From Phaeosaccion multiseriatum (Eukaryota > Protista > Ochrophyta, other classes): a stretch of DNA of 64,000 nt. The position numbers and the translations under genes were made by a program. The stretch is taken from positions 3,348,001 to 3,412,000 of the forward strand of contig OZ218959.1 of assembly GCA_965112735.1 (NCBI GenBank), in the 5' to 3' direction. Below, in pieces: positions 1-64,000 of this stretch. Under the pieces are notes generated by a model that searched no databases, was not told where the DNA came from, and saw only the letters and a list, made by a program, of their open reading frames with translations. The first letter of the stretch is position 1, and every line of letters starts with the position of its first letter.

Positions 1-841
1 CTGCCGACCGAGGCCCACAGAAAGAGGCCGCAGCCCACCGTCATGCCGACCGTGGCCAGAGCGAGGGCGGAGGGCAGGCGGATGGATGGGTGCCACAAGT
101 GAGCAGCGCTCAGAGAGGCCTTGAGCAGGCCCATGTTGTCCAGTCGGAAGGCCCTCACGCAGGCGGAGAAGAGTCCCACGGAGAGCACGAGAAGCATGGC
201 AAGGACGGCGAAGACATAGACGGGCCACTCTTGGGATGTGATGCGCACAGCGGGCAAGGGAAGGGAGGCGGGCTCAACGTAGGCCAGGAGGGCCAGGATG
301 AACACAAAGTAGAAGGTGAGGTAGGCCAGCACCACCTCCGGGGAGGAGGACAGGTCGTGCGACGAGTCGTATCGGGAGGAGTTCGAGGAGTCGTTACTGC
401 CGCGGTTGTTGTTGTTGGTGGTGGAGGTGGTGGTGGTGGTGGTGGTGCTGTTTCCCTTGCCGACGAAGACAATCTTGCCTGCCTCCTCGTCGCTGAGGTA
501 GGGCAGGTGCTTGTTGACGGACGAGCGGATCAGGGCTGAGCCGTAGATGGCAAAGGCGAGAGAGTAGCCCAGCAGCCAGAAACGGGCCATGCTGGCCATG
601 AGCACCACACGGGCCGCGCACATGAGCACGGTGTTGTAGGCGGGCGACCACTGCACCGAGCCGCGGCTGAGTGAGTAGTGAACGCTGTCCAGCACAAGCA
701 GAGTCACGATGTTGAGTAGAGCGAGCTCGGGGTAGCGGGTACGGGCCACCGCGATCATCTGCGGGAAAGGGGGGGGGTGAGTGGGAGGCTTGGTGAGAGG
801 GATGGCGAGAGGCAAGAGAACGGCAACCAGCAGGAAGAGCA

Positions 842-905
<64 letters not shown>

Positions 906-3292
906 CATGCAGATAGCACCTGGTAGATGAAGAGCACCGCGAAGGCCGTGCCGTAGAGCTTGAGTCCAAGGGAGACCTTGGCCCCTACTCCTTCCCCTGC
1001 CGCCCCTGCCGCCCTTGCCGCCCCTGCCGCCCCGTAAACGGAGGCCAGCGCATCTCCGAAGCGGAAGGTGCGGATATCTCCAGCTGCGGTGTAGCAGTTC
1101 CCCAGCAGCTTGTAAAAGGCGTTGCTCCTCATGACTTCCTCCTTGCGCTTGTCCAGCAACACGGGCACGGCACTCCCGTCCACGTCTCCTCCCAGCACAT
1201 CAAGGTTCTGGCTCAGCGTCCGCTGGACGAGGTTGGGCCTCTTTTCCGCTGTCCCCCCCAAGCCTACCCCTCCTGCTCCTCCTGCAGTCTGTCCCCACTT
1301 GCGCTGCTGCTGCCGGAGCCTTTTCCTCATGGCCTTCTCCCGAGCCGCGACGTCCGAAACGATCATGCCCAAGCGGGAGGCGTTCTTGCTGAGCTCACGG
1401 TTAGTGATGAAGAGCAGCAGGATGATGGGGATCATGTTGAGCGTGAAGAAGATGCACGTGGTGCCCGAGAAGTTCAAGGGGAGACCCCCATCGTACACGG
1501 CCGGGTCAAGGAACACCACCGCCGCACAGAAGGCCACCACGAGCAACAGAGCGGCGCCGAACAGGCTCAGCGAGGCGGAGTTCATGAGCCATCCCCTGGC
1601 TTTCCAGTGGCGGTACCCCGTCAGGCCAAAGGCGCCCGCGGTGCCCACCAGTAGGATGAAGAAGCCGATGGCGGGCGGATTGACGGTGGCAATGCAAGTC
1701 ATGCCCCACGCCCACAGTACCAGCAGCGGCAGGAGGAGGGACATCCGTACGGCAAGGGCCGCAAAGTACAGATTCCTTCGAAAGTCGAGGTTCTGCTCGC
1801 TGTGCCCGTTGCAGGCAAACAGCTTGCCCACCACGGATTTGGTTCGCCCCCTGACCTCCTTGGCTTCTCCTTGTTCTTCTGCTTCTTCTCCTTCTTCTTC
1901 CTCGGCAGCAAAACCGCCGGCCAGGCGCAGCACTTGGCTCTCGACGCGATCGAAGCGCCACTTCATGAGGCGAAAGTAGCGCCGAGACAGCAAAGTGAAG
2001 AACACGAGCATGGCCACGTGCTCGGCAAAGCGAATCCAAAACGTCGCCAGGCTTAAGTCTCTCGAGTAGCCGACCGTGGACGCGTCATCGTCGAGCAGCG
2101 GCACCACGACCACAGCGTACATCTGATCCTCCTCTCCGCTGACCCCATTGGCGTACAGAGTCACGGGGTCTGACTCCAGTCCGCCGTAGTAGCCGCGTGT
2201 AACGGCAGCAAGCACCTTGCTGTAGCACTTGAAGTACTCGTCGGTGTCTGTGTAGTCGTCCAGATACATGCGGCTGGACGTGGACTTGAAGCCCTCGTTG
2301 GATATCCAAGCCGGCTCCCCGTGGTCTACCAGGTCAGTGTACCACTTGCACACCCACACTGTGGAGGCCATGTTCATGCTAAAGGACACGTACTCGCCGC
2401 CCCCCGTGGTCTGCCTCTCTGCCTGGTCAGTTCGCACCATGATGCCCCCTGCCATGGCATCGAACAGAGAGTACGTGTCGTCAATCAGCTGAGCGCGGCC
2501 TACGTAGACCTTGCCGTAGTCTTCAAAGGAGTCCTCTGTGAGGGAGGTGTCCACTCCTGCCACCGTGGTAATCACGTCTTCCCCGGCAAAGGTTTCTTCC
2601 ACGTTGACCTGAAAGGGTAGAATGTACAGGCTCAGCAAGACGCAGGCGTCTTCGCAGTCCGCATCCCCACAAGTGCACACCGTGGCCTCGTCGTCATTGA
2701 AATTCACCCAGGAGGTCTCGTTGCACCACAGCTGGCTAGGCATGAGCCAAGAGGTGCCAAAGGCATCACAACTCCGATCGAACTCCCCGTCATCACACTC
2801 CAGTGCCGTGTAAGAGGCCGCTGACTGATACGCACTGCAGAAGGGTACGCGCACTGTGGTACTGCCCAGTGTGTCGTCCCAAAACTCCAAACCGCTGTCA
2901 GAATCCATCAGCGAGACGGTGATGGCGTAGCCGGACGTGTGCACCCCGACGCTCAGGGATTCATTGTACACTGGATTGGCACTGTCGTCCACCACTCTCG
3001 TCCTCGCCGACACGGTACCCACGTCCAGCTGCAAATACGGATCGCTCCAACCAGTCCCCATGAGCGAGTCAGAGTCGGGAACATTGAGTGCCCTCCACAC
3101 CTTGGCACGCACTTGACCACCAGACGACGCGGCTTGCACTCCCTTGTCCTCGCAAGAGCTCGCACCCGACGCACACGAGAAGGACCCCGCCACGACCACC
3201 ACCTCGCTGGCCACGACGAGTATCGCCAGAAGGAGGCCCCTGCCATGACCTCCGTCGCGAAGAGGGCCCATCGTACCACACCGCGAGGCCAT
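1..3292 (-). CDS. Signal peptide + C2 domain + multi-pass transmembrane protein (3' end runs off the window)
   Basis: Exon 3292-920 encodes a hydrophobic N-terminus, C2-like VWRALNVPDSDSLMGTGWSDPYLQL...NPVYNE...MDSDSGLEFWDDTLG, then many TM helices. A GT-AG intron at 919-759 contains (CT)n. The next exon (MIAVARTRYPELALLNIVTLLVLD...) stays open and hydrophobic towards position 1. Confidence 0.75.
846..904. repeat. (GA)n microsatellite, intronic
   Basis: Direct observation. Confidence 0.95.
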
Positions 3293-3658
3293 TCACTTCC
3301 AAGCCATCCGCGATTGCCCTCTTCCCCTCATCACTTCTTCCTCCTGCTTGGTATGCAAAATCTTCTCCTCCCGTCCTCCTTGTTCAACGGCTCATAGTTT
3401 TCAGCTCTCCCACTACTTGCTCACGATGGACCAAGACGGGAAGGAGGGAGAAGGAGGGGTGTGGGGGTGAAACAGAATGCGAAACGGCAAAATCATTGCC
3501 TTACTCCGGCCCCCCTCCTCTCTCTCGATATCCTCTCTCCCAGCCTTTTTTCTTCTTGTACAACACCCATATGCGGCTGCAAGACAGGATGCGATAGTGA
3601 AGGCACTGATCTGCTCACAGTTTCCCGTCCTCGTCTCCCGTAGCGGCAAAGCTTGGCC

Positions 3659-4683
3659 ATGGAGGAGCAGGGACGGTCCAGCAGCGTGCGACCGTTGCAG
3701 ATTGGCGACGAGGTGATCAACTTCACAGCCGACAGCCACCTGGGCATGGTGACGCTGCACGACCTCATCGACGGGAGCTGGGGGATAATTCTCACGTACC
3801 CGCGAAACAAGGATCCTGTGGCGTGCACGGAGCTGGCCATGCTTGCCAAGCTGCAGGTGAGCAAGCAGGGTGCTGGGAAAAGGGAGGTGGTGTCTGTTGT
3901 TCACCCTTGCGCCTGGCTCCCCCCCCGCTTCCGCTGCTGCTGCTGCCGCCGTCAATAGCCAGAGTTCGATGCTCGGAAGTGCAAGACTGTCGCTGTGGCG
4001 GTGGACTCTCGGAGCGGCCACCGGGCCTTTGTCAAGCAAGTGCAGGTGAAGTAAGGAGAAGTCAGTAACCTGCGTGAATTGCAATTCAGGAGGTGCATGT
4101 GTGCCCCCTCTGCTTCGCCCTCTCAATCTAAAGGAGCTCCAAGGCTGCCAAGTGAACTTTCCGCTTGTGGCGGATGCCGGCGCCGAGATTTTCGAAATGT
4201 ATGGCTTGGTGCGGCCAGACGCTGTGGAGCCCACCAAGGGCCTGCTGCCCCAGACGTGTGTCTATGTCGTGGACCTGGACAAGAGGGTAAGGCTCGTGAG
4301 TCAGTACCCCAGCTCTGTGGGCCAGAACTACTACGAGCTGCTCCGTGCTATTGATGCCATCCAGGTGGCCAGCTTCCACCCATGCAGCATCCCTGCCAAC
4401 TGGAAGGAGGGAGACGACGTGTTCATCAGCACCAGCGTCGCCTCCAACAGCGCAGCGCAAATGTTCCCCAAGGTAAGGAGTCGTGACGTGTTGTGTTGTG
4501 TTGTGTTGAGCTTGGCCAGGCTGGCCTTGCCTCAGTGGGTGCGCTTCACTGAGTGCGCTTTCTCTTCCCAGTGACAGGGTGCTGATGGCACTTCTCTCTT
4601 CTCTGTGTTTATTGCTTGTTCTACAGGGCTTTGTTGAGATCAAGCCGTGGTTCCGGCTAACGCCCCAGCCCAACTTGGAGTAG
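3659..4683 (+). CDS. 1-Cys peroxiredoxin (Prx6)-like protein with degenerate active site, 4 exons
   Basis: Spliced product: LQIGDEVINFTADSHLG...SWGIILTYPRNKDPVACTEL...PEFDARKCK...FPLVAD...YPSSVGQNYYELLRAIDAIQ...PANWKEGDDVFI...FPKGFVEIKPWFRLTPQP. This follows Prx6 end to end. Confidence 0.85.
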
Positions 4684-5137
4684 CGGAAGGAAAGGCCCCC
4701 CAGCGCAACGACAGTAGCGCTCGTGAGGCATGAGCCCCCCCCCTGCGCACAGCGGCTCCCAAAAAAAGCCTTCCCCAACCCCAAAAGCTCACCCCCCCGC
4801 GTCCGCAAGAGTGTCCGGTATTTAGCCGCAGGCAGGCCTCTGCTGCATGGCCAGGGCTATGGTACCAGCTGCGCTGCGGCGAGCGGGCGGCAGCTGATGA
4901 ACCACACGAAGGTCAGCAGAGCCCTTCAGCCTGGGTGCTGTATAGGCTGCGACGAGCGACGCACAAGACACGGCACTGCTTCCGGAGCAAACGCCTTGCA
5001 ATTGAGATATGTTCTATGGCTGCTGCCATTCGGTACAATAGCAGCGTCAGTAGCCGCCTCCAAGGCGCGCTCTGCGCCTGCGCCTTCCGTGGAAGCAGCA
5101 GCAGCGCCTGCCCGCCCAGGGCTGGCTCCCTTCTACT

Positions 5138-6793
5138 CTACGGGTTTGGCTCTGCAGCCTTGATGAATCCCTGCAGTGCACATTGAATGGGAGGGGGGGG
5201 ACAAGAGGTGTGGCCAGAGAAAGCAATTTGAGGGGGTGTATTCTTCGGTTCCCCCCCCCAAGGCAAGCCTCGTCTCGGAGGAAGAGACTATGAAAGGGGG
5301 CAGTAAATCCTTAAACCATGCGTCCAGCAGGGGAAAGACTCTTTTCCCTTATATATGAGCAATCGAGTGTGTGTCTCCCCCTTTGGATGGTGAGTAATGG
5401 CAATGGCATGTCTTCCACCGCACCCCACCACACCGCACCGACCTGTATGCTCTTGACGTAGGCCTCCTTGTCGTCCAGGTGTGGGAAGTGCCCCCCTTCG
5501 AATGTCTGCACTGTCGTTCGTTCAGCGGGAAGGCTCTTGAGTAGTGCGCTCATATCGTCTTTGTTGAGCAGCGGGTCGTCCTTCCCCTTGGTCACCAGCA
5601 CCGGCACCCCAATGGCCCGCAGGCCGGGGTCAGAGGCGGAAGCGGCAGCCGCGCTCAAGGGGAGTGCATCCACGACCTCGTTGCTGTACTTGGAGGCTAT
5701 TGTTTGCACGGCAGACAGACAGAGAGACAGTGAGAGGAACAGTCAGACAGAAACACAGACGGGGCTACTCTTCACTACCACTCTCCGCCCCCTGCAGCAG
5801 GCCTGCGTGAAGACACGACGACGCACGCACGCACCTGCACTCTCCAAGCAGATTGGAAGCTTGGCATCCCTCTTGGTATACGTAGTTAGCGAATCCTCCA
5901 CGTATGTCTTGGGCAGCCCCGCGCCCACGCCTCCGCTGAGAATGGGACTGGCCAGGATGAGGGACAGAATAGGAGGTGCTGCTGCTGCCGGCGGCGCTAG
6001 TGCTCTTTGCAACGCGAGGGCTGCTCCTGTACCGTGGCCCATGAGGTGCAGCCCTCCCTTGATCTTCAGGTGTGCAATGACTGCATCGATCTGCGCCTGT
6101 AAGCACGCAGGGGACAAGAGCTCCTTGCGCAAGCTCGCGTTATCGCTCTGGGGTTGTGGCAGCGGCGAAGAGGTGCCCACGCCAATGGGATCGAACGTGA
6201 TAACCCGATTGTCCTTTTGCACCACGGCCTCGACCGTAGACAGGTACTCGTGGAAGAGCCCTGCGGGGAGGGAGGAGCCAGGTGAGACTTTTGAGATGTC
6301 CATCCCGACGCTTCAGCGAGAGAGACACGTTACTTGCCTTGGGTTGGGATGAGCAGCAGGGGATGCAGCTTGTTCTTCGCCTCCTTCCTCTCCCCGCCCA
6401 CCTCCCGCAGGTACAGATCGCCCTTGAAAGACCCAAACTGGAAAGGAATCGCCCCTTCGTTAAAATCCACCTCGTACGCCCACATTGGGAACGTCTCGCC
6501 TGTATCGGCGGCAATTGTAGACGCATATGAGGGTCAGTTCGCACCCTTCCTGCTCGAAATAGTGTGTACTACATCTTACCGCAAAAGGCCTCCGCAGGCT
6601 TCACCGCTGTCCCCACCAGCACGCCCGCTACTCCCACCAAAAATCCTGCCCTATCCACACCTACACTGCCTAAGAGGGAAGGGGACCGGCCCTTCCCCTT
6701 CCAACCACTGCTGCCGCATCTCACGACAGTGCTGGTGAAACTCTGGACATGCCCCAGCAGTTGCAGTACCAGCAGAAGAGCCAGGGCACGCAT
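5138..6793 (-). CDS. Plastid (probably thylakoid-lumen) alpha/beta-hydrolase-fold protein, proline-iminopeptidase-like, nucleophile Ser absent
   Basis: Signal peptide ending VQS-F. Motifs RVITFDPIGVGTS, LHLMGHGTGA, VPVLVTKGKDD and GGHFPHLD. Last exon GFIKAAEPNP* ends at 5138. One GC-AG intron (donor 6337). Confidence 0.75.
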
Positions 6794-6930
6794 GAAGAGA
6801 AGAGAAGTAGACGAAGGGAGGAGAGAGGAGTATGTCAGTGAAATAGTGTGAGTTTCAGCTCCATGCCTGTTACAAATTGGCATACATCTTCTCGTACAAC
6901 CCCCTCCCGGAAAGGCCATCTCCTCCTCAG

Positions 6931-9002
6931 ATGGTGCCTGTGAGGGGGGCGAAGGCCAAAGCCGTTCAAAGCATGCAGAAGCAGCAGAGTGGCATGGGGT
7001 CCCATGGAAAAAATCAAGCAGTTGTAGAAAGGGGGGAGGGGAGGAGCAAGAGGGAGGCAAGAGTGAGGGCGGAGGAGAGCATGCAGAGCATGAACGGAAG
7101 GCCGTCCTCTCCACAGGCGGGGGGCTTGGGGCGTCTTTCCATCGACAGCGGCCGCGGCAAGAGGGGTTCTTTCTCGTCATCTCTCGGGTCGCCTTCCTCC
7201 TCAGAGGGCAGGGACAAGGCCTCGACGTTGGCGTCCTCGTCCTCTGCAAAGGTAAGGCAGATGAAGCAGGAACTGCAGCGGCAGCAGAAGAAACAGGAGG
7301 TCGAACGGGGGCTCGACCAGGCCGGAGCAGCGCCGTCCCTCTCCTCCAAGGCAAGTTGTCTTGTCGCCTCTCCCGCCTTCGCCTTTCTCCCTTCCGAGGC
7401 TTCCTTGACCCTCACCCCTCACGAACCGAACCACTCCTTTCCCCTTTCACCTGCTTCAGAAGCGCTCCATGTCCTCCATGTCGTCGGAGAGTGGCCCGAG
7501 CAAAAAGGCAAAGACTGAGCAGCAGCAGCAGCAGCAGGGGAAGCAGAAGGCCAAAGCCACCAAAGGCAAGGAGGGCCAGGCCGAGGAGAAGCTCCGGGCC
7601 AAGAAGAAGGCCAAGAAGAAGGCCAAGGCGGAGGCCAAGGCCCAGGCCAAGAAGGCGAGGCCTCCTCCGTATAGATTCGCTTTCAGCCCGGATGTCGACC
7701 CCCACCCGGGCGCGGGGCCTGAGCTCCTCTCTGTGGCGCTCTACCTGTGGAGCAACAAGACTGCCCTCAAGTTCGGGCAGTCGTGGAACCTACACCTCGG
7801 TAGCCTCGAGGTATAGGCTGTGCGCTGTGCTGTGGGGTTATGCTGCTGCCTTGCGTGCACGCATTAACACCACTTCGCCGTGCCCTTTCTCGCCCCCCCC
7901 CCCTCCCCTGCATCAGGCGGCGATGGTCAACGTGCAAGACCACGGCCCTCTTTTGGGTATGATTCACGGCCGGCTGCTGGCCAGTGAGGAGCAGCTCAAG
8001 CAAATGCAGAGTGGGGAGCAGAAGTTCAGGACAAAGCTCTGGTAGGTAGTTGCGTGTTTGCTCGCGGTGAGGCCCTTTTGATGTGCAGCTCACACACACG
8101 CACATGCACACACACGCACACACACCGAAAACAACAGGACGCAGAAACTGAGGCGGTGGACGGCGGGGCTCTACCTTAAACTAGACATGTTGATAGAGGA
8201 GAGAGATCGACGGGAGAGAGGCTCGGAGGAGGAGGAGGAGGAGGAGGAGGAGGAGGAGGAGGAGGAGGAGTCTGCTGACGAAGGGGAGGACGAGGAGGAG
8301 GAAGGGCCGGGTAGGGGGAGCAAAGAAGGCGAGAACAGCGATGCGGACAAGAACGAAGGGAAAAGAATCAAAGAGGGAAAGGGGGGGGGGAGGGGGAAAG
8401 AGGAGGAAGAGCAGATGAGCGGAGCAGAGGAGGCAAAAGAAGGGGAGGAGGGGCAATCAAACGAAACACAGGAGGGAAAAGGGGAGGAAGGGCAACCGAG
8501 TGGGACAAAGGAGCGGAAAGGGAATAAAGAGGAGGAGACGAGCGACAGTGATCTGAGCAGCGAGGAGGAGAAGGAAGTGATTGGCTGTGCCATCTGCGAG
8601 ACGGATGACCACCACGACAAGGTAAGGATACCCAAGCAAGAGCGGAAGGAACCCTTGCCCTATCCCCACCAACCCCCTCTCCCCCCGCCTCAGATCCTGA
8701 TTTGCGACGGCTGCGAGAAGGAGTTTCACCTTTATTGCGTGGACCCCCCTCTGCGAAAGGTGCCAAAGGGGAATTGGTACTGCGTCGCGTGCGTGGCGGC
8801 CGGACGGGTGGTGGGCTGTATAGCATGCTTCCAGGACTCGCAGAACGACAAGATGCTGCTGTGCGACGGGCCCAACTGCAACAACGAGCTGCACACCTTC
8901 TGCGCGAGGCCCCCGCTCAGATCCATTCCTACTGGATGGTGAGTGCGAGCGACACAAACGGCCCTCTGTCCAGTGGCCAACCAACCAAGCTCACATGTGT
9001 GT

Positions 9003-9042
<40 letters not shown>

Positions 9043-11002
9043 TGATATAGGTGGTACTGCGAGAGCTGTGCTGCCAGGTCCAATCTCAAGGCGTGCATGG
9101 TGTGCAAGAAGGACGAGAAGTACGAGTCGATGCTGCTGTGTGACAGCTGCGAGAATGAGTGCCATCTCTGGTGCTGCGACCCCCCTCTCTCCGCAGTGCC
9201 CAAAGGTGCCTGGTTCTGCGTACACTGTATCGAGGTGGGTGGGTGGATGGGTTGGTGGGTCGGTAGGTGGGTGGTTGGGTGAGTGGGTGGGGTCGGTGGG
9301 TGCCTTCAAGTGCTTGCGGCTCCCTTTTGAGTGTGATACACGGGAGGCTGAAGCTTTTGTACCATGTACTTGCCTATTCCTCTCCTTGGCAAAGATGAAA
9401 GCTATCGCAGAAGCGGACAAGATTAAGGCGAGGGAAGTGGCAGCGCGACGGAGAAGGAGAACGCGCAAGCGTAAGATAAAGGAGCAGCAGCGAGCGGAAA
9501 GAGAAGCCGAGGAGGAAAAGGAGAAGAAGGAAAAGGAGGAAGAGGAGTCTCAAGGGTTTGAGGAGGAAGATGAGGACGGGGAGGACGAGCACAGCGTGAT
9601 GAGGAAGGCCATCAAAGAGCAAGTGGGGCAAATCGAGGACGAAGACGATCTGGACAAAGAGATTGAGAAGGTACAGAACGTTCTGCACGTCTCTCGAGTT
9701 GTTGATTCTGTGGATTCTGCCTGCCAACGCTTGCCCCATCGCGAGAGGGGCGGAGGACGCTCACTTGCTTAGTCGCTAGAGGGGAGGATAGGAGGAGCTC
9801 TCTCGCTCCCTCGTCCTCTCTCGTTCTCCCTCCCTCTCCCTCTCTCTCTCCCCTCTCTCTCTCTCGCTTCTTGCCGCTCACCCCCCACCTCTGTTCTTTG
9901 ACCTAGACATCCCCCTTCCCGCCCCCCGTCTCGCCTGCGCCAGATGCGGTACTACACAGGTATACTCACGGGGGGGGCTGACGGCACCAGCACCACTATT
10001 GCTCCTCTCCTTAGAGAGACGACCACGTACAGCGACCTCACGCCCCTGGACCGCTCTCGTATGCTACTCGCCCTGTGCGAGGCTTCGATTGATGGCGACT
10101 CATACATCAAGCGCTCCATGGACACTATGGAGAGTGACGACCAGCGGGTGGAGCCGCTGGGCAAGGACAGTAGCAACAAGAGGTACTTCTACTTTCCGCA
10201 GTTCTTTCCAGACAAGCGCATCTATCGGCAGTGGTCCACAAGGGGGAAGGGAGGGCCTCCTCCTCCTCCTGCTTCCTCCACGAGCGCTCCTCGGCCCAAC
10301 GGACAGGGCGGGGCGGCGAATGGAACTTTAGCATCAGGGAAGGAGGGTCCTGTGCTGGCTGCTTCGGCAGTGAGCAGGGGGGGGGATGTATGGGAGCTGG
10401 TGGCGGACTCGATTGAGGTGAGGAAGAGGCAAGAAGGCTTGAGGTATCACACTTTGGTACTGACGCTACAAGCAGATGGCGGGTTTGCAGCTGTGTGGCG
10501 GGGACTTTGGAGAGAGGAATGACAGCGAGAGGACGATAGGGCCACGGGGGAGAGAGACACGGAGGGGCGCGTGCAGTCGGTGGAGGGTGGGGAAACAGGA
10601 GTCTAGGGGAGCAGGTTCAACCTGGGTAGAGAGAGGGATACGGAGACGGAGTGGGAGGAGCGGGTGATAGCCAGGTTGACAACACAGAGTATAGTGATAT
10701 CACAGGAGAAGGCCTTCTAATCTCCCCCGCCCTGCCCCGTCGTCCCCCCCCCCCACACACACACGCACACGCTACCCCAGTCAATGTCCAAGCTCGTCGA
10801 CGCACTGGAGAAGAGCCCCCGAGCCGCGGACATGGAGCTTGGAGAGCAGATTCAGCACATCATGCTGGCTGTCAAAGAGTACGAACAAAAGCACAAGAAG
10901 GCCCTTGAGAGGCAAGCGCTCTTTGCGGCCATGCCAAGAAGACGGTCCTCGCGCTCCACCCGGCCAGAGGGGGAGGAAGGACCGGATGCTTATTCATTTT
11001 GA
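6931..11002 (+). CDS. Chromatin-remodelling factor with three PHD fingers and a WHIM/WSD-like region (RSF1/BAZ-like)
   Basis: Three C4HC3 fingers (CAIC...CDGCEKEFHLYC...WYCVAC; CIAC...CDGPNCNNELHTFC; CMVC...CDSCENECHLWC), an acidic tract, and RVEPLGKDSSNKRYFYFPQF. The start codon is uncertain (6931 or 6973). Confidence 0.8.
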
Positions 11003-11311
11003 GGACTGTCTGGAGCTGGCGGGCGAGGCTTTTGGTGGGGCGAGGGGCTAGATATTTGGCTCCGTACATATGCTCTCAGATGAACACCTCGCATAAAATG
11101 CAAACCAAGGTGTAAGGCACATCCACACACACACACCCGTCCTGCTCGCCCTTCTGGTAGACGAATCGGTAGACCGCCAAAAAAAAAGCCATCATCCCCT
11201 GTTGGTGGCCCAGACTCACAGTTGGGTCAATTGCTTCCTTGTTGCCCACATTTTTCCTGGACGCTCCTTGACGCTCCACAGACGGCCTTTTCCCTATCCC
11301 ACACAGCAATT

Positions 11312-12823
11312 ATGAAGCTTCTTCTCTCTTTGATTCTGGTGGTCATGGGGATGTGCCTGTTCAAGTCCACGGGCCTCAAGGTTCCCGAGAAAGCGGGAGG
11401 AAGCCCCACCGATGATACGGTGAGAAAATCTAGGCGGTAAACTCCTGTTCGTCCACTCTCTCACGTTTCCGACGTTTTGCAGGTGACAAATACGGTGTTC
11501 TTCGACATGGAGGTTGACGGAGAACCTGCGGGCCGCATCACGATGGGACTCTTCGGAAACGCAGGTGGGTGCAGTTGTTGTGGTCTCTCTTCATTGGCTC
11601 CGGTGCTCATGATTCTCACATCCCTCCTTCCCTCCGTCCGTCCGTCCCTCTCTCTCTTTCCTCTCTCATTATCCGTCTGTCTCCTCTCTCCCTCTCTCTC
11701 TGTGTGTGTGTCTCTGTCTCCGTCTCTCTCTCCTCCTCCCCTCTGTCTCTGGCCATCTCTGTACACGTCTCTCTCCCTTTCTGTGTCTCCCCAGTACCCC
11801 GGACCGGTAAGAAATACTTGGGAGAAGGCTGAACAGTAAAATAGCGGCCCATGGAAGTTTGTTTGGTACTGTGCCGTGTATGCTGGCATCTGCCTTTCGT
11901 GCCCTCTCTCTCACCGCCACCACTGACCAGTCACAATGAACATCTCTCCCACCCCCGCCCAAAGTCGAGAACTTCAGGGCCCTCTGCACTGGTGAGAAGG
12001 GCACGGGCCAGTCGGGCAAGCCGCTGCACTACAAGGGGTCCAAGTTCCATCGCATCATCCCTTCGTTCATGCTTCAGGGCGGAGACTTTACACACGGCAC
12101 GGGCACTGGAGGCGAATCGATCTACGGCGGAAAGGTATGAAGATGTGGACCACGCTCTGTGTGTGAGAATGGCTTGCTACACAAGTCCGCGCGTATCGTC
12201 AGGGCCGTGACACTGGACAGCTCGTGGGGGGCCGGTGACCAAATGAACGAGAACGGCAGCGATCGTTAGTCTAGTAGAGCATGCCCTACGTGCCGCCTGT
12301 AAGTGAGTGTGTTATGACCCACCACCCCCCTTGACTGTGCCCCCACCCCTGCTTCATTCAGTTCGACGATGAGTCATTTGGCCTCAAGCACACAGAGCCG
12401 GGCATGCTGTCCATGGCCAATGCAGGCAAGAACACCAACGGCAGTCAGTTCTTTATTACAACTGTGCCCACGTCTTGGCTCGACGGAAAGCACGTCGTGT
12501 TCGGGCGAGTGCTTGAGGGCATGGAACTGGTGAAGAAGATCGAGGGGCTCGGCAGCAGGTAATCAAGCACAGAGGGAGGGAGCAAGAAGGGGCGGAAGGA
12601 ACAAGAGGTTGCCTTGACTCACCAAGCCCAAACCCACACTGCCACCCCCTTACACCACCGGGGGGAAGGAAGAAGAAGAAGAAGAAGGAGGAGGAAGAGG
12701 TTGCCCCTACCCCACCCAGCCCATACTCACACCCACACACTTCCGCGCCCCCCCCCCCACACCTCCAGGAGTGGCAAGCCCTCGGTAACAATCACCGTCG
12801 GCGACTCCGGGGAATTGCCTTAG
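11312..12823 (+). CDS. Secretory-pathway cyclophilin-type peptidyl-prolyl isomerase
   Basis: Signal peptide [17 protein letters not shown]. Motifs [67 protein letters not shown] and [12 protein letters not shown]. Confidence 0.95.
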
Positions 12824-12906
12824 GATGAGTTTGAGTTAGTTGTTACTAGGGTGCTAACTTAATAAATACATTTTAATTCATTCGTTCATTCCGCTATCAT
12901 TACGCA

Positions 12907-14650
12907 TTACGCGAGGCTTTTGAGAGCGCGTTGAGCGGCTCCAATGCTGCAGCACGATGTGTGAAACACGCCGGCCAAGCAGAGCGCCACGCTGGCAATG
13001 GCGGCGGCACTGGGCTCCTTCTCCATGAGCGAGGCGGTGCCGATGGAGTGGGCAGTGGCGCCCATGACCACACCCCTCTCCACGGCCTCCTCCTTGTCCA
13101 CCCCCATGGCGTCCAACGCAGTCTGCCCCAGGGAAGCGCCGTACAGGCCCGTGACGAGGATGGAGGCCACGGCAAGCGCGTCGTTCCCGCCAAGGAGCTG
13201 CGCAGCGGGGATGCCCAGAGAGCTCATGACGCTGCGCTGCGCTAGCGTGATGGACAGCACACTGGGCAGGCCCACCGCCCTGCCGGCCAAGCATGTGCCC
13301 CACAGACTGGCCATGCTGGACACGATGGTTGTGCCCACCAGCGGCACCAGGTTCTTGCGCAGCAGCTCCCTTTGCTGAAACACGCGGAAGCCTAGCGCCG
13401 CACAAGAGGCGTTGAGGAAGCCAAAGAAGAAGTCGCCTGGCCCCGAGGACAGCATGCCGCCCTTACTGAAGTACGCCGACAGCGACCCCGACATGTCCTT
13501 GCCCTCCACCTTTCCGACCACCACAGCCACCACCCCCGTGACCACCGAGGCCGTGAGGAGGGGGTGCAGCACCCGTTTGGTCTTCTTGGGCAAGTTATTC
13601 CCCTCCAGCAGAGCGAGGATGGTGGTGCTGGCGAGGGCCGGGGTGGTGCCGTAAAAGGGAATCAGGAAATAGCCCACGGCTGTTAGCGTTCTCCACCTTT
13701 CCCGCTGCAGGGAAGCCGGTGTGGTGGTGATGGACACTCCTTGGTCTTCTGCTACTTCCGCCACCTCTTCCACGGAGGCCTCCTCCTCCTCCTCCTCCTC
13801 CTCCTCCCATCCGCCCTCTCCCTCCCCGTCCTTCTCCTCCTTTTGCCTGCAGGCTCCGATGAGCTTCTTGGCCACAAGCGTGGTGGACACGAGTGACGCC
13901 GCCCAGCCAGCGACGTGTACTACGCCCATTTTGCGCATGGTTGCGCCATCCATATTGACTTGTCTGTGGGGAATTGGGGGTCGAGGGAAGGAGTGTTAGT
14001 ACGTACTAGGCTATTCAGTGCGCGACTGCTGCTGCTGTCGCTCTAAGCCCAAATCAAACCACTTGCACTTGCCTGAGCGCCAGGGGCAAGACTACCAAAG
14101 GCGGCTGCGAGAGTAGGGTTCACAGGGCGGTAGGGTGTGGGATGTTGACGTTTGGGCTTGGTTGCGGTGCAAAGCGTTTGGGACACTTACCGTGAGATAC
14201 AGCGTCATCCACTTGCCCAGATGATCCACTGCCGGGCGGAACCAGTCGTTCACACGATCTGCCTGCCGCTTGCTCGAGCCTCTCTCGTACAGCTTTGGTG
14301 GGGCACAGGGGAAAGGGGACAAGAGGGTTTGAAACTACGCCTCGTCTCCCTTACGCCTTCGTCCCCAACTGTACCTTGAGCAGCACAAACACGGACACCA
14401 TAGAGGCGAGACTGGACGGGATCTTCAGATTGCACTTTCGAAGCGCAGCAGCCACCACCTTGTCGAACGCGAAGATCAGCCCTGTTCCCACCACCATCTT
14501 GCTGTTGCTGCTTTGGCCGCTGCTGCCATCCTTATTCTCCGACAGCAGCTGCCCCAGCTTCAGCGTAGCTCTTCTCTGGGCGATGACAGCGGCCGCGATG
14601 GCACATATCGCCATCTTCACGCGCACCCCTTGCACAGGAGGATGCGCCAT
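12907..14650 (-). CDS. PLGG1: LrgA/LrgB-domain membrane transporter (PLGG1 glycolate/glycerate transporter-like)
   Basis: LHPLLTAS, GPGDFFFGFLNASCAALGF, LAQRSVMSSLGI and GVVMGATAHSIGTASL match LrgB. The N-terminal exons (KIPSSLASM, WFRPAVDHLGKWMTLYL) match the LrgA part. Confidence 0.8.
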
Positions 14651-14929
14651 CGCAACTCACACTTCCCTCGATTGTTGCTTTTTGATTTTCTGACTTTTAA
14701 CAATCGTTGTCCAAAGGTTTCCGCTTCTCTGATCGCATTAGGACGCCTTGTCTGCGTATTTATTGCAACATTTCCTCTCCAAGGACAACCCGCGACCGTG
14801 CGGCACTTTCCTGCCAAGCCCTCCCCCCCCCTCCCCACTCAGCTGCTCCATATCACGCGTGCGGGCGCGAAGCGACAACCAACCTAGAGTAAGAGGCGGA
14901 CGAAAGCCGGGGGGAAGAGCAGCCTGAAC

Positions 14930-16355
14930 ATGGAGCCGCCAGTGTTCGGGATGGCGCCTGGGGGCACCGGGAACGGGAATATCAATCTGGATGACATCTT
15001 TGGGGGGATTTACTTCACCAGCGAGGGCAGAATGCTAGATGCATCTCAGCAAAGCTCTCTCTCCCTGCTGGGGTCTGGGGGCGATACCCAACAACAACAA
15101 GTGGTGAATGGAATGAGCGACTCTGGGGATGCGACGGCGCCGTCGAAGCAGCTTCCTTTCGGCGTGCTTGTGGGGGACACCGCGGGGGGGGGGGGGATCA
15201 GCTCAACGCTGCAGTCACACTTGGCCAAGCCAGAGTTGGACATGGAGGAGGAGTATGGGCACAGCGGCACGGTGGGCACTGACGGCAGCCGGAAGCGAAA
15301 GATGCCGGCAGAGGTGCTCACGAAGGAGCAAAAGCTAGAGAGACGGTGAGTGAGTGAGTGAGCGGGCTCTGAGGGTGCTCTTCTTTCTTCGATTTTCTCC
15401 CGCTCATTTCAACCACCCAACCAACTGCTTCCCTGACCGCGGCCAAAACCCACAACCCAGAGAGAGAAATCGAGCACATGCCAAGAGGTCACGAGTGCGG
15501 AAAAAGTTCCTGCTGGACTCGCTGCAAAAGTCTGTGACTGCGCTGCAGGACGAGAACGAGGCGCTCAAAGGGTCCATCCGGCAGCACCTGGGCAGCAAGG
15601 GAGACAAGCTTGTGAAGGATTGCGAGTGCACGGGGGCGGACGGCATGGGCGAGGGCACACTAGTCACGCAGAACTCGAGCCAGGCCACCTCCATCCTTGA
15701 CGACCCCGACTACTCCCTCGTCAAGGCCCTGCAGAGCGCGCAGCAGAACTTTGTCATTACGGACGCCTCCTTGCCCGATAACCCCATCGTCTACGCCAGC
15801 GGAGGCTTCCTCACACTCACGGGCTACGGCCGAGAGCATGTGCGTGCGTGTGTCCGTCCTCTCCTTCCTTTCCTCTCTGTATGGTCTCCTCTCGCGTCCA
15901 CCATCCACATACATATACCGACAAGGTACCAACGAAGACCTCCCCTCTTGCTTTGCTTTGCTTTGCAGGTGCTCGGACGGAATTGCCGCTTTCTGCAGGG
16001 ACCAGAGACGGACCCTAGGGCCGTAGACAAAATCAGGGCCGCCGTGGCCAAGGGGGAGGACACAAGCGTGTGCCTCTTGAACTACCGAGCGGATGGGACG
16101 ACATTTTGGAATCAGGTTAGTTAGTCAGACCGCTCTTGTGTCAAGAGGTTGCCTCTTCTTCCACATCGCCATCATCCTTGGCTCAACTCCATCAAACCAC
16201 ATGCCCTCTGTCCTCTCCTTCCCCCCATGCTCCAGTTCTTCGTGGCTGCCTTGCGGGACGGCAACGGAAAGACCGTCAACTTCGTGGGCGTACAGTGCAA
16301 AGTGTCCGAAGAGTACGCCTCCATCGTGGTGCAGAAGCAGCAGAAGGATCTATGA
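14930..16355 (+). CDS. AUREO1: Aureochrome blue-light transcription factor (bZIP-LOV), 4 exons
   Basis: b[28 protein letters not shown] followed by [14 protein letters not shown]...[19 protein letters not shown]...[14 protein letters not shown]...[12 protein letters not shown]...FVGVQC. The photoactive Cys is intact. Confidence 0.95.
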
Positions 16356-16487
16356 GTAGAGGGGGCAGCGGTCCGGAACCAGCGGGCCGGAACTAGTCGG
16401 AACCAACACCAAGAGGATGTAAAATTAACCAACCACCACCGCCACTGTTAAATAAAGTACTACCACATTTGCCCGGAATGAAGCTCG

Positions 16488-19155
16488 TTACATCCTTGAC
16501 GCCTTGAGCATTCCGAAGACGGCCTTGACGCGATCGGTCAGGGTGGGCCCGTACACGACATTCACCATGGCCTTGCCGAACGTCATGCCGCCCGGTGCTA
16601 TGGGGTACTGCAGCAGGCCCGGGATGGTGGTCTGGATCCAAGATGTCTTGTCCACCACCACGGACTTTTGCAGGCAGCATGCGCGGAGGCCCTTGGAAAA
16701 TGGGAAAAGCACACGTGTATGTTATGTGTGTATACACGGTATTTATGTTATGTATGTGTATATGCATGGGAGGGGGGGGGGGGGGGGGGGTGCAGGATCG
16801 TTGAGCGTCAGTGAGGCCTTTCCCTCAGGCCAAGCAAGCAAAGCACACAACGAAACAAGCCACGCAACAACTGTTGCAGCAAGAGACTCACACGCGCCTT
16901 ACCTCGGGTCCTGCGAATCGATCGAAGCCCGAGTGCTTGACGCCTCCGAAGGGCAGGCTCTGCACAAGGTAGTTGACGCCGAAGTCGTTCACCGTGGTCA
17001 TGCCGCAGCGTATTCGCTCCCCCAGTAGCGTGGCCCTCTTTTGGTTGGAGCTGAACACGCTGCTGCCGAGGCCGTAGTCGCTGCTATTCACCATGGCAAG
17101 GCAGTCTTCGTCGCTGTTGCCTTCCACCTGCGAGAGACCGAGAGACAGGTACGTTATAGCAAAATAGTCAGCTCACGACCCTATCTGTCTCTGCCTACCA
17201 TCACTCTCCTCTGTACCCTCTCCCGTCCCATCAAGGCCACTATCCTCTATGCTCTCAGACTGTCTCCTCTACCTTGATGATGGTCATGACTGGCCCGAAC
17301 ACCTCCTCGTTGGCAATGCGCATGTCGTGCGTAACATCCGCCAGCACCGTGGGCTCGTAGAAGAGCCCCTTGGGCAGGTTCGCGTTGCGCTTGCCTCCCG
17401 TCAGGAGACGCGCCCCCTTCTTGACAGCGTCGTCCACCAAGCGCTGCACAATGTCGAGCTGACCAGGCATCACCATAGCCCCACAGTCCACGGGCTCAAC
17501 GCCCAGGGCGGGTCCCTGCCGCCAGCCGGAGTGGTAGGTACATTCAGTCGGTCAATCGGTCTATCCGCCCCTGGGACGATTGCACACTCGCCCTCTCTCT
17601 CCCTCCCTCCCTCCCTCGCTCACCTGCCTGAGGCCCTTCACTTGGGCGGTGGCGGCGGCGACAAACTCGTCATATACGCCCTCGTACACGTACATCCGCT
17701 CGACCCCGCAGCAGTTCTGCCCGCAGTTCTGATACACGCCGCGCATGACCATCGGCAGCACTCCCTTCACACTCACATCTTCGCAGAGAATCTGTGTGGT
17801 ATTTTATTTGCCAGCAGGAAACAAAGGGGAGGGTGTCAAAGAAAAGCCTGCTGCGCGAAACACAACGACCTACGCACAGACAATTGCACGCTCACTCACG
17901 CTCACTCACTCCCTCCCTCACCATTGGGTCCTTTCCTCCGAGCTCCAAGATGACGGGCTTGAGGTGGGGCGCGGCCCCCTCCATCACCTTCTTGCCAATC
18001 TCAGGGGAGCCCGTGAAGATCACCTTGTCTACATCTGGACAGGCGACCAGCGCGGCACCCGCCTCGCCAAAGCCCGTGACGATCTGGCACAGCTCGGGGT
18101 CATGGCCGCACTGCAGGAGCACTTCACGCATGATGGCTCCAAAGTAGCGGCTGCTCCAGCAAGTGTACTCAGAGACCTGGGGTGGAGGGGTACACGAGAT
18201 ACGGACGGGATGTTTGCATGCCTTGTTGGACATGTATTGGGTGGGATTCCGTGCAAGCTTCTCTTTTCTTCTCTTGGTCGCTTCACATCAATCACCCACC
18301 ACCCCCCCTACGCGCGCACCTTGCTCACGACAGCGTTTCCCGCGAATATGCCCGAGATTACGTGATTGTAGACATTGTGGAAAGGGTAGTTCCACGGCGC
18401 GATGACGCCCAGCACGCCGAGCGGCTGGTACTCTACAGTGGCATTCTTGTGCACCATGAGAGGGCCGGTCGGCCGGGACTCGGGGCGGAGCCAAGCCTCC
18501 CCGTTGGCCATGATACATCGGATCTTCTCGCAGGTGGTAATGACCTCGCCGAGCAGGGCATCCAGCTCTGCGCACAGGTGGTGATGGAAGGTGAGCTTCT
18601 TGCTCGTATAATCGCCTCTGCATATTGCAGAAAAGGCACTTACTGGGCTTGCCGGAGTCCCTGGAGGCCACCCTGCAAATGTCGTCTTGGTGCGACAAGA
18701 TGTAGTTCTGCAGGCACTGCAGCACGCGCTTTCGCTCCTTGAAGCTAGTCAGACACCACTTGGCCTGCGCAGCTTTGGCCTTGCCCACCACCTCCTCCAC
18801 CCTGGCCTTGGTCATGGCCTCCACCTGCCCCAGCCTCTGGAGCGTGGCTGGGTCATAGCACTGGATGAAGCCCGGAATCTCGTAGTCCTTCAGCGCCATC
18901 TGCGGGCACGACGGCCCGGAGAGCGCGTCATCGCTCACCTCCGCTGCAAAGCAAGAGTTGGGGCGCGTCATGAGCAGTGGCTTGGGACTTGTTTTGGTGG
19001 GAAACGTGGCCGAGCTTACCTCCTTCCAACGGCACAGAAATGCTGGGAGCTGAGGGTGGGGAGAGCAGCAGCCACGTGCACAAGACCACTCCGGCGGCAA
19101 TGACCACCGCAAGCGCCCCCCCTGAGGGCACAGCGTCGGCCACCCAGGCCAGCAT
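16488..19155 (-). CDS. ALDH22: Aldehyde dehydrogenase family 22-like, N-terminal membrane anchor
   Basis: N-terminal TM helix. Motifs IQCYDPAT, PLGVLGVIAPWNYPFHN, FTGSPEIG, ILELGGKD, QNCGQNCCGVER, EEVFGPV and LPFGGVKHSGFDRFAGPEGLR. Confidence 0.88.
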
Positions 19156-19333
19156 CTTCTTTTTTATGGATATCAAAATATGAGACGTCAACACTCGCCA
19201 AGTCGGATCACCAATACACGCACTTGGCGAGCAGTTGGCCGCCGGGCCTTTTTTTTTCTTTAGAACTCCTTCATGTAACACACAGGGTGCACAAGAAAAG
19301 CTCCAAGACCCAGCAGGAGCAGGGTAGCGTGGC
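19156..19333. promoter_or_regulatory. Putative bidirectional promoter (ALDH22/BBS7) with a 10-bp inverted repeat
   Basis: 178 bp separate the divergent ATGs. The inverted repeat is ctcgccaagt (19194-19203) N18 acttggcgag (19222-19231). Confidence 0.5.
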
Positions 19334-20520
19334 ATGTCCATGTCTCTGTATAGGCAAGACCTATGTCAGGTGCGAAGAAAGCAAAGCAGACCATTTTTTT
19401 ATACTGTGCTGACCGTCGCTCCCCGGTCGTCAGGTCTCTACGACGTCGCACACAGGGACGTTGTCGCTGGTGCCCTCCAAGAAGAACAAGCAGAAGATTG
19501 TGGTGGGAGACGACGAGGGTGTTGTCCGCTGCTTCGAGGTGAAGAGGGGCGATGTCTCCACCGTGTTCAAGAACACCGAGTTCCAAGGTTGGTTCTCCAA
19601 GGCCTACCGCGTGCTCGCTCGTTTACGGGGGTTGCTGCAACTGCTGCTGCTTTAACTTGCAATGCTGCGGCTGGTACCGCTGCTTATCATGTTCTTTCTT
19701 GTCCGGCAGGCGAAATGATTACGGCGCTCTCAATGGGAGGATCCGACGTGGAGGAGCAGAAGGACAAAATCTTCACTACGCAGGTGCGTCTTCTCCTCTT
19801 GACAATCAGGGCACCCCGCCTGGCCTAACATGCGTTTTGTGTGTGTGCAGGGCCAGCATATCCTCGGCATTTCCAAAAAGGGCAAGGCCTTCTTCAAGCT
19901 AACCAGGTGAGGGAGCGCCTGACGGAGAGGCTCTTGATCAAGCTACATTTCCCTTGGAATCTCCTCCCGAAATGCTTTTGAAATCGAGGCAGCAACCTCA
20001 TTGCAACGGTGCTTACAGTGTACATCGCCTCACAGTGCGCGAGATATGTGTCTGCCATACACTGTCTCATAATCTGTCGACGCCCCTCAAGCTTTCGGTC
20101 ACTGAAGAGATACCTCACCCGCCTAGAACACCCCCCCCCCAAAAAACGCAGTACTCTATCGGAGACGATTCAGCACCTGCACGCCGGGGAGACACGCATC
20201 TGGACGGGGGCAGACTTCATCGCTAACCTCTACGACGACGGAAAGGTCAGCAGCAGCCAAGCCAAGCCGGGCCTCACGCATTCGCTCAACGGACGATAGT
20301 AACCCAAATCTGTTCTCGCCCCTCTCCCTGTTGTCGTCCCGCTCTTTGTCGCCGCGCTCTGCTGTGGTCTGTGTTCTGTGGTCTGTGGTCTGTGTTCCGT
20401 GGTCTGTGGCCCGTGGTCAGGACGCGGCGTTCTACATGTGCCCTGACCGCATCAACGCTCTAGACCTGCTGCACTTCGGGAGGGGGGGGCACGGGAAGGC
20501 GGTGCTTGGCTGCCAGGTAC

Positions 20521-20568
<48 letters not shown>

Positions 20569-23500
20569 AAGAGAGATGCAGATAGGCAGACAGACAGACA
20601 GACAGAGAGAGAGTAGGGCGGGGGCGAGGCGGAGGCCGAGGAGAGTGCAAAGACGAAGCTTAAGTAAGTTAAGTAACCCGCCGCGACCAACGCACCCCCC
20701 CCCTCCTTGCAGGACCGCTGCGTGCGAGCCATCGACATGTCCGACGTGATGACAGAGGTGCCCGTGGGAGGGGCGGTGGGTGCCGTCAAGGTGCTAGGAG
20801 GAGGAGGAGGAGGAGGAGGAGGTGAGTGTCGTTGGGGCTCTCCCTTCAGATGCATGCCGCAAGACTTGTGCTATTGTCGTGTTGTGTGGCTGACTTGGCT
20901 TACTGTGTATCGTATCAGGTGGTGCAGGGGGTGAGGACGGCGTGCTGTACGCAACAGATATGGGTACGGTGGGGCAGCTGCGCGTAGTGGACGAGCAGAG
21001 CGGATGGCTGCAGAAGGACTGGGAGGTGCAGACAGGGGGCAAGGGGGGGAGGCCCCAGGGGGGTGGGGTGAATGCGCTGCAGTCGTTCGACTTGACCGGG
21101 GACGGTGTACAGGACGTCATTTTGGGCCGCGACGACGGACGAATGCAGGTCAGTCAGTCAGTCACTCCTTTCCTCAGTCCGTCTGTCGGGCCGTTAGTCA
21201 GTCAGTCCTTCCGTCAGTCCATCAGTCAGTCAGTCAGCCAGTCCTTCCGTCAGTCAATCAGTCAGTCAGTCAGTCCTTCCGTCAGTCCGTCCGTCGGTCC
21301 GTCAGTCAGTCAGTCTCAGTTTGTCTTCCGTCAGTGCGTCAGTCGTTCCATCTCTCGGTGGAGCTCGCTCGACCCCCCCCTTGTTTTCCGCTCTCTATCT
21401 CTCACTCTCTGAGTCTAAGTCTCCCTTGTGGCTGCTTGCAGGTACTCGGCCGGGGAGCTGTGGGGCTAGACGGGTCTGCGGGGCCCTCTTCTTCTTCTTC
21501 GGACCCAGCGCTGCGCTTTGAAGAGTCCATCGGGGAGAGTATTCGCTCCGTAGCGGCGGGGGTCGTCAGCTCCTCCAACTTCGCCGAGGTGCGGGGCGGG
21601 GCGGCGCTGCTGTCACTGCTGCTATCACGTATGCTGCTGTCACATCAAGCCCCTCAGAAACACCTTGTGCCCTGCTATCACGTATGCTGCTGTCACATCA
21701 AGCCCCTCAGAAACACCTTGCACCCTCAGCCTTGCACTGCCAACCCTCTCCGTCTGTCTGCTGGCTGTCTGTGTGTGCCTGTGTGTATCTGTCTGCCTGT
21801 CTGTCTGTCTGTCCATCTGTCTGCCTGCCTATCTATTTTATCTGTCTGTCTGTCTGTCTGTCTGTTTTATCTGCCTGTCTGTCTCTCTGTCTGCCTGCCC
21901 GTCTGTCCCTCTCTCTCTCTCTCTGTGTGTGTGAAGGTGGTGTGTTGTTCCTACTCAGGCAAGGTCATGTCCTTCACCACAGAGCCATTGGGGCAGGCAG
22001 GGGGGGGTAGCGGGGCCGTGGGGGGGGGGGGAGGGGGTAAGGCACAAGGTGTGGTCCAGAACGAGCTCAAGGTTGCCACGCTCACCAAGGAGATTAAGGC
22101 CCTGCAGGCAAGTCGAGGGAGCGAGGGGGGGGGGGGGGGGGAGGGAGGGAGGGAGGGAGGGAGGGAGGGAGGGAGGGAGGGAGGGAGGGAAGGCGAGGGA
22201 GCGAGGGAGGGAGGGAGGGAGGGAGGGAGGGAGGGAGGGAGGGAGGGAGGGAGAGAGAGAGGGCGGGAAGAGGAGTGGAAAGAGGGAATAGATAGAGAGG
22301 AAAGAAAACCTCTCATCTTTGCTAATGTGAAGTCGGAGAGAAACGAAACTCCTGCCCTCGGCCTTCTCGCTGAATGAATGCATGCACAGGCGAGGCTGGA
22401 GAAGGAGGAGGCCCGCCTGTCTGAAGCAGCGCACGGTCAAGACGAAGACGACGCTCCTGCCAGTTGGGGGGGGGCGGGCAGCTTCGTGCCCATGCCGGAA
22501 CAGTTCAAGGTGCGGGCATGGCATGTTCACGTCATAGTCTTCCGTCATTTGTCATTTGCAGACACATGTGGTCCGTCGCCCACGCTCGTATTCCTCCCAC
22601 ATGCTTCCCCCCCACCCCAACGAAGGTGATTTCCACGTGCGCTCTGGACCCCGTGTCTGCTGCGTATCACATCTGCCTGGAGGCGCCCGTCCCGCTGGAC
22701 CTTGCCGTGCTCAAGAGTCCCGTGCATCTCGATCTGCTGGATGTAACTGACAACAGGTAGGGGAGGGAGGGAGAGAGGGAGGGAGGGAGGGAGGGAGGGA
22801 GGGAAGGAGAGGAAGAGAGGGTAGGTGGTACGGCAGCTTAGTCTTGCCCCCCTGCACGAGCCCTGAAATCTCTCTCACTCTCTCTCTGCAGGGAAGGGGA
22901 CGGGGCTGGCAGCGAAGGCACATCGAGCACCATCACAAGCATCAGCCCTCCCGACCCCGCCAATGGCACGGCCACGCTGGCCACCTACCGCTGCCAGGAG
23001 GACACCACCCGCCTCGTCATCAAGGTCAGTCAATCAGTCAGTCTGTCAGTCCGTCTGTCAGTCCGTCTGTCAGTCAGTCTGCCAGCCAGTCAGTCAGTCA
23101 GTCCCGCCCACCCCACCCTCCACCTGAGTCTGCAGCAGTGTCTGCAGCAGAGCGATGCAGAGGTATCTAGAGCCTCTCCCCTCCCAACCCCGTTATGCCA
23201 AGTGCTGACCTTCCTCTCCCCCGCCCCGCCCCCTGTATACCCCATACATACAAACGTACGTACGCACTTATGTGCAGGCTCGAACGACGGAAGGGGATTA
23301 CGGGGACGTAACCGTGGCGGTGGTGGCACGAACGAAACCGTCAAAGAGCGCCTCTGTACTGCGATTCAAGATGAAACCTCTGTCCCTGCACCACCGCCTA
23401 CACCTGCACCCGGGCAGCAGTGGTGGTGGTGGTGGTGGTGGTGGTGGTGGTAGTGGTAGTGGTAGCGGTAGCGATGCCTCGGGAGGGGCGGGAGGGGACG

Positions 23501-24905
23501 CACTCGAGGACATGATGCAGACGCCCATGAACGTACTGCACCTCACGGGCAAGTTCCCCCTCAACGTGATGCACGACTGGATAGGAACCTGTCTACCCGA
23601 CGTGCCGGCAAGGGTGAGTGGCGTTGGAGTACAGCATAGAGTAGAGCAGAGTAGAGTCGATAGAGAGAGATTGGAGCAGAGCCCAGGATAGCCCCCCCCT
23701 CCCTCCTGCCCTCTTCGCTCACTCACGGGTCACGCTTTTTGCTGTTTGTTGACCGTTTGTGACCGTTGGTTGGCTGTGACCTTGGCTGTGACCTTGGCTG
23801 TGACCTTGGCTGTGACCTTGGCAGGCGCAAGAGGAGTCCATGACTTTGTACTTCCAAAACGTGTTCAGCAAGTCCATGCTGCGCTGCGAGTACCGCAAGG
23901 GAGAGGCCATCATCGCCTCCAACTCCGTCAGCACCATCGCCATCATGAAGGAGGTCATCGTCAATGAGGCCACGGTAAGCCCATGTCCATCAATGCCAAG
24001 CCATCATGCCACGCTTATCTGAGCTTCGGGCAACAACAAGTACCCGTACTTTTTGTGTAGCTCCGAAGCGTCTGATCCATCTTGTCTATCTATTCTACAC
24101 TCACACTCACCCTCCTCCCCCATGTACGAACACGTTCCGCCTCTCACGTAGAGTCGCCGCATCCAGCTGTCGGACCGCTTCGAGCTGAGCCCAGCAAGCC
24201 TGCCCTACTTCCTCGGCCTCGTGCAGCCCCTCCTGCAGGCCCAGGCCAACATCGCCAGGCAGATCCTTCTGCTCGATGCCATCAAGGAGATAGCAATGGC
24301 CGAGCAGCAGGGGCAGCAGGGGCAGCAGGGGCGGGAGGGGGCGGAGAGCATCCCTCCTTGGCTCTCCCCCGACTTGGCCGAGGCGCTGCAGAACGCAGAC
24401 GCCATCCGCGCGGCCTTCAAGGAGCGACCGAGGGCATTGGAGTACCTGTCAGGCCTTATTACGGACCTCTTCGTGGACTGGCACAAGTTCAACGGTGAGT
24501 GAATGAGTGAGTGAGTGAGTGAATGAGTGAGTGAATGAGTGAGTGAGTGAGTGAGTGAGTGAGTGAGCGAGTGAGTGAGTGAGTGAGTGAGTGAGTGAGT
24601 GAGTGAGTGAGTGAGTGAGCGAGTGAGTAAGTCCCGTACCCTGAGTCGTTTGGGTCTGTCATTATGTCTGCCTTGTCTTCCCTCCCGATGTGCGCATAAC
24701 TGCCACCTAATTACTCACTTCCTCACTTCCTCACTTCCTCGTATGCTTTCTCCATCCTTCCTCCCTTTCTCCCTTCCTTCCTTGCCTCCTTCGTCCCTCA
24801 GGCAACGACGTGCGGCAGCTGATTCCAGAGCTGCACCAGCTACTCTCCACTACCACCGACCCCCTGGACATAGAAGCGTTCTTCCTGGAGAGAAGGGCCT
24901 CGTAA
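19334..24905 (+). CDS. BBS7: Bardet-Biedl syndrome 7 protein (BBSome subunit), about 16 introns
   Basis: QKIVVGDDEGVVRCFEVKRGD, ILGISKKGKAFFKL, AVLGCQDRCVR, FDLTGDGVQDVILGRDDG, VCCSYSGKV, KMKPLSLHHRLH and LEYLSGLITDLFVDWHKFNG. Stop TAA at 24903-24905. Confidence 0.92.
21149..21343 (+). repeat. Degenerate (GTCA)n array starting at a BBS7 5' splice site
   Basis: CAG|GTCAGTCAGTCAGTCA... Confidence 0.9.
21619..21725. repeat. 53-bp tandem duplication in a BBS7 intron
   Basis: ctgctatcacgtatgctgctgtcacatcaagcccctcagaaacaccttg occurs at 21619 and 21672. Confidence 0.9.
22140..22255. repeat. (GGGA)n polypurine tract, intronic
   Basis: Direct observation. Confidence 0.9.
24495..24629 (+). repeat. 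(GTGA)n array starting at the 5' splice site of the last BBS7 intron
   Basis: AACG|GTGAGTGAATGAGTGA..., about 33 units. Confidence 0.95.
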
Positions 24906-25149
24906 TTCATACAATATGCACATACATAATATGGCCATGGATGGATTCTCTTATGACACTATATAGACCATGCGTCACCCCAGCAACTCCTCCTCTGCTG
25001 CCTCTGCTGCACCGACCAACTATCGTACAACCAACTACCGTACATCGGCCCTCGCCACGAGGGAGGCCACCTCCTGCAGCACGACAGCGCTGAGGTCCCT
25101 CTGAGACAACTTCAGCCACCCCTTCCTCGCCAAAGACAAGGTCCATGCC

Positions 25150-25495
25150 CCGCATCAGGTCCAACGCGCTTCGTGACGCAAAGAGCTCCTGTGTGTCCAT
25201 GACCTTCGTTCACTAGTCGTGCTCTTGTCAGAGCCTTTGCCAGTGAGGCCCCTCCTGAGAGCAGCTCCAGCGCCGCCCCGCTGTGGCCCAGGAGTGCCGC
25301 ACAAGTCAAGGGCGGTGCACACTCTCCAGCGCTGCCAAAGCCCTCCTGTCGGAATTCGCTCCCTCAGACAAGAACGCGGCCACCACGGCTTTATGGCTAT
25401 GGCCTGAAAAAGCAGCGAGATGCAAGGGTGCACGTCCGCGCAAGTCGGCTCCGCGTACGTACGCAAGAAGTGCCACTGCGCTCGTCTCGTCCTGT
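25150..25495 (-). pseudogene. Frameshifted ankyrin-repeat remnant
   Basis: GADLRGRAPLHLAAFSGHSHKAVVAAFLSEGAN in one frame and PLTCAALLGHSGAALELLSGGASL in another. There is no start codon, and it lies past the ABC1K stop. Confidence 0.5.
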
Positions 25496-25550
25496 TTATA
25501 TATATATATATAACTGTCTCTTCCTTTTGCCTCGTCTCTCTCGTCTCTAT

Positions 25551-28500
25551 TTATACGGGCCCGTTCCGCCGGTCTGCGTAAGTCCCACTCGGCAGCTTGA
25601 CCCGCGAGTCGTCCAGAGGGTTGAGGTCCGGGGCGAGGATGCGGGTGTAACGGTCGAAGTACAGCGCCTGGAGGGGGCGAGCCAGGGCGGAGGGGCAGCT
25701 CGTATGAGAGGGGGAGGGGGAAAGGGGGAGGGGGAAGGGAGCTAGCCATATCACTAACCCAGGCAGGCCATGCCTCCCCTAAGACCCATCAGCACCCGCC
25801 AAAATCAACATCCATCAATAGAAGACCGAGACCGACTGACCGACTGACCGACTGACCGACTGACCGACCGACCGACCGACCGACCTGTTTGATGAGTAGT
25901 CCAAACTCCCTGGGCAGCTTGAGGCCATTCTGCTCTGCCGTCCCCACGATATCCAGCAGCAGCCTCGTGATCTCCTCCTGGTCGAAGCTCACTTGAGCTC
26001 CGACGGTGGCCGCCCCTGTCTCGGGGTCCACCTCAGACGCCACCTGCACCTCGGGCTGTGGCGGGGGGGGGGGGGCAGGGGGGGAGGGGGTGCATTCAGT
26101 CGCTTCGCAATTTGTATATATATATATAATATATATATATATTGGTTTCAAAGGGGACACGCGGGGCGAGGGTTAGGCTCCGGGCAGTGCATCAGGTGGG
26201 TGAGCAGGGAGAGGGAGGAGAGAGAGAGTGAGAGAGAAAACATAGAGGGAGAGGGAGAGGGGGAGAGAGGGAGATAGAGGGAGACAGAGATAGGAGGGGG
26301 TGGGAGGAAGGGAGAGGGAGGGTGGGACAAGAGCCGAATGCTCGGGGCCGTGCATCAGGTAGGTGGGGGAGACAGAGAGGGACCAAACCCCTCACATCCA
26401 CACTTTTCTCCCCAACCCAGGCAACGGTCGTTTGTCCATACGCACACACGCACGTACGCATCACTTACGTCGATTTTCTTGAGCTTAATGAACACGCGCT
26501 CGATGTCGCGGGAGAACTGCGAGATATTCACCTCCCTACACACAGCAAGCAGCACAGCAAACAGCACGGCATTGCAACAGGTAGGCACGGCACGGTAAGA
26601 GCTTGTGTCCCACTCACGACCCAGGGAGGGAAGGAGGGAAGGAGGGGGTTGGCACATCACGCACTGCTCTCATGCTCTCTGCCACGCGTACCCGTCTGTG
26701 GCGCCCATCTGCACGAGGGACTCCGCCATAGCCGTGAAGTCCTCCGTCACGAGCCCGTCCGCCAGGCCCTTGATGGCTCCCCACACGCGCTGCGGGGGCG
26801 AGGAGGAGGGAGAGGGGGGGGTGTTGGGTGTGGTTGGGGCTTTCTTCTTTCTTTCTTTTTTTTCTGGCCAATGACACACAAAAAGACGGACGTTTCGTGC
26901 TCCAGCCAAGCAAGTAACGTACGTACGTACGTATGTATGTACGTACCTTGGGGATTCTGCCGACGATGCCAAAGTCAATGAAGCCCACCCTCCCGTCCTT
27001 GAGCACGAGCAGGTTGCCAGCATGCACGTCTGCGTGGAAGGTGTCTGCCATCATGACGCTCAAACTCCACGTGTTGAGCGCTGTGATGAGAGTGGCCTCA
27101 GGGTCGGGCGAGTAGCGCCGAATGCCGTCCAAGTCCACAAGAGGCACGCCCTCCAGGAAGTCCATGACCAGCAACTGGAGAGAGGGGGGGGGCGGGGGGT
27201 AGTTGGTGGGAAGGCTGGCCGACACAACGAGACAACACCCACACACCCACAAAGCATGTGCTTGTTCAGAGGGGCCACCGCCGACGCACCTTCTTTGTGG
27301 ACACATGCGGGTATGTGGCGGGGGCAGTGGCATCCGATATGCCCGCAGTACGCAGGAAGCTCCTGAACTGCTCGATGTTACCCGCCTCTTTGGTAAAGTC
27401 GAGCTCGTCGAGCATACTGTCGCGAATGTCGCCCACAATGGCACTGAAGGAGGTCCTGGCTAGCTCCGGCCTCAGCAGCTCCAGCACTCGACTAGCGATG
27501 TAGATGAAGCCTAGATCTGCGGCCAGCACGCCGTCCACTCCTGGCTTTTGCACCTTGATCACCACCTCTTCGCCCGTGCGCAGCTTTGCACGGTGCACCT
27601 GTCATCCGTTTGTGTCAACGGAGGCGCAGTCGGGCAACGAACAAACGAAAGGCTCAGCACCACTTCAGAGACTCCATCCGCGGCCTTGCTCGACGCCCTC
27701 ACATCCAGAGAGCTGCTGCTGCTGAGCATGCCCTACATGCCCTACCCACCTGTGCCACTGATGCCGACGCAAGGGGAGTCTTTTCAATGGACTCAAACTG
27801 CGCTGCCACGGCCGCTGCTCCGCCCAGCTGCGCATGAAAAGAGAAGCGGGTAGGAGAGTGAGCATACAGATGTGCTCTAGCGAGGAAGACAGGAAAGGGA
27901 CCCCGAAAGACTGTGGGCGCGACAAAGCTGATGTTTACCTCTTTCTTGATGATCTTGTCCACCTCGCTAAAGGGGATGGGCGGCGTCTGGTCCAGGCACT
28001 TCTGGAACTCCATCACGTAGTCCGGGGGGAACAGCGTGGGGCTGCTGGCGATGAACTGCCCCAGCTTGATGTACGTGGCTCCCATGCGCTCAAAGAAAAT
28101 ACGGATAACCTGGGCGGCAAGCGGCAGAGAGAGAGAGAGACAGACAGACACGCAAGACATGTTACTTCAACAAGACTTGCCCGATCTACAAAGGGATACC
28201 ACAACCCCCCACACACACCTTGGCTGTCTGTGATGCGTTGAACAGCTCGCTGCTCCTGTTGCCCCCCCCTACGCTCCCTAACCTTGCCCTGCGAAGGTCT
28301 CTGATCACATCCCTGGTGGTGAGCAGAACGGCGTTGCTGGCCTGCACAGTGCGCCGGAGACCGGTAGTAGGTCCAGCGGACCTGAAGATGTGCACATTTG
28401 GGGGGTCAGGCTCGACATGCCGCGGCTTCGGCAGAAGGCTGCCTACACCTACCGCAAGATCCCCCCTCGCACACACTCACCTCGCCATTTCAAGAACTTC

Positions 28501-29121
28501 TCTGAACAGAGTTTGGAGCTCCTGTGCAACTTCCCGTGGGGGCCTCTCCAGCAGGCCCTTGCGACGAGGCTGGAAAGTGGTGTAGCTGCCATCGTTTTCG
28601 GTGCTACTGCTGCTGCTGCTGCTGCTGCTACTACTACTACTGCTGCTCCCGGCGCTTCTCGTGCGGCGGTTCTCGTCCACCCCAGGCCCGCTCACCACCT
28701 CTGCTTCCAATACCCTACCCCCTCCATCTTGGCCTGGAGCGAGAGAACGCACGGGCAGGAGAAGGAGAGGAGAGACGTGTGAGGGAGGCAGAACATCGTT
28801 GAAGGGAAAACCGCCTGCGTCTTCTCGTTTACCTGCCGCCGACGCAGCTGCCTGCAGGCTCGAGCTTTGTCTCCCCAGCAGGCCTACTCTCTTTCCCCCG
28901 TCCGCAGAGCTTCCCGTGAGTCTGCTACATCTCCTTGGCCGCCGCGCGCTCCCACTGCGGCTGGCACTCGTGCAAACCCCTTCTCCCGCGAACCTCCGTG
29001 GTGACGCGAAAGACGCAGAGGGTTGAGGCGGAAGAGTATTCAGAGAGTGAAAGGAGAGTACGACGCTGGAATTGAGGAGACCCAGGACACATGCCAGAGA
29101 GGACGGGCGTAGAAGCGTCAT
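25551..29121 (-). CDS. ABC1K: Plastid-targeted ABC1/UbiB atypical kinase (ABC1K9-like)
   Basis: Signal peptide ending VLS-F. Motifs [67 protein letters not shown] and [13 protein letters not shown]. Confidence 0.9.
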
Positions 29122-29764
29122 CCCTTGTTCGAGCGAACGAGCTCGATTGAGTCAGCGGCTCTGTGAATCTTGGAGAACCAACATGCGCAAATGTAGTTTC
29201 ATTTTCAGTTTATGAGTCTTTCGTCTTTCGTCTTTCGCACCGTGTGCGTGGGTGTGTGGGTGCGAGTGGCAGAGCGACTGTGTCCTGCTGCGGAAGCCTG
29301 AGGCGTCAAGTGAAGGTGCCAGGTGCTCTTGCGGGCTCTGCATACCATGGGCCACGGGGAAGAGGCCTGGAGTCGTTTCGCTTGGCCATGAGCGGCTCCC
29401 TCATCCTCGCGCCTGGCTACTTGGCTCCGGCGGGGCGGTACCGCAGTGCGACTTGCGAGGCGGGGAGATAATGATCCCAGCTGATGAGGTGATGAGGAGG
29501 GGCAGTAAGTAGCGTGCCGCCACTCATTTGCCTGTGCACTCTCCTTCCTCGCCGTTCTTTGCGGTCCCCCAACGCGTTAGCCAGCCGACGCCGTTTGGTG
29601 AGCAGCGAGGGAGGAGAGATCCTCGTGTTGCTCCAGTTCATCAGTGGGAGCACTCGAGGCGCTGGCCACCGCGGAGAAGATGGGCCTACCGCTGTGGTCA
29701 TGCGGCTTGCAGAGGAGCGGGGGTCCTGACATATCCTGCCGAATCCATCAAGAGGACTGACTTC

Positions 29765-30938
29765 TCACGTCCGAATGGGCGATGTTCCCGGTTTTGAGGC
29801 CTTGCTGTTCCTCCCCATGCGGGGCAAAAGGCTCTCTCCTTCTCCGCCATGGGCGCTGTTCACGGGCGTCCAAATGTTCTTGTCTTTCTTCCACTTTTCA
29901 TACGGAGTGAGTCGAAGGGCTGCGTCGCTCCTCGCCGCGCTCCCGCCGCCCCCGTTCGCCTCTTGGGACGAGCTGTACGAGTTCTGCACTGACACCACGA
30001 GGCGCAGCTCCTCCAGCTGGCCCTCGTACGCGTCCTTGTCTAGTCGACGAGCTTCCATCAAGTCATGCACCTGGCTCTTGAGGTCTCGCAGCTCGACCTT
30101 GAGAGTCTTGAGGTGCTGCTCGGCGTCCTTCTCCTTCCTGTGCGACAGCTTGGCCTCCGAGATGGCCCTGTCCGTCTCTCGTCTCATGAGCGCCATGGTG
30201 CGCTCGTCCTCCGCCCGCACCATCATGGCCGTCTGCAGCTTGTTGGCGCTGTCCACCAGCTCGGACTTGACCTCGTCGCACTTTGAGGTAGAGTCAAGGG
30301 TCAAGGCACGCATCATTTCCTTAGGAGCGACAGAAAGAAAAAAACTACCAGAAAAATACACCAAATTGGGGACCGGGACAGCCTCTGTTGCCTACCTTTC
30401 GTCCTGCTTCCTCGTGCTCGTATGCCTTGGCATCCACACTCGTCCCTCTCTCTTACTCCTCTCTCCCCCTTCTCCCTTCACTCCTTCTCCTCCAACCCAC
30501 TACTCCCCCTACGGGATTAGCCAGACTCAGCTTCAAGGGTTAGGGTTTGGAGTGCTTTACGGACGTGAACTTTTCCCCGCTTCCTACTTGCCTAATATGT
30601 AACTTGACCCAAAAAAACACACCAACCTTGGCCATGAGGGAGCGCTCCCTCTCCCAGCTGTCCTCCAGACGCTGCTTGAGCATACCGAACTCCGCCTTGA
30701 AGTTCTTCCATCTGCGGTGGCCCTCCGTCAGGGCCAAGTCGGGGTTCTCTAGGCCCTTCATGTCATGGCGAATGGAAGCCCAGAGCAAAAAAATGGAAGG
30801 GGGTGAAAGGAAAAATGAAAAATGAAACGGGCTCCTTTAACAATCCACCTCAACCTACTTCATCCCTATCTTGATCTTACTTTCTTCCTCCTTTTCGATA
30901 TCTTCCTCTCCCCCACCATCCATCTTAGCGACCATCAT
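29765..30938 (-). CDS. Short coiled-coil protein resembling the N-terminus of CFAP58
   Basis: Spliced NFKAEFGMLKQRLEDSWERERSLMAK|CDEVKSELVDSANKLQTAMMVRAEDERTMALMRRETDRA resembles CFAP58 (KFRIEYERLH...NEKRLMAKCRELNAEIV...KVATALKLSQDDQTTIASLKKEIEKA). Start (30938 or 30761) and 3' end are uncertain. Confidence 0.6.
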
Positions 30939-31118
30939 CCTTAACCTATTTTCACCCTTCCGAGGAAACAGGGGTGGGTGTGGAGGGAGAGAATGGAGAA
31001 GAAGCTGGCGAGTATTGGCGACGAGAGAAAGGCGAGGCTGATGGCAGAAAAGGTGCCTTCCTCCTCCCTTCCGTCATTGGAACAGCACTGATTTGGGGGC
31101 GGGAGGAGGGGGGAGGTG

Positions 31119-34118
31119 ATGAAAAGTAGGAGTGCAGAGGCTGGGATGGGCACGCCCGGTAAAGCCGCCTCCACGATGGTGAGGAGTACCAGCCCCTTGA
31201 GCCCGCCTTCGTCACCCACCCGCAGAAGCGATTCTGCGGTGGGGGGCAGGTGGATGCAGGACAAGGAGAGCGACGTTTGCCTGCTCTGCCACCTGAAGTT
31301 CAACTTCACCAATCGGCGTCACCACTGCCGCCGCTGTGAGAGATTGGTTTGCAGCGCGTGTAGTGGGCAGACTTTCATGCTCCACCGGGGCGAAGGGGCT
31401 GTGGAGAAGCGGGTCTGTGACGAGTGCTACGTCCGTCTACTAGAGTTGTCGAAGGAGGTGGAGCTGGGGTTCGGTCTCCCGGAGACGCTGGACCCCTTAC
31501 GTCAGAGCCCGATCCGCGTGACCATTATAAAGGCCAAGGAGCTCGGAGAGCGGACCGCGGAGGGTGGGGGGGGGGCTGCAGCCGCCGCGTCAGCAGCATC
31601 AGCATCAGCAGCATCAGCAGCAGCAGCAGCAGCAGCAGCAGCATCATCATCAGCAGTAGCAGCAAGAGGGAGTGGAGAACTCAGTAGGTCCTGCCCTCCG
31701 AAACTCCCCGATTTCCAGCAGGCAGCAGTAGACTCTCCGCCCTCGACACATTCGTTTGACTCTTCCTTCTCGGCCGCTACGCCTGGCTCTTCCTACTCGG
31801 CTGTCAGGCTAGGATCTTTCGCCCGCGCTCGCGCTCCATACTGCCGACTGTCAGTGGCGACCAAGCAAGTCGGCAAGACGAGGAGCGTGGCAGGCAGTGC
31901 GAATGCCCCTTTGTGGGTGTGGGATGAGATGTATGGCTTCCGTGTGTCGTCCACATCTAGGTCGGCAGACTACCTTATAGTGGAGGTGTTCGACAGGGCT
32001 CGGTCCAAAATGACGGGCGATGACTTGCTTGGCTCCTTTCGAGTGCCGCTCTTTGCGGTGCCGCCCTTTAGCACGAGCAAAGAGTGGTACGACCTGGGCC
32101 GCTCTGGGGGAAGTGTGCTGGTAAAGGTGGAGAGGGGTAAGGGAGCCATGTCCGTTCGGCCCGCTTACAAGCTCCAACTTCCCTTTGCGCGACCCAACAC
32201 CGTGATGCTCCAGCAGCCGGGCAGGCCAATGCAGTCCACCGAAGCGTTCTGCAAGAACCCCCGGCTTGACGCGTTTTACCCACCCGGGTCGGCCATGTTC
32301 AAGCGCTTGTTTCTGCGATTTGGGGAGGGGGCCGGAGAGTACCTACCCCGGGGGGAGGAGGTGCTTGACGGTTTCGCCAATACGCGGCTGCACAGAGGGA
32401 CGCCGGCCAAGGGGGACGACTCCAGTGGTGGTGGGGCTGGCGACTTGGAGAGGGAAGAGGAGGAGGAGGAGTGGGGCTCGCTCGTGCTCACCACACACAG
32501 GCTACTCTTCATCCAAGAGGGCAGCGGCAGGAGTGTGGAAGAGGTCAAGTGCGATCAAGTGCCTCTGTCGCTCATCAAGGCGAGCCGCGTTAAGCGCCGC
32601 TGGAAGGAGCACCTTGCCGCCATCCATATACGCTGCAAAGACAACCAGGTGCTCTCCTTCCACATCACCAGCCAGGGCAAGAGTATGGAGACCGACCTGC
32701 TGTCCCTTCAGGCCCTTCGTCAGCTTGAGGAGGAGCTTGTTTGGCTGATTAAAGAGGACCACTTCGCCTTCCACTCCGCGCACCCTTTCGCTGGCCTGCC
32801 CCCCGGCGGACAGTCTGTGCCGCCGCCACCCCTTGTCCTTGCCACGGAGTACGAGCGCCAGGGCATCCCGCAGAGCGCCGGGTGGCGACAGTCGAGCGTC
32901 AACATGGCCCACGACCTGTGCACGAGCTATCCTGGTTTGCTGGTGGTGCCTGCCTGCGTCAGCGATGGCGACCTCCTTCGCGCAGCCAAGAGACGGAGCA
33001 GGAGCCGCTTGCCGGCGCTCACGTGGCTCCACCCGACCACCAAAGCTGCACTGTGCCGCTCTTCGCAACCCTTGACGGGGCTGACTAACGCGGCCTGCCC
33101 TGAGGACGAGGCCCTGCTGGTCGCCGTGCGCGAGACGTCAACATTCGGCACGGGTGCCGGCGGTGCGGGCCTCTCTCCTCCTGTATTGCGCATCGTGGAC
33201 GCGCGTTCCGTCATCAACGCAAAGGGCAACGCTCTCCTTGGCAAGGGGCATGAGGTGGTGTCGAGGCTGGCACACACTGAGATCTCCTTCATGAAGATTG
33301 AGAACATTCACGCCATGAGGAACAGTTTTGCCGCCTTGGCCGTGGCTTGTGCATCTGACGACGAGCTGTGGTTCTCCTCCCTGCACGACTCGCGATGGCT
33401 GCACCACATTGCTGCGCTCATGAAGGGGGCAGTCGCTGTGGCCAGGCATCTTGACGCAGGAGACCCCGTGCTCGTGCATTGCAGCGACGGTTGGGACCGG
33501 ACGAGTCAGCTCACCGCGGGGGCGCAGCTCCTCTTGGACCCGTACTTTCGCACCCTCCGGGGCTTCCAGACCCTCATAGAGAAGGACTGGTGTGCGTTTG
33601 GCCACCAATTCGCCACTCGGACAGGGAGCGGCGGCAACGAAGGGCATGAGGTCTCCCCGGTGTGGGTTCAGTTCCTCGACATGGTGTTTCAGCTCATCAG
33701 TCAGTTCCCCTTGGCCTTCGAGTTCAACGAGGCGCTGCTGCTCTTTCTGCTGCGAGCGGGCTATAGTCGTTGGTTCAGCACCTTCCTCTTTAACTCCGAG
33801 AGGGAGCGTTCGGCAGTTCTTTCTCAGTGCACACCAGAGGCCACGGTGACGGTCTGGCAGCACGTGCACCACAGCAGGGAGCTGTACCTCAACCCCATTT
33901 ACGACTCCTCCCAGGGCTCTCAGAGTTGCGGTAGGGGAGGGGGGGCACGGCGGCGGCTGAGTCCCTCATGCAGCGTCAGGTTGTTGAGCGTGTGGCACCA
34001 GGCCTACGGGGGGGGGCACTCCCAGGGGGAGTCGAGTAAGGAGGATGTCCTGCTGCGCAAGGTGCAGAGCCTACAGGCCATAATTACTGCTCAACAGAGA
34101 GCGGCGGACCGAGCGTGT

Positions 34119-34158
<40 letters not shown>

Positions 34159-34331
34159 TCCCCCCAGATCCGCCGGCAGGCCTAACCGATAGTATGCAGC
34201 AGGCCGCCGGGATGTACAGCGAGAAGGGTGTACGTGGCTTTGATGGCTTGGACCACGCGGAGCACGCGGAGAGTGGCGATGGAGACGACGGAGACGGCGA
34301 AGACAGCGACACGATCATGGTCGTCCGTTAG
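31119..34331 (+). CDS. Myotubularin-family phosphoinositide 3-phosphatase with N-terminal FYVE, C2 and PH-GRAM-like domains (single exon)
   Basis: FYVE WMQD...RRHHCRRC...RVCDEC, C2-like PYCRLSV...VEVFDR...DDLLG, GRAM-like WGSLVLTTHRLLF, catalytic VHCSDGWDRTSQL, and LIEKDWCAFGHQF. Confidence 0.93.
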
Positions 34332-34471
34332 CGTTGGCCGTGCTTCCCTCTCAACTATGTTTATATCCCATGTATATATTAGCGGAAAGGGGTTTATTTT
34401 ATTAGAATTAACGGAAGGTTTATTCACATTGTTTGCATCTCCGGCCCCTGTTTCATGTACAATCGCTAGTG

Positions 34472-37332
34472 CTACTCCCCTTGCCCCTGCCCCAGCTGCT
34501 GCTCGGCTGCGAGTCCGTTGAGGTGGTCGTTGAGCTCATTGCCACCCTCGAAGGGGTTGTTGGGGATCATGTCGGCCGGCTGCAGCAGCAGCTCCCCACA
34601 CTGCACAGTGCCGTGACTGTGCACCCAATAGCTCATGGTGAGGAACACCACAAGGTGCAGGGCCACCACGTACAGGAAGAGGAGGTGGCGGGCCTGCTTG
34701 TTACCCAGGAACATGCGTGTGGTGCTGAACATGATGCGCTCCGGGACACTCAGTTCGTCGTATTTGCGTGCCTGCTCCCTTTGACTGAACTGCGAGAAGG
34801 GGCTGATGCGCGTCTCGTACATTTGTCGGTAGCGGCCCGTGGAGTGGCGGGACCCGCCCTTTCGGTCGGCGGCAGACAAAGAGCCTTCAGGAGGTGGCGA
34901 TGGCGCGGTGGCACTCAGCCCAGCCCCAGACTCGAGGTCCTCGGCCGGGAGGGGGGGGTTCTGCTGCTGGTACTGATAGCTCTGCAGAAAGCGAACCTTC
35001 TCGTACAGCTGACAGACACGTGCGTGTTGGTGGGGAGCGCCGACACGTCGTTAGTTACAAGCAGCAAACAGCGAGCATGCCCGACCCGGACGGACACAAA
35101 AGACACACTCACACACACACAAATACACACACCTTGAGGTTGTCCTTCTCCATCTCTTCGAAGGACGCGGCCTTATCCGTTGCCTGCCTCTTGAGCTCCT
35201 CCTTCTCCGCGTCAAGCTCCGCCATGCGCTTCCTGAAGCGATCTCTCTGCGCCTGGACGATGCGCAGGACATCAACTCCCTGGTGCTGCTGTACGACCAA
35301 CTGCTGCTGTTGCTGCTGCTGCTGCTGCTGCCCGTCTTCCGCCATTGCTTTGAGCAAGGCCTCTTCGCTGCCGTCGGAATCTTGTTTGAGGTTGGGGGCA
35401 GTGTTGCTGCTGCTGCCGCCGCCGCCGCCGGAGTACTTGCCCGCAAGGTGCTCCTCGAGCTCGTGTATCACGCTGAGTCTCTCTGCCAACACTCGATCTG
35501 CCTCCACCAGCTGCACCCTGCCAAGCTCCGCCACCGCCCGCTGCTCCTCGGCCTCTCGTCGGGCAGTCACGAGGTCGCCCTCAAGCCGCCGAACCTTCTT
35601 CTTCACAATGGCCTCCATGCTCCTCGCCTGAGGAGGCTTCTCGATGAAGTCCTCGGGGTCGACGCTGCCATCTGTATCGTCCTCCTCCACGACATTGAAT
35701 TCCAACTGCTGCAACATGAGGATCTGCTTCTTGAGCTGGTCCACCTCCTCTTTGGAGGCGCTGCCCTTGAGGTGCTCCTGAGCGGCTTTCCTCTCCTCTC
35801 GCGCAGTCTCAAGCTCGTCTTTCAACGCATGCGCCTGCAACAGCGCAATAGTCGTGTGTGTGTGTGAGAGTGTGTGTGTGCATGTTGGAAAGATAAACAA
35901 CAAAAGCATCGACCCGCCCGTCGCTCACTCACCTCTCCCACGAGAAGCTTCTTCTCCTTGAGCAGCGCGGCCTCCCTTGCGGCAAACTCCTCTCTGTGCC
36001 TCGCGTACAGCGAGGAGACACTCTCCAGCTCCTGCTCGAGCGCGGCCGTGGCCCCTTTGAGCTCGCTCTGGAGAGAGAGGGAGGCGTTTGTGGGGCTGCT
36101 GCTGCGAGGCTCCCGCCGCTCCAGCTTGTGCTGCAACTCCTTCTTGTCTCCCTTGAGGAGCGCCACTTGCGCGTTTGCCGTATCGATGGAAGTCGTCAGA
36201 ATGTCTCTCTCCGCTGCCCACGCTGCCTCTCTCTCCTGGGCGCCCCGTGTTGACTCAAAGAGCAGCGTCTGGGCGCGATCGGACCTCGCCTGGGCATCTG
36301 CAAGCTCGTCCAACGCCGCCTGGACCCTGTTGTTGGGGGACGGAATGTACTAAGTGAGTTGCTGTGCTTCGCTTCCTTTGCTCTTACTAGAACGCACAAG
36401 CTCCCGCACCTTCGCTGGAGCGTGGCCTCGTTCTCGGAAACCTCCGCCAGCTTGAGTCTCGCGTCCTCCTCCAGCTTGGCCTGCTTGGCGGCCAGCGATG
36501 ACGCCACCTTCTCCGTCATGCTCTCGTCGTACTCCTTTAGCCTGTTTTTTTGGCCAACGTAAAAGAGAGAGGGTTAAGGCCACACACACAAAAGGCTTAC
36601 GCTTTGGCTGCTTACTTCGGTCACATGCAATTTACTCACTTGTCCTCCAACTTGCGGATGGTAATGTCCTGATTCTTGAGCTTGCTGAACTCCGTCTCGT
36701 AGTCCGCCAGCTCCTGCTTCAGCCTCTGCAGCTGCAGCTCCGACACGGCGGCCTTGGGGGCCTCCTGCAGGGCAGCAGACAGGGCTGCAGCGGGGTCTGG
36801 CGCCTCGTACAGAGCCTTGTACAGGGAGTAAAAGGCATTGTCGCTGAACTTACTCCGCCGAGTCAAGGCATCCACCTCTTCTTGGTACGCCTTGAGCAGG
36901 TCCTGTTTGTTGTTTGGTGTGCTTTGTGTGGGCTCAGGCTTAACTTGAAAGCCTGTTCCCTTTGCCTCTTCATCCTCACCTTGATGCTGCCAATCTTCTC
37001 CTCGTCGCTTCTCCTTCGGAAGTCTTTTGTACTCTCCGCCAGTCGCTTCCGCCCTCTCAGGCTCACGTCCTTGGCGTCCTGCATCTGCAGCGCTTGCTGG
37101 TCCAGCTGTATCCGCCGCCCGTCCAAGTCGAAAGCCCGCCAGTACTCTAACACAGACTTTCACAGCACAGCAACGGGGATGGGGGGGGGGGGATTCAATT
37201 AACACCTGCCCATTCTGGGAGAAGGTGGAAAATGTGATTGCTTACGTGAAGGTGCCCTCCTCCCTGCGATGTCGCCGTCGGACTTTCGGGCCCGACGACC
37301 TCCACCGGCTCGCCCACGGCCTCCATCTCCAT
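34472..37332 (-). CDS. CASP: Golgin CASP (CUX1/CASP family)
   Basis: N-terminal YWRAFDL...RKRLAESTKDFRR...LLKAYQEEVDALTRRSKFSDNAF...LYEAPDP. C-terminal QRDRFR, DNLKLYEKVRFLQSY, YETRISPFSQF, and a TM helix with FLYVVALHLVVF. Confidence 0.9.
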
Positions 37333-37532
37333 CGGTGCCGACGATTAATGTTGTGTTGCTTCGTCGATCTTTTTCTCCCTTCTCGCCGGGCCAGCCTGTG
37401 AGCTGTGGCGAAGCACCAACATTTTACCTCCTGCTGCTCTTCAATAAAGGATTTTGCAGGTGCTTTTTGCGTCCACCCCCAAAACATCCCTGTAGGCATA
37501 CTGTGCGGGGAGGGGGCTGGGGGCTGGAGGCC

Positions 37533-40302
37533 ATGCGTCGCTTTGTGCTCGCGGCCACCTTACTGCTGGTGAATGTGGCGGCCGTCCATGGCTTCCATGG
37601 CCCACCACTGCGGCTGCATACTTCCTTTGAGCAGCAGTGTAGACGAAGTAGCAGCAGCAGCAGTAGTAGTAGTGGTAGTAGCAGAAGCAGTAGGATATAT
37701 AGCACGGACGGCGGCACGGACGGCGGCACGGACGGCAGCACGGACGTCAGCGCTGCGACGAGGGACGTACTGGCAAAGCTCAAAGAGTCCGGCAAGATGA
37801 AGGCCAAGGCGGCAGAGGCGGCGAGGAGCAAAGGACGGTGGAAGCGAGCTCGGGCCATGTCGAGATTGACTCGTCGGGAAGACGACTCTTTACCCCCGAG
37901 CGAGGACCCTCTTCCTCCCCTTAGCGGCATTGGTGTGGTGACGCCAAGCCCCCCGCCCGAAGAAGAGACGCCGGAGGACCGTGCCTTTCGCATAGCAAAG
38001 GAGCGGGCTAGAACAGACGCGGCAGGAAACCGAAGGGCTGCCGCAGCGGCGGAGGCTGTGGCAATGGCTCGAGCGAAGGCTAAGGTAGAGGCCGAAATGA
38101 AGGCCAAGGCGGAGGCGGAGGCCAAAGCCAAGCTGGATGCAGGAATCACGCCCGAGGTGGAGGCGAGGATGAAGGAGGAAGAGGAGGCGCGGATGAAGGC
38201 GCAAGCCAAGGCGCAGGCAGAGGCTGATGCGAAGGCCAAGGCGGCCAAGGCGGCTGCGCTCGCCGAAGAGAGGGCCGCCAACTTGGCGCAGAGGGAAGCA
38301 GACGCAGCGTGGGAGGCCAAGGCCCTTGAGCGAGCTCAGAACGAGGACGCCCGTTTGAGGGCAGAGGAAGAAGAACAGCGGCGCGCTCGGAAGGAAAAGA
38401 TGGAGGAGGAGGATGCCAAGCTGAAGGCAGAAGCGGCGCTGTTGTCTCCCGAAGACGTCCCCATCGGGCAGGAGTACGTGTCTCCGGAGAATGACAACCC
38501 AGCCTACATGGACACGCGCAACATTGTCATTGTTGCCAAAGTGGAGCTCGACGAGGGGCAGGCGCTGCTCGATGAAGCCATTCGTCGCTGGCAGAGTGCT
38601 ACGCAAAAGGTGGGGGCCATACGCGACGAGCTCTCGCCCCGGAAGCTCGCCGCCAAGGAGGCTGACCGGAGGCGTGTGTGGGCCAACAAATTCGGCACTG
38701 TTGAGGAAATGAAGTTGGCGGAAGAGCAGGCCAAGCTCGCCGCATCCAAGTCGGTAGTGATGGTCAGGGAGAGGGAAGTTGCCGACGTGCAGGTGAGCAA
38801 CCGGCTGCATGAGGTCCAGATTGAGCAGTTCCAGGTAAAGAAGCTCAACCTTCGCATGGAGGACGGGACGCTCAAGTACAAGGCGGCCTTGCGGGACATT
38901 GAAACGGGTATTGAGGCGGCCAGAGATATCTCGCGCAATGCCATTCGATCCGCGATGGCGGAGGCGGAGGCCCGACACCGCGCCGACGAAGAAGTGACCA
39001 TCCAGAAAATGCTCACTCTGAACTTTGGGAGAGAGGAACGGGACCGGTGGATGAGCTCGCCGGAGGGGCAGGCTGTGCAGCAAGAGGCGGAGAGGCAGAA
39101 GAAGGTGGAGCAAGAAGCAAGGAGCTTGTACTTTAAGGAGCGTGCTGAGCAGCAGCGACAGGAGGCGGCCGAGAGAGAGGCCAAGGAGAGAATGCTGGCG
39201 AAGCTCAAGCCAGACGAAGATGCCGACACGGAGGGCTACAAGGCGGAGGCGAGCCTGGTGGAGTCCAAGCTCAATCTAAGGAAGAATCGCGCTGCGGCCA
39301 AGATGAAGGCCGAGGCATGGCTCAAGGAGGAGAGGGAGATGGCCGTGGCGGAGCGCACATGGCTCTCCAAGAGGCGTGACTACGAGAAGAAGCACTCGGT
39401 GCAAAAGAAGGAGACGCAGCTTGCCAAGGCGCTTGCACGCCTCTCGCCCGCCGAAAAGGAAGCCCGGAGCAGCATGTTGCCCGCAGAGATGGCTCTCTTT
39501 GACGCCGAGCTCGCTCTGGCCGCCGCCACTGACGAGGAATGGGAGACTACGGCAGAGCTCAATGTCAAGGAAAGCCCCGACAGTGCGTCTGGAGGGGCGG
39601 ATGCCTCAGTCGCGGCGGGTATGGTCGAGCTACAGAAGATGATCAAGAGCGACGACGAGTTTCGAGAGCAGAAGAAGAAGGACCTGCAGGAGCTCGTGGA
39701 GGAGAACAGGAGAAACGACCCCCCCCCCACGGCCAAGGACCAGGTGGACACCATCATCAAGCACACGAGCATCATGGGGCTCAAGGACATTCTCAAGCAG
39801 CAGGTTCGTCGTGTCCACTCCTCCTCCCTATCTCGTACGTGTTGTTGTTGTTGAGTCCAGGATGGCCCCCTCCTTTTTCTTGTACTTGTACAGGGTGTAA
39901 ACTTGATGTCGCTGCCCACTGGAGTCTACGCTTCTCGCAAGAAGCTTGCCCCCTATCTTGTCAAGATCCTCGCCGGGGAGGAGGAGGACTATGACCTAGC
40001 TCTGCAGACTCTTCGGGTATGTATGTGTGTTCGTTTCGTCTGTGCTTTTTGTTTTTTGTTTGTTTGTATTTGTGTTTGTTCGTGTGTGTGTGTGGTGTGT
40101 CTCTTTGCGCTTTTGCCTTGTGACGAACGAGCAAGTTGTGCCATGCTTACCTCTGCTCCGCTGTTTTGCTTCTTTGCTTTCTCAGGACGTGGACCGCCTG
40201 ATGCTTGAGTCTGTAGCGGATAGGGTGCCCAAGCCGCCCAAGACGTGGTGGGGCAAGTCCAGACTCTTCAACCTGGAAGAGAAGAACAACTACACGGACT
40301 AG
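37533..40302 (+). CDS. Plastid-targeted long coiled-coil protein of unknown function
   Basis: MRRFVLAATLLLVNVAAVHG-F signal + Phe, a Ser-rich transit peptide and a long A/E/K/R-rich helical region. Two GT-AG introns near the 3' end. Confidence 0.7.
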
Positions 40303-40458
40303 GGCATCAGGAATTTTTAATTGAAAACAGAGATACAGTACCCCCTCTCCTGTGTTTCAGTGTCTATTATTCTATTAGCCTCCAGGGTATGAGGAAGCGA
40401 CGGAGCGGAGGTGAGAGCGAGAGCAGGAGCACAGCAACACTGCCCAGGGGGAAACCAA

Positions 40459-41047
40459 TCACGACATCATTGTCCTTGTCGCTTTCACCAGAGACTCGTT
40501 GCTAAACGGGTACCGCAAGAGGCTGCTGAAGAGGTGCTGCTCGTACTCGTCTTCCCGCCACTTGGACGACGAGTCGACGAGGAGTGTCAACTGGATGTTC
40601 CGCTGTCGCCCCGAGGCCACGGCCTTTATTAGCCTCGCCGCTTCTTCCCCGCTCAGATTCTTCTCGTCCTTCTGCACGAATACTGCGTGATAGCTGGAGG
40701 ATAGAGCACAGGTCGGGGGGGGGAGGGGGAGGGGAGTAAGTGGGATTGGGGGAGAGGGAAAGAGCAACGAACTGGACGGGGTTGACTACCCGGAACTTTA
40801 AAGCCCGCCGCAGGCCGCAGCATAAGCCTGTAGCCTTCGGCACCCACCTCGTGTCAGCCATTCTCTCCACCGCCTCGAAGTTGGAGGCCACCACGTCAAA
40901 GACCCAGGCTTTGCCCAGCGCCGCACTCACAGCTTCCCCGAGAACATTACCAGTCTCCAGCAGAACCGCGCTATCGGTGTGTGTCGTAACAAACAGGGCC
41001 CGTACTGCTGCAGAACATGACTGACCTCGCAGTCCTTGGTCTTCCAT
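40459..41047 (-). CDS. Stand-alone pseudo response-regulator receiver (REC-like) protein
   Basis: Two exons (intron 40847-40694). The product has the REC pattern RALFV...FDVVASNFEAVERMADTSYHAVFVQ...LSGEEAARLIK...IQLTLL...FSSLLRYPFSNESLVKA. Confidence 0.6.
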
Positions 41048-41510
41048 GTTCCTCTCCCGCAAAGCTGGGGTGGGTACGCGTAAATCCCTTTTCCTCTATT
41101 CCCCCTTCTACTAGAGTCACTACTCCTCAGTACCCTGAGCTCATCAGCTTTCGAACATACCTTGCACCGCTTCCCTAACGCCCTTCACAAGGGTGTGTTG
41201 CACCTATCTCGCTGGGCCTTTCTTTGTTAATACTCAAAGGGGGATCACAAAACTAAAGCTGCTGCTGGCTGCTGCTGCTGCTGCTGCTGCTGCTACCGCT
41301 TACGTACTCGGACCAAATAACCGTCCTTAGCCCCAGAAAGCCAGAAAGCAGTGCTGTCCTGTGTACTGTCTCCGTCCGAAGTGGTGAGTTAAGGTGGTGG
41401 ACTGTGATGTGTGGCCCTCCAACTGCCAACACCCTGCGCGGGAAGGAAACCCATCGTGAAACTGTCACAGACTTATTACTGCATTCTATGAAAGGGGGGG
41501 GATAGATGAA

Positions 41511-42348
41511 ATGACCTCCGCGCCCCTCTCTTCCGAAGAGAGTGCGAAGGATGGAGACGAGGCGTGGAGGCGAAGCGTGATACAGGTAAAGTATACAAAG
41601 TAGCTCTCTTTCCCTATCTCTGTCTCCCTCTCTACTTTTTTTTGCCGTCGCGTCTCTCTCACTCTACTTCTCTTCTCCCAACTCTCGCATGCGCTGAGCA
41701 CAGGCGGTTCCCATCCCGGACCTGAGCCACACTGGAATCAAGACAGCGTTTGACTACCAGGCGACACAGGCTCTGTCCCCGGATGGCAACGTGACTCGAG
41801 AGTTTCGTGAGATCATCAACCATAGAATGAGATCGTGCACAATAGTCCCGGACGAAAAAGATCAGGACATGAGCGCCAAGGACTACAAAAGGACGGTGCG
41901 GCGCTATCGGAAGGGGGTTGGTGGTGCCTCCCCCCTAATGTCCCGGATGTCGCTTCTGGAGGGAGATGGGCAGGGCAACGGAGGCTTAGGAAATAGTGAC
42001 AGTGCCCTCACCAGCGGCAGCAGCGTAAGCAACAAGGAGCGCCACCATCGAAGTGTGCGATTAGCCGCGTTTCGGCAGGACCTCGCTGACTTACAGGAGA
42101 CCAACGACCCGTCCTTCTCCAGAGAAAAGGACTGCCCTTGGGGCCAGGCAAGACAGCTGGACAACCTGCCAAGAAGGAAAAGAGGGAGGAAGAAGAAGGC
42201 GACGACGACTGCAGCTCTTCTGGGGTGCTTACTCGATCTCGCCTACGAAAAGCGCCCGGAGGAGGCATGGGATTTGCAGGGGTTGCCGGATAGTATCGTA
42301 GAGACCACGGCCCAGAACCGGAGGGCGAGAACGCCACTGCCGCGCTAG
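41511..42348 (+). CDS. Hypothetical protein, 2 exons
   Basis: ATG at 41511. A GT-AG intron (41586-41703) joins in frame to the ORF ending at 42348. It contains basic RRKRGRKKK (NLS-like). Confidence 0.5.
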
Positions 42349-43029
42349 CCCTTTTGGTAGCTTTTGCTTAGATCATTCGAATAACTTAGTCGTTGTAAAT
42401 CTTGGCGTTTGGCGTGGCGCCAAGCCTCCTCCCCTTCCGCCTGAAGCAGCAGAGAAAGCCGCAAAGGGGCTCTCTCAGCGTCTCGGTGGAGTTCTGGCAC
42501 TCAAGGCGGGCCTTTCGGAAGGAATGACAGCGCCCACAAAGGGGACGCTCTCAACCTTTGCTATTGGCCTTTCAGTATGCCCCACCACACCTGTACTTGG
42601 TCTCCTTCCGTTCAGGAGGTGTAGACACAACAACACGCCTCCGATCCGAACCAGACTAAACCGGGCGTAATACATCCCTAGGGGCAATCACCCCCGTCGG
42701 GGTCCATACACGCGCTCACGCTTCTTAACTCCGGCTCTCGAGACGCAGTTTCTCCCTGGACTCCTCTCTGCGAAAGCAGAAGCTCGGTGGGCGATGCATT
42801 GCTGTAGAGCAAAACTTCTTGTAGTCAGAAGCCACCTCCATGCCCTTGCAATCTCCACCAAATGTTGAAGGACAAACTCTTTACAGAGTGCTGTCCCAGG
42901 ATTCATATCTCGGAAGCCGAACAGAGTCTCACGCACTGGTCTTCGGACGTAGCGGTGCTACGATAGAGGGGATAACGTAGTCAGCCCCCACAAGCTCGGC
43001 TCCTCGCACCTCTCATCACCCCACTGTAC

Positions 43030-44109
43030 CTATCGCGCCCGCCCCCCCTTTCCCAGCACGCTCAGGGCCATGCCGAGACCCGTGCCAAGGATGACGAGTC
43101 CGAAAGCAGCAAACAAGTGGCTTCCATGCCGCTCCTCCTTGTCGCTGACACCCAGGCCGAGCGCATAGGCGTAGAGCCGAGCATCGATCTGGAAACCCTG
43201 TTCTTGACTCAGCCGATCCAAGCTCTCTCGTAGGGAACGAAGGGGAAGCCTGTGAACCGTGATGAGCTCCCCCTCTTCAGGCGTAGCCACAGCGTTCACA
43301 TTCTCCGGGGCATCCCTGAGATTCGGCCCGGGTGCGATCGAAGGGTATGTTGCAGGCCCAAGCGTGAGCAAGGGGGAGGGGAACTGATGGAACACAATTT
43401 CTCTGAGCTCACCCGTCGATGTCCATCGCCACGTATCTCATGTTGGCATTCGTCATACCTGGATCGCACGGGGTAATGGGCGACTGGAACAAGTGCATTG
43501 GGCGGAGCGAAGGCAGCAACACTAAATGGGATAGGCTGAAATGGATTTAGAGTCACACAAGAGCACCGACCTGCGAGACGACGGTGCCTGAGTATCCGGT
43601 TTCCTCCTTCAGCTCTCGGACAGCAGCTTCACTTGCGCTTTCCCCGGCATCCACTAGCCCCTTCGGCGCATTCACGTAAGACAAGAGCGTCAGCTGCGGT
43701 GGCGAGTGCTTGGTTTCAATGCCCTTCTACTCTATCACTCACCGCCGGTGCTTCGATCATATCTCCGTCCGGACAGGGAGGCCTAAACTGCGACACAAGC
43801 AAGAGTTCTGCTGGCTTCCCCGTCTTGGGGTACCGAACAACGCCCATTACAGCCACGCCATCGCACTCGGATCTTCGCGTCGGACGAAAAGCCGCCTCCC
43901 AGAGTCGGTCTTTGCCAGCAGGATCTTGCCAAAAAATCTTTACAAAAAGGGAAGAAACGAGCAGGCAGCGCGCGTTTAGCTGCAAGGGTCCCCGCTGTGT
44001 CTTTCTTTACAGGGTTGCTTGCCTTCTTCAGGGACACCCATCGGAAATCGGGCGCGGCGAGAAGCTCCTCCTTGACGACAATACTGCTTTTCATCCTCTC
44101 TCCCTTCAT
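43030..44109 (-). CDS. NUDT5: Nudix hydrolase, ADP-ribose pyrophosphatase (NUDT5/Ysa1-like), with C-terminal hydrophobic tail
   Basis: WQDPAGKDRLWEAA, QFRPP, Nudix box GLVDAGESASEAAVRELKEETGY, DPGMTNANM, EEGELITV and IDARLYAYALG. Confidence 0.85.
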
Positions 44110-44402
44110 TTCCTCAATCCGTCCTTGCTCCGTGGTTTCTCTGTCTTACTGTCTTACTCTATTTTAGCGTGTGGAGAGAATGGGGGGGCGATGAAGGATC
44201 GGCGAAGGATCGGAAAAGAAGGGAGAATCCATGAGCCAGTTGTGAATTCTGTAACGTTCCTTTTCTTTATCATCTCTCCTCTCCTTATCTCTCCTCTCCT
44301 TTCTCCCTCCTCCCTCTTTTTCTCTCTTTTCTACAAAAGAAGGGGCACTGCTTCCCCCCTCTATTCTCTGTTTGGTCGAAAGCCCTGGCTGTTGCAGATA
44401 AA

Positions 44403-45560
44403 ATGGGTAGCACGACGCTGCCTGCGACGTCATGCGCGATGCGGGAGAGCATCGCGCAAAAGAGCGGGCCGAGGGCGTCAGTGTACAGTGTTCTGCGGAG
44501 CCAGGCGTATGCGACCGACATCCGCTTCTTTAAGTCCAGTACGAAGCAGCCGTACCGCACTGGGGATGTGTACAAAGGGAATTGGTTAAAGGACAAGAAG
44601 AGTGGGTACGGCACAATGACTTGGGCTGGGGGTAGCAAGTATGAGGGGGAATGGGGGGGGAATGCGAGGGAAGGCAAGGGGACGCTTTGGATTAAAGATA
44701 AGAAGCACAACAAGCTGCGGAAGCAGTATGCTGGGGATTGGGTCAAGGACAAGAGGGAGGGCATGGGGGTGCTGTACTACAAGGACGGGGGCCGGTACGA
44801 GGGTCAGTGGAAGGCCAACAAGAGGGACGGAAACGGCAAAATGGTGTTCGCCGACGGCTCCATTTACGAGGGCGCTTGGGTAGCAGGGGCACGGCACGGC
44901 ATTGGGGCCATGAAGATGCCCAATGGTGACATGCACGAGGGCCACTACATGCACGACAAGAAGGAAGGACCGGGCAGGTACCTCTACTTCTCCACTCGGA
45001 AGATCTACGAGGGAGAGTGGGTGGACGATGCTCCCCGCTGCGGAGAGTACAAGGACTTGCCGGTGGACCTTGTGTTGGAACACGTGCCGGACGAGAGCTT
45101 CACGCTCCCCTCCCTGCACATGGCGAGTGCCAAGGCCGTGCTGAGCTTCGCGGCGGCGAGTATTAGGAACCAGAGGGCCATCCGCCTGGGGCAGTCAGAG
45201 CGGGCCTTCTCCGAGGAGGAGTTTGCCATCCTCAAGCAAGGCTTTGACGCCTTCGATGAAGACAAGTGCGGTCTCGTGGCGTGCAGGGCTAAGGGGGGCA
45301 ACACACAAAGCCCTCTGCAGCAGGTGCTGCACAGCATTGGGCTCGAAATGGGGGCTCATGAGTACGAGGCGCTCATCCAAAACCTCGGTGCCGCAGACCA
45401 GAACACCTCCGTCACCTTCCCGGAGTTTATTGACATAATCGGGTGGATGACGAGCTATCAGGACCAGGAAGAAGAGCGAGCGGGAGGGGGGGAGAGGGGA
45501 AGTGAGCGGGAAGAAGAGCAAGAGGACCAATGGGAAGGAGCTGAGCATCAAAATGTATGA
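44403..45560 (+). CDS. MORN3: MORN repeat protein 3-like with C-terminal EF-hand-like pair
   Basis: About seven MORN repeats (YKGNWLKDKKSGYG, YEGEW, YAGDWVKDKREGMG...) and YEGEWVDDAPRCGEY. The tail reads FAILKQGFDAFDEDKCG...VTFPEFIDII. Confidence 0.85.
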   Translation: MGSTTLPATSCAMRESIAQKSGPRASVYSVLRSQAYATDIRFFKSSTKQPYRTGDVYKGNWLKDKKSGYGTMTWAGGSKYEGEWGGNAREGKGTLWIKDKKHNKLRKQYAGDWVKDKREGMGVLYYKDGGRYEGQWKANKRDGNGKMVFADGSIYEGAWVAGARHGIGAMKMPNGDMHEGHYMHDKKEGPGRYLYFSTRKIYEGEWVDDAPRCGEYKDLPVDLVLEHVPDESFTLPSLHMASAKAVLSFAAASIRNQRAIRLGQSERAFSEEEFAILKQGFDAFDEDKCGLVACRAKGGNTQSPLQQVLHSIGLEMGAHEYEALIQNLGAADQNTSVTFPEFIDIIGWMTSYQDQEEERAGGGERGSEREEEQEDQWEGAEHQNV

Positions 45561-45630
45561 AGGAAAAACATCTATTGTAATGTGATTTATTAGAAATATG
45601 AGTCACAAAGACTGAAAGAGCGAAGGTGAA

Positions 45631-48600
45631 TCAAAACCTGTCTTCCCCGAGCTCCACGTCTTGTGGCACTTGGGACAACTCGTAAAAGGCGTGCTCGACG
45701 GGCCCGTTGTACACCCTCACCACCCGCAGCCCTACGGAGGACTCGGCTTCTGTCCCCAGCACACCACCGCCTTCTAATTGCAGAGGGGGCAGGGGCCCGC
45801 CCACGGAGCTGGTCACGACCTGCTGTACGTCAGGCCGATCCTCCACCATCCAGTCGTCGTCGCTCCCTGCTTCCTCCTCCTCTTCTTCCGCTGCCGCTTC
45901 CTCCTTCGTCTCCTCGTTAGCACCTTCCGCAGCAGCAGCCTTCGCTTTTTTACCCTGTGTGGGAACTCTCAGCTTACACACCCGCTCGCCCCCCGCCTCG
46001 AAGCGCCCCCAAACACCCTCCACCGTCTCCGTTTTTCTGATGTGCCCATACGCCGCCTTGGCCTTGAAGCTCCGCTCCACATTGCGGTGAAGGTGCCCTG
46101 CGAATATGAACTTAACCTTGTTCCTGGCAAAGGTGCTCAGCCACCGCAGGCGCGTCTCCTTCGGTATGGGACTAAACACCTCGTGCGGCTCCTCGGACAG
46201 ACTCTGCGGGGGCAATAATAAATACAGGAGGTGGGGGGGGGGCTGAATTAGGGACTCACACTCAGCAGTTCGCGAGCTTATTAGAAGTGACGAAGTATTC
46301 CTTTTGCCTCCTCCCCGTCCACTTCACCTGCAGAAAGAGCGGGTGGTGTCCAAACACAAAGATGTGGTGTGCGTTGAGCTGGGACACCCCCAGTTCGGCC
46401 TCCAGCCACACGTCCTGCAGCCTGGCTCGAGAGGACGAACTCAGCGGCGGGCACATCAGGCATGTGTTGATGACCACACAGCGCGCCCCGCCGAACCAGT
46501 AAGCATAGTAGTCCGCCCCAAAGTGCCGGAGATAGGGGGCCATGGCCACGTCTCCGGGGTCATCGCCGCCCTTCTCTTCCTGCTCCCCCTCAACCTCCTC
46601 TATTGCGGCTGGGGGCGCAATGTCGTGATTTCCTGGCACGTACATGACCTGCCGAGACAGGACCAGGAGCAGCGTCAGGCGCGTGTGTGTGTGAGAGAAA
46701 GAGATGTTGGCCTGGAGAGCAAACCAATCCACAACTCAAGCGGGTGGGGGAGGGGAAGGAGGGCACTTACAGGAATTGTTGCCGACACCTTGCCCATGAT
46801 CTTCAACACCTGCTGCACCTGCCCCTCGTAGGAGGCACTGCCTGGCACGCTCTGTGTCATGTCCCCAGACACCACCACGAACTTGGGCCTGAGAGTGTTG
46901 ACCCGCCCCACCGCGTCACGCAAGCGGTCGGCCTCCTGCGCCCAGTCCTCGCCACCCTGCGCCATGCCCACCTGGGGATCTCCGAGGTGCACGAAGAAGA
47001 AGGGGTGCTCCCACTGGCCGTTATTCTCCCACGTCAGGCCCAGGTAGTCCCGCAGGCACTCGTCCGCCCTTTGTGCCTTGGCCTCCGCCCCAGAGGAGTG
47101 GAAGAGGCGCTGCACCCCAGGCTCGGACAAATCCCCCTTCCTTGTCAAGTAGTGCCGCAGGGCGCACAGCTCCAGAGGGTAGCGTGCCTTGATACGGGAC
47201 ACGTCCACGTGACTGGGAAGCGGGGCGCGGACGATGTGTTGGGCAGTGGCCCACTGACTTATGTGCCGGCCTGTTGCTCGCAGGCAAAGCTCGTTCAGCC
47301 TGGGGATTCGAAGTGCACTCTTTGAGTATAACTCGTCCACACCCCCTTCGCCCAAGGCGTCCCAGTACCTGTGATGCGGGGGGGGGGTGGGATGAGTTGG
47401 AGGGAGCTTGTAGCATCAAAGCAAAAGAAACAAAGCACACAGGAAGGAGCTGATTTCATTTCATCGGCTTCTTCGTACCGATGGGCCTTGAGCGCCTGGT
47501 ACCCACCCCGGCCCTGACTGCCCAGCCTACTCTGCGGCTCGTACTGCAGCAGCTCCTTGATCAGAGAGACCAAGTCCTCCCCCATGTGCGGCGGGAAGCG
47601 CAAGAGGCCCTCCTTGATCCGCAAGAAGCACAGGTAGGGGCTTGGCGCGTGGAACGGGGTGTGGCCGCTGCTCAAGTGGAATAAACAACACCCCAGCGCC
47701 TGTCCCCCGATAAGACAGACAGACAGACAGACATACATACATACATACAGACAGACAGACAGACAGACAGACAGGCAGACAGACAGACAGGCAGACAGAC
47801 AGGCAGACAGACAGGCAGACAGAGACAGGTTTGGTTTTGGCCAGATACAATGTGGAGTTCGCGTGGCCGCGATGGCGTCACACCTATCCCCCCCCCCCCC
47901 AATACTCACCCACAGGTCTGCCTCTGTCCCCTGCGTCTCACTCTTGACGGCCTGCGGGGACATGTACTGAGCAGTGCCCACAAACTCCGGCCCGTTGAGG
48001 TCGGTGTTGGTCAGATCCTTGGCGGTCCCAAAGTCAATGAGCTGAAGGGACGGACGGACGGACGGACGGAGGGAGGAAGGGCAGAGGAGGACCGTAAGAA
48101 GCAGCCTCGCTACGACCTGGGCTGATGAAAGTAGCCTCACCACCCCCATTAGGTGGGGTGAGACCCCGACGCACCTTGATGTGTCCGTTGCCCATAATCA
48201 TGATGTTCTCGGGCTTTACATCTCTGTGCACCATCTTTTTAGAGTGCATCCACTCCAGAGCAGCCACCAGCTCCCCCATCCAGAAGCGCGCCAAGGATGG
48301 CTCCACCCCGACTGCCTTCCCTCTGTCCATGGTGCGCTGCCAGACCTCCCCTCCCTCGCATAGCTCCAGCAAGTAGTACAAGCTGCCATAGTCCTGTGAG
48401 CGAACGATTGTTCAGCGCGTGGAGCGGCAGCACCCTGGCCCATTTAGTGAGTTGGTCCTTCATTGTGGTTGGAGGAGGGTTCTCAGTTGGTCTTTCCCTC
48501 CGGTCCTGCCTGCTTCTCTGCGAACTCTGATGGTGGGATGGACGACGCATCTACAGCTGCCCTTTGGCTGGACGGTCTGCCTGGTGGGGGCAGCATAGGG

Positions 48601-49154
48601 TTCGGGCGGAGTACCGGCTGCCTGCATATGTGATTCGCTGCCAAGGGCGAAAAGGCACCACCCTCTACTCCTCCCACACCCACAACCCTCACCGAGCCAA
48701 ACGACTCACACCCCACACTCCAGACCATCACGACGTATATACTCAACGATGACGGCCCCCATTGCTTTGGCGTTCACCTGAAAGGTTGCAAGCATCTCAA
48801 TGATACCCGGATGCCCGTGAAGGTGCGTCAAGGCCCTCTTCTCCATGTAGATTTCATTATATATATTCGCATGGCGCCGCTTCATCCTGTTGGCCTCGCT
48901 CTTGTCAATCACCTTGGGGTTGCACACGATAATAGAGGAATTGAGGGAGATGCTGGCGCGAGTTGATGACAGCAACAGCCGCTCACCTTGAGAGCCAGGA
49001 TCTGGCCCGTGAGTTTCCTCTTGACCTTCATAATGGTGCTGAAATTGCCTTGGCCTAGCTCCTGCAGCACCTCAAAGTCCTTTATGCTCGGCTTGCCCAG
49101 CTTCATGCTGTCCTCCCCCTCATCCCCCTTCTCTGGCTCATCTGCTCCAGACAT
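45631..49154 (-). CDS. PDK1-like AGC Ser/Thr kinase fused to a CPPED1-like calcineurin-type metallophosphoesterase
   Basis: Kinase motifs LGQGNFS, ALK, HRDVKPEN, IDFGTAK, FVGTAQYMSPQ and DLWALGC. The in-frame splice (intron 47479-47369) leads into GDPQVG, SGDMT, PGNHD, FGHHPLF and FAGHLHRN. Confidence 0.88.
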
Positions 49155-49334
49155 CCTCCCTCCCCAACCCCCTATACAAGCCCAAAGTCACTACTGGAGG
49201 GGGAGGGGCTGGATGTTCGACAAAGGAGCGATGCAGGTCAAATCGCGTGAAGTGCCATCCCCCTCAACCGTCCTTCCTTGGATTGGATCATCCCGACTTC
49301 GTAATAAAATATTCCTTCCTTCGATCCGCTAGGC

Positions 49335-51521
49335 ATGGCGTGGAGGCGCGATGCGTGGAACGGATCGTCTTTCCCGCCGAGAAGCTCTCCGTCTGGTAGG
49401 TCTCGAGTGCGTAGTGAGACCTTGTTCTCGTTCTTGCTTCCCTTCTCGTCCTCCCTCTCTCGTCCTCCCTCTCTTCTGCCCTCTCTCCCTCTGTTGCTGC
49501 CCTCTGTCCTTCCTTGCTGTCCTCTTCCGTTCCGTTTTGCTTCTCGGGTCTCTTGTTACCACTTCCGTTGCCGTTCCTGTCCTGTCGTCCTCTAATACTA
49601 CTTCGAACGCTTCTGGTCACCATAACAGCCCCCTCTCGTATTGTCCTTTGCTCTCATCCCCTTGCTGCTCTCCTGTACTGCGCTCAGCGCTTTTGAATAA
49701 CTTGTCTACGAACAAGGATTCGCTGGTGAGTGGACGTCGCATCAGTCAGTCAGTTACGGGGAGGGGAATGAAAAGGGTGGAGTAAAAAATGCATAGGTGA
49801 ATGATAACCTCTCTGCTACTTATCCAACCCCCACCGCGCCCTTCTATCACCTTCTCAACGCAGTGCTTCGTAGGAAGTGGCAAGCTAAGAATGTTGAGTC
49901 GGAAGTCGGGGTCAATATCCACCCTGGGTTCAGGAGGGAGCAGTGGGGAGGTGGTGGAGGCCAAGTTTGTAGTGCTGAACGGAGAGGATGCCCTTGTCTG
50001 TTGTTTGCGCGGAGGTGAGTAACTGAGAACAAACTATATGTGATTCTGGTGTTTTGTCCTCCTCCTCCTCCTCCTCCTCCTCCTCCTCCTCCTCCTCCTC
50101 CTCCTCCTCCTCCTCCTCCTCCTCCTCCTCCTCCTCCTCCTCCTCCTCCTCCTCCTCCTCCTCCTCCTCCTCCTCCTCCTCCTCCTCCTCCTCCTCCTCC
50201 TCCTCCTCCTCCTCCTCCTCCTCCTCCTCCTCCTCCTCCTCCTCCTCCTCCTCCTCCTCCTCCTCCTCCTCCTCCTCCTTCTTGTTCTTGTTCTTGTTCT
50301 TGTTCTTCTTCTTGTTCTTGTTCTCCTCCCAATCTTGCTCTTCCTCCTCCTTCCCCTCCTCTTCCCCCTTCTCCTTCTCCCCCTCCTCCTTCTCTCTCTC
50401 CTCCCCTCCTCCTCCACCTCGTTATCCTCCTCCTCCTCCTCCTCCTCCATCTTCTTCTCCTCCTCCTTCTCAGGGGTTGAGATTTGGCGGGCCGATGGGT
50501 CGGTTCGCGTGTTCTATTGCGAGCTGGACAAGGTGCTGGAGTTTACAAATGATGTGGACAGTCAGGGCGCGTTTTGTCAAGGCCTGGCCACAGCAGCGGA
50601 TAGCTCCACACTCTTAGTAGGGGTGAGTGTGCGGTAGGCGCCCTCTCGATACGCGTACATGCTCAACCACACTTGCTGCTGCTGCTGGTGGTGCTGCTGC
50701 TCGCTCTCCCTTCACTGCCAGACGAGTGAGGGCGACATTCTCCAAATCCAAGCCGAGCTCGGCCTTACAGACCCCAAAGTGTCGAAAGTGTGGCTGGCGA
50801 GCTTGCTCAAGGGGCACGTGCGGGCCATAGTAGACATCGCAGTGGCGTCAGCCGGAGATGCAGCGGCATCCGCGGATGTGTGAGTGGCTGTGTTTTGGTC
50901 TTGTCGTTTTGGTTGAAGCATGCACGCAGGGAACACACACACATGCACATGTTATCTTAAGACCACAATCTCTCTCCGATCTCCGCGCCCTTACAGGGGG
51001 GGCAGCATCACGGTGTGGGACGCCCAGGCTCTGAAGAAGCTTTTCGTCCTGGACGGGGAGGGCTACCCCGTGACGAGCCTGGAGATGCAGGGGGACTCCA
51101 TCATTGCAGCCTTCTCCACGGGCCACATTCGTCTCTACCGCCTCAGCGTGAGGGAGCTCTCGTGCGAAATTGTCGCACACAGCAGGAGCATTACAGCCAC
51201 TTCGCTTCATCCCTCCTTGAACATTGTGAGTCGTAGGAGTGCTTGGGACGGCCGTATGGATCCCACACATCACTCATTTCTGGGCCCCTCTGTTTCCCGC
51301 CTCCCTCCCCCCTGCAGCTGGCAACTGTGAGCGAAGACACCTACGTCAGCGTTTGGTCCCTTCCTGAGTTCAATTCCTCGCACCCTCGGGCAGAGCTTCT
51401 GTTCCACGAGCAGCCGGGCGAGGGGGTACTTCTCACGGGCGTGTCGTTCCTGGACCCGGCAGGTACCCTAATGGCAGTGGCCTATGACACGGATCATCCC
51501 TTCTGCTGGCAGCGGTCATAA
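49335..51521 (+). CDS. WDR54: WD40-repeat protein 54-like
   Basis: Spliced N-terminus MAWRR...RSSPSALLNNLS resembles WDR54 (LRGSAAALCNNLS). Later motifs are GYPVTSL, FSTGHIRLY, EIVAHSRSIT and ATVSEDTYVSVW. Confidence 0.75.
50058..50279. repeat. Perfect (CCT)74 microsatellite in a WDR54 intron
   Basis: Uninterrupted CCT run followed by degenerate (TTCTTG)n and CT-rich sequence. Confidence 0.97.
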
Positions 51522-51675
51522 ATACTAACAAAACATGTACAATTTAAAATGTATTCTAAAAGTATTAACTTTCCTGCGCTCGCGCGTGTCTCCGCGAGTG
51601 ATGTCCTCTCGTCTCTCCCTCCTCTCTTCTCCCGTTTGTGTATGCACAGTAATTAGTAAATATCAACAATTCCTC

Positions 51676-54600
51676 TCAAATGGCCTTCCTCCACACGTCC
51701 TCCTCCCCCTTCTTCCTGGCGGGGTCAATCCTATTTCGAAAGCCCAAAAGAGTGCAGGACAACGCCTGCGTGGCCCCCACCACCGGCCGCAGCACGGCAA
51801 GGGGTAGGGCCCTCACGACGGCAGTAGCGACGCCCGCCTCTTGATCCTCGTAGGGGATGGCAAGGATCGTCTGCGTCGCAAACTGAAACTCGCGCGAGAG
51901 ATTGTCGTACGCGGCTTCCACACCCTCCCGAATGCCGCTGGGCTGCAGGTCGTAATACTCCCCACTGCTGCTCGTGGGCTTTGCGTTGCCCTGCGGCGTA
52001 ATGACGTCGTCCAGCGTCCTCGCCAGACACCCCGCCATGCGCTGAGTCGTGTCCAAGCTCTCCACGGTGAGAACTCGGAGAAAAGCCGCAGAGCCCGCCC
52101 GCATGCCCCTTAGAATCCTCCCGTCCCGCTTGTACTGCTGAATGGGAAGCAGCACGAGATCCGCCACGCCCTTGCCCACACTCACGAGGGGCCGGATGGG
52201 CGTTGCTCCTGCCAAGAATTTGTGCAGCTGCTTGGACGAGATTGCGCCCACCCAGGCCTCCATTACGTCATTGCCCACGCTCACCCACCCCGAGTTGCCC
52301 GTGAGCAGCACCTGGCCCAGCGTGAGCTGCACTCCCTCGAGAGGGAAGAGGTTGAGCAGCTCCAGGAAGTTGCCTTCCTGCAGATCCTTGACCTTGATGT
52401 TGCGCGGCTGGTAATCGATCTTGACCTTACATGGGCCAAAGTCGCAGCTCTGGAAGAAGGCCCCCGCCTGCGCAGGAGCGGCAGGAGAAGCAAGACGGCC
52501 ATCGCCTTTCTGCTGCTGCTTTGTCCCTCCCGCTGCTGCTCCTGCTGATGCTGGGCTGAACCCGCGCAGAAAGTCGATGGTGTGTTGCCCAAACGTAATG
52601 TGGAGGGGGAGCACGCGAACCTTGAGCATGTACTCGTCGTTGAGGGGAGACGCCACATCCTGGGCAGTACTGCGGCTCGTCAGCTGCATGGTGAGCATGC
52701 TGTGGTGCGACTGCCGAGGGTGGGCCTTGTCAGAGCGCCAGTGCGTCACCACCTTGCGGGGGCGGGTGCTCGTAAGGGTGTCAAAGATGTGAAAGTCCTT
52801 GACAATGAAAGCCATGTTGGACAGCAAGTCGCCGTCGGACAGCTCGTGGAAGGAGTTCAAGCGCAGACTGGCGTGGCTCAGCACGAGCTCGAGCATGTGC
52901 AAAGTCCTCCTCCCAGATGCAGAGCCCGCCTTTGCCTGCGAACGACGCCGCCTTTGGGGTGCATATCGGGTGTAAGAGGCCTTCCCTCCGTCCAGGACGC
53001 CTCCTTCTCCTTGGTAGTTCTCCAAGAGAGCGTCCATCAAGGCGGACTTTCTGTCGCTCTTTGCTGTGTGAGCGGCTCGCACAGGCTCTAGCTGCTGCTG
53101 CTTCTGCTGCTGCTTCTGCTGCTGCTGATGCTGCTGATGCTGCTGATGCTGCTGCTGCTCTTCGTCCACCTCTCTCCAGTCCAGACCGCCGAAGAATCTC
53201 CAGCAAACGGTAACGTCGTGCACGATGAGCTGCAGAGTGGGTTGGGGCTTGCCATCCGACGCCCCAGCGGGATGTTGGGCGGCAGCAGCAGCAGGAGGCG
53301 AGTTCTCCAGAAGGTCAGGGACCGCTATATGGTGCGGATAGATCCGTAGCTCGTCAGAGGAGAACCATTGAGCCCCTTCGGCCTGATGATGAGGGACGGC
53401 AGCGTTATTCCCCGCTGCCTCTCCCATACTACTGCCGACGTCGTGTTGCTCCTCATAGTGGTCCTCGTTCTCGTCGTCCTCGTCCTCCTCCTCGCTGCTG
53501 CTACTGCTGCTGCTGCTGCTCTCGTCCTCCGAACTGCTCTCGTCTTCCGCGTGCTTCAAGCCCCCCTCCGCGGCGGAGGGGAAAATGCCATCTTCCAGCT
53601 CAATGTCAATAGCGCCGGGCAGGCGAAAGCCAAGAGACGCAGTCGAGCGTGAAGAAGACAGCCCTCCCAGGCCCTCGGTGCCACTTCCGAAACCCAAGAA
53701 ACCAAAGTCAGCGCCAAAACCAAAGTCACCACCGTGGCCTCGGCCGCCATCATCGTGCGTAGGCGACAGCCACCGTGCACCCCCTTCCTCCTCCTCCTCC
53801 TCCTCCTCCTCCCCCTCCTCAACCGCTGGTTGCGTGGACGTCTCATCACCTCCACTATCGCCCGCACCACCCTCCTCCCCCCCTTGGTAAAGCGGCTCCT
53901 GGACCGCCACGCAATAGTAGTCCTCAATGACCGGATAGTTCCCTTGGTTGGACTGAGACCGGCGCACAGTTCCCGTGGTGGCCTCCTCATTGTCTCCCGC
54001 ATCCTCCCGCCCGAGGGCAGGCACCACAGACGATGAGACTGTCCGAGGCGCCGCAAAAGAGTTCTCATCCACCTCGTCCAGAAGAGACGTTCTTCTTTTC
54101 CCCGCAACCGCAGCAGCAGTGGCAGCAGCAGAAGCCGCTCCGCCATCACGAGCCACCCTCAAAACCCCTGCAGCCCTCGCGGCGTTCACCTCTTGAAAGG
54201 TTGCCCACCAATCTGAGATTAAAGCAGCGCAAGACACGAGAGAGTCCCGGCAGATGTACACGTGCAGAGTACCCATCCAGACCTCCACAGTCATGTGCCC
54301 GTCGACAGGGGATGGGGCGTTCGTCTTGATCCGAATGAAAGAATCTAGGAAGTTCAGAGTGGCCACCTGCACAAAATCAACCCCCTCCAGGTACTCCTGC
54401 AGAGAGGCGCTGCGATTTCCCCCCAAGGAACCACCGCAGGAGCAGTCGCAAAGGACTGAGTCTTCGGCCGCGTAGTCTGTCAGGCGAACGGCAAGGTGAT
54501 ATGCAATGTCGCGCACCACGAGCTTGACGCACTGCACGGCCGCGCCCGGCACGAAATTGCACGACAGGCGAAAGATGCCCGCCGAGATGACTGCGCGAGC

Positions 54601-57600
54601 ACTGCTGGAGTAATCTACCACCCCGTTGGTGACGGTGACGAATAACTTTGTCAAGCAACCGGTGCTGCTAGGCTGCTGCTGCTGCTGCTGCTGAACCTCC
54701 TCCTGCTGCTCGCTGCCTTGCACATCCCCCGTAACGAAGCCCAAAAGGCGCATGAGCCAGTTTGAGCGCACGGTGTAGCGCAGAGACAGGTCGTGCAAAT
54801 TCGACACAATCGTCATTGTGCTTCCTCCCCCTTCGGCTGGTGCTGGCAAAGAGGTGACACACGCATCCAATGCCGTGTCCGACTGCGCCTTGACCCACTT
54901 GGTGCGATACAGAACGGGAATGAAAGTGGGAGAAGGGCCGCCATGTCGAGCCGAGACTTCTCCGTTGGCCTCATAGATGCAGAGATCCGTCGCTGAAAAG
55001 TGCTTCTTTGAGCTTTGGGCAGGAGGAGTGAAGTCTCCCAGCACTCCAGCTGCTCGAATCTTGAAGGAGTAAAAGCCTCCCTCAAGGCTGGGCGTGTGTC
55101 CGCTCGACTCGTGCAGCAGCACTGTAGCTTGGCGCACTCTCAGCTGGCTTCCACCCCCGCCTTCATCGCTACCCCTGCTGCTGCCGCTGCCGCTGCTACT
55201 GCCGCTGGTCTCAACCCCGCCCCCCGTGGACGTTACAATCTCCAGCAGAAGCTTGTATTCCACGAACGCCAAATCCAGCGTCACTGCTGGTAGAGTGCAC
55301 AGGGGCTTGGGGGCGCTTTCAGGCTGTCCCTCCAAGGGCGAAACCTTGTTCTCCTCCCAAAAGGCGTCTTCCCCCCACCCTTTTGGATCGGGCTGGGGCT
55401 CCCACGTGTGTAAGAAATCCTGGGCACCCGCTTGTCGAGGCGATTCCGCCCCTGCCTCCCTGTGGATACGAACCCCTCGCTCCAGCGAAATAGGGCCCTG
55501 TGAGTCGCTCGTCACATTAAGGAATGAGAGGCGGTGCTGCTGCGAGCATTGACCGTCGTCGGACAGGGCCGAGAGGACCAACACGGCCTCCAAAGTCCGC
55601 GCCTCTACACGCATCCCCGACGCCACGTCTGGAAGTCGCACCTCAGCAGTTAGTTGCTGGACGACAACTAAAAGCAGAGCCGCCGAGGAACACGAAGCGG
55701 GGGGGGGGAGGACGTTTTCCCACTTGCGTTGGAGGAGGCCGTCGTTACACGAGCGCAGCAGGTCACCAAAAACGGCCGAGTTGCCCATGGTCGCATTGTC
55801 CGCAGGGAGATACAAATCGAGGCGCGGCAAGACCAATTGAAGCGCCTTGCCGCCATTCGCCGCCGCGGTGGGACTACTGCTGCTGCTGCTGCTGCTGCTG
55901 GTGCTGGTGCTGCTGCCGTCTCGCCCATCCTCCATTTGGCCCGAAAGAGATGCTAAAAAGGAGCTTGCATGCCCCAGAGTCTCTGAGTCCAGCGTTACTT
56001 CCAGTGCCTGCTGGCAAGTGCAGCGCAATAGGTTGTCCTTTCCATCGTCCGAGAACAATATACAGCTCTGCGGGGACGAAACTACTGCGCTCGAGCTGGA
56101 TGCGGAGAGGGGAAAGTGCGCCACGCGCTGGGCTTGGCCTTTCCAAAAGTTGCTGAGGTGAGCCTTCCCAATCTCAGCATGGCGCTGCGCCCCCGTACCC
56201 CCAAGCTGCAGACGGAAGCAAGAGTGGCGAACCACGAGCCGAAAGTGGGCATCTTCCTCCCAGTTCTCCGATGCAGGTTGCTGCTGCGGCCCATGGAAGA
56301 GCACAGCCGTACACGCGTCCAACCGAATGCGAACCTCGACCGAGGTCGAGGCGGACTTGAGAGAGGAGGAGTCCAAAAACTCCTCGTCGTGGCAGTCGAA
56401 AAACTCGTCATCGCCTTCGAGGCCCATCGACTCCGCGAGCCGATGCCTCGCTTCCGCGTACTCTCGCAGCATGTCCTCCAGTCTCCGGAAATTCATCTCC
56501 TGCTGCTGCTCTCCTCGCACGCTGTCCTCACCCAAGAAGCCGTCAAGCACCAAGGAACTGCTCAGGAGAGTGCCCAGAGGATGATGATGAGGTGCCTGCT
56601 GCTGCTCCTGCCCCCCCCCGCCCCCCAAACTCTCTGCAAACAGCAGGATACGACAACACAAGTCTGGACACATAGTCACGTGCAAACTTTTTAGCGACGC
56701 ATCCATATCCAAAGCTGAATTGGCTGGCTTCCCTCGTCCCGGAGAGGACTTGATACAAACGCTTGCTCCCGTTGAGCTCGCCACCTCGCTGTCAACGCCC
56801 TTCTCGGCGTCCTCGTAGCGTACTTGCACGCCCCCCACAGCAACGCTCTGTGCACGGAACAAGAGCAGCCGCAATTCGATTGAGGCCACAGCGAAGAAAC
56901 GATGCGGGGTAGAGACAGTGATATAACATCAGGTGGGAAATCTTCTTGCTGAAAGAGGGTGAGACTGAAGGGCCTAAGTCCTCCTTTGGAATCCAAAATA
57001 GAACTCACCTTGATGACATCCTCGTCCCAAGCCGCAGCAGCGTCCAGCGGCGAGGGTACCGCGTCTGGGGTGTCATCCACATACCGCGCAGACGACGCAT
57101 AAACCACCAGGCTGGCGCTGCCTCCCCCCCCGACTCGCACACACACATCAGATACGGCCACCTTTATCTTGGACGAAATCTGCTTGATCCAGCTGGCCAC
57201 AAAGTCCAGGCCCTCCATCGATTCATCCTTACTATTTGATTCGGGAAAGGTGCTGTTGGGCGGAGGCGGGGTCCGCCTATGGGAATTTGAACCACTCCCG
57301 GCTGCACCAGCGGTAGCACACCCCCCTCCCAGAGCAGAAGCCTCCACATCCAACGAGAGCTTTTCCACCTCGAACGACAGACTCTCCGACAACAAATTGC
57401 TGTAGCAAATGTGGACCCTCAGCTTGCCCACGTGCGCTGCCTTCACGCGGAAAGGGGTGCCTTCCATATACGGCGCGAGCGAAGCAACATTGAGCTCCAA
57501 GTCCGAGAGCTCCACACTTCCAGCCCTGACTGACACGGACAGTTGCTAGGGGGGCACGAGGGGGCAGGGGAGGGCTGACTGGGGTAAGGAGACGGAGCGA

Positions 57601-57740
57601 CGACACAAAACGTCCGCTTGCCTTGGCAAACGCACCTCAAGAAGCAGGTCATCCTGGAGGAATCTCCCAATCAGCTTCCGCAGAACGAACTTGTACAGGC
57701 GGCAAAGCGTTGAGTCCGCCAGACGCTGAAGCGCCTGCAT
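51676..57740 (-). CDS. ATG2: Autophagy-related protein 2 (bridge-like lipid transfer protein)
   Basis: Chorein_N-like RLYKFVLRKLIGRFL...GSVELSDLELNV. C-terminal KIDYQPR, ELLNLFPLEGVQLTL, GKGVADLVLLPIQQYKRDGRILRG and LLGFRNRIDP. Confidence 0.93.
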
Positions 57741-58058
57741 GATGGCTTCTGGCTTTTGTACAAATGTTGCTCCTTTCCTCCGCTGACTCGGTCAGGGCTG
57801 CAGTTTTCTTGACACTTTTCGGACTCCTTCAAACCCCCCCCCCGCCCTCTCTTACTCATTTCATCCCAAGCTGGCAGGTGGGTTGGGCTCAGAAGGCCAC
57901 TCTAGCGGGGCATTGTGGAGGAAGAGCCCACCTCTCTTTCGATTGAAGGCTTGGAGTCCAGGTTGATGAAAGAATCCTGGCGACGACGCTACGCTCTGGA
58001 TCACCACATCACGAGCCTGCCGCTCCGATCCCTCGACATCACGAAATCAAACCCTCAA

Positions 58059-59878
58059 ATGGCCGAGGACTTGGAAGCACAGGTGCTTGGGGGCAATTTT
58101 GTGACTCTGGAGCTTCCTGTTTCAGTGAATAGCTCCGACAAGGCTTTGAAACTAGTGGGGGGCTTGGAAGCGGTGGGGGATGCCGTTCGGGGGCAGAAGG
58201 CGCTGGGTCTGCACTTTCCCTCCCCGGAGTCCTCCTCGATGTCCCGGTGCACGCCTGTAGTGTCCTGCACTGAGACTGATTTTGGGGGAGAGCGCTGTTT
58301 GGTTAGGGTCAGGAGATTGAAGCGCCGCCGAGGCGCGGTGGAGGCTGTCGTGATGGGCAAGGTTGACGCCGCCATTAGCTTCACCTCCCCAGCGGACTTT
58401 CAGTTCACGTCCTCTTCGAAGAGGGTCGAGGCGGACCGGGAGAGTTCCACAGCTGACGAATCGCACCCGCAGCCGCAGCCGCAGCCGCTAGGAGATGGCC
58501 AACAACTCTTGCTGGACATTCTGCCTCCAAACTATTTCCTGCCCCCATCCAGGCAACCCATCTCGTACAGATTCGTCCAGCGAGAGCAGGTCAGCAGTTG
58601 CGTTGATTAAAACTATGCTTGCTTTCTTGCTTGACAAAGGAAGAGAATGAAAAACAACCTGTCACTCCTCCTCCTTGTCGCAGAAAAAACCCCCGGCCAA
58701 GAAAAGCGGGGGACTGGGCGTTGTTGTTGTCGGGTTTGGCGAAGTCCCGCAGCAAAGGGATGAAGCTAAGGCGCTCATTCGGAATGCGCAAGAGTGGCAA
58801 AAGAAGGAGATGCTGCAGCAATCTGAGTCGAGCGGGGGCACCACCGGCAGGCCCAACGCTGCCCAGGCGACGACGAGGAGGTACAGCGTGCTCCTGAAGC
58901 TGGACGAGATCTTTCAAGAGAAGCCTATGTGGAAGCAGCACGAGGTCATTGCGGCGTTCCCAGGTTAGTATGTTTACGGCTCTGGAGTTCCCGCCACTTT
59001 CCACGCCAACATCCACCTGCTTGACGTGTGTAAACAAACCAGGGAACATGCGCTATATCGTGGTGGAAATGATCCATGCGGTGGCCTACTACGCTTCCAA
59101 CGGCCCCTGGAGGTCTTACTGGATCAGGTTCGGCTACGACCCCGCTTCGGACCCCCAGACACGTTTCCTGCAAGTGCTAGAGTACAGGGTATCCAGCAAC
59201 CAGTTGAGCGTGTGGCGGGCTCGCATCAGCTCGAGGAGGCAAGGGCAAGAAGGCGAAGGGACCGACGACGTGTGCGTCTTTGGACACGCGCTCCGTGTAC
59301 AGAACCGGCTCATCTTTAACACGCTGGTGGACGCCCAAATACAGGTAAGACGTTTGTGCCGAGTCCGCCCTTATGTGGAGGTTGGCTGATACCGCCATCG
59401 CCGTTGTGTGGGCCGCAACAGGAAATGCTTCTGCAAGCGCCTCGCCTCAAGACCCCTCACCCCAAGACCGGGTGGTTCACGGCGCAGTTCATTGCTCAGC
59501 TTCGATCGGTAAGTCGCGTCTCGTAGACTTATTCCCCTTGTGGTGGGCGCAGCACAAAGAATATTAAAGCTGTTCTTGGGTTGGGCCGCCTCCCCCCCCT
59601 CTTCTCGCGCAGGAATTGGAAGCCTGCATTGATGCACTGACGAAGGGAAGGGCGCCGTCACAGGCCTTGACCCCGACCGAATTTCTCGAAAAGGCGCAGA
59701 GAGAGGGCAAGAATGTGCCGGTGGTTCCGGGGGCGCAGTCGGGAATTCGCATCAGAAGGGGCAACACGGGCACGGAGCAGCCAGGCAGATGGACCGTTAC
59801 GCACACGCGGGGCAGCGGCCAAGCGTTCCCTCCCCACCAATCGCGCGCTCCCGCTAAGCGCCAGCAGCAGCAGGATCT

Positions 59879-59926
<48 letters not shown>

Positions 59927-60278
59927 GGAGCAGCAGAGCAGGAAGCGGGTGCGAGGCAGTCGGGGAGGCTCGGCGGCCGCAAGAAGAGCAGCGGCAGGAG
60001 GAGGGGCTTCCAGCAGCGGTGCCAGAGCAGCCGTGACGAGTCTGCAGAGCGACCACCTCACAAAGAGCGGACTTTTCCCAAGCTCCGACTTGCTGGGGGA
60101 GAAGCTTGGAGGCATGATGCACCACCTACAGCAACCCCCGACGCTGACAGGGGATGGGGACGAGGCCGAGAAGCTCGCTGCGGAGGGACAGGAGGAGGAC
60201 GAAGAAGAGGAGGAAGAAGAGGACGAGGAGGACGACGACGACGAGGAGGAGGACGAAGAAGAGGAAGAAGAAGACTAG
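58059..60278 (+). CDS. GTF3C5: General transcription factor IIIC subunit 5 (tau95/Tfc1)
   Basis: LELPVSVNSSDKALKLVGG, FTSPADFQF, VAYYASNGPWRSYWIRFGYDP...LQVLEYR and an acidic C-terminal tail. An alternative start lies at 57966. Confidence 0.85.
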
Positions 60279-60355
60279 CAACAGCATCTAAAAAGTCTAT
60301 ATTTTTACCCAACCCCCCCGATTACGATACAATAACTGCTGAAAAATGCCGTCCT

Positions 60356-60924
60356 CTAAATCATGTCCTCTGTGGGCAAGTTTAATACTGTTGCGACCGC
60401 CACGACCAGTGCCACGGCAAGGAGACCTGTTTACGGAGGCAAGAGAGGGGGGAGGGCGTCAGAGACGTGTGACACCTTGCCTGCGTCTCACAGACCACAC
60501 AATTCGACTCACCTCCACCGATAATCAGCTTGTTGTCCGCCCTCTCCTCTACTTCGCCCTCCACCTTGAGCTCGGGCTCTACGCTCCACACGTTCGTCTT
60601 ACCGTCCTGGTCGCGGAACGAGCCAAAGCGAACGTTTTTGTTTGGCGAGAAGAAGCCATCTGAACCAAAATCGGCGTTTGTGGGACTCGCTTCGCCCTCG
60701 GTAGCAACAGCTTGGGTCTCCGTCTCTGCCTCCGCCCCCCCCTCGCTCATCCTCCGGGATATCCGCTGCGCTCCGTTCTGGTGTGCCCTCGCAGAAACTC
60801 GCTGATGCGCCCGAGAGAGCAGCACGCGGGAGCTCGCTGGAGGTGAAAGCACTGTGAAAGCCGCGGCAGTAGAAAGCAGCAGAAGGAGGAGCATACTCAC
60901 GCTCGAGGCACCCATCATTGTCAT
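60356..60924 (-). CDS. Small plastid single-TM protein, Psb34/Ssl1498-like
   Basis: Signal peptide ending AAA-F, a transit peptide, then RDQDGKTNVWSVEPELKV...LIIGGGLLAVALVVAVATVL across one intron. Confidence 0.65.
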
Positions 60925-61162
60925 TATACTAAAGAGGAGGGAGTAGAGAAAGGCAGTGAAGGACGAGAGTGTGTGAAGACGCTTCCAAGAGGACGCTTCC
61001 AAGAGGTGTGAGATTTTGGTGGTGTTTCCCCACCAGCACACAAAGAGAGTGGTTGCCAGCATACGTATGCAGGCCGTGAACTGCCATTTTACTTTTACCA
61101 GGCAATCCTTTGAAGCATCGACTGTTTCTCCGAGGGAATGTCGCCCTCGTGAGGCTGCCGGG

Positions 61163-63270
61163 ATGGATCTCCCAAACCCTTACGTTGGCGGCCGTGCGCC
61201 ACAACGCAGCCTTCTGAGGAGATGTCTGAAGTGCGTGGGGACTGGGCTGTGCTTGCCTGTTTTCTGCTTTGTGGGCTGTTTGAGCTGTACCGGGAATAGC
61301 CTGGCGGGAAAGAGGGGGAGGAAGCGCCAAGTGAAGGCTGTGCTCTCAATACTGGGCCTGCTTTTCGTGTATCAGCTCCTTGCTGAGACAAACCTGTCGC
61401 ACGACAAGGTGGCGACCATGATCGACTTCTGGAATGCGAAGGTGAGGGAGGGAGGGTGGAGGTGACCGGCGACCCCCCATTTCCGTACACATGAGCTCCT
61501 GAATAGCTCACCAGGGAGGTGCAAGGTGCAGGGAGCGGCAACTCGCCATTTTGCTTACACACCAGCACATGAATACCTCACTATCTGAAGCGGTGCTTTG
61601 TTGTTCTGTACTTCTGCGGAACGGCGCTGGCAGAGTGCCCAGTATGACCAGCCCTTGGTGGAGCACTGCACGCCCGACCAGGAGTACAACGAGCCGTCGA
61701 CGGCTGTGGCCATTCTGGGCCTTGGTGTCATGGCTAGCCAGCTCAAGTGCGAGGCTGCCGTGGAATCGCTGGGCAAGATTGGAGGCTGGACGGTGAGTGG
61801 GAATTTTTCTACTAAATGCCCCGTCGACCAAACCCGAAACCCAGGGAAGCGTGTATCTCTTCAATTCTCTACTAAATGCCCCATCGACGAAACCCGCAAA
61901 CCAGGGAAGAGTGTATCTCTTCACGGATAAAGAGGACTGCTACGACGTGGAAAAGATGAAGAAGCTTGGGGGCAACGACTTACGCATTGTGGGCATTAGT
62001 GGGGATTATAGTGGGGCTTTCGCAATGCCTTCTCTCTCGGGCACCAAGGGAAATCGCCTGAGAGCCAAGCTGCTGAAGAGTCGGCTTTTCAAGGAAATTG
62101 ACGACCCCGCGGTTGAGCAGCTCTTGTATATGGACTGCGACGAGGTGCTTGCACAGACGGGCTGTGCCAAGCCGATGATGGAGGAGATGTTCGGGGGCTG
62201 GTCGGACAGGTGAGACGGCTGCAACCAGCTGCAACCACGGAATGTACTTGGCGACTTGGTTTTCCGTTGCCTGACGGACCTTGCCTCTGCCCTTCCACCA
62301 CCCCCCCTCGCTGCAGCGAGAATATTCGATTTCGCATCACGAGGACGAGTGAGCAAATCGGGGGTCCAGACATGGCCCACCACTTCGACGAGGCCATACA
62401 GGCCCAGTTCGATAACCCCTTCTTTATGATTCACGCAGGCTTCTTCGCAGCCAAAAGGGATAAGGTACACAGTGTGTGAGGGGCGCATCACTTTTCTTGG
62501 TCGATCCTCTCACTTTGCCTTTTGCTGTGCTTGTCGTTGCGTTGACACGAAAAGTCCTGGAAGGCCTTGGAGGAGTGGGAGAAGGAGCTCTCTACCATGA
62601 AGTACGCGGCAGACCGGATGGCCTTCGTGACCGCCATGCGAAACGTCCAAGCCGCGTCCAAAGCCAACCACACGGAGAATCACATGCAGGTGGGTCGGAC
62701 ATGGGCACACCTGGTTGACCCCTACACGCTTTACTTGCGGATGGCACGCTGTTGTTGCTCATAAGTGATCGCGCGCGATTCTCTCCCCCTCCCCCCCAAA
62801 AGTGGCCCTAGAAACTGACTGATGATGTGCCTACCCTCTTTCTCTTTGTCCTCCTCGTCGGCTGGCAGATCGGGTCGTGGAAAACAGGCTGGGAGAAGTT
62901 CGCAGACGCAAGAAGTCCGCATCTGCCCTGTGTGGTTCATGTGTCCCACAAGAGGTAGGCCATTGTGTGAAGTGTGAAATGCGGGCACCTTAGGGGACGC
63001 TCACATCTAGTATCCTGACGTAAGCCTACCATCGAATATTGGCTTTCAAAAGCGGTTCATACATTTCAACCCCCCCCCCCCCTTTCCTCACACAGGTGCC
63101 TCTGGCAAGGAAGGAAAAACGTCCAGAGCATTATCGACCGCTTAGGCCTAGAGACCTACAAGCAGGAGGATGGCACTACGCTCAACTATTGCGAGAGCCT
63201 TCTCACCTACCCCTTCACTCTCGGTTGGGTGCCCTACAAATCATGTCGAAAAATAGAGACATGGGTTTGA
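61163..63270 (+). CDS. Type II membrane GT-A-fold glycosyltransferase-like protein
   Basis: N-terminal TM (AVLSILGLLFVYQLL), VESLGKIGGWTGRVYLFTD, DxD motif LLYMDCDEV and IHAGFFAA. Six GT-AG introns. Confidence 0.65.
61804..61923 (+). repeat. 60-bp tandem duplication spanning an intron-exon boundary
   Basis: Two near-identical units, tctactaaatgcccc...ccag/ggaag(c/a)gtgtatctcttca, exactly 60 nt apart. Confidence 0.92.
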
Positions 63271-63393
63271 ACCCCCCCCCCAAAATGGTCACAGCCATAT
63301 GTTGTAACATGCGAGAGATAGACTGTAGCAGCCCTTTCCACCCTCGACTCCTAGGCGCGGAAAGGAGGCCGAACGGGTCACATCACAGATAGG

Positions 63394-64000
63394 ATGGCAC
63401 TTTACGGCGGGTGGACGGCAGCCGATGGCGACCCCACTTTTGCCTCAACAAAACCCCTCACTGAATCCAATCCAGCGGCAGCCGCGAAGGCGAGCAAGGC
63501 GCTGCGGCACCAGCCTCAGCATCAAGCGCAGCAGCACGGCAGGTAGTAAGGAAGGGAGGGGGAAGGGAAGTGCAAACCCTCAAGGAAGCCGAAAGGACTA
63601 CGGAAGGGGGGGAAGGGACGTGCCAAAAATATATAACTAAGGTCTTCCCTGCCTCTTTCTCGCCCTCTACATGCTACTTCTCTTTGTCTTGATCTGTGGT
63701 GCATTTCCCTGGATTGGGCGCGAATTTTCCCAGACGGAGAGTAACAGAGAAGCAGCGGAAGCGGCAGCGGCGACGAGGCGGACGAGGGCAGGCAAAGCAG
63801 CAATCCCCTTTGATGGAAGCCAACAAGTCAGCTGAGGGAGGAGAGGCCGTAGCGGTAGGAGCTCCACAGCCTTTGGACAATGCGCCTGCTCCGGCTGTTC
63901 CCGCTGCTGCAGTGCAGTCAGCTGAGGGGGGAGAGGCCATAGCGTCTCCGCAATCTGCGGCTGCTCCGCCCACCGATGATAAGGATGAGACTTCTCCGGC
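63394..64000 (+). CDS. 5' part of an unidentified low-complexity protein (partial)
   Basis: ATG at 63394. A putative intron at 63543-63733 gives a frame that stays open to the window end. Confidence 0.35.

Follow-up and report, generated by a model that had tools for sequence, protein, structure and literature searches.

The locus at positions 49154-45631 (minus strand) of a 64,000-nucleotide stretch of Phaeosaccion multiseriatum DNA, hereafter the window, poses two questions: (i) whether a PDK1-like kinase and a CPPED1-like metallophosphatase are made here as a single polypeptide and (ii) what a protein carrying both domains might do. PDK1 acts as master activator for AGC kinases. In animals and plants it has a C-terminal PH domain, and it is autophosphorylated on Ser241 of the activation loop. 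Animal CPPED1 has been reported to strip the hydrophobic-motif phosphate (Ser473) from AKT; whether it is a protein phosphatase of the PI3K-AKT pathway is itself debated. To our knowledge, little has been learned of how PDK1 is controlled beyond animals, fungi, and plants.

From the sequence we read eight exons and seven introns, the latter all GT...AG. The spliced coding sequence of 2367 nt encodes 788 aa followed by TGA, and the predicted protein runs from an AGC/PDK1-like kinase through a conserved helical connector to a CPPED1-like metallophosphatase. The features are as follows.

49154-48987, minus strand: exon 1, aa 1-56; start ATG at 49154-49152, acidic N-terminus, Gly-rich loop GQGNFS, beta3 Lys56 (48989-48987)
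48912-48778, minus strand: exon 2, aa 57-101; alphaB-alphaC region with the family signature RRHANIYNEIYMEKR, TFQ at its end
48393-48175, minus strand: exon 3, aa 102-174; hinge, alphaD-alphaE, and catalytic loop HRDVKPEN, with Asp159 at 48222-48220
48041-47910, minus strand: exon 4, aa 175-218; DFG (48035-48027), activation loop LNGPEFVGT with Glu193 (47987-47985), SPQ (47960-47952)
47699-47479, minus strand: exon 5, aa 219-292 (first two bases of the last codon); kinase C-lobe to ...GGYQALKAH-R
47478-47369, minus strand: intron 5, 110 nt, GTACGA...CACAG; junction of the kinase and the remainder of the protein
47368-46771, minus strand: exon 6; connector, then phosphatase motifs I and II
47014-47367, minus strand: exon 6 part 1, the connector, aa 293-410; YWDAL ends the kinase C-terminal motif, family-specific helices around IPRLNELCLRATG
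46771-47013, minus strand: exon 6 part 2, aa 411-491; start of the metallophosphatase core, with GDPQ (46983-46972, motif I) and SGD (46869-46861, motif II)
46648-46328, minus strand: exon 7, aa 492-598; GNHD (46633-46622, motif III), 17-aa acidic insert, GHHP (46351-46340, motif IV)
46203-45631, minus strand: exon 8, aa 599-788 and TGA (45633-45631); GHLH (46098-46087, motif V), acidic low-complexity insert of ~80 aa, last strands VVTSS...GLRVVRVY...EHAFYEL

All exon boundaries were recovered within a few bases by tblastn with five relatives as queries. HSPs from relatives stop at 48984-48987 in exon 1, span 48915-48778 in exon 2, where identity reaches 87% (Tribonema minus P0225), and cover 46648-46328 in exon 7. 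Pfam Pkinase was found on exon 1 (over aa 27-56), exon 3 (2.3e-15, with further support from tblastn and a motif census), exon 4 (3.2e-7), and exon 5; the alignment of exon 5 with PDK1 (...EGYGPLKAHPFF) was seen via an ortholog. The exon 2 signature RRHANIYNEIYMEKR is near-invariant across the family. An in-frame TGA lies 12 codons 5' of the start ATG. No N-terminal TPR exons were detected upstream of the gene by tblastn at E = 50, and the upstream ORFs are other genes or simple repeats. In searches, fold comparisons, and look-ups, orthologs served as proxies for the window protein; the 788-aa model was used in scripted comparisons.

The answer to the first question lies at intron 5. The original prediction placed a canonical, in-frame splice between the kinase and YWDALGEGG, and that splice stands. 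Its length and coordinates do not: an intron of 111 nt (47479-47369) would break the reading frame, and the intron is 110 nt long (47478-47369). The Arg codon of ALKAH-R is split CG/G across it, and YWDALGEGG follows. The intron falls inside a kinase C-terminal motif that is conserved in PDK1 (GY.ALKAH/RYW, the slash marking the intron). At this point the relatives are continuous, reading ALKAHPYF in Tribonema and LKAHPFF in Chrysoparadoxa. Uninterrupted fusion ORFs occur on genomic contigs in P0015 (793 aa) and P0017 (919 aa), and P0002 (Tribonema gayanum), as well as several MMETSP entries, carry the fusion as complete transcript ORFs. These intron-less ORFs and transcripts rule out an assembly or gene-model artefact as the source of the fusion.

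It is very improbable that the locus instead holds two adjacent genes, or yields two obligatory isoforms, with a kinase ending in a retained intron 5 and a phosphatase made separately. Four sequencing runs, all from one sample, hold the locus, in every case as unspliced genomic contigs with the introns present and no joints; the runs for the source organism contain DNA contigs and not RNA reads. With intron 5 retained, the frame would stay open for 62 further codons before the stop at 47295, and a kinase-only isoform can thus be imagined. However, the stretch from the kinase to the first phosphatase motif contains no in-frame ATG at which a separate phosphatase could start; the first in-frame Met past the kinase is aa 427, 3' of motif I. 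The kinase C-terminal motif and the connector, which are split by the intron here, are moreover continuous in all relatives, including the intron-less genomic ORFs and the transcripts. Judged by its collinear relatives, their intron-less ORFs and transcripts, and the missing phosphatase start codon, the locus is one gene for one protein of 788 aa, as had been proposed.

The fusion extends well beyond this organism. At least 131 relatives, collinear with the window model from end to end, match its kinase and also its connector or phosphatase part, and Pfam Pkinase and Metallophos are found together in P0002, P0003, P0006, P0007, P0015, and P0046. Brown algae, diatoms, and oomycetes all carry the fusion, making it stramenopile-wide, and many relatives have N-terminal TPR repeats. 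The tree follows organismal clades and places the window protein with Ectocarpus, Tribonema, and Chrysoparadoxa at 100/100 support. By this phylogeny the fusion is ancient and vertically inherited, and the window gene is an ortholog from the brown-alga/Tribonema (PX) clade.

The novelty first implied for the fusion is reduced. The architecture is already in public databases throughout stramenopiles, including oomycetes and many algae, and automatic annotation names the proteins "AGC/PDK1 protein kinase" in Aphanomyces, Nannochloropsis, and Aureococcus. However, we found no paper that characterizes it: a full-text literature search, with most subscription journals outside its scope, returned no description of a fusion between a PDK1/AGC kinase and a metallophosphoesterase. 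The family is uncharacterized and is known in databases merely as a kinase. The kinome of Phytophthora infestans lists PP2C and PhoD as kinase accessory domains; a Metallophos accessory domain and a PDK1 subfamily are both missing from that list (PMC3019232). The window protein resembles the oomycete and plant proteins that combine PP2C, cNMP-binding, and inactive-kinase domains in having a kinase and a phosphatase on one chain. It differs from the PP2C and PhoD fusions, in which the kinase is often inactive, in that the phosphatase has a calcineurin-like fold and the kinase catalytic residues are complete.

In the kinase half we identified all of the catalytic residues (GQGNFS, K56, E79 within YMEKR, HRDVKPEN, and DFG). 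The domain is 50-67% identical to those of relatives that bear the fusion. Its closeness to PDK1 was judged against solved structures, and the family may represent either the PDK1 ortholog or a stramenopile paralog. The Tribonema ortholog P0225, which is 67% identical to the window kinase, matches human PDK1 with 188 bits, versus at most 167 for other AGC kinases, and PDK1 is also the best PDB match of P0004 (60% identical; 156 bits); the margins are about 21 and about 13 bits, respectively. Single window exons, which are too short to discriminate, have PKG, PKA, and MST3 as their top PDB matches. When the P0015 model was searched with Foldseek, ranks 1-40 were all PDK1 (TM by target 0.81-0.92). 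The structural evidence throughout comes from P0015, a 50%-identical relative, and not from the window protein itself. For close orthologs, then, PDK1 is the best solved relative by both sequence and fold, which bears out the PDK1-like assignment. Shared features include the TFQD motif, the activation segment FVGTAQY.SP, a C-terminal GY..LKAHP.F, and the lack of a hydrophobic-motif tail, as no F-x-x-F/Y motif was found after the kinase.

Several features set the family apart from PDK1. A PH domain, already reported as missing from the window protein, was absent from Pfam scans of the window exons and 10 relatives and from the precomputed Pfam lists of 120 relatives, which suggests that the kinase is not recruited by phosphoinositides. 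In the alphaB-alphaC region, the site of PDK1's PIF pocket, alignment reveals a 5-residue insertion and an invariant motif specific to the family. The C-terminal metallophosphatase and, in many relatives, the N-terminal TPR repeats are further differences. Glu193 occupies the activation-loop phospho-acceptor position, where PDK1 has the Ser that it autophosphorylates (Ser241). This substitution, which was missed in the original prediction, recurs as GPEFVGT in 120 of the 132 family members, and alignment of the Tribonema ortholog with PDK1 sets Glu opposite the Ser of ...ANSFVGTAQY. The best PDB match of exon 4 is a phosphomimetic MST3 mutant with RNEFVGT (wild type RNTFVGT).

The window protein also departs from PDK1 at the APE motif, which reads SPQ (aa 202-204), and the Glu-to-Gln change called from the sequence is confirmed. 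Eight family members have SPQ, about 93 keep SPE or APE, and loss of the glutamate tracks members with an intact phosphatase. The substitution might weaken the kinase, and it had been taken as a hint that activity may be reduced or unusually regulated. It does not mark decay: the catalytic residues are all intact, and SPQ or TPQ is common to the clade whose phosphatase still looks active.

The region between the two domains, described at first as a linker, does exist, but it is conserved across the family and folded, and part of it corresponds to CPPED1-type N-terminal helices. From about aa 350, the segment RHYLTRKGDL...RLFHSS...DYLG...GQW matches the N-terminal helices of CPPED1 models, and in P0015 the structural match to CPPED1 clusters begins ~65 residues ahead of the first strand. 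The connector has a pLDDT of >90 in the P0015 AlphaFold model, whose residues map only approximately onto the window protein. Searches with the connector family gave no Pfam match even at E = 10 and no convincing Atlas cluster. At full length the P0015 model has a pLDDT of 88 and a pTM of 0.89, and it suggests one rigid multi-domain body in which the domains are tightly packed.

For the phosphatase half, the five motifs named at the outset (DPQ, GD, GNHD, HHP, and GHLH) are all present, as GDPQ (aa 421-424), SGD (459-461), GNHD (497-500), GHHP (591-594), and GHLH (634-637). The window protein has the whole of the class III signature given for CPPED1, D-[x]n-GD-[x]n-GNH[E/D]-[x]n-H-[x]n-GHxH (PMC8366450), in the form of D422, G460-D461, GNHD, H592/H593, and GHLH. 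Residues 401-788 match P0166, a bacterial protein named CPPED1, with 31% identity (blastp E = 5e-46), a sequence similarity that is far above chance. This match consists of two HSPs flanking the ~80-aa insert and includes the C-terminal strands, which are also conserved in Tribonema, Ectocarpus, and P0003; the domain is collinear with CPPED1 over its whole length. Like P0166, the window protein has D-x-Q and not D-x-H at motif I. CPPED1 was the top match of the Tribonema ortholog by ESM Atlas features (0.96), and the predicted fold of P0015 matches a chordate CPPED1 cluster over 254 residues (TM 0.76 by target, rmsd 2.1 A). Sequence, language-model features, and predicted fold thus agree on the CPPED1-like phosphatase originally proposed. 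Pfam Metallophos was not found on the separate window exons, across three of which the domain is split, accounting for the miss; it was found in full-length relatives. A PDB sequence search with the phosphatase exon pieces gave no matches, and NCBIfam gave only sub-threshold matches to assorted phosphoesterases.

CPPED1 stands alone, at about 300 aa, whereas the window protein has the domain fused C-terminal to a kinase and interrupted by two acidic inserts, one of 17 aa (exon 7, absent in relatives) and one of about 80 aa. A further difference from CPPED1 is that catalytic residues have been lost in most relatives of the window protein. None of the five motifs is intact in 86 of the 132 members, and at most one is intact in 105; the degenerate forms occur in diatoms, pelagophytes, and oomycetes. 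That most members have, by their motifs, a catalytically dead phosphatase had gone unnoticed in the original prediction. Intact motifs are found in a minority comprising the window protein, Tribonema, brown algae, Heterosigma, and a few others.

Turning to the second question, both domains in the window lineage look catalytically competent, and the window protein is a genuine and probably bifunctional member of the family. We lean toward the reading in which it is an ortholog within a PDK1-CPPED1 family, pairing a primed kinase with a tethered eraser that acts on shared substrates. Glu193 would keep the kinase permanently "primed", and the kinase would phosphorylate AGC-kinase-type substrates. 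The tethered CPPED1-like domain would dephosphorylate the same substrates or complex, for example at an AKT-type hydrophobic-motif phosphate. The fusion protein may in this way set or limit a phosphorylation level and be more than a plain on-switch. As first proposed, a writer and an eraser on one chain could act as a "self-contained AGC switch", which is an inference. A Glu-primed kinase would need no activation-loop phosphorylation, and its own phosphatase therefore could not turn it off. Where a lineage has lost the metal ligands, the domain has probably been retained for a binding or regulatory role.

Two other roles for the CPPED1-like domain deserve consideration. It could be chiefly a non-catalytic pseudo-enzyme with a regulatory or docking function, the intact motifs in the window protein being an ancestral leftover. 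Such a domain may fix the kinase in a given state or bind phosphorylated partners. Because the metal ligands are lost in most members, the conserved role of the domain cannot be catalysis, and diatoms, pelagophytes, and oomycetes have retained both domain and connector despite their degenerate motifs; the high full-length pTM of the P0015 model, indicative of tight packing, points the same way. However, at least three separate clades (PX, raphidophyte, and that of the intron-less P0015), sharing only 30-50% identity overall, have kept the full set of five motifs, which speaks for purifying selection on catalysis in them, and we consider the pseudo-enzyme role distinctly less probable for the window protein. 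Alternatively, the domain could be active on a small molecule, a cyclic nucleotide or other phosphodiester, in the style of class III phosphodiesterases, in which case the fusion would link a PDK1-like kinase with the degradation of a second messenger and not with the dephosphorylation of proteins. By sequence, CPPED1 falls within the class III phosphodiesterases, whose signature is the one described above, and in bacteria it is most closely related to CpdA-type enzymes (PMC8366450). The JGI label on relatives and fragments is "cAMP phosphodiesterase CpdA". The closest solved relatives are Rv0805, Icc, and purple acid phosphatase by sequence profile, and purple acid phosphatases/phytases, GpdQ, SMPDL3, and Rv0805 by fold. 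Set against this, the nearest named relatives by sequence, features, and fold are CPPED1 proteins, with AKT1 and PAK4 as reported substrates, and a protein substrate is the simpler match for a domain covalently tethered to a protein kinase. These two points do not settle the matter, and we regard a small-molecule target as quite unlikely.

The tethered eraser acting on shared substrates, our preferred reading, can be carried further, to a broader scenario that we offer tentatively and think unlikely to hold in all its parts. The fusion would derive from the common ancestor of oomycetes and ochrophytes and be the stramenopile ortholog of PDK1, with an eraser in place of the PH domain and a loop held "on" by Glu, serving as a set-point controller of shared substrates. 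Animal CPPED1 would be a genuine AGC-pathway phosphatase and partner of PDK1, and repeated loss of catalysis within the family would mark a shift toward a pseudo-phosphatase regulator. If this is true, the fusion would be a Rosetta stone, giving independent support for stand-alone animal CPPED1 as an AGC-pathway phosphatase that works with PDK1.

More broadly, the ancient joining of a PDK1-type kinase to CPPED1 provides independent evolutionary evidence on the contested link between CPPED1 and PI3K-AKT signaling, and makes that link testable. As a natural series from active-looking to dead phosphatases, the family may be useful for understanding the origins of pseudo-enzymes. The exchange of a PH domain for a CPPED1-type domain, and of a phosphoserine for Glu, points to a different logic of PDK1 control in stramenopiles, a group that includes diatoms, kelps, and the oomycete pathogens of crops.

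The kinase-phosphatase gene, read from the sequence, comprises eight exons, all on the minus strand (49154 to 45631):

49154-48987, minus strand, exon 1
48912-48778, minus strand, exon 2
48393-48175, minus strand, exon 3
48041-47910, minus strand, exon 4
47699-47479, minus strand, exon 5
47368-46771, minus strand, exon 6
46648-46328, minus strand, exon 7
46203-45631, minus strand, exon 8

All seven introns (74 to 384 nt) start with GT and end with AG, and the spliced coding sequence of 2367 nt encodes 788 aa followed by a TGA stop. The splice junction originally predicted between kinase and phosphatase is real but was placed one base off: the intron is 47478-47369 (110 nt). This fifth intron splits an Arg codon (CG, then G), and the protein reads GGYQALKAH-R-YWDALGEGG across it. 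In a Pfam scan of the window exons taken singly, Pkinase was found on exons 1, 3, 4, and 5 and, as predicted, no PH domain was detected. Metallophos, a domain spread across exons 6 to 8, was for that reason missed when exons were scanned one by one. The five predicted phosphatase motifs, and the SPQ that stands for the kinase motif APE, are all present in the spliced protein:

aa 202-204, SPQ, in place of APE
aa 421-424, GDPQ, phosphatase motif
aa 459-461, SGD, phosphatase motif
aa 497-500, GNHD, phosphatase motif
aa 591-594, GHHP, phosphatase motif
aa 634-637, GHLH, phosphatase motif

A second gene, convergent with this one, encodes a MORN-repeat protein of 385 aa in a single ORF (44403-45560, plus strand; Pfam MORN, 7.6e-32). 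With just 70 bp between the two stop codons, the 3' UTRs are necessarily either very short or overlapping. An uninterrupted 1737-aa ORF (51676-56889, minus strand) matches the C-terminal two thirds of the autophagy protein ATG2 (Pfam ATG2_CAD, 5.1e-94). A three-base simple repeat of ~290 bp (50040-50330) separates the 5' end of the kinase-phosphatase gene from the genes beyond it; according to strand and frame, it reads as poly-Gly, poly-Pro, poly-Ser, or poly-Arg. Intron 4 holds a (CTGT)n microsatellite (47707-47830) and intron 3 a (CCGT)n run (48045-48080); public contigs of four DNA runs break at both. Word depth exceeds 1000 at 48046-48080, which marks this run as a high-copy genomic repeat.

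Public runs that contain the locus derive from one sample and gave unspliced genomic contigs without joints; whether the two halves form one chain was judged by comparison with relatives. With tblastn, five relatives recovered each exon boundary to within a few bases. Intron 5 interrupts a C-terminal motif conserved in PDK1-type kinases, and relatives carry GYPALKAHPYF or GYAGLKAHPFF unbroken at that position. After the kinase, no Met occurs in frame until aa 427, which already lies downstream of motif I of the phosphatase, and a separate phosphatase gene would therefore lack a start. In an exhaustive phmmer search, exon 6 matched many proteins of 600-920 aa at position 300-640, and Pfam finds both Pkinase and Metallophos in these proteins. 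Two relatives on metagenomic contigs, P0015 (793 aa) and P0017 (919 aa), are encoded by uninterrupted genomic ORFs, so the fusion there needs no splicing prediction. Complete ORFs also occur on assembled transcripts, namely P0002 from Tribonema gayanum and several MMETSP entries. The exon boundaries, the motif across intron 5, the absent start, and the single-chain relatives support the proposed single polypeptide, and we consider two genes, or obligatory separate isoforms, very improbable.

Relatives were gathered by word-index searches, one query being a connector-plus-phosphatase profile and another a kinase domain. The fusion proved widespread in stramenopiles and is not unique to this genome. 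Its members include:

Brown algae: Ectocarpus, Pylaiella, Laminaria
Tribonema minus: 1008 aa, TPR + Pkinase + Metallophos
Heterosigma, Chrysoparadoxa, Phaeothamnion
Nannochloropsis: database label 'agc pdk1 protein kinase'
Aureococcus: database label '3-phosphoinositide-dependent protein kinase'
Chrysophaeum
Diatoms: about ten genera
Oomycetes: Aphanomyces invadans (label 'AGC/PDK1 protein kinase'), A. stellatus, Globisporangium

The window model is matched in the kinase, and also in the connector or phosphatase, by 131 fetched proteins. In a maximum-likelihood tree of 32 members, the diatoms, pelagophytes, oomycetes, a raphidophyte group, and an intron-less group form separate, fully supported clades. 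The window protein clusters with Ectocarpus, Tribonema, Chrysoparadoxa, and the relative P0227 (support 100/100), its highest identity within that clade being 52%, to Tribonema minus. This puts the source organism among the ochrophytes of the brown-alga/Tribonema group, and the libraries searched did not contain its own protein. Because the clades and the membership cover oomycetes and ochrophytes, the fusion is at least as old as their split and vertically inherited. Unlike many relatives, the window gene encodes no N-terminal TPR repeats, and no TPR-like exon was found upstream of it, where the sequence consists of simple repeats and other genes. The intron-less clade (P0015, P0017, P0013, and P0007) is found on compact metagenomic contigs whose intergenic spacers are short (L001, 2001-4760; L002, 905-3286). 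At the activation-loop phosphosite, P0015 and a further relative, P0241, have Asn in place of Glu, and their APE motif reads CPR.

The kinase half is PDK1-like, as proposed. The window protein and almost every relative have the full set of catalytic residues; a motif census found HRD in 131 of 132 members and DFG in 120, the remainder having DYG or DLG. In this domain Tribonema minus, the closest ortholog, has 67% identity to the window protein and scores 188 bits against human PDK1, versus 167 for yeast PKA and at most 158 for RSK/AKT/PKA; the Chrysoparadoxa kinase scores 156 for PDK1 versus 143 for the next match. In an AlphaFold model of P0015, our proxy for the window protein (pLDDT 88, pTM 0.89), the top 40 Foldseek matches are human PDK1 (35-36% identity, TM by target 0.81-0.92). 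The structure and several family assignments thus rest on orthologs 50-67% identical in the kinase domain. Like PDK1, the window protein has no hydrophobic-motif tail after the kinase domain. Unlike PDK1, it lacks a PH domain, has SPQ where APE is expected, and aligns a Glu with the autophosphorylated Ser before FVGTAQY. The resulting GPEFVGT occurs in 120/132 members, and the best PDB match to exon 4 is an engineered phosphomimetic MST3, RNEFVGT (wild type RNTFVGT). The family also differs by a 5-residue insertion in the alphaB-alphaC region, which in PDK1 forms the substrate-docking PIF pocket. There the near-invariant motif RRH.N..NEI.ME[KR]R (window aa 67-81; 48882-48838) is the strongest non-catalytic signature of the family.

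Assignment of the other half to a CPPED1-like phosphatase was borne out by blastp, language-model features, and the predicted fold of relatives. Window aa 401-788 align over the entire catalytic core with P0166, a bacterial protein that NCBI names CPPED1 (31% identity, E = 5e-46); a second segment (E = 2e-8) corresponds to the last strands, past an ~80-aa acidic insert in the window protein, which has a further 17-aa acidic insert after GNHD. For the Tribonema ortholog's domain, the first language-model feature match is chordate CPPED1 (0.96, 190/256 features). The connector plus phosphatase of P0015, modelled separately with AlphaFold (pLDDT 88.7), best matches a chordate CPPED1 cluster (TM 0.76 by target, rmsd 2.1 A, 254 residues), with a bacterial 'putative CPPED1' cluster ranking beside it. 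This match begins ~65 residues ahead of the first strand, so roughly the second half of what had been called a linker matches helices shared with CPPED1 proteins. Its first half, a well-folded and family-specific helical piece around IPRLNELCLRATG, gave no recognised family; residues of P0015 map only approximately onto those of the window protein.

For the C-terminal domain, solved structures gave weak, generic metallophosphoesterase matches only (purple acid phosphatases, GpdQ, Rv0805, and SMPDL3), and the signature complete in the window protein is one common to CPPED1 and class III phosphodiesterases (PMC8366450); that the domain is a small-molecule phosphodiesterase seems to us quite unlikely. 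A mainly non-catalytic, regulatory domain is a stronger candidate, if still an improbable one here. 

Across the family, a complete set of five motifs was found in the window protein, in Heterosigma and both species of Tribonema, in P0003 (another relative), P0227, and P0015/P0241, and, by eye, in Ectocarpus and Pylaiella. The motifs are degenerate in Chrysoparadoxa and in all the diatom, pelagophyte, and oomycete members that were examined; 86 of 132 members retain none. Judged by these motifs, the domain is kept without catalysis in most of the family. The conserved role that it inherited from the ancestor must then be a structural or regulatory one, catalysis being an apparent extra kept by some lineages, this one included. 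The APE glutamate is absent in 10 of the 11 members with at least four intact phosphatase motifs and kept in 91 of the 105 with at most one; this pairing involves only ~3 independent clades, and shared ancestry may explain it.

On balance we lean towards a bifunctional protein, in which kinase and tethered phosphoesterase act on the same substrates or complex. By sequence, one chain combines a PDK1-type kinase and a CPPED1-type phosphoesterase, both competent-looking, with a phosphomimetic activation loop; the modelled relative shows a multi-domain body predicted to be rigid. Such a kinase would be independent of activating phosphorylation and immune to its own phosphatase, and its recruitment would not depend on lipid. 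The phosphoesterase, working on the same substrates or complex, would limit or reset phosphorylation.

Kinase-phosphatase fusions in general are already known. The Phytophthora infestans kinome includes PP2C and PhoD as kinase accessory domains and lists neither a Metallophos domain nor a PDK1 subfamily (PMC3019232); the likeness lies in the fusion of kinase and phosphatase, the partner here being Metallophos. A full-text literature search of incomplete coverage found no account of a CPPED1-type domain joined to a PDK1-type kinase, which is absence of evidence only. Public names in the family are automatic ('AGC/PDK1 protein kinase', 'kinase-like domain-containing protein', and 'CpdA' for JGI fragments), and the window gene is one more ortholog of this database-visible, uncharacterised family. 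Found well beyond this genome, the fusion is real and of ancient origin; it is mechanistically suggestive and ties PDK1 to CPPED1 by a Rosetta-stone link that can be tested.
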